Assembly (NCBI GenBank): GCA_003022125.1
Contig: PXQH01000069.1
Span: 1-24,000 of the forward strand
Length of the DNA: 24,000 nt
Source: Cyanobacteria bacterium QS_8_64_29
GTDB lineage: Bacteria; Cyanobacteriota; Cyanobacteriia; Cyanobacteriales; Rubidibacteraceae
Reading direction: 5' to 3'
Position numbers and translations under genes: made by a program. The stretch's first letter is position 1. Every line of letters starts with the position of its first letter. The notes beneath the pieces were generated by a model. It was not told the DNA's origin, made no database searches, and worked only from the letters and a program-made list of their open reading frames with translations. Shown piece by piece: positions 1 to 24,000 of this stretch.

Positions 1-125
1 AGTACCGTTGGGCAGACGGGAAAAATGCTCGCTGAGGGTAAAGGTTCCGGGGAGCTGGTACAAGCTAGTTCTAGGGCCTCCCAATGAAGCGAGAATCCCT
101 TCCTTTAGAAGGGGAGTGTCAAGTC

Positions 126-1178
126 CTAGGGGTAGAACGCCAGCTGCGGTAGCCCCTTGCATTCGTCCCAGCCGCACATGAGGTTGAGGCACTGCACGGC
201 TTGGCCGGCCTGGCCTTTGAGCAGGTTGTCGATCACGGCGATGGCAATGGCGCGATCGGTGCGCGGATCCACCTCGACGCCCAAATAGCACAGGTTGGTG
301 GCGCTCGCCCATTTGGTTTGGGGGTAGGTCCCCACCGGCAGCACCGCGACGCTGGGCGCGTCCCGGTAGAAGGCCCGATAGATCGTCACCAGGTCCTCGC
401 CCACCAAGCCTGGGTCGCGCAGGGTGGCGTAGGTGGTTGCCAGCATGCCGCGCGGCACGGGCAGCAAGTGCGGCGTGAACTGAACCCGCACCTCGTAGCC
501 GGCCAGCTCGCTGCACACTTGCTCGATTTCGGGGGTGTGCCGGTGGCCGGCAACGCCGTAGGCCCCTACCGAGTCCCCCGCTTCGGCCAGCAGCAGGTGA
601 GTCTTGGCTTGCCGGCCAGCCCCGGAGGTACCGGATTTGGCATCAACGATCGCGCTCTCGGGCACGATCAGCCCTTGCTTGAGCAGCGGCAGCAGCGCCA
701 GCAGGCTGGCGGTGGGGTAGCAGCCCGGACAGCCCACGAGCCGGGCCTCCCGGATGGACTCGCGATAGAGCTCGGGCAGCCCATACACCGCCATGGCGGC
801 CGTGGCCCGATCGCGGCGCTCGATGTTGTAAGTGGCGGTGTAGGTCTCAAGGTCCCAGAAGCGATAGTCCGCCGAGAGATCCAGCACCCAGCACCCGCGC
901 TCCAGCAGTTGCGGGGCCAGCTCGCAGGCGATCCCGTTGGGCAGTGCCAAAAAGACTGCCTGGCAGCGCTGGGCGATGCGCTCGGGCTCGATCGCTTCAA
1001 TGGGCCGATCGATGTGGTGGCCCAGGTGGGGATAGATGTCGGCAAACGAGCGCCCGACGCTGCTGTTGCCGCCCAGGTAGGCAATCTCGATCTCGGGGCG
1101 ATCGCTCAGCAGCCGGATAAGCTGGACGCCGCCGTAGCCAGAAGCGCCCACGATCCCAACTGAGACGCGCTCGCCCAT
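126..1178 (-). CDS. argC: N-acetyl-gamma-glutamyl-phosphate reductase
   Basis: 350-aa ORF. It has an N-terminal NAD(P)-binding motif ([18 protein letters not shown]) and the active-site Cys motif ([10 protein letters not shown]). Length and collinearity fit the ArgC family. Confidence 0.93.
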
Positions 1179-1280
1179 GATCTAGTTCCCTTTGGCCGCA
1201 CTTGGCCGCATTCTACTACCGCGCTCGAGCGACGAACCCCCCATCCGCGCCCGCCTCGGATCGGCAGCGGCGCGGCGAGC

Positions 1281-1319
1281 TACAATCGGGGGCAGCCGTC
1301 ATTCATAAAAGTTTATATT
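1281..1319 (+). promoter_or_regulatory. Candidate promoter region for ribBA (possible -10 boxes TACAAT 1281-1286 and TATATT 1314-1319)
   Basis: This is the only AT-rich patch (cattcataaaagtttatatttt) in the otherwise GC-rich divergent argC/ribBA intergenic region. No convincing -35 box was seen. Confidence 0.25.
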
Positions 1320-1356
1320 TTGCGCGCGTTCGCTGCCAGCAGGCACCGATGGGCTA

Positions 1357-3018
1357 GTGGTCGCATTTGACAGCATTGAAGCCGCGCTGGATGAGATCCG
1401 CAACGGTCGCCCGGTGGTCGTCGTCGATGACGAAAACCGCGAAAACGAGGGCGATCTGATCTGCGCGGCCCAATTTGCAACGCCCCAAGCGATCAACTTC
1501 ATGGCTGTCGAGGCCCGGGGGCTGATCTGCCTGGCCATGACGGGCGAGCGCTTGGATGCCCTCAACTTGCCGCTGATGGTGGGCGAGCAAACCGACAGCA
1601 ACCAAACCGCCTTTACCGTCAGCATCGATGCAGCCGCTCACCTAGGCGTCACCACCGGCATCTCGGCCGACGATCGCGCCAAAACCATTCAAGTGGCGAT
1701 CAACCCCTACTCGCAACCGGCGGATCTGGCCCGGCCGGGGCACGTCTTTCCCATCCGCGCCCACCGAGGCGGCGTGCTCAAGCGGGCCGGCCATACCGAA
1801 GCCGCCGTCGATTTGGCCCGGCTGGCCGGGCTGCTGCCGGCGGGCGCCATCTGCGAGATTCAAAACCCCGATGGCTCCATGGCGCGGCTGCCGGAGCTAG
1901 TGGACTACGCCCGCCGGCACGGCCTCAAGCTCGTCAGCATCGCCGATTTAATCGGCTATCGGCTGCGCCACGATCGCTTTGTCTACCGCGAAACGGTCTG
2001 CCACTTTCCCAGCCAGTTTGGCGACTTCCAGCTGTATGCGTTTCGCAACACCCTGGATGGCAGCGAGCACATTGCCATCGTCAAAGGCGATCCGGCCCAG
2101 TTCGAGCGGCAGCCGGTAATGGTGCGCATGCACTCGGAATGCCTGACCGGCGACGCGCTGGGCTCGTTGCGCTGCGACTGCCGCATGCAGCTGCAGGCTG
2201 CCCTCAAAACCATCGAGAATGCCGGGCTGGGGGTGGTGGTCTACCTGCGGCAAGAGGGGCGCGGCATTGGCCTGGTCAACAAGCTCAAGGCCTACTCGCT
2301 CCAGGACATGGGCCTGGATACGGTCGAGGCCAACGAGCGCTTGGGGTTCCCGGCGGATCTGCGCGACTACGGCATGGGGGCCCAAATCCTCAACGACCTG
2401 GGCATCCGCCAGATCCGGTTGATTACCAACAACCCGCGCAAGATCGCCGGTCTAAAAGGCTACGGGCTGGAAATTGTTGACCGGGTACCGCTGTTGGTGG
2501 AGGCCACCGACTACAACGCCACCTACCTGAGCACCAAGGCCCAAAAGATGGGCCACATGCTATTGCAGACCTATCTGGTCAGCGTGGCCATCGACTGGCG
2601 CGATCGCCTCGATACCCCCACCGAGCGCTACGAGCGCTTGGAGAAGCTGCGCCATCTAGCCTACGCCCACAATCTGGTATTGCAAGAAGAAACGCGGCCG
2701 GTGGCCATCGCCATTTTTGGCGAGCCCGCGCTCACGGTGCACCTGGGCTTCGACCAATCGCAGCTGGCCGATCCGGGGTGGTACTGCGATCCCGAGCATC
2801 CCTACGTGGGCGCTATTGCGAGCATTCTGGATGCGATCGCGCGCTGGCCCCAGGTGCAGCGGCTGGAGTTTTTGGTCTCGAGCGGCGACGACCCCATGAA
2901 GGGGCTGCAAGTGCAGCTCGATCGCGAGAGTTTGTCCTTTAAGCAGGTGCCCTCCGAGCTCTGCAACCGGCTGGAGACGCAAAAGATTTACAGCTTCAGC
3001 ACCCCTAGTGGGGACTAA
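1357..3018 (+). CDS. ribBA: Bifunctional 3,4-dihydroxy-2-butanone-4-phosphate synthase / GTP cyclohydrolase II, with a C-terminal extension of about 150 aa
   Basis: GTG start. RibB motifs are present (VVVVDDENRENEGDLI, GHTEAAVDLARLAG), as is the RibA zinc and catalytic region (VRMHSECLTGDALGSLRCDC, YLRQEGRGIGL). Residues from about 400 to 553 lie beyond the canonical RibA domain. Confidence 0.93.
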   Translation: MVAFDSIEAALDEIRNGRPVVVVDDENRENEGDLICAAQFATPQAINFMAVEARGLICLAMTGERLDALNLPLMVGEQTDSNQTAFTVSIDAAAHLGVTTGISADDRAKTIQVAINPYSQPADLARPGHVFPIRAHRGGVLKRAGHTEAAVDLARLAGLLPAGAICEIQNPDGSMARLPELVDYARRHGLKLVSIADLIGYRLRHDRFVYRETVCHFPSQFGDFQLYAFRNTLDGSEHIAIVKGDPAQFERQPVMVRMHSECLTGDALGSLRCDCRMQLQAALKTIENAGLGVVVYLRQEGRGIGLVNKLKAYSLQDMGLDTVEANERLGFPADLRDYGMGAQILNDLGIRQIRLITNNPRKIAGLKGYGLEIVDRVPLLVEATDYNATYLSTKAQKMGHMLLQTYLVSVAIDWRDRLDTPTERYERLEKLRHLAYAHNLVLQEETRPVAIAIFGEPALTVHLGFDQSQLADPGWYCDPEHPYVGAIASILDAIARWPQVQRLEFLVSSGDDPMKGLQVQLDRESLSFKQVPSELCNRLETQKIYSFSTPSGD

Positions 3019-3078
3019 GCCCGGGCGCAGCGGCTTTTAGAATTGGGGCGGATTGGCAAGCCACAAACGCATCCGCCC

Positions 3079-4368
3079 ATGCCCGTGGTCCACAACGAGC
3101 GGCTCCTGGACTGGCTGGGGACCGACTACAACGCCGCCGGCCTGCAGCAGCTGCGGGCCTTTTTGGCGCACCAGGGCACCCTGCAGTTCCCTAGCTTGCC
3201 CAACGGCCTGTTCCCGGCTGCCAGCGTCAGCAGCGAGACCGCCTACACCGGCTACGCCCACGTCTGGATCCGCGACAACATTCACATCGCCCACGCCCAC
3301 CACGCCACCGGCCGTACGGCGGTCGCGGCCCGCACGCTCGAGACGCTGATGGCCTACTGGCAAAAGCACCGCCACCGGCTGGATGCCATCATTGCCGGCC
3401 GCGCCCATCCCCAGGACCCCATGGCCCGGCCCCAGGTGCGCTTTGACGGCCGCAACCTGGCCGAGCTGTCGCAAAAGTGGGCCCACGCCCAAAACGACGC
3501 GCTGGGCTATTTCCTGTGGCTCTACAGCACGCTGGCGCGCGAGGGGGCCATCACCCTTAGCGCCGAAGCGGCCGAGACGCTGGCGCGCTTCCCACCCTAC
3601 TTGCGCGCCATCCAGTATTGGGCGGACCAAGACAGCGGCCACTGGGAAGAGACCCCCAAAATTGAGGCCTCCAGCATTGGGACGGTCCTGGCGGGGCTCA
3701 AGGCCCTGCAGTCCCTGAGCGATCGCGGCGATTGCCCGCAGCTGGATGCCCGCGAGCTCGCCGATCTAATTGCGCGCGGCGAGGGGGCCCTCAGCGAGAT
3801 CCTGCCGGCGGAGTGCGTGCAGTCCCATCCCAGCCAGTACCGGCGCTACGATGCCGCGCTGCTGTTTTCGATCTATCCGCTGCAGGTGGTTGGGACCGAG
3901 ATGGCCGATCGCATCCTCGAGGACGTCACCACCCAGCTGCAGGGGACCTACGGCATCCGCCGCTACCGCGGGGACTCCTACTGGTGCGGCGACTACAAGC
4001 AGAAACTGGCCCCCGAGGAGCGCACGGCCGATTTTAGCGATCGCATTGAGGCGCGCGATGCGCTGCTGGCGCCCGGGGACGAAGCGCAGTGGTGCATTTT
4101 CGATCCCATCGTCTCGACGATCTACGGCCGCCGCTATCAAGCCTGGGGCCAACCGCACGACCGGGAGCGCCAGATTCACTACCTCAACCGCGCGCTGGGC
4201 CAGCTCACCGGTCCCGACAGCGGCTTTGAAGCGCTCCGCTGCCCCGAGCTCTACCACCGCGAAGGCGAGCGCTACGTCCCCAGCGATGCCACGCCGCTGC
4301 TGTGGACCCAAGGCAATTTGGCCGTGGCGCTGGAAGCAATGGCGCAGAGCGTGCAGGAGCCCGAATGA
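3079..4368 (+). CDS. Glycoside hydrolase family 15-like protein (glucoamylase/trehalase-like (alpha/alpha)6 barrel)
   Basis: GH15-type motifs are present: HVWIRDN, AQNDALGYFLW, DSGHWEE and YRGDSYW. The first ATG is at 3079; the tracked ORF opens at a TTG at 3043. The stop overlaps the next gene's start (ATGA at 4365-4368). Confidence 0.72.
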   Translation: MPVVHNERLLDWLGTDYNAAGLQQLRAFLAHQGTLQFPSLPNGLFPAASVSSETAYTGYAHVWIRDNIHIAHAHHATGRTAVAARTLETLMAYWQKHRHRLDAIIAGRAHPQDPMARPQVRFDGRNLAELSQKWAHAQNDALGYFLWLYSTLAREGAITLSAEAAETLARFPPYLRAIQYWADQDSGHWEETPKIEASSIGTVLAGLKALQSLSDRGDCPQLDARELADLIARGEGALSEILPAECVQSHPSQYRRYDAALLFSIYPLQVVGTEMADRILEDVTTQLQGTYGIRRYRGDSYWCGDYKQKLAPEERTADFSDRIEARDALLAPGDEAQWCIFDPIVSTIYGRRYQAWGQPHDRERQIHYLNRALGQLTGPDSGFEALRCPELYHREGERYVPSDATPLLWTQGNLAVALEAMAQSVQEPE

Positions 4369-5927
4369 GCGTGGAAGCGGCCACCGGCGAGACCGCGATC
4401 GCGCAGAACCTGGAGCGCTTTCTGGCGGTGCTGGCGGTGTCGCTGAGCGTCGCTACCCTCTCGCAGGTGGTGAGTTGGCTGCGCCAAGTTCCCTACACGC
4501 TGCTGCTGACTGTAGCCGGGCTGGGACTGGCTGTGTTGGACGTGCAGCTGGTCAGCCTCTCGCCCGAGCTGATTCTGGAGATCTTTTTGCCGCCGCTGCT
4601 GTTTGAGGCGGCTTGGAACATCCGCTGGCGCAACCTGCGGCGCAACTTGGTGCCTGTCCTGCTGTTTGCCGCGGCCGGCACGCTGGTCTCAGTGGTGGGC
4701 ATTGGCTGGGCCCTGAGCGCGTTCACGGCGTTCTCGCTGCCGGTGGCGCTGCTGGTAGGCGCCAGCTTGGCTGCCGTGGATCCGGTGGCGGTCATCGCGC
4801 TGTTTCGCGAGTTGGGTGCTGGCGAGCGGCTGACCGTGCTGATGGAGGGCGAGAGCCTGTTCAACGATGGCGTCGCCGTGGTGGCGTTTAGCCTGCTGGT
4901 GGGTATCCCGCTGGGCACCGAGACCTTCGACTGGACGGTGACGGCCACCCGATTTTTGACCTTTGCCGGACTGGGGGTAGGCATCGGCTGCCTGGTGGGC
5001 TTTGGCATTGCCTACCTCACCCAGCGCTTTGACCTGCCCTCAGTCGAGCAAGCGCTGACGCTGGTGGCGGCGTACGGCACCTACTTGCTGGCCGAGGAAG
5101 CAGGCGGCTCGGGGGTTATTGGCGTGGTCGTCGTGGGCCTGATCCTGGGCAATTTTGGATCCCGCATCGGCATGAATCCGCGCACGCGGTTGCTGGTAAG
5201 CGAGTTTTGGGAGTTTTTGGCCTTTTTTGTCAACTCCATTGTCTTTTTGCTCATTGGGGACCAAATCGACATTGCCAGCCTAGGCGACAGCCTCGACTTC
5301 ATCCTGCTGGCGATCACTGCAACGCTCATAGCGCGGGCCGCAGCCATTTACGGCCTGGGCAGCCTCAGCGACGCGCTGGCTGGCACCCAACTGGGGTGGC
5401 GCGTGCAAACCGTGCTCTGGTGGGGCGGGCTGCGCGGCTCGGTCTCCATTGCCCTGGCGCTGAGCGTTCCGGTAGCGCTGGAGGCGCGCCAGAGCATTAT
5501 CGAGACGGTGTTTGGGGTGGTGCTGTTTACGCTGCTGGTGCAGGGGTTGAGCGAGCGCTGGGTGCTGCAGAGGCTGGGCATGACCGGCGACCGGGCGACC
5601 CAGCAGGCCTACGCCCAAGCGGTGGCGCGCCGCGTGGCTCTGCAGCGCGCGCTGGATTACCTCTCGCAAGCCGAGGAATCGCCCGAGATCGAGCTGGCGT
5701 CCTATCAGCCCGAGCACGAGACGGTCCGCGCCAAGCTCCAGGACGTCGAAGCCGAGATCGAGCGCTTGCAGCAAGCCAGCCCCGGATTGCGATCGCTGGA
5801 TCGCGAGCGCCTGCGCGAGCGGCTGCTGGACATTGAAGCCGATACCTACGCCGAGTTCCTACAAGCGGGACGCCTCGATTGCAACCTGCAACCGCTGCTG
5901 CGCGATCTGCTAGACGAGAGCACCTAG
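4365..5927 (+). CDS. Na+/H+ antiporter, CPA1 (NhaP/NhaS1-type), with a cytoplasmic C-terminal tail
   Basis: The protein is polytopic and hydrophobic, with typical CPA1 segments (ILEIFLPPLLFEAAW, ESLFNDGVAVV, WGGLRGSVSIALAL). The start was chosen at the ATG in the ATGA overlap with the upstream stop. The ORF-track start at 4302 lies inside the GH15 gene. Confidence 0.85.
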   Translation: MSVEAATGETAIAQNLERFLAVLAVSLSVATLSQVVSWLRQVPYTLLLTVAGLGLAVLDVQLVSLSPELILEIFLPPLLFEAAWNIRWRNLRRNLVPVLLFAAAGTLVSVVGIGWALSAFTAFSLPVALLVGASLAAVDPVAVIALFRELGAGERLTVLMEGESLFNDGVAVVAFSLLVGIPLGTETFDWTVTATRFLTFAGLGVGIGCLVGFGIAYLTQRFDLPSVEQALTLVAAYGTYLLAEEAGGSGVIGVVVVGLILGNFGSRIGMNPRTRLLVSEFWEFLAFFVNSIVFLLIGDQIDIASLGDSLDFILLAITATLIARAAAIYGLGSLSDALAGTQLGWRVQTVLWWGGLRGSVSIALALSVPVALEARQSIIETVFGVVLFTLLVQGLSERWVLQRLGMTGDRATQQAYAQAVARRVALQRALDYLSQAEESPEIELASYQPEHETVRAKLQDVEAEIERLQQASPGLRSLDRERLRERLLDIEADTYAEFLQAGRLDCNLQPLLRDLLDEST

Positions 5928-6050
5928 AATTGCCTTTTGCTGTAAAGGCGCAACGCTACTATGGAAAACGCAGGCTGTTATTAGCCCTCTTTGGGGATGC
6001 CAATACTAATTGAAATATACCTGTAGTAGCAGCACTCAGGGGGAATTGTT

Positions 6051-6566
6051 ATGACCTATAAATCCAAGGCAATCGCAAACTACTTTATCGACCGCGCTAG
6101 AGAGGAGGGACGCAGTCTTACTCCCTTGCAACTGATTAAGTTAGTTTATATTGCGCACGGCTGGCATCTTGCTATAACGGGAAACCCCTTAATAGAAGAG
6201 CGGGTTCACGCCTGGAAATACGGACCAGTAATTGAGGATCTATACCATGCCTTTAAAGAGTTTGGGGGCAGGCCAGTCGAACGGAAAGCCCAGGAAGTTA
6301 GGCCGCTAAACAATAGCTTCCATGCCGAAATCCCCGAACTGGATGAAACCGATCCAAGCTACAATAAAGCGATCGAGATACTCGACCGCGTATGGAAATC
6401 GTACTCGCACTACTCGGCTGGGAACCTTGTAGAAGTCACGCATGCTGCAGGAACACCTTGGTCCGAGGCTTACAACGAGCGTGGCCCCAATGCTGTCATC
6501 CACGATGATGACATTCGGAAATGCTTTATTGAAAAAGCGCACGCAAGGCACGCTCGAAACCATTAA
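6051..6566 (+). CDS. DUF4065 / Panacea-domain protein (SocA/PanA/GepA-like; putative antitoxin)
   Basis: 171 aa. It shows the characteristic pattern AIANYFI...LTPLQLIKLVYIAHGWHLAITGNPLIEERVHAWKYGPVIEDLYHAFKEFG, then VWKSYSHYSAGNLVEVTHAAGTPW. An AGGGGG Shine-Dalgarno-like motif lies 8-13 nt upstream of the ATG. G+C is much lower than in the flanking genes. Confidence 0.8.
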   Translation: MTYKSKAIANYFIDRAREEGRSLTPLQLIKLVYIAHGWHLAITGNPLIEERVHAWKYGPVIEDLYHAFKEFGGRPVERKAQEVRPLNNSFHAEIPELDETDPSYNKAIEILDRVWKSYSHYSAGNLVEVTHAAGTPWSEAYNERGPNAVIHDDDIRKCFIEKAHARHARNH

Positions 6567-6574
6567 CGCTTGAG

Positions 6575-6958
6575 ATGGCAAATGAGCCAGAGCAAAGCGA
6601 TCCTCCCTCTGTCGAGGATATTGGCGAAACCGCACCGGACAAACCTAGTGAAGAGTCTAAAACTCTAGCTCAAGAGTTCGGTCAAACTTCCAAAAGGGAT
6701 TACGATCGGGAATTACAGGACGAGAAATTAAAGCAGCAGCAGCAAGACCGTCAAGGCCGTGGAAAATTCACCTGCACCATATTTATCTTAATTTGCTGTT
6801 GGCTGGCTGGACTTATAACGATTCTGCTTTTTCAGGGATGGGAATTCTGCGGATTCAAGCTCTCGAATGCTGTTTTGATTACCTTTATTGGTGGCACAAC
6901 CGGTAACGTTATTGGCCTGCTGTTTATCGTCCTACGCTATCTGTTCCCAAAAGGTTGA
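6575..6958 (+). CDS. Hypothetical small membrane protein (acidic, disordered N-terminus plus two C-terminal TM helices); putative toxin/effector partner of the Panacea protein
   Basis: 127-aa ORF starting 9 nt after the upstream stop. The N-terminal 60 aa or so are rich in D/E/K/Q, with KQQQQD encoded by a short CAG run. Two hydrophobic segments follow: FTCTIFILICCWLAGLITILLF and AVLITFIGGTTGNVIGLLFIVL. I recognise no family. The functional call is inference from gene context. Confidence 0.55.
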   Translation: MANEPEQSDPPSVEDIGETAPDKPSEESKTLAQEFGQTSKRDYDRELQDEKLKQQQQDRQGRGKFTCTIFILICCWLAGLITILLFQGWEFCGFKLSNAVLITFIGGTTGNVIGLLFIVLRYLFPKG

Positions 6959-7073
6959 TTGAGGAGATCTCTTTAGCAGAACGACTTTGTTCGTGAACGA
7001 TATCTGTTAAAACAATTGAGAGGCTAGTGGATTTCCCACTAGCATAGGGGGTGCTGGTAAGTGGGTCGGCGTC

Positions 7074-7177
7074 ATACCAATTTGAGCAGTGGATGCACGT
7101 TTACCAAAGAACATGACTCCCATATTGAGGGGGTTTCGAAGGTCAAAATCTAGTGCACAAGCCACGAGAATTGGTAT
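7074..7177 (+). mobile_element. MITE-like 104-bp repeat unit, copy A (short terminal inverted repeats ATACCAA...TTGGTAT)
   Basis: By manual alignment there are 4 mismatches over 104 nt against 12023-12126. The unit starts ATACCAATTTGAG and ends GAGAATTGGTAT. It directly abuts the truncated GNAT gene. Confidence 0.8.
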
Positions 7178-7178
7178 C

Positions 7179-7466
7179 AGTGGGGTCGAACAGTACGGAG
7201 CCGAGGGAGTCCTCCGCTCTCTCGTCATTGAATCCTCGAAGCGCGGGATGGGGTATGGGAAAGCTCTCTGTGACGCTCTGGAAACGAGCGCGAAGGCAGC
7301 AGGCGTCACAACGCTATACCTCCTAACTGCGAGTGCAGCCAAGTTCTTTGCCGCCCGAGGTTACGTCAAAATCGACCGGAGCGATGCTCTAGTCGTGGTC
7401 CGCCGAACGCCAGAGTTTACCGATCTTTGCCCCGAGATGGCGGTCTGTATGTACAAACTGCTGTAG
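7179..7466 (+). pseudogene. GNAT-family N-acetyltransferase (ArsN2-like), 5'-truncated fragment
   Basis: The sequence GVEQYGAEGVLRSLVIESSKRGMGYGKALCDALE...LYLLTASAAKFFAARGYVKIDRSD...TPEFTDLCPEMAVCMYKLL matches the C-terminal two-thirds or so of ArsN2-type GNATs, including the acetyl-CoA motif and the ...LCP..AVCM.K tail. The N-terminal 50 aa or so are replaced by the repeat unit, and the ORF-track N-terminus (7089-7178) is read-through of that repeat. Confidence 0.7.
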
Positions 7467-7631
7467 CTCACGCCTCCACAAACAGGAGCTGGCTTTTCGT
7501 ACGTTCTGCTTTTAAGTTTGAAGTTGCATGCACTTGAAATCACATTTTATTTTACTCTTAGCCATGACTGATATCAACTACGGGTAATATTACACTTTCT
7601 TAGCGGAGCAAACCGCTCGGCTCGTCTACGC

Positions 7632-7654
7632 AGCAGGAAAAATTTTTTCCTGCT
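7632..7654. promoter_or_regulatory. Palindrome AGCAGG-A5/T6-CCTGCT immediately upstream of the HTH gene (candidate operator)
   Basis: A near-perfect 23-bp inverted repeat ends 11 nt before the ATG at 7666. No U-tract follows on either strand, so an operator is more likely than a terminator. Confidence 0.3.
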
Positions 7655-7665
7655 AGAGTAAAAGC

Positions 7666-7865
7666 ATGCATCAAAAGGTTGTCCGCTACCGCCAGGAGCA
7701 GGAGTTGACCCAAGCTCAGCTGGCCGAGCGAGTCGGCTGCACCAAGCGTCACATCCGAGGGGTTGAAGCCGGCGAAAACGCCTCAGCGCCCTTATTCGCC
7801 GGTTGGAAGTAGCCTTGGGATGCAGGCCGCAAGACCTCATTGGAGACCATAATGAAACCTTGTAA
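7666..7865 (+). pseudogene. XRE-family helix-turn-helix regulator, interrupted by a 1-nt frameshift
   Basis: The frame from the ATG at 7666 reads MHQKVVRYRQEQELTQAQLAERVGCTKRHIRGVEAGENASAP and stops at 7812. The expected continuation, (L)IRRLEVALGCRPQDLIGDHNETL*, lies in the frame beginning at 7788 and ends at 7865. The shift is at the C-run 7789-7791, consistent with a single-base deletion or a sequencing error. Confidence 0.65.
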
Positions 7866-8216
7866 CCTCGCTGCAGCGCTAGTTGTTGCCGCAGCTACTA
7901 CCGCTGCATCCGCCCCCGCGTTTGGGTATTCGAACGCAACTCGCATTAGCTTTCCCAGAGGCGGCTACTGCGGCTCTTTCTCCGGTGAGATCTCGACTCC
8001 TCATCGTTTTCTGCTGGGGCTACGTTCAGGGCAAGTGCTTAGAGTTGAAACGTCGGGCGAAACGTATCCTGTTAAAGTGGTTGTCCAACAGTTGAGGTGG
8101 CACCATCTCAGCACCACGGAGAGGTTTATAACTATCAACTGCCTGCAAGCGGCGATTATGCAGTAGCCGTTCGCTCGCAGACTGGCTACGCCCGCCTGCA
8201 GTTTTGCGCCAACTAA
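7852..8216 (+). pseudogene. Small secreted Cys-pair protein, paralog of 8774-9142, interrupted by a frameshift
   Basis: A signal peptide (MKPCNLAAALVVAAATTAASAPAFG) is followed by TRISFPRGGYCGSFSGEIS..RFLLGLRSGQVLRV. After about 8077-8085 the homologous continuation (VEVAPSQHHGEVYNYQLPASGDYAVAVRSQTGYARLQFCAN*) is in another frame and ends at 8216. The whole sequence aligns along its length with the intact paralog. Confidence 0.6.
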
Positions 8217-8267
8217 CCAAGCGTGGTTGGGGAATTGAGTCTGGAATGTCCCAGGCTCTGCCGCAGC

Positions 8268-8637
8268 CGTCCTCTAGCGCCGTGGTGGCATGGCTGCAGC
8301 GCAGCCAGTAGGGCGAGACCTGCTCGGTAATGTCGGTCCAGCGGACTGCCTGCGGCAGTTGGTGCAGTCGCTGCCAGAGGGCTTTGGGGACTAGCACCGT
8401 GAGCGTCTTGTGCCTGCTATAGACCGTGGCCTAGCTGCCGCAATCGCGCGGTGCCAGGTCCTGCCAGTGCAGGTTGTAGGCCTTACTGACTCGCAACCCG
8501 CAGCGGTTACAGCAGTGCCAGCGGGACACGATCGCGCTCGGCGCTGCAATCAGCCGCTCGGCATAATCAGAGCTTAGGATGCCCCCATTGCAGGTGTCCC
8601 AAACAGCCGGCGGCGAGATGGCTGAGCCAGCGGACAA
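8268..8637 (-). pseudogene. Tyrosine recombinase / phage-type integrase remnant
   Basis: Catalytic-domain blocks are recognisable: ...AERLIAAPS...CGLRVSKAYNLHWQDLAPRD.GS*ATVYSRHKTLTVLVPKALWQRLHQL...SPYWLRCSHATTALEDG. There is an in-frame TAG at 8431-8433 and an apparent internal deletion between the LWQxL block and the HWLRH block. The N-terminal domain and the C-terminal catalytic Tyr region are both missing. Confidence 0.65.
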
Positions 8638-8694
8638 AGGGACCGCATGGGGCTGGCCCGATCCGGAGGAGCTACCCGAACCGTTGCTTCCCTA

Positions 8695-8733
8695 GCCTAT
8701 GGTTCGCTAAGCGCCTATGGTTCGCTAAGCGCC
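8695..8733. repeat. Tandem direct repeat, 18-bp unit GCCTATGGTTCGCTAAGC x2 plus a partial third copy (GCC)
   Basis: The copies at 8695-8712 and 8713-8730 are exact, and GCC follows at 8731-8733. The repeat sits between the integrase remnant and the 3' end of the secreted-protein gene. Confidence 0.9.
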
Positions 8734-8773
8734 GATAACACTACTACTTGCGAGGGAGGAGCGGCGAGTACGT

Positions 8774-9142
8774 TTAGTAAGCACAAAACTCGATTTTGCC
8801 GCTACGCGCGGGCGCACTCACCTCGACGATGTAGTCGCCGGCTTGCGGGATGCGATAGTTCGCTTGGTTGGGGGCCGCTTGCCACCCCGAGAGCATCCCG
8901 GTTGGCCCCGAAACGGCAATCCGATAGCTAGGCCCCAAGTTTCGCGTCACTAGCGTTTGGCCGCGGGCTAGCTCCAACAGAAACTGCCGGTCGCCACTCA
9001 ATTGGCCGGCGTAGGTACTGCAATAACTTCCCCGCGGAAACTCGATTCGCGTTGTCTTGCCCTGTCCCCACGCAGGCACGCTGCTTGCAGCAAAGGCAAC
9101 GATGGAAGCAACGGCGGCGTTAGCGAGGGCTCGATAGGTCAT
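8774..9142 (-). CDS. Small secreted Cys-pair protein (unknown family; beta-sandwich/PPC-like sequence pattern)
   Basis: 122 aa from the ATG at 9142. The signal peptide is MTYRALANAAVASIVAFAASSVPAWG. The mature part reads TTRIEFPRGSYCSTYAGQLSGDRQFLLELARGQTLV...YRIPQAGDYIVEVSAP..SGKIEFCAY. The two conserved Cys are shared with the paralog at 7852-8216. The longer ORF-track start at 9268 adds a non-signal-like extension. Confidence 0.65.
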   Translation of the reverse strand: MTYRALANAAVASIVAFAASSVPAWGQGKTTRIEFPRGSYCSTYAGQLSGDRQFLLELARGQTLVTRNLGPSYRIAVSGPTGMLSGWQAAPNQANYRIPQAGDYIVEVSAPARSGKIEFCAY

Positions 9143-9191
9143 TGGATGCAGTCCCAACAGCAGCAATCGCCACTCTTGACTAGCGCTTATA

Positions 9192-9220
9192 CGAATAGCC
9201 GAGCGCTTCCCAGGTGTCAA
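9192..9220 (-). promoter_or_regulatory. Candidate sigma70-type promoter for the secreted-protein gene (-35 TTGACA, 17-nt spacer, -10 TATTCG)
   Basis: On the minus strand, TTGACA lies at 9220-9215 and TATTCG at 9197-9192, roughly 45-50 nt upstream of the ATG at 9142. The -10 box is weak. Confidence 0.3.
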
Positions 9221-9309
9221 GCGGCAAAGCAGCACGCTCGCAACCTTGCGGTTGGTTGGCAGTGGCAAAACTACCTAGGTAGCGCTCACTTACTGAGTAG
9301 CGCTATTGA

Positions 9310-9337
9310 CAATCCCCCTAGCGGGGATTGCGTTTTT
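9310..9337 (+). terminator. Intrinsic-terminator-like hairpin (8-bp stem CAATCCCC/GGGGATTG, 5-nt loop) followed by TTTTT
   Basis: The stem spans 9310-9317 and 9323-9330, the loop is CTAGC, and the T-tract is at 9333-9337, on the plus strand only. No plus-strand gene is evident upstream. Confidence 0.45.
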
Positions 9338-9573
9338 GGCGACCTTCCCAAAAAGCTGGATTCAGCAGTCTTTGCTGCTTCAAGCAACGCCGCCATGCCG
9401 GATGGCAGCAAGGCCGGTGCCGGATTGCGTTTGACGCCAACCGCCGTGATCGCTGCCTCTACCTGCCACCTGAGGAGGCCAAGCATTACCTAGAAGGCTT
9501 AGTCGCTCCCTTCCAGCCGCCGGATGCCGAAGCGCCCCTGCCTGCCGACTGCGGTTGAGCGTTGCCTAGCGGC

Positions 9574-11304
9574 TCAAAACGCAAACTCCGTCCGGAGGAC
9601 GCCCACAAAGACCGTATCGCTATCGCTGTTGTGGTTGGGGTTAATGAGCGCATAACCGCCGGGCGTAATGTGGAGGCGCTCCGTGATGGGATAGCGGTAC
9701 TGTCCCTCAACCAACACCGAGGTCCCTTCGTCTTCGTAGGTAGCCGTATTGCCGCTACGGGTGTCCTCGAGCGTGGCGTCGCTAGCAGCGACCTTGGGCG
9801 GAATGGCAACGCTCACCCCCAACCGGTCGCCTTCCCGGGCTAGGTCCAGAAATGACAGGGTGGCACCGACGCTCCAGAGATCGGCATTGTCGCCGTCTGC
9901 CGCTATCAAATTTACGCTGGGGTCAAGACTGACGGATCGGCGACCGGTCACCTGCGGATCGGCGTTGGCATAGCTCCCCCACAAAGCGAAGTTAATGTCC
10001 TGGCCGATTTGGAAGTTGCTTTGGAGGCCGAAGCGATCGCTGGTTGTGGGAAGGGAGCCAAAGGGCTGTTGCCCGATGGGACTGCCCGCACCAACTACAC
10101 TGGAGGCCGATTTGAAGTCGCTATCAGTGTAGGTGTGCGCGTAGGTAAAGGCTAAGTCGATACTGTCATTAGGCTCAAAGCGGAGTTGGGCGAGCGCGCC
10201 GGTATTGCCTTGAAACAAGCCTTCTCCGCCGGGGCGGGGATTGCGCGCATCGCCTCCAACACCATAGAAAACGCCCAAGCTCAGCGCATCCGAGAAATCA
10301 AAGCTCGTGCCCACTGAAAAATCTTGCGGGATGCCAAACACGAGTTGGTCGCGCTGCAGCATCGAGCTCAAGCTGCCGCTATTGTCCTGCCTAAAGAGTG
10401 GATTGAGCGGGCGGATGGCGCCTTCATCGGCATCGACACCAGCAGCGCCAATAAAGACGCGCGTACGCTGACCGAGGGGAAATTCGTAGGCCAGCGCATC
10501 GAGCACGATGTCATTATTGCCACCACCCAAATCCAGGGCAGTCATGTCAGTGCCGGTGGTTGCGGCGCCAAACGATTCGATATTGCGCGCTTCGTACTCT
10601 ACCGCCAGCTCATCGCGACCGGTAAAGCTGCTAGTGATGGCCAAAACCGCTCGGTTGCCAAAAACGGTTTCGTCTTGGACGGCGTTGGTCCTTGGCTCTC
10701 CGTCGAAGGTCAGGTTCTCGAACTGACCGGCTAACGTCCCGACCGAATCAGCATCGAAAGCCTTAGCAAGAGTAAAAACGACCGTCCCGGAGAGCTTGGC
10801 CGTGGTGGAAAATTGGTTTTCCTCCAGCGTGGCAACGCGGCCTTCCAGGTTGTCCGCGCGCGTACCTAGCGTGGCGAGCTCGGCCTCGAATTCTTCGACT
10901 AGGCGCTGCAGTGTTTGCAGGTCCTCCTGACTTACCTGTTGCTGCTCTAGAGCCTGCAGGCATGAGTTGAAGCCGGCAACGAATTCGTAGCGGGTTAGGG
11001 CGCGGTCGCCGCGATAGGTTTGGTCTGGATAGCCCTCGATGCAGCCGTAGGTCTCGACCAGATTGCGCAGGGCTTCAAACACCCAGTCGCCTGGGGAAAC
11101 ATCGCGCAGTTGCGAGACGCTGTTGATCTGACTCTGGATGCGATCGCTTCGATTGCTGTAGTTCTCGATGCGATCGAGCGTTGCCGAGCGATCACTTGCC
11201 GGGACAGGGCTTGCCTCGCTGGCATTACCCCAAGTCCCAAGCAGCAGAGAAGCACCTGCCACGGCCGGGACCATCCGTTCCCAGGGCTGAACTAATTGTT
11301 TCAT
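9574..11304 (-). CDS. Outer-membrane porin with N-terminal SLH domain and OprB-type beta-barrel (cyanobacterial SomA/'iron uptake porin' type)
   Basis: 576 aa from the ATG at 11304, with a GAGGAG Shine-Dalgarno motif upstream. The order of elements is a signal peptide (MKQLVQPWERMVPAVAGASLLLG), an SLH motif (DVSPGDWVFEALRNLVETYGCIEGYPDQTYRGDRALTRYEFVAGF), a coiled-coil linker, a long beta-strand-pattern C-terminal domain, and a terminal ...EFAF. The gene contains two HIP1 sites (10033-10040 and 11140-11147). Confidence 0.88.
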   Translation of the reverse strand: MKQLVQPWERMVPAVAGASLLLGTWGNASEASPVPASDRSATLDRIENYSNRSDRIQSQINSVSQLRDVSPGDWVFEALRNLVETYGCIEGYPDQTYRGDRALTRYEFVAGFNSCLQALEQQQVSQEDLQTLQRLVEEFEAELATLGTRADNLEGRVATLEENQFSTTAKLSGTVVFTLAKAFDADSVGTLAGQFENLTFDGEPRTNAVQDETVFGNRAVLAITSSFTGRDELAVEYEARNIESFGAATTGTDMTALDLGGGNNDIVLDALAYEFPLGQRTRVFIGAAGVDADEGAIRPLNPLFRQDNSGSLSSMLQRDQLVFGIPQDFSVGTSFDFSDALSLGVFYGVGGDARNPRPGGEGLFQGNTGALAQLRFEPNDSIDLAFTYAHTYTDSDFKSASSVVGAGSPIGQQPFGSLPTTSDRFGLQSNFQIGQDINFALWGSYANADPQVTGRRSVSLDPSVNLIAADGDNADLWSVGATLSFLDLAREGDRLGVSVAIPPKVAASDATLEDTRSGNTATYEDEGTSVLVEGQYRYPITERLHITPGGYALINPNHNSDSDTVFVGVLRTEFAF

Positions 11305-11506
11305 TACCGACTCCTCACACGAACAGAAAAACCGATCGCCCAAATGGCTGCGGCCGTCAAATGACAGGCATCGCAGTCCGGATTGGGCCAAGGCTCTCAA
11401 AGCACGATTTCGCAGCCGCCGGCTGGTAAACAATCCCCAGTGGGGGCATTGCCAATCCATTTGTAGATTGCTATATCGCGCACCCCCGCAGACGCCCCCC
11501 CTTCAC

Positions 11507-11531
11507 AACAAAAAGAGGGACTAGGTCCCCC
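11507..11531 (-). terminator. Intrinsic-terminator-like hairpin followed by a U-tract on the minus strand
   Basis: The minus strand reads GGGGGAC-CTA-GTCCCTC, with a core 5-bp stem GGGAC/GTCCC that extends to 7 bp with one G:U pair, then TTTTT (plus-strand A-run 11510-11514). Its position fits termination of the sugE/DUF488 transcription unit upstream of the porin promoter region. Confidence 0.4.
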
Positions 11532-12022
11532 CCGTTTCAACGGATTGGACGCGTTCAGAGCAGGAGTGGCCATCGCTAGATACGCAGTCGTTGCCTCACC
11601 CACCGGGCCCGAGGCTTTGCTGGTGGATAGTATGGGCCTGTTACTAGCGGTAGTCGTGACCGCCGCTAATACGCTAACCAGCAAAGGATGCCGCCGCTAT
11701 TGCACCGGTTCCAGTTCCGGCGAGGCTGGTTCCATTGCCTGCGGCTCATCTGGGGTGACTGGGCCTATTGGGGAGCAAGCGTTGTGCGAGTAAGTCCCGG
11801 AGCAGTTCAACTACATACTGGCAGTGCTGGAGCGGCCCCGAGGCCATTGCTTCCGACTGGTGCCCTGGCGTTATTACTTTTAAACCAAAGAAGATCACAA
11901 TAAGCAGCGACGGCCCACTGGTGGAGGGCTTGCTGGATGCGGGGGGTGGACTTTGGGGGTCTGCCAAGCCCAATGCTTGCTCGCTCCCCAAGTCCCCTTA
12001 TTATTGTGACTTATCTTGCTTT

Positions 12023-12239
12023 ATACCAATTTGAGCAGCAGATGCACGCTTACCAAAGAACATGACTCCCATATTGAGGGGGTTTCGAAGGTCAAAATCT
12101 AGTGCACAAGCCACGAGATTTGGTATTAAGCTTATACCAATCCTCGTAGTTTATGCACTAGATCGCGATCCCCCCGAAACTCCTTCAATATGGGAGTCAT
12201 GTTCTTTGGTAAGCGTGCATCTGCTGCTCAAATTGGTAT
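12023..12239. mobile_element. Inverted (head-to-head) dimer of the 104-bp MITE-like unit, forming a 217-bp near-palindrome
   Basis: The left arm is 12023-12126, the 7-nt spacer TAAGCTT is 12127-12133, and the right arm is 12134-12239. The outer 55 nt of the two arms are perfect reverse complements, and the inner halves are diverged. The left arm is nearly identical to copy A at 7074-7177. The flanking AT dinucleotides are ambiguous as a target-site duplication. Confidence 0.85.
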
Positions 12240-12241
12240 TA

Positions 12242-12373
12242 ATACTTCATCCAGCCGTCCAGAACGGCTTTCTCTTTCGGCACTTCCCGCGGCCAGAGCC
12301 GATTCACAAGGATGTGGATATTGTCATCGCAGGCGATATCGTTTTAGATGCGTTTTGTCCTGACAGTTATTAT
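12242..12373 (-). pseudogene. DUF488 (YeaO-like) protein, N-terminal fragment disrupted by the repeat dimer
   Basis: The minus-strand frame reads IITVRTKRI*NDIACDDNIHILVNRLWPREVPKEKAVLDGWMKY. This matches the YeaO/DUF488 N-terminus (..KR.YD......G.RILVDRLWPRG..K....LD.W.K). There is no ATG (ATA at the expected start), an in-frame TAA at 12344-12346, and the reading frame runs straight into the repeat at 12239-12241. The fragment starts about 10 nt after the sugE stop. Confidence 0.55.
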
Positions 12374-12383
12374 CCGAATTCAC

Positions 12384-12704
12384 TTACCCCGTGGAGATGC
12401 TATAGAGACCGACAATGCCGAAGATGATCGCGGCGATAAAAAAGAGGCGAAGGCTAGTTGCCGGTTCGTTGAACAAAACAATGCCGAGCAATGCGGTTCC
12501 GACGGCGCCGATTCCTGTCCAGACAGCATAAGCAGTCCCAATCGGTAGATCCCGGAGTGCGATTGCTAGCAACACCATACTGATGATGAGTGCGCTGACG
12601 GTCCCTACTGTTGGGAGCAGTTTTGAGAGGCCGTCAGAATACTTCAAGCCGATCGCCCAAGCAACCTCGAATAGGCCAGCTGCAAAGAGCACGAGCCACG
12701 ACAT
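12384..12704 (-). CDS. sugE: SMR-family guanidinium exporter / quaternary ammonium compound-resistance protein SugE (Gdx)
   Basis: 106 aa with 4 TM segments. The protein is closely collinear with E. coli SugE (MSW..L..AGL.EV.WA.GLKY..G.S...P...T......S..LLA.A...[16 protein letters not shown]....GI.L..E), including the conserved membrane Glu. Confidence 0.9.
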
Positions 12705-13060
12705 TTCTTTTTCTTACCGAACGGGCTATGGCTTTCGGTGTAGTAAGGTCACAACCCTTTCCATTGGAACACCGCTGTGGCGGGGTGTCGACTCGCAATT
12801 TAAGTACTAGCAGTTGCAGTTGGTTGCAGCACGCGCACACGACAGCCCCCGAGTTGCCAGATGTCCCAATCGTAAGAAAGCTGCCAGGCGCATGCCCGGC
12901 AGCGGTCAGGTCGATCTGGATCCAATGCAAGGATCGCATCATTCCCGTTATAGGGAACTACGGATTAGTCTATATGAACTGGTAAAGCTTTAAGATTTGT
13001 TTTGCCTATAACTAAGATTGGCTTTGCTGCTAGGTTGCTGTTCCCTATTGCGCCAGACGC

Positions 13061-13357
13061 TTATTGGAAGCGAGAGCGCAACTCGGCATCCGCATCATCG
13101 GCGAGCCCCAGCGCCCGAACGACTGCCGAGAGAATGGGGTCCCAATCGGCATTGCCTTCGCGGGTCAATGTCACAAAGTTGTTGGCAGCAAACGCGTTCT
13201 GAACGCCTTGAATGTCGGCGAGTTGGGCAACCGCATCAGGGGTGCCTTCCGGGATCTGACCCGCTTTTAGCGTCAAGGGTTGCTCGGCAATGGTTTCGTC
13301 GAGATTGAGCTTGATGGAGTTGGGATTGGGCGTTGCCTCAACCGAGGTCAGTTTCAT
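13061..13357 (-). CDS. Nfu/NifU N-terminal-domain-like protein (Nfu_N type)
   Basis: About 98 aa from the first ATG at 13357; the tracked ORF opens at a TTG at 13363. The sequence MKLTSVEATPNPNSIKLNLDE... carries the TPNPN(S/A)(L/I)KF-type signature of the Nfu_N domain. There is no CxxC Fe-S scaffold domain. Confidence 0.6.
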   Translation of the reverse strand: MKLTSVEATPNPNSIKLNLDETIAEQPLTLKAGQIPEGTPDAVAQLADIQGVQNAFAANNFVTLTREGNADWDPILSAVVRALGLADDADAELRSRFQ

Positions 13358-13476
13358 GAGCAAGCGTTTGACTCGCGGGGGCTTTGCAGCAAGGCTATCA
13401 CGTTGCCCAGCGCGCGCTCGGGGACCGCTCCAGCACCTAACGCTCCATTGGTGTAGGCCACTGCAGGCGGGGCAGC

Positions 13477-14826
13477 ATGGGGAAAGCTATCGTGCCCTGC
13501 CCGATCTCGCGCATGAGCATTGCCCGTACCATTTGCCTGGGTTTCCTGGCGGCCATTGCGGCCGGCACGCTTTTGCTGCTGCTGCCGTTTGCCACTGACA
13601 GCAGCGGCTGGGGCGATCCGCTCGTGGCGCTGTTCACTGCCACTTCCGCGGTTTGCGTTACGGGGCTCATTGTGGTCGATACGGGCAGCTACTTTTCGGG
13701 CTGGGGCGAAGCCATCGTGCTGCTGCTAATGCAAATTGGCGGCCTGGGCTATATGACCAGCAACACGCTGCTCGTGCTGCTGGTGGGCCGCCGCTTCGAC
13801 CTGCGCCAAAAATTTGCCATTCAGGAAACCTTCGATCAGCCCATGCTGCAGGGCAGCCGCAACTTGGTGGGCTCCATTGTGGTCATGACGTTGGCGTTTG
13901 AGGCTGTTGGGTTCGTGCTGCTGCTGGATTTGTTTGCTGCCGACTACGGCTGGGGCCGGAGCGCCTGGCTGGCACTGTTTCACAGCGTCAGCGCTTGGAA
14001 CAATGCCGGGTTTAGCCTGTTTGAAGACAGCCTAATGGCCTATCGGGATTCGCTGCAGGCCAACGCCGTATTTGCAGCCGCGATTGTATTAGGTGGGTTG
14101 GGCTATCAGGTCATCATTGAGCTTTACGGGCGCGCGATCGACTGGTGGCGTCGCAACCCGAGGCGGTACCTGCCTTCGCTCAACTTCAAAGTCGTTACCA
14201 GTACCACGGCATTGCTGCTGGTAGCCGGCACCCTGTTGCTGTGGCTGACCGACCTGCACCGGCTGCAGGCAGCAGGGATGCTGGCAGCAGGATTTCAATC
14301 GGTGACGGCCCGCACGGCAGGATTCAACACCATCGACATCGCCCAGCTCTCCACGGCAGGGCTGTTCGCCACCATCGCGCTGATGTTTGTGGGGGCAAGC
14401 CCCAGCGGGACGGGGGGCGGCATCAAAACGACGACGTTGCGCATCCTCTCGGCTTGCACGCGCGCTACTTTGCAGGGCAAGCGCGAGGTCACGCTCTACG
14501 AGCGGCGCTTGCCCACAGTGGTGATTTTTAAGGCCGTTGGCGTCGCGTTCGGATCGGTGGCAGCCATCCTCGCCGGTACCATCTTGGTTTCGCTCACCGA
14601 TCCGGGCTTTCCCTTCATTCAAGTGCTGTTCGAGGTGACCTCGGCATTCGCCACAGTCGGGCTCTCGACCGGCATTACGGGGGATCTCTCGATCCCGGGC
14701 AAGCTCGTGCTGGTTTGTACGATGTACGTAGGCCGGGTCGGCATTCTGGTGTTTGTGGGGGCAATCTTGGCGCCGCCGCGCCGGCGGGCTCTTGAATACC
14801 CGGAAGAGACGCTAATGGTAGGCTAG
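13477..14826 (+). CDS. ktrB: Ktr/Trk-type K+ transporter membrane subunit
   Basis: 449 aa and polytopic. Selectivity-filter-type glycine motifs are present in repeated M-P-M units (TGLIVVDTG, NNAGFS, RTAGFNT, VGLSTG), together with the conserved GASPSGTGGGIKTTT loop. Confidence 0.88.
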   Translation: MGKAIVPCPISRMSIARTICLGFLAAIAAGTLLLLLPFATDSSGWGDPLVALFTATSAVCVTGLIVVDTGSYFSGWGEAIVLLLMQIGGLGYMTSNTLLVLLVGRRFDLRQKFAIQETFDQPMLQGSRNLVGSIVVMTLAFEAVGFVLLLDLFAADYGWGRSAWLALFHSVSAWNNAGFSLFEDSLMAYRDSLQANAVFAAAIVLGGLGYQVIIELYGRAIDWWRRNPRRYLPSLNFKVVTSTTALLLVAGTLLLWLTDLHRLQAAGMLAAGFQSVTARTAGFNTIDIAQLSTAGLFATIALMFVGASPSGTGGGIKTTTLRILSACTRATLQGKREVTLYERRLPTVVIFKAVGVAFGSVAAILAGTILVSLTDPGFPFIQVLFEVTSAFATVGLSTGITGDLSIPGKLVLVCTMYVGRVGILVFVGAILAPPRRRALEYPEETLMVG

Positions 14827-14865
14827 CACCCCCCTCGTACGGCGCTCTCAGAGAGCCGCGATCCC

Positions 14866-15654
14866 ATGGCTACAGGCAGCGAGCGTTCCAGCGCCGAGCC
14901 AGCCCAACGGCGCTTCCACCGCGGCGGGCTGCGATCGCTGCGGTTTTTGCGCAACCTCCCCCACGACAACTGCCAGTTTGCCATCATTGGCTTGGGGCGC
15001 TTCGGCCAAGCGGTTTGCCAGTCGCTGTACCGCATGGGGTACCAGGTCCTGGGCACCGATCGCGACGAGGCGCTCGTCTCGCAAGCCCTGGGCGAGCGCA
15101 TGGCCTCCCACGCCATCCGATTCGATGCCACCGATTCGGGCGCCCTGCGCGAGGCCGGCATTTTCGAGTTCGACACGGTGGTGGTTGCCATCGGCCATTA
15201 CCTGCAAGAGAGCATCGTCACCACCCTCAACGTCAAAGAAGCGGGCGTCCCCTACGTGGTGGCCAAAGCCTCCTCGGCTACCCACGGCAAGCTCCTGGAC
15301 CGCGTTGGTGCCGACCACGTGGTCTACCCCGAGCGCGAGGCCGGTCAGTCGCTGGCCTACGAGCTGACCAAACCCGAGATTCTGGCCCGCTTCGACCTCG
15401 ACCCCGATAACAGCATTGTCGAGGTGCTGGTGCCCCGCCAGTTTGATGGCAAAACCATCGCCGAGCTGCAGCTACGCAACCGCTACGGCGTTACCGTGAT
15501 CGCCCTCAGCGACGGCGACAAGTTTGACATCAACCCCGGCCCCAACCAACCGCTGCGCGAAGGCACGGCGATGGTCGTGGTTGGCGCCAACCGCGACATC
15601 CAGCGCTTGCCCAAGCACACCAAGGCCGAAGCTGCCCCAAGCGAGCGGAGCTGA
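14866..15654 (+). CDS. ktrA: Ktr system regulatory subunit (RCK: TrkA-N plus TrkA-C domains)
   Basis: The Rossmann motif is FAIIGLGRFGQAVCQSL. The C-terminal TrkA-C-like segment is IVEVLVPRQFDGKTIAELQLRNRYGVTVIAL...GDKFDINP...L.EG..MVVVG. The gene lies immediately downstream of ktrB. The exact start is uncertain because of an N-terminal extension of about 35 aa. Confidence 0.85.
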   Translation: MATGSERSSAEPAQRRFHRGGLRSLRFLRNLPHDNCQFAIIGLGRFGQAVCQSLYRMGYQVLGTDRDEALVSQALGERMASHAIRFDATDSGALREAGIFEFDTVVVAIGHYLQESIVTTLNVKEAGVPYVVAKASSATHGKLLDRVGADHVVYPEREAGQSLAYELTKPEILARFDLDPDNSIVEVLVPRQFDGKTIAELQLRNRYGVTVIALSDGDKFDINPGPNQPLREGTAMVVVGANRDIQRLPKHTKAEAAPSERS

Positions 15655-15664
15655 GGCAGCCGGC

Positions 15665-16753
15665 TCAGGCCACCACCGCTGCCGGGGTGATGAGCATGGC
15701 ATCCCCAAACGAGTAGAAGCGATAGCGCGCTGTGATCGCCGCCCGATAGAGCGCCAGCAGGCGCTCGCGTCCCAGAAAAGCGCTCACCATCATCAACAAG
15801 CTTGAGCCCGGGAGGTGGAAGTTGGTCATGAGCCCGTCCACCACCTGCGGCCGGTACCCCGGATAGATAAACAGATTCGTTTGGCCCTCAAATGCGCCCA
15901 GCTCGCCGCGCGCCCAAAAGGCCCCCTCCAGGGCGCGCACCACCGTGGTGCCCACTGCAATCACCCGCCCGCCGGCGGCACGCGTGCGCGCGACCCGCTC
16001 GGCCGTGGCGGCCGGCACGGCCAGCCACTCCCGGTGCATGCGGTGCGCGCCAATTTCGGCTGCCTCAACCGGCCGAAACGTTCCCAGGCCCACATGGAGC
16101 GTGAGCTCGGCAATGCCAATGCCGCACTGCTGCAGGCGCTGCAGCAGCTCATCCGTTAAGTGCAGGCCGGCCGTTGGGGCCGCAACAGCCCCCGGCGAGC
16201 GCGCATATGCGGTCTGGTATTGCTCGCGGGCCGACTGGGTGTCGGCAATGTAGGGCGGTAGGGGCATGCGGCCGTAATGGGGCAGCAGCGACTCGAGCGC
16301 GCACCCCGCTGGCAGCTCGAAGCGCAGCCAGCGCCCGCCCGTTTCGGCATCGCGATCGATGGCCGTGGCTTCCAGCGGCTGCCCGCCTGACTGCAGCGGA
16401 TCGAAGCGCAGCCGCGTTCCCGGGCGCACCCGCTTGCCGGGTTTGACCAGCGCCAACCAGCAACCCGACGAGCTGGCCTCCAGCAGCAGCACCTCGACTT
16501 CTGCGCCTGTGGGCTTGCGGCCGTGGAGGCGCGCTGGTAGAACGCGCGTGTTGTTGAGCACCAGCAGATCGCCTGCCTGCAGCCACTCGGGCAAATCCCG
16601 CACGGTGGCGTGCGCGTGCGAGCGGGCCCCCACCACCAGCAGGCGCGCCCGATCACGCGGCGAAACCGGCGTTTGCGCGATCCGCTCGGGCGGGAGCGTG
16701 TACTCGTAGCTCGCGCGCCAGCGGTCTGCACCGCTATGGGGTGAGCTTGCCAT
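15665..16753 (-). CDS. queA: S-adenosylmethionine:tRNA ribosyltransferase-isomerase
   Basis: 362 aa from the ATG at 16753. QueA blocks are present: YEYTLPPERIAQTPVSPRDRARLLVV, LLVLNNTRVLPARL, GRMPLPPYI, APTAGLHLT, HVGLGTFRPV, AVGTTVVRALE and GDAMLI. The ORF-track start at 16978 adds a non-homologous Arg/Gly/Pro-rich extension. Confidence 0.92.
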   Translation of the reverse strand: MASSPHSGADRWRASYEYTLPPERIAQTPVSPRDRARLLVVGARSHAHATVRDLPEWLQAGDLLVLNNTRVLPARLHGRKPTGAEVEVLLLEASSSGCWLALVKPGKRVRPGTRLRFDPLQSGGQPLEATAIDRDAETGGRWLRFELPAGCALESLLPHYGRMPLPPYIADTQSAREQYQTAYARSPGAVAAPTAGLHLTDELLQRLQQCGIGIAELTLHVGLGTFRPVEAAEIGAHRMHREWLAVPAATAERVARTRAAGGRVIAVGTTVVRALEGAFWARGELGAFEGQTNLFIYPGYRPQVVDGLMTNFHLPGSSLLMMVSAFLGRERLLALYRAAITARYRFYSFGDAMLITPAAVVA

Positions 16754-16824
16754 GAGTCCTCGGGCGGGGTCTTTGCCTCCCCTTTCTAGACTGCAACGGT
16801 CGCCTGCCGGCCAGCGGCGCAGCC

Positions 16825-17292
16825 TCAGGCCCCAAACGCCGCCGGGATGTAAGCCTGTAGGGCGAGCTGGTAGCTCTGCCACAACTGCGGTGGCCCCAGC
16901 GCCGTGGCGTCCGGGAGCGGCTGCGCCGGTGGGTGCCGGAAGTACCGACTCGTCACCAGGGCCAGATTGAAGCGGCACGGCAGCTCAGCGAGCTGGGGCG
17001 AGTGGGCCAGAAACGCTTCCGCAGCGTGCCAGATCCGGCGCTGCTCGGCGGGCGTTACGGCCAGTTGGCCGCCGGCATCCCAGCTGCCGCGGCTGCGCGT
17101 TTTGACCTCGACAAACGCCAGCATGCCAGCCCCCGCCGGATGGCGCGCGATCAGATCCAGCTCGCCCCAACGGCAGCGCCAGCGGCGATTGCAGACCTGC
17201 CAGCCTTGGGCCGTCAGCCATTGGGCTGCAACGCGCTCGCCCGCTGCGCCCAGGCTGGTCTCGCTCGGATGGGATGCGGGAATAGGCGGCAC
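16825..17292 (-). CDS. YraN-family (UPF0102) endonuclease-like protein
   Basis: The sequence GERVAAQWLTAQGWQVCNRRWRCRWGELDLIA....LAFVEVKTRS matches the YraN signature (G...A..YL...G......N.R...GE.D.I......L.FVEVK.R). The C-terminal tail is longer than in the minimal family. Confidence 0.8.
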   Translation of the reverse strand: MPPIPASHPSETSLGAAGERVAAQWLTAQGWQVCNRRWRCRWGELDLIARHPAGAGMLAFVEVKTRSRGSWDAGGQLAVTPAEQRRIWHAAEAFLAHSPQLAELPCRFNLALVTSRYFRHPPAQPLPDATALGPPQLWQSYQLALQAYIPAAFGA

Positions 17293-17351
17293 GCGGCAAG
17301 CTGGTAGGATAGCTTTAGCATAGCAACGCGCCGCTTGCGCTCGCTGAAGCG

Positions 17352-17861
17352 ATGATTGCGCCCGTTCCCAAGCAGCGGATCGCCCGTTCGGCTATCGCTC
17401 TACTGGCTGCGCTTGCACTAGTGGTGCCGGCTGCCCCGGCCGCCGCGCAAGGGGTGGGCGAGGACTACGACCGGCAGTTTTTGGTCGAGGCTGACTTTGC
17501 CGGTCAGGACCTGCGCGAGGTCAGCTTTATCAAGGCCAACCTGCGCAATAGCGATTTCTCGGGCGCCGACCTCATGGGGGCGAACCTGTTTGCCGCCAAC
17601 CTGGAAGGCGCCAATTTAGAAGGGGCCAACTTGCGGTTGGCAACCCTAGACTCGGCGCGCATGAGCTATACCAACCTCAAAAACGCCATTCTGGAAGAGA
17701 CCTTTGCCGCCAACACCAACTTTGACGGCGCCACCATCGAGGGGGCTGACTTCACGGACGCGCTGCTGAGCCCAGACACGCGCCTCCAGCTCTGCCAGCA
17801 CGCCCAAGGCACCAATCCCCAAACCGGTCGCGCCACGCGCGAGACCTTGCGCTGCCGCTAG
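17352..17861 (+). CDS. Pentapeptide-repeat protein with N-terminal signal peptide (thylakoid-lumen/periplasmic type)
   Basis: The signal-like N-terminus is RIARSAIALLAALALVVPAAPAAAQG. Tandem A(D/N)LxX pentapeptides follow (ANLRNSDFSGADLMGANLFAANLEGANLEGANLRLATL...). Confidence 0.85.
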   Translation: MIAPVPKQRIARSAIALLAALALVVPAAPAAAQGVGEDYDRQFLVEADFAGQDLREVSFIKANLRNSDFSGADLMGANLFAANLEGANLEGANLRLATLDSARMSYTNLKNAILEETFAANTNFDGATIEGADFTDALLSPDTRLQLCQHAQGTNPQTGRATRETLRCR

Positions 17862-17874
17862 AGCACTCCTGGTC

Positions 17875-19836
17875 TCAGCTGCGTCCGGAAGCCGGGATGT
17901 CCAAGATCTGGGCGATGGAGAACTGGCGCTGCCGATCCAGCGCCTCAATTTGGCGCTGGGCGTTGTAGAACTCGCGGCAGTAGTACTGCCAGCGCTCAGG
18001 CTGAGTGTTGGGATCGAGCTGCTGCCAGCGCTGCAGGCAATAGTGCTTGTGCTTTTCGTACAGCGATCGCTCCATGGCCGCGATCGCGGCGCTCACCACC
18101 AGTGAGGCGCGGCTGATGTCGCGCTCGCCTTTCTCGTCCAGATAGAACAGGTGGGCGAGCTGCTGCCACTGCTGCGGAAAATCGGCACTTTGCTCGCGCA
18201 GCTCGGCCAGCAGCGAGTTGCCCGACGCACCATCCCCATCGGACTGGGGTGCCTGCGCGGTCAGGATTTGCTGCCACAAAAAGCGGTGGGGGGTCTGGCT
18301 GAAGGTCAGTTCCTTGGTTTCGATCGCCTCGGCGATCGCCGGCCGGTGCTGGGGACAGTGCAGGTAAATGCGCAGGAGTTGGGCTTCGGCTTCGGCCAGC
18401 AGGTTGCGCTCGCCGCGGGCGAACCAGTCAGCGCCGTTTGTAGCGTTACTGCCGCTTGCTTGGGCTGGCTGGCGGCGCTGCGGTTTTTTGAGCTGGGCCT
18501 GCAGCTTTTCTAGATAAAGCGGCATCAACCGCGAATCGCCTCCGCTGAGGCGCTCGGCGCAGGCTTGCAGGTAGTAGCTGCGCTGGTTGGGGTCGGTGAG
18601 GCGATTGAGCAGCTGCACTAGGGCCTGCGCCGCGCGCTGGAAGCCATCGGCCCGGTCTAGGGGCTCGCGTTGCAGCAGCCGCTCGATTTGCCAGTCGATC
18701 CACAGCGGTGCTTGGGCCACGAGCTCGCGGAAGCGCTCGCTGGCCTGGGGATGGGACTGCAAAAAATCATCCGCATCCTTGCCATCGGGCAAGTTGAGCA
18801 CGCGCAGCTGCACCTGGCCGCTGTAAACGAGCGACTCGATCGCGCCAATTGCCCGTTCGGTGGCGCTGGCACCGGCGGCATCGGCATCAAAGTTGAGCGC
18901 GATCTGCTTGGACTCGGTATAGCGCAGTAGCTGCCGCAGCTGGTCCTGGCTTAGCGCGGTTCCCAGTGAGGCGACGGCGTTGCCAATGCCTGCTGCGTGC
19001 AGGGCAATGGCATCAAAGTACCCCTCGACGACAATGGCGCCGTCGCGCTTGGCGATCTCGCCGCGGGCCCGATCGAGCGCGAATAGGGTCTTGCGCTTGT
19101 CAAACAGCGGCGTGTCGGGTGAGTTGAGGTACTTAGGCTCCCCCTCGCCCAGCGTGCGGCTGCCCAAGGCAATCGGCCGCCCTTGCACGTCGCGGATGGG
19201 AATGATGAGGCGATCGCGAAAGCGGTCGTAGTAGCCGCTGCCGGATTTGCGCTGCTGGATCAGCCCGGCCTCTTCCACCAGCGCCAGCGGATAGCCCTTC
19301 TGCTGCACTAGGTAGCGGTAGAGGGTTTCCCAGCCAGCCGGGGCATAGCCCAACTGAAACGCCTCGATAGTGGCATCGCTCAACTGGCGCTGCGAGCGCA
19401 GGTAGGCCAGCGCCGCCTCCCCCTGGGGCTGATGGAGCGCATGCTGGTAGAAGCTCGCTGCGAGCGCCACGACTTCGTAGAGCCGCTCCCGGTGCGAGAG
19501 CTGGCGCTGCAGCTGCTGCTGCTGCTCCGGCTCGAGCGATTTGACCGGCACCTGATAGCGCTGGGCCAGTGCCAGAACGGCTTCGCCGAACGACTGCTGC
19601 TCCCACTCCATCAGGAACTTGAGCGCGCCGCCGCCGGCACCGCAGCCAAAGCAGTAATAGAGTTGCTTGCTAGGGCTGACCGTAAAGCTGGGGGTTTTTT
19701 CCTCGTGGAACGGGCACAGGCCCTGGTAATCCTTGCCCCGCTTGCGCAGCACCACGCGCTCGGAGACGATATCGACGACATCGGCCCGGCGCTTGACTTC
19801 CTCGACCGTATCCGGGTGCAGGCGGGGGGCTTGCAT
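17875..19836 (-). CDS. dnaG: DNA primase
   Basis: 653 aa. The CHC2 zinc finger is present (CPFHEEKTPSFTVSPSKQLYYCFGCGAGG), followed by an RNA-polymerase core and a TOPRIM region (IVVEGYFDAIALHAAG, LNFDADAAG). Confidence 0.93.
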   Translation of the reverse strand: MQAPRLHPDTVEEVKRRADVVDIVSERVVLRKRGKDYQGLCPFHEEKTPSFTVSPSKQLYYCFGCGAGGGALKFLMEWEQQSFGEAVLALAQRYQVPVKSLEPEQQQQLQRQLSHRERLYEVVALAASFYQHALHQPQGEAALAYLRSQRQLSDATIEAFQLGYAPAGWETLYRYLVQQKGYPLALVEEAGLIQQRKSGSGYYDRFRDRLIIPIRDVQGRPIALGSRTLGEGEPKYLNSPDTPLFDKRKTLFALDRARGEIAKRDGAIVVEGYFDAIALHAAGIGNAVASLGTALSQDQLRQLLRYTESKQIALNFDADAAGASATERAIGAIESLVYSGQVQLRVLNLPDGKDADDFLQSHPQASERFRELVAQAPLWIDWQIERLLQREPLDRADGFQRAAQALVQLLNRLTDPNQRSYYLQACAERLSGGDSRLMPLYLEKLQAQLKKPQRRQPAQASGSNATNGADWFARGERNLLAEAEAQLLRIYLHCPQHRPAIAEAIETKELTFSQTPHRFLWQQILTAQAPQSDGDGASGNSLLAELREQSADFPQQWQQLAHLFYLDEKGERDISRASLVVSAAIAAMERSLYEKHKHYCLQRWQQLDPNTQPERWQYYCREFYNAQRQIEALDRQRQFSIAQILDIPASGRS

Positions 19837-19932
19837 GGGTCGCGGGCTGCCAGGGAGCGCCCCTATTTTAGGGGGACCGCCCGCGCCGAGTGCCAGCCGG
19901 CTCCGCTCCAGCCCCTACCGCGCCGCGATCGC

Positions 19933-20109
19933 TCACGCGGCGCCGATGCGGCGGCAGGCAACGGCAAACGCCACGGCAATGGCAGTGACGGCCAAGGCAA
20001 CGAGTGGATGCTGGCCCTGCCCGATGGCAAAGGTGGTTACGATGCCGGCCCCCACGGCGGCTGCGGCGATTGAGCCCAGCAGGTCGCGATCGCGGTTTGG
20101 ATATTGCAT
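19933..20109 (-). CDS. Possible small (58-aa) two-TM membrane protein, below the ORF-track length cutoff
   Basis: My own translation gives MQYPNRDRDLLGSIAAAAVGAGIVTTFAIGQGQHPLVALAVTAIAVAFAVACRRIGAA*, with ATG at 20109-20107 and TGA at 19935-19933. It has two hydrophobic segments and G/C-rich third codon positions like the host genes. It lies between the SH3b gene and dnaG on the same strand. I recognise no homology. Confidence 0.3.
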   Translation of the reverse strand: MQYPNRDRDLLGSIAAAAVGAGIVTTFAIGQGQHPLVALAVTAIAVAFAVACRRIGAA

Positions 20110-20272
20110 GGGATTCCAACGGCTATCCGCACGAGCGCGCTCCAGGCAAACGGGGCGCTGCCATTGAAGCTAGCGCGCCCCCACAGACGCGATCGCGGCG
20201 ATTCGGGCAGCCGCAACGAAGCTTTAAATCTGGCTACGTTTTGTAACACGCGCTACAGATTCAATCGGGCGG

Positions 20273-20689
20273 CTAGCCGCCGCCCGTGCGCTTGAGGTTG
20301 CCGGCGGTAACCCAAGCCCGCTGCTCGGTTTGGGGAACGTAAACTTTTTGCCAGCCCCCGTCGGCGCTGCTCCCAAGCACGATCAGCTCCTGGCCCTGCT
20401 TGACGCCCCCAATGCGCGGTACGCTTTCGCTGGGTGCCCCGCGCAGGTTCAAACCGGCCGACGGCACGACCCGGGCGCGGTAAGCCCCCTGCTGTAGCTG
20501 CTGGCGGATCGCCTGGGGCAAGCGTTGTTGCTCTGTCCCCTCGCTCCCGTCCGAGAAAGTGGGCTTGGGGGGCGCCTCCAGGTACTGACTGAAAAACCAG
20601 TAGGCAACGGCCACCCCTGTGCCTGCCAGCAGCGCAATGCCCAGCACAAAGCCCAGCAGAGCCTGGATTGTCAGGCCTAACAAACGCAT
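20273..20689 (-). CDS. Membrane-anchored SH3b-domain protein
   Basis: 138 aa from the ATG at 20689. The N-terminal TM helix is LLGLTIQALLGFVLGIALLAGTGVAVAYWFF. The C-terminal bacterial SH3-like segment is ARVVPSAGLNLRGAPSESVPRIGGVKQGQELIVLG.SADGGWQKVYVP.TEQRAWV.AGNL. Confidence 0.65.
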   Translation of the reverse strand: MRLLGLTIQALLGFVLGIALLAGTGVAVAYWFFSQYLEAPPKPTFSDGSEGTEQQRLPQAIRQQLQQGAYRARVVPSAGLNLRGAPSESVPRIGGVKQGQELIVLGSSADGGWQKVYVPQTEQRAWVTAGNLKRTGGG

Positions 20690-20850
20690 GCTCGAGCCCC
20701 CTAGCGGCGGCGTATCCGCCCGATTGTGACATCTGCCTGCAGGCGCTCCAAGCCCATTCACGCCCTACCGATTAATGTGTTTTCTCAGCGGACTGCGGTA
20801 GCGTCAGCTAGGGGATGCTGGCAGGCCCCAACGCATGGGGAGTGCCGCCG

Positions 20851-22104
20851 ATGAGCGATTACCTCCGACAAGCGGTTGAGGCCCAACAGGCGGGCCGTAC
20901 CGAGCAGGCCGTGCACTGCCTGCAGTGCGCCTCGCCGGAGCAGGCGAGCGAGGCCGAGCGCAACCGGGCGCTGGAGGCCGCTTTACAGTTGCTGCAAGCG
21001 GTTGAGTTCCAACACCAATGGGCCATCGCCAAGGTCCTGCCGCGTTTCGGCACGGCCGTCGTGGCGCCGGCTGTTGCCCTGCTCGAGGACGAGCGCCTCG
21101 ATCCCGAAACGCGCTGGTTCGCCATCAGCGTGCTGGGCGAGTTTGACGATGCGCGCGCCATTCGGGCACTGGCCTGGGTCTGCCAGGCCAGCGAGGAAGC
21201 CGAGCTGGTGGAAGCGGCAGCGCAAGCCCTGGTCCGATTGGGGCGATCCGCCGTGACGGCGCTAACGGCGCTGCTGCAGGCGGAATCCCACCGCCAGCTT
21301 GCCGTGCGCTCGCTAGCGCAGCTGTGCCACCCCGCCAGCATTGAACCCCTGCTGGGCGCAAGCGAAGATGCCGATCCGGCAGTGCGCGCGATGGCGATCA
21401 AAGCGCTGGGCCAGTTCCGCGATCTGCGCATTCCGCCCGTTTTAACCGCCGCCCTGGCCGATGCCAGCGCCACCGTTCGCAAGCAAGCGGTGGCGGGGGT
21501 GGCCTCATGCGCGGCCCGCGGCGAGCTCAGCGATGGTACGGCTTGGCTGCAAGCGCGGCTGGACGATTGCGACCTTGCAGTCAGCCAAGCGGCCGCTCGG
21601 GAACTCGGCAGAATCGGCACGGATGGCGCCGCGCAGGCTCTGACAGCCCTGCTGCAATCGCCCGCCGTGCCCGAGCCCTTGCAAGCCGATGCCGTCCGGG
21701 CCCTGGGTCGCATTGCCACCTCGCCCGCGCTGGAGGGGCTGGAAGCTGCTTGGCCGCAGGCACCGAGCGCTGTCTGTCAGACCGCGGCCCGCGAGCTCGC
21801 TCGCTTCGGCGGCCCGCTGAGCCAGCGGGCGACCCGAGTGGCGCTAGCGTGGCTGGAGACGGAGGCAGCCGGGAAAGCCGCGATCCGGCAGCAGCTGGCG
21901 CTGGCGCTGGGCGAGCTGGACCAAGCGCAGGCATTTGAACCGTTGCTGGTCTTAGCCGCCGATCCCGTGCCGGCGGTGCGATGGCATGCCATCGCCGCGC
22001 TGGGCAAGCTGCCTAACGCCGCTCAACGGGTGCGGCAGTACGCGAGCGACTCCCCCATCCACCAGCAAGGCCGGACCAACGTCCTGGCCGATTGGGACGG
22101 TTAG
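20851..22104 (+). CDS. HEAT-repeat protein (PBS-lyase HEAT-like repeats)
   Basis: Repeated D..P.VR..A..ALG-type motifs are present: [64 protein letters not shown] and [17 protein letters not shown]. The start was taken at MSDYLRQ (20851); the tracked ORF opens at 20815. Confidence 0.8.
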
Positions 22105-23288
22105 GGCAAATTGGCTTGCCGCATCTGTTGTGGCCGCACGGCTAGCCGCTGGCGTTGCCCGTCGCGCCACACGCGGAGCTCGAGCGGGCGCCCGAGTTCG
22201 CTGCTATCGACCAGCGCCTGCAAGCGGTCGGCGCTCTCGACGCGCTCGCCCGCAACGCGCGTAATGACATCGCCGCGCTTGAGGCCTCCCTCGTCGGCCG
22301 GGCTCCCGGGCATGACGCGGACGACCAGGACGCCGTTGCGCTCGGGGACCTCAATCAGCGAGTTGGGATCGCGGTTGAGGCGCCGCGCCACATCCGGCGT
22401 GAGGTCGATCATGCGGATGCCGATGTAGGGGTGGGGAACGGGCTCGCCGCGCGCGAGCTTGCCTTGGATGGCCTTGGCCTTGTCGATGGGAATGGCAAAA
22501 CCGATGCCTTCGGCATTGGCGCGGATGGCGGTGTTGATGCCGATGACTTCGCCGCGCTCGTTGAGCAGCGGACCGCCGGAGTTGCCCGGGTTGATGGCGG
22601 CATCCGTTTGGATGAAGTTGAGGCGCTTGTCCGGGATGCCTACCTGCGAGCTGGAGCGATTGAGCGTACTGACAATGCCCAGCGTGACCGTGTTGTCTAG
22701 CCCCAGCGGATTACCCAGCGCGATCGCCCAATCGCCCACTCGGACGTCGCTGGAGTTGCCCAGCGGGGCAACGGGCAGCTCCTCGCCATCAATCTTAATA
22801 ACGGCCAAATCCGAGAGCTCGTCCATGCCGCAGACTTCGCCGCGAAACGTTCGCCCATCCCGCAAGCTGACGCGCACGGCATCGGCCTCGCTCACTACGT
22901 GCGCGTTGGTCAGCACGATGCCGTTGCTATCGATAATAAAGCCCGATCCTTGGCCGCGCTGCCGGTACTCCTGCTGCGGCTGGCGGAACGACTCATCCCC
23001 AAAAAAGCGGCGGAAGAACGGGTCCTCAGAAAAGGGATTGGGCGCGCTTCGCCGCACGGTGCGCTCGGTATCGAGCCGCACCACGGCCGGGCCCACGCGA
23101 TCAATAGCGTCCGTTACAAAGCTTCGGCGCAGCTCGGCGGGGGTGGGGGCCCGTTGGCCATCCCCATCGGCTGCGGCCGCCGCTTGCCAGGCCGGTACGC
23201 CCAGCCAGGCCAGGAGCGCGCCCAATACGGAGGCGGCGGCGAGCGCAACCGCTTGCCGCCTGCCCTGCGGGGGTTTGAATGCTTGCAT
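22101..23288 (-). CDS. HtrA/DegP-family periplasmic serine protease (trypsin-like domain plus PDZ)
   Basis: A signal/anchor sequence ([27 protein letters not shown]) is followed by catalytic motifs ([31 protein letters not shown]). The C-terminal PDZ is [29 protein letters not shown]. The family matches cyanobacterial HhoA/HhoB/HtrA, but the specific paralog cannot be assigned. Confidence 0.9.
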
Positions 23289-23583
23289 TCCGATGGCGTT
23301 GCCTCAACCGATGCCTGTCAGGCTAGAGGTTCATGCCCTCCTCCAGCCAGCGAATCCAACTGCTCCCGATGCGATCGCGCATGCAGTTGCTGGGCTACAG
23401 TGTATCCGGCCGGATATCGATTCCGCCATCTTGGGGACCCTCGATGGCAACTGCCAGCACGCTCGCGTGCGGCGAGATCGGAAGCTTAGCGGGGAGCCAC
23501 CTCCGAATCTTAACGGCGCACAACGCCTGCTGTGGGGGATCTGGGCGCTAACGTGGACAACGCCGACCGGATGCCCATCCCCC

Positions 23584-24000
23584 ATGCCACTGCAACCCGC
23601 GGACCTGAAACAGTTCCAGCCTGGGGACGCGCTCACCGTGACGGTGGAGCGCTTTGGCAACAAGTATTTGGGCGAGACCTCCCTGGGCGGCAAAACCGTG
23701 CTGGTTCCAGCGGCCCTGCCCGGCGAGACGATCCGCGGCGAGGTGCTGCGCAACTGGGAGCGGCGGTTGCTGCTGCATCCGGTCGAGGTGCTGGATCCCA
23801 GCCCGGATCGGGTCGAGCCGCAGTGCCGGCACTTTGGTACCTGCGCCGGGTGCCAGTTCCAGCACCTAGCCTACGAGCGCCAGCTCGAGCTCAAGCGATC
23901 GCGCCTGGAAGCTTATTTTGAAGGCGACGAAGCAGTCTCGCCGCTGCCGCTGCGCGGCGTCATTGGCTCGCCCCAGCCCTACGGCTATCGCAACAACATC
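23584..24000 (+). CDS. RumA/TrmA-family 23S rRNA (uracil-5-)-methyltransferase, 5' part (runs off the window end)
   Basis: This is my own translation from the ATG at 23584; it is absent from the ORF track because no stop lies in the window. The sequence is MPLQPADLKQFQPGDALTVTVERFGNKYLGETSLGGKTVLVPAALPGETIRGEVL... (TRAM domain), then EPQCRHFGTCAGCQFQHLAYERQLELK (4Fe-4S Cys cluster) and PYGYRNN. Confidence 0.85.
   Translation, partial: MPLQPADLKQFQPGDALTVTVERFGNKYLGETSLGGKTVLVPAALPGETIRGEVLRNWERRLLLHPVEVLDPSPDRVEPQCRHFGTCAGCQFQHLAYERQLELKRSRLEAYFEGDEAVSPLPLRGVIGSPQPYGYRNNI

Follow-up and report, generated by a model that had tools for sequence, protein, structure and literature searches.

A putative PanA-PanT toxin-antitoxin cassette with a membrane-toxin candidate in a low-G+C patch of a cyanobacterial genome

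Results

Two adjacent genes downstream of nhaP

The locus studied here lies in a stretch of 24,000 nucleotides of cyanobacterial DNA (contig PXQH01000069.1 of Cyanobacteria bacterium QS_8_64_29), which in its full length we call the window. Two genes sit side by side on its plus strand, both with ATG starts: ORF1 (6051-6566, 171 aa), which we name panA, and ORF2 (6575-6958, 127 aa), which we name panT. Gene calls for both are also present in identical metagenome contigs. The upstream neighbour of ORF1 encodes an NhaP-type Na+/H+ exchanger (4302-5927; PF00999, E 2.6e-72), which agrees with a preliminary description of this DNA that had placed the pair directly after the nhaP stop. That description had also put the two ORFs on the same strand with a gap of 9 nt between them; the strand is right, but the spacer is 8 nt long (6567-6574, plus strand). 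In this bicistronic arrangement panA and panT are likely translationally coupled, and at homologous loci the gap between the two genes ranges from -38 to +54 nt. The intergenic leader that runs from the nhaP stop to panA (5928-6050, plus strand) presumably carries a promoter and ribosome-binding site for the pair. Read from the sequence, it offers a putative ribosome-binding site, AGGGGGA, 7 nt 5' of the panA ATG; a consensus scan did not find a strong sigma-70-like site, nor any promoter or terminator above background.

The base composition of the DNA changes at this point. The G+C content is 0.45-0.51 over about 5900-7200, compared to 0.60-0.69 in the surrounding DNA, and it stays below 0.58 until about 8000. 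The window has 20 HIP1 sites (GCGATCGC) where 1.15 would be expected, but not one between 5797 and 10032, so that the lower-G+C, HIP1-free patch noticed earlier is real on both counts. As a sign of foreign DNA, however, the missing HIP1 sites are weak evidence, because further HIP1 gaps of 3.1-3.8 kb are present in the window; the drop in G+C is the stronger signal. We place the low-G+C patch (no strand assigned) at 5930-8000 from its composition, the HIP1 gap and domain matches, with boundaries that are only approximate because a search around it for a tRNA, an integrase or convincing flanking repeats found none. In addition to the two-gene cassette, the patch contains a short gene for a GNAT protein (7089-7466) and, at 7666-7812, an Xre-HTH fragment of 48 aa. 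The patch is probably what remains of DNA that was acquired horizontally.

ORF1 is a standalone Panacea protein

ORF1 had been assigned to the DUF4065/Panacea family from hallmarks in its sequence, and the corresponding HMM search confirms it: the protein matches PF13274 (SocA_Panacea) with 86.1 bits (E 4e-24), well above the gathering cut-off of 25.7 bits, with residues 28-137 covering profile positions 1-112 of 113. It also matches phrog_1281 (E 1e-44) and is 42% identical (E 2e-37) to E. coli PanA WP_000287252.1, which together with PanT WP_000019185.1 forms a validated pair from predicted-toxin cluster T3 (Kurata et al., 2022, PNAS, PMC8832971). The architecture of ORF1 is the standalone one termed 'noNTD', known from PanAs whose partners are membrane toxins, with a single domain at residues 28-137 and no second Pfam match over threshold, and 'noNTD' is also the label of all T3 PanAs in parts 13 and 14 of Dataset S1 of Kurata et al. 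(PMC8832971).

Two residues of the Panacea core are of particular use for comparison. Bartonella PanA is a standalone Panacea protein that contacts the N-terminal region and pre-TM helix of its toxin, and the substitutions Y56A and H120E abolish its ability to neutralise (PMC10440598). With Bartonella taken as the mechanistic model, a conserved Y and a conserved H are present in ORF1 as well: Y57 (within AWKYGPV) is kept in 65 of 80 relatives and H131 (within TH..GTPW) in 77 of the 80. Judging by motif position, these two residues would be the counterparts of Y56 and H120 in Bartonella PanA and of Y56 and H117 in E. coli PanA.

ORF2 is a predicted membrane hairpin from a large family

A comparison of ORF2 with Pfam, NCBIfam, PADLOC and PHROG models returns nothing significant. 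It also looked like an orphan in a word-indexed search, which recovered only the protein itself and one fragment; this candidate reading was overturned by an exhaustive HMMER search, which finds homologs in 1,880 representative clusters at E<=1e-3 and in 260 at E<=1e-10. The earlier view of ORF2 as unrecognised does not hold, as the protein belongs to this 1,880-cluster family, homologous to E. coli PanT. ORF2 has all of the residues that are invariant in the family, among them W76, F94, V119, Y122 and F124.

The hydropathy profile places hydrophobic segments at residues 63-91 and 99-120, and the AF2 model (pLDDT 83) consists of a disordered tail, a long helix at residues 26-89 and a second helix at residues 98-123, so that the two C-terminal hydrophobic helices of the preliminary description return here as a predicted hairpin. 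Taking hydropathy, the AF2 model and the family alignment together, we assign TM helix 1 to residues 63-89 (6761-6841, plus strand), which include the invariant W76, and TM helix 2, for which HHalign is a further source, to residues 98-123 (6866-6943, plus strand). The second helix carries a motif, LSxxVLxxxIGGTTxNVxGxxxIVxxYLF, that is common to the ORF2 family and E. coli PanT (ALLGTSTISIVGLVGFVVSGLF). Foldseek, run with this model on the PDB, gave no match.

The region ahead of the hairpin (6575-6760, plus strand) is, on the strength of the AF2 model, charge and conservation, the putative cytoplasmic part of the protein and, after the Bartonella PanT:PanA model and mutagenesis (PMC10440598), its putative PanA-binding part. 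Residues 1-25 are disordered and acidic, and the helix at 26-62 ends in a conserved juxtamembrane motif, QD..R.K. Residues 1-50 carry a net charge of -10 and residues 51-64 one of +4, a distribution that fits the N-in/C-in topology that we infer for ORF2. This N-terminal half had been described as acidic and of low complexity, with a QQQQ run. The acidity and the run are both there (KQQQQD is encoded by AAG CAG CAG CAG CAA GAC), but the run is more than meaningless low complexity: in the alignment of the family Q57 is invariant, D58 is at least 90% conserved and R62 is conserved too. Q57 and D58, where the glutamine run ends, form the conserved QD motif of the family.

The ORF2 family is remotely related to E. 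coli PanT

Starting from ORF2 alone, E. coli PanT would be out of reach of BLAST and phmmer, and the relationship is found by comparing families. The ORF2-family HMM scores 32-44 bits against the E. coli phage-annotated 'PanT toxin', and HHalign matches the ORF2 family to the E. coli PanT family with a probability of 98.0% (E 2.7e-13) over 80 columns, or of 98.7% (E 1.9e-16) over 87 columns when an independent, genome-derived set of members is used. Composition does not account for this match: the real alignment scores 83.5, whereas its reversed version reaches 18.4 and the best of 20 column-shuffled versions 19.7. In the HHalign alignment ORF2 is only about 18% identical to E. coli PanT, and this over the TM half alone; the N-terminal regions, which are proposed to bind PanA, cannot be aligned. 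The aligned portion takes in the juxtamembrane region, TM1, the loop and TM2, and the two families have in common a W in TM1 and the motif (G/T)(G/S)T.x(N/S)(V/I)xG in TM2. As stand-ins for WP_000019185.1 we used WP_000019186.1 and WP_000019187.1, which adjoin WP_000287252.1 in RefSeq E. coli genomes; their adjacent accession numbers, and a locus that is 96-100% identical in DNA sequence among 79 genomes, suggest that they are alleles of it.

On the evidence of these profile alignments, the ORF2 family is a remote homolog of E. coli PanT from T3, a cluster for which the taxon list of Kurata et al. includes Bacteroidetes, Proteobacteria, Deinococcus, Acidobacteria, Armatimonadetes and a filamentous cyanobacterium (PMC8832971). 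Membership in the family is no guarantee of toxin-antitoxin (TA) behaviour, because only 9 of 25 predicted pairs were validated in that study (8 toxins were non-toxic in E. coli and 5 were toxic and not rescued) and because, among the T3 members graded there, one from Vibrio cholerae is 'Toxic', not 'TA', and another was 'stuck in cloning' (PMC8832971). We also considered cluster T1, the largest predicted cluster, which is rich in cyanobacteria and includes a member from Salmonella phage Emek (PMC8832971). As a home for ORF2 it was rejected: the Emek partner YP_006560566.1, the sole T1 member compared, has no TM segment and fails to match the ORF2-family HMM (E 0.28, -2.1 bits).

The ORF2 family is found directly downstream of PanA

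The pairing of the ORF2 family with PanA is far beyond chance. Looking forward from PanA, 79 PanA loci contain 22 members of the family; each of them is the next ORF after PanA on the same strand, and none lies elsewhere in these loci. Looking in reverse from the family, PanA is directly upstream of 10 of 10 members: six protein look-ups (6/6), chosen solely for their long contigs, and four members on viral contigs from IMG/VR (4/4), found by a tighter alignment. The flanking genes vary among the loci of the reverse test and the panA-panT adjacency is constant. The suggestion that homologs of ORF2 might recur beside Panacea genes is therefore borne out in both directions.

How far the family extends among the other partners of PanA is a separate matter. 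Iterated over the 79 PanA loci, the family HMM does not pick up any further TM ORF downstream of PanA, and HHalign of the ORF2 family against other partner clusters gives 85% for cluster 0 (24 columns only), 45% for cluster 2 and 0.9% for cluster 3. Because these matches are weak, we do not claim a single superfamily. One partner cluster, from alphaproteobacteria and Pseudohongiellaceae, is probably T12; its HHalign probability is 45% with the ORF2 family and 69% with that of E. coli PanT, and homology between this cluster and the ORF2 family is possible.

Discussion

Proposed mechanism

We read ORF1-ORF2 as a horizontally acquired PanA-PanT type II TA module of the membrane-toxin class, and give this reading a probability of roughly 0.75, with the toxicity of ORF2 and its neutralisation by ORF1 as predictions. 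A membrane toxin neutralised by PanA is the best reading because ORF1 is a Panacea protein, ORF2 is a two-helix membrane protein and the linkage of its family to PanA is tight. The cassette would have been acquired by horizontal transfer as the small low-G+C patch. ORF1 would be translated just upstream of ORF2 from a shared transcript, and ORF2 would be made with an acidic N-terminal region of about 62 residues in the cytoplasm and would insert in the membrane as an N-in/C-in helical hairpin. PanT from E. coli and Bartonella depolarises and permeabilises the membrane, and the cognate PanA rescues (PMC8832971); by homology, free ORF2 would do the same to the cytoplasmic membrane, and this damage would stop transcription, translation and replication. 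By analogy with the Bartonella PanT:PanA model and mutagenesis (PMC10440598), ORF1 would bind the N-terminal tail and the juxtamembrane helix (QD..R.K) of ORF2 through direct protein-protein contact and block assembly of the active ORF2 membrane complex. We expect direct neutralisation of this sort and not the ClpXP-adaptor type. The biological role of such a module may be stabilisation of the island or defence against phage.

Alternative readings

The second of these roles could be the main one. The cassette would then act chiefly in abortive infection against (cyano)phage, with Panacea sensing the infection and freeing the membrane toxin so that the cell dies or arrests; this is compatible with a TA module, and we give it tentative credence, about one chance in four. 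Ernits et al. (2023) propose a sensory Panacea, and RosmerTA, which depolarises the membrane, defends against phage (PMC10440598). The flanks of the cassette in the window hold no phage or defence genes. The E. coli homolog, present in 79 of 5,426 genomes, is prophage-borne, with prtN, exo and ea22 beside it. The pair is found on four IMG/VR viral contigs, PanA relatives are encoded in 159 phage genomes and at some loci an HTH+Peptidase_M78 gene precedes the pair, but a tblastn search of ORF2 against 50,697 phage genomes gave zero matches. In PADLOC-DB v2 ORF1 has a chance-level match only (E 0.041) and ORF2 has none, and a limited literature search turned up no PanAT membrane pair with a published phenotype in phage defence.

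A more speculative idea, which we consider improbable, is that the unannotated ORF2 subfamily of at least 1,880 representative clusters, with the strongly conserved TM2 sequence IGGTTxNVxGxFxIVxxYLFPK, does not disrupt membranes non-specifically but forms a defined oligomeric channel that PanA gates on a signal such as cyanophage infection. If true, the cassette would be a cyanobacterial sensor-plus-channel defence module, and the ORF2 family, together with the TM partner clusters of distinct sequence beside PanAs of near-identical grade, would form a series in which to follow the recognition of many membrane toxins by one antitoxin fold.

Slightly less probable again is that ORF2 does no harm and serves PanA as a partner in the membrane, for instance by anchoring it there or as a co-sensor; the conserved linkage would then reflect a two-component function outside of TA. 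[quoted passage not shown] This has to be weighed against the proven ability of a family homolog, E. coli PanT, to depolarise and permeabilise membranes, against the T3 members recorded by Kurata et al. as 'Toxic' or unclonable, and against a patchy, mobile distribution with changing flanks that is typical of TA modules.

We think it very unlikely that the module works as a type VI system like SocA-SocB of Caulobacter, with ORF1 as a proteolytic adaptor that hands the toxin to ClpXP instead of sequestering it. SocB is a soluble protein whose target is the DNA-replication clamp, and the partner of ORF1 is unlike it, a two-TM membrane hairpin with no NCBIfam match. The antitoxins do have the Panacea/SocA domain in common, and the NCBIfam SocA_antitoxin model aligns with ORF1 residues 4-163 (E 1.6e-32), but the score of ORF1 against the SocA equivalog NF047745 is 112.6 bits, far under the cut-off of 190, and PanA-toxin complexes indicate direct type II neutralisation (PMC8832971, PMC10440598). 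Equally unlikely is a decaying, non-functional mobile-element remnant, as might be supposed from the low-G+C setting, with a short GNAT gene and an HTH fragment of 48 aa for neighbours, and from the consensus scan that found no promoter-like site, since ORF1 and ORF2 are full-length, ORF2 keeps every invariant family residue and ORF1 the Panacea core, and three independent assemblies carry identical copies.

Significance and comparison with known systems

The PanA-PanT cassette is of an already described kind and opens no new mechanism, the architecture, mode of toxicity and mode of neutralisation of this kind having been published in 2022-2023. The preliminary description had seen in it the most plausible undescribed system of the window, with a novel membrane effector; both claims fall, as the architecture is already in Kurata et al. 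(2022), the T3 homolog is validated and the ORF2 family is homologous to that validated E. coli PanT. In practice the result is of use mainly to annotators: the small membrane proteins of this very large family, so far 'hypothetical', can be labelled PanT (T3-like) toxin candidates because of their obligate PanA linkage and their homology to a validated toxin. The family, ORF2 included, is without a model in Pfam, NCBIfam, PADLOC or PHROG. In the host genome, the cassette flags a small horizontally acquired patch.

Several known systems invite comparison. The antitoxin of Hok is an RNA, and that of RmrT in RosmerTA is RmrA; both are of a different kind from PanA. HokB, the comparator of Kurata et al. 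(2022), and RmrT are like the predicted ORF2 toxin in being small, with C-terminal TM segments, in depolarising or permeabilising the membrane and in arresting all macromolecular synthesis; neither has a detectable sequence relationship to ORF2, which is without a PADLOC, Pfam or NCBIfam match. Compared by description, the PanA-PanT pairs of Bartonella apis and choladocola (T12, also D11) have the same charged N-terminus, C-terminal TM helices and standalone Panacea protein.

The E. coli PanA-PanT pair shares the order of a standalone Panacea antitoxin gene, a short gap and a small toxin gene on the same strand, and its PanT resembles ORF2 in having a charged region at the N-terminus and a pair of TM helices at the C-terminus. 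The two toxins differ in length, 182 aa in E. coli and 127 aa here. Both cassettes are on mobile or foreign DNA, but the host here is a HIP1-rich cyanobacterium and the cassette lies outside any recognisable prophage. In its charged N-terminus, its C-terminal TM helices, its standalone PanA and its antitoxin-then-toxin order, the architecture around ORF2 is that of Kurata et al. (2022, PMC8832971).

The cassette and its genomic setting

ORF1 (6051-6566, + strand, 171 aa), a candidate panA gene, and ORF2 (6575-6958, + strand, 127 aa), a candidate panT gene, lie where the preliminary description placed them, after the stop of a 541-aa Na+/H+ exchanger gene (PF00999, E 2.6e-72); the spacer between them, which it gave as 9 nt, measures 8 nt (6567-6574). 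The lower-G+C patch that it described is also present, with values of 0.45-0.51 over the cassette versus 0.60-0.69 before the drop. The HIP1 site (GCGATCGC) occurs 20 times in the window versus 1.15 expected, consistent with a cyanobacterial host, and is indeed absent from 5797 to 10032. As other stretches of 3.1-3.8 kb in the window also lack HIP1, base composition is the stronger evidence of foreign DNA. We found no tRNA, integrase or flanking repeats at the ends of the patch. The cassette contig, with identical genes, is present in three public assemblies.

Inside the patch are also a short GNAT acetyltransferase ORF (7089-7466; Acetyltransf_7, E 2.9e-7) and a 48-aa Xre-type HTH fragment (7666-7812), apparently what is left of a larger acquired element. 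At 7024-7042, 66 nt 3' of the panT stop, a perfectly paired 7-bp hairpin without a T-run (CTAGTGG-ATTTC-CCACTAG) overlaps a weak promoter-like match (7016-7045). Two divergently placed ORFs (7840-8166, + strand; 8774-9268, - strand) encode small paralogous proteins (44% identity over 72 aa, E 4e-17), each with a hydrophobic segment at the N-terminus and the motif R(I)xFPRGxYC...FLLxL..GQ, and an 18-nt unit, GCCTATGGTTCGCTAAGC, stands in perfect tandem duplication (two copies) at 8695-8730.

ORF1 is a standalone Panacea protein

The assignment of ORF1 to the Panacea family holds in Pfam: it matches PF13274 (SocA_Panacea) over the full profile length at 86.1 bits (cut-off 25.7), and phrog_1281 among the PHROGs (1e-44). 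It also aligns to the NCBIfam SocA equivalog model, at 112.6 bits, well under the cut-off of 190; from these two scores we place it in the Panacea family rather than among the orthologs of SocA and, since it carries no additional domain, class it as a standalone PanA.

ORF2 belongs to a large family linked to panA

ORF2 had been called unrecognised, and no model in Pfam, NCBIfam, PADLOC or PHROG matches it; it is not, however, an orphan. A word-indexed protein search returned only ORF2 itself and one fragment, while HMMER, run exhaustively against 1.84 billion cluster representatives, returned 1,880 proteins at E<=1e-3, of which 260 reach E<=1e-10. Almost all of them are 100-165 aa long and align with ORF2 over its C-terminal two-thirds; every member lacks a name or is called 'hypothetical', and none has a Pfam domain. 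The family alignment runs from a variable, acidic N-terminus through a conserved juxtamembrane motif (QDxxeRKxYA), a first TM segment with an invariant W and a short loop (QG...F) to a second TM segment with the motif LSDxVLxxLIGGTTxNVLGxFxIVxxYLFPK. All invariant residues are present in ORF2, and the QQQQ run to which the preliminary description drew attention ends in the conserved Q57-D58.

The two C-terminal hydrophobic helices seen at the outset correspond to these TM segments. An AlphaFold2 model (67-sequence alignment, mean pLDDT 83) has a continuous helix (26-89) and, after a short loop, a second one (98-123), with residues 1-25 disordered; it matched no solved structure. Net charge is -10 over residues 1-50, in keeping with the acidic N-terminal half reported earlier, +4 over 51-64, 0 in the loop and +2 in the C-terminal tail, and family averages follow the same trend. 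Under the positive-inside rule this distribution points to a hairpin in the N-in/C-in orientation, its N-terminal stalk lying in the cytoplasm.

Linkage to Panacea genes is conserved in both directions. Among 79 loci of ~6.5 kb from many phyla that encode ORF1 relatives (35-50% identity), the family HMM detected 22 ORF2-family members, all 22 as the ORF immediately 3' of panA on the same strand, and no match elsewhere within those loci. Conversely, for the six family members selected solely because their contigs are long, the gene immediately 5' always belongs to PF13274 (6/6; gaps -32 to +70 nt), and panA likewise directly precedes the members from IMG/VR viral contigs (4/4). The remaining flanks of the six vary by site, with IS1595 transposases, Mu Gam and an HTH+Peptidase_M78 gene among them. 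These results clearly contradict the absence of conserved linkage that the preliminary description had named as a refutation, and the panA-panT pair behaves as a mobile two-gene unit. On three metagenome contigs (L085/L086/L088:1-2997), panAT immediately follows a 421-aa HTH_3 + Peptidase_M78 (ImmA/IrrE-like) gene and a BilD_N-domain gene, an arrangement that may represent a more extensive island with a role in defence or regulation.

Proposed mechanism

What the analysis shows is homology, linkage, predicted architecture and residue conservation; the first two support the toxin-antitoxin reading of the preliminary description, and the best-supported account of ORF1-ORF2 is a type II module. 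For a membrane PanT neutralised by a standalone Panacea antitoxin, Ernits et al. 2023 showed that Panacea touches both the unstructured N-terminal part of the toxin and a short helix just ahead of the TM region, and that the core substitutions Y56A and H120E leave the toxin unneutralised (PMC10440598). Judged by motif position, the corresponding ORF1 residues are probably Y57 (in AWKYGPV, conserved in 65/80 relatives) and H131 (in TH..GTPW, 77/80). PanA would sequester the cytoplasmic part of PanT at a presumably similar interface, and free PanT would insert into the membrane, depolarise or permeabilise it and arrest growth.

An anti-phage role by abortive infection is plausible and compatible with this mechanism: relatives are carried on prophages and viral contigs, but no PADLOC model matches ORF1 or ORF2 and no phage or defence genes adjoin the cassette in the window. 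ORF2 may instead be a non-toxic membrane partner, as many predicted PanTs were not validated (PMC8832971), against which stands its homology to a validated toxin. A SocAB-like adaptor mechanism is disfavoured by the sub-threshold SocA score of ORF1, and a decayed remnant by the intactness of both ORFs.

Relation to known PanAT systems

Kurata et al. 2022 named the Panacea domain, predicted 1,268 PanA-PanT pairs and validated nine, three with membrane toxins (E. coli, Bartonella, Helicobacter); when these toxins are expressed, transcription, translation and replication cease, the membrane is depolarised and SYTOX Green gets in (PMC8832971). The top tblastn match of ORF1 in phage genomes is an E. 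coli prophage gene annotated 'PanA', immediately followed by one annotated 'PanT toxin' (182 aa). The RefSeq accession of this PanA in E. coli genomes is WP_000287252.1, that of the antitoxin validated in the study (42% identity to ORF1, E 2e-37); its partners are WP_000019186.1 and WP_000019187.1, presumably alleles of the validated WP_000019185.1. The validated pair occurs in 79/5,426 complete E. coli genomes (e.g. L100:1501-2545, a locus of NZ_CP116044.1), always chromosomal, single-copy and at one end of a lambdoid/Stx-type prophage, adjoining prtN, exonuclease and ea22 genes.

PanAs 35-50% identical to ORF1 have at least four sequence-distinct clusters of small membrane partners (compared loci L005-L084, downstream ORFs at ~3450-4100 of each), and PanAs with different partners are roughly equal in their similarity to ORF1, in agreement with the partner swapping or fast toxin divergence described in the literature. 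With the E. coli PanT family, only ORF2's cluster gives a clear profile match. The probability reaches 69% for the alphaproteobacterial/Pseudohongiellaceae cluster, which is probably the published cluster T12; neither the Xanthomonadales cluster (165-219 aa, 2 TM) nor the Bacteroidota/Pseudomonas cluster (~105-135 aa, one long hydrophobic segment) shows convincing profile similarity. Membership of ORF2 in T1 was rejected: the Salmonella phage Emek partner, the sole T1 member compared, is unrelated and has no TM helix. In the portion of the published T3 entries available, every row has a standalone PanA and antitoxin-then-toxin order, and the taxa are Bacteroidetes, Gamma-, Alpha- and Betaproteobacteria, Deinococcus, Acidobacteria, Armatimonadetes and one filamentous cyanobacterium (PMC8832971). 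A solo PanA-like gene without an annotated partner, 35% identical to ORF1, occurs in the cyanophage Cylindrospermopsis raciborskii virus RM-2018a (MH636380.1, 88556-89521; L099:1492-2457), with an annotated CRISPR array ~180 nt 3' of it and DNA methyltransferase genes on the region's flanks.

The ORF2-family HMM scores E. coli PanT at 32-44 bits, and when the profile of the ORF2 family (51 sequences) is compared with that of the E. coli PanT family (34 sequences), the probability is 98.0% (E 2.7e-13) over 80 columns spanning the juxtamembrane region, both TM segments and the loop; an independent set of 21 genome-derived members gives 98.7% (E 1.9e-16, 87 columns). The real score of 83.5 compares with 18.4 for a reversed E. 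coli PanT alignment and a maximum of 19.7 in 20 column shuffles keeping regional composition. The 'novel effector' and 'undescribed system' proposed earlier are not supported; ORF1-ORF2 is a new, previously unannotated member of the known PanAT membrane-toxin class, and the worth of the finding is the annotation of a large 'hypothetical' protein family. The correspondence can be discerned by eye, between FIGGTTGNVIGLLFIVLRYLF of ORF2 and LLGTSTISIVGLVGFVVSGLF of E. coli PanT.
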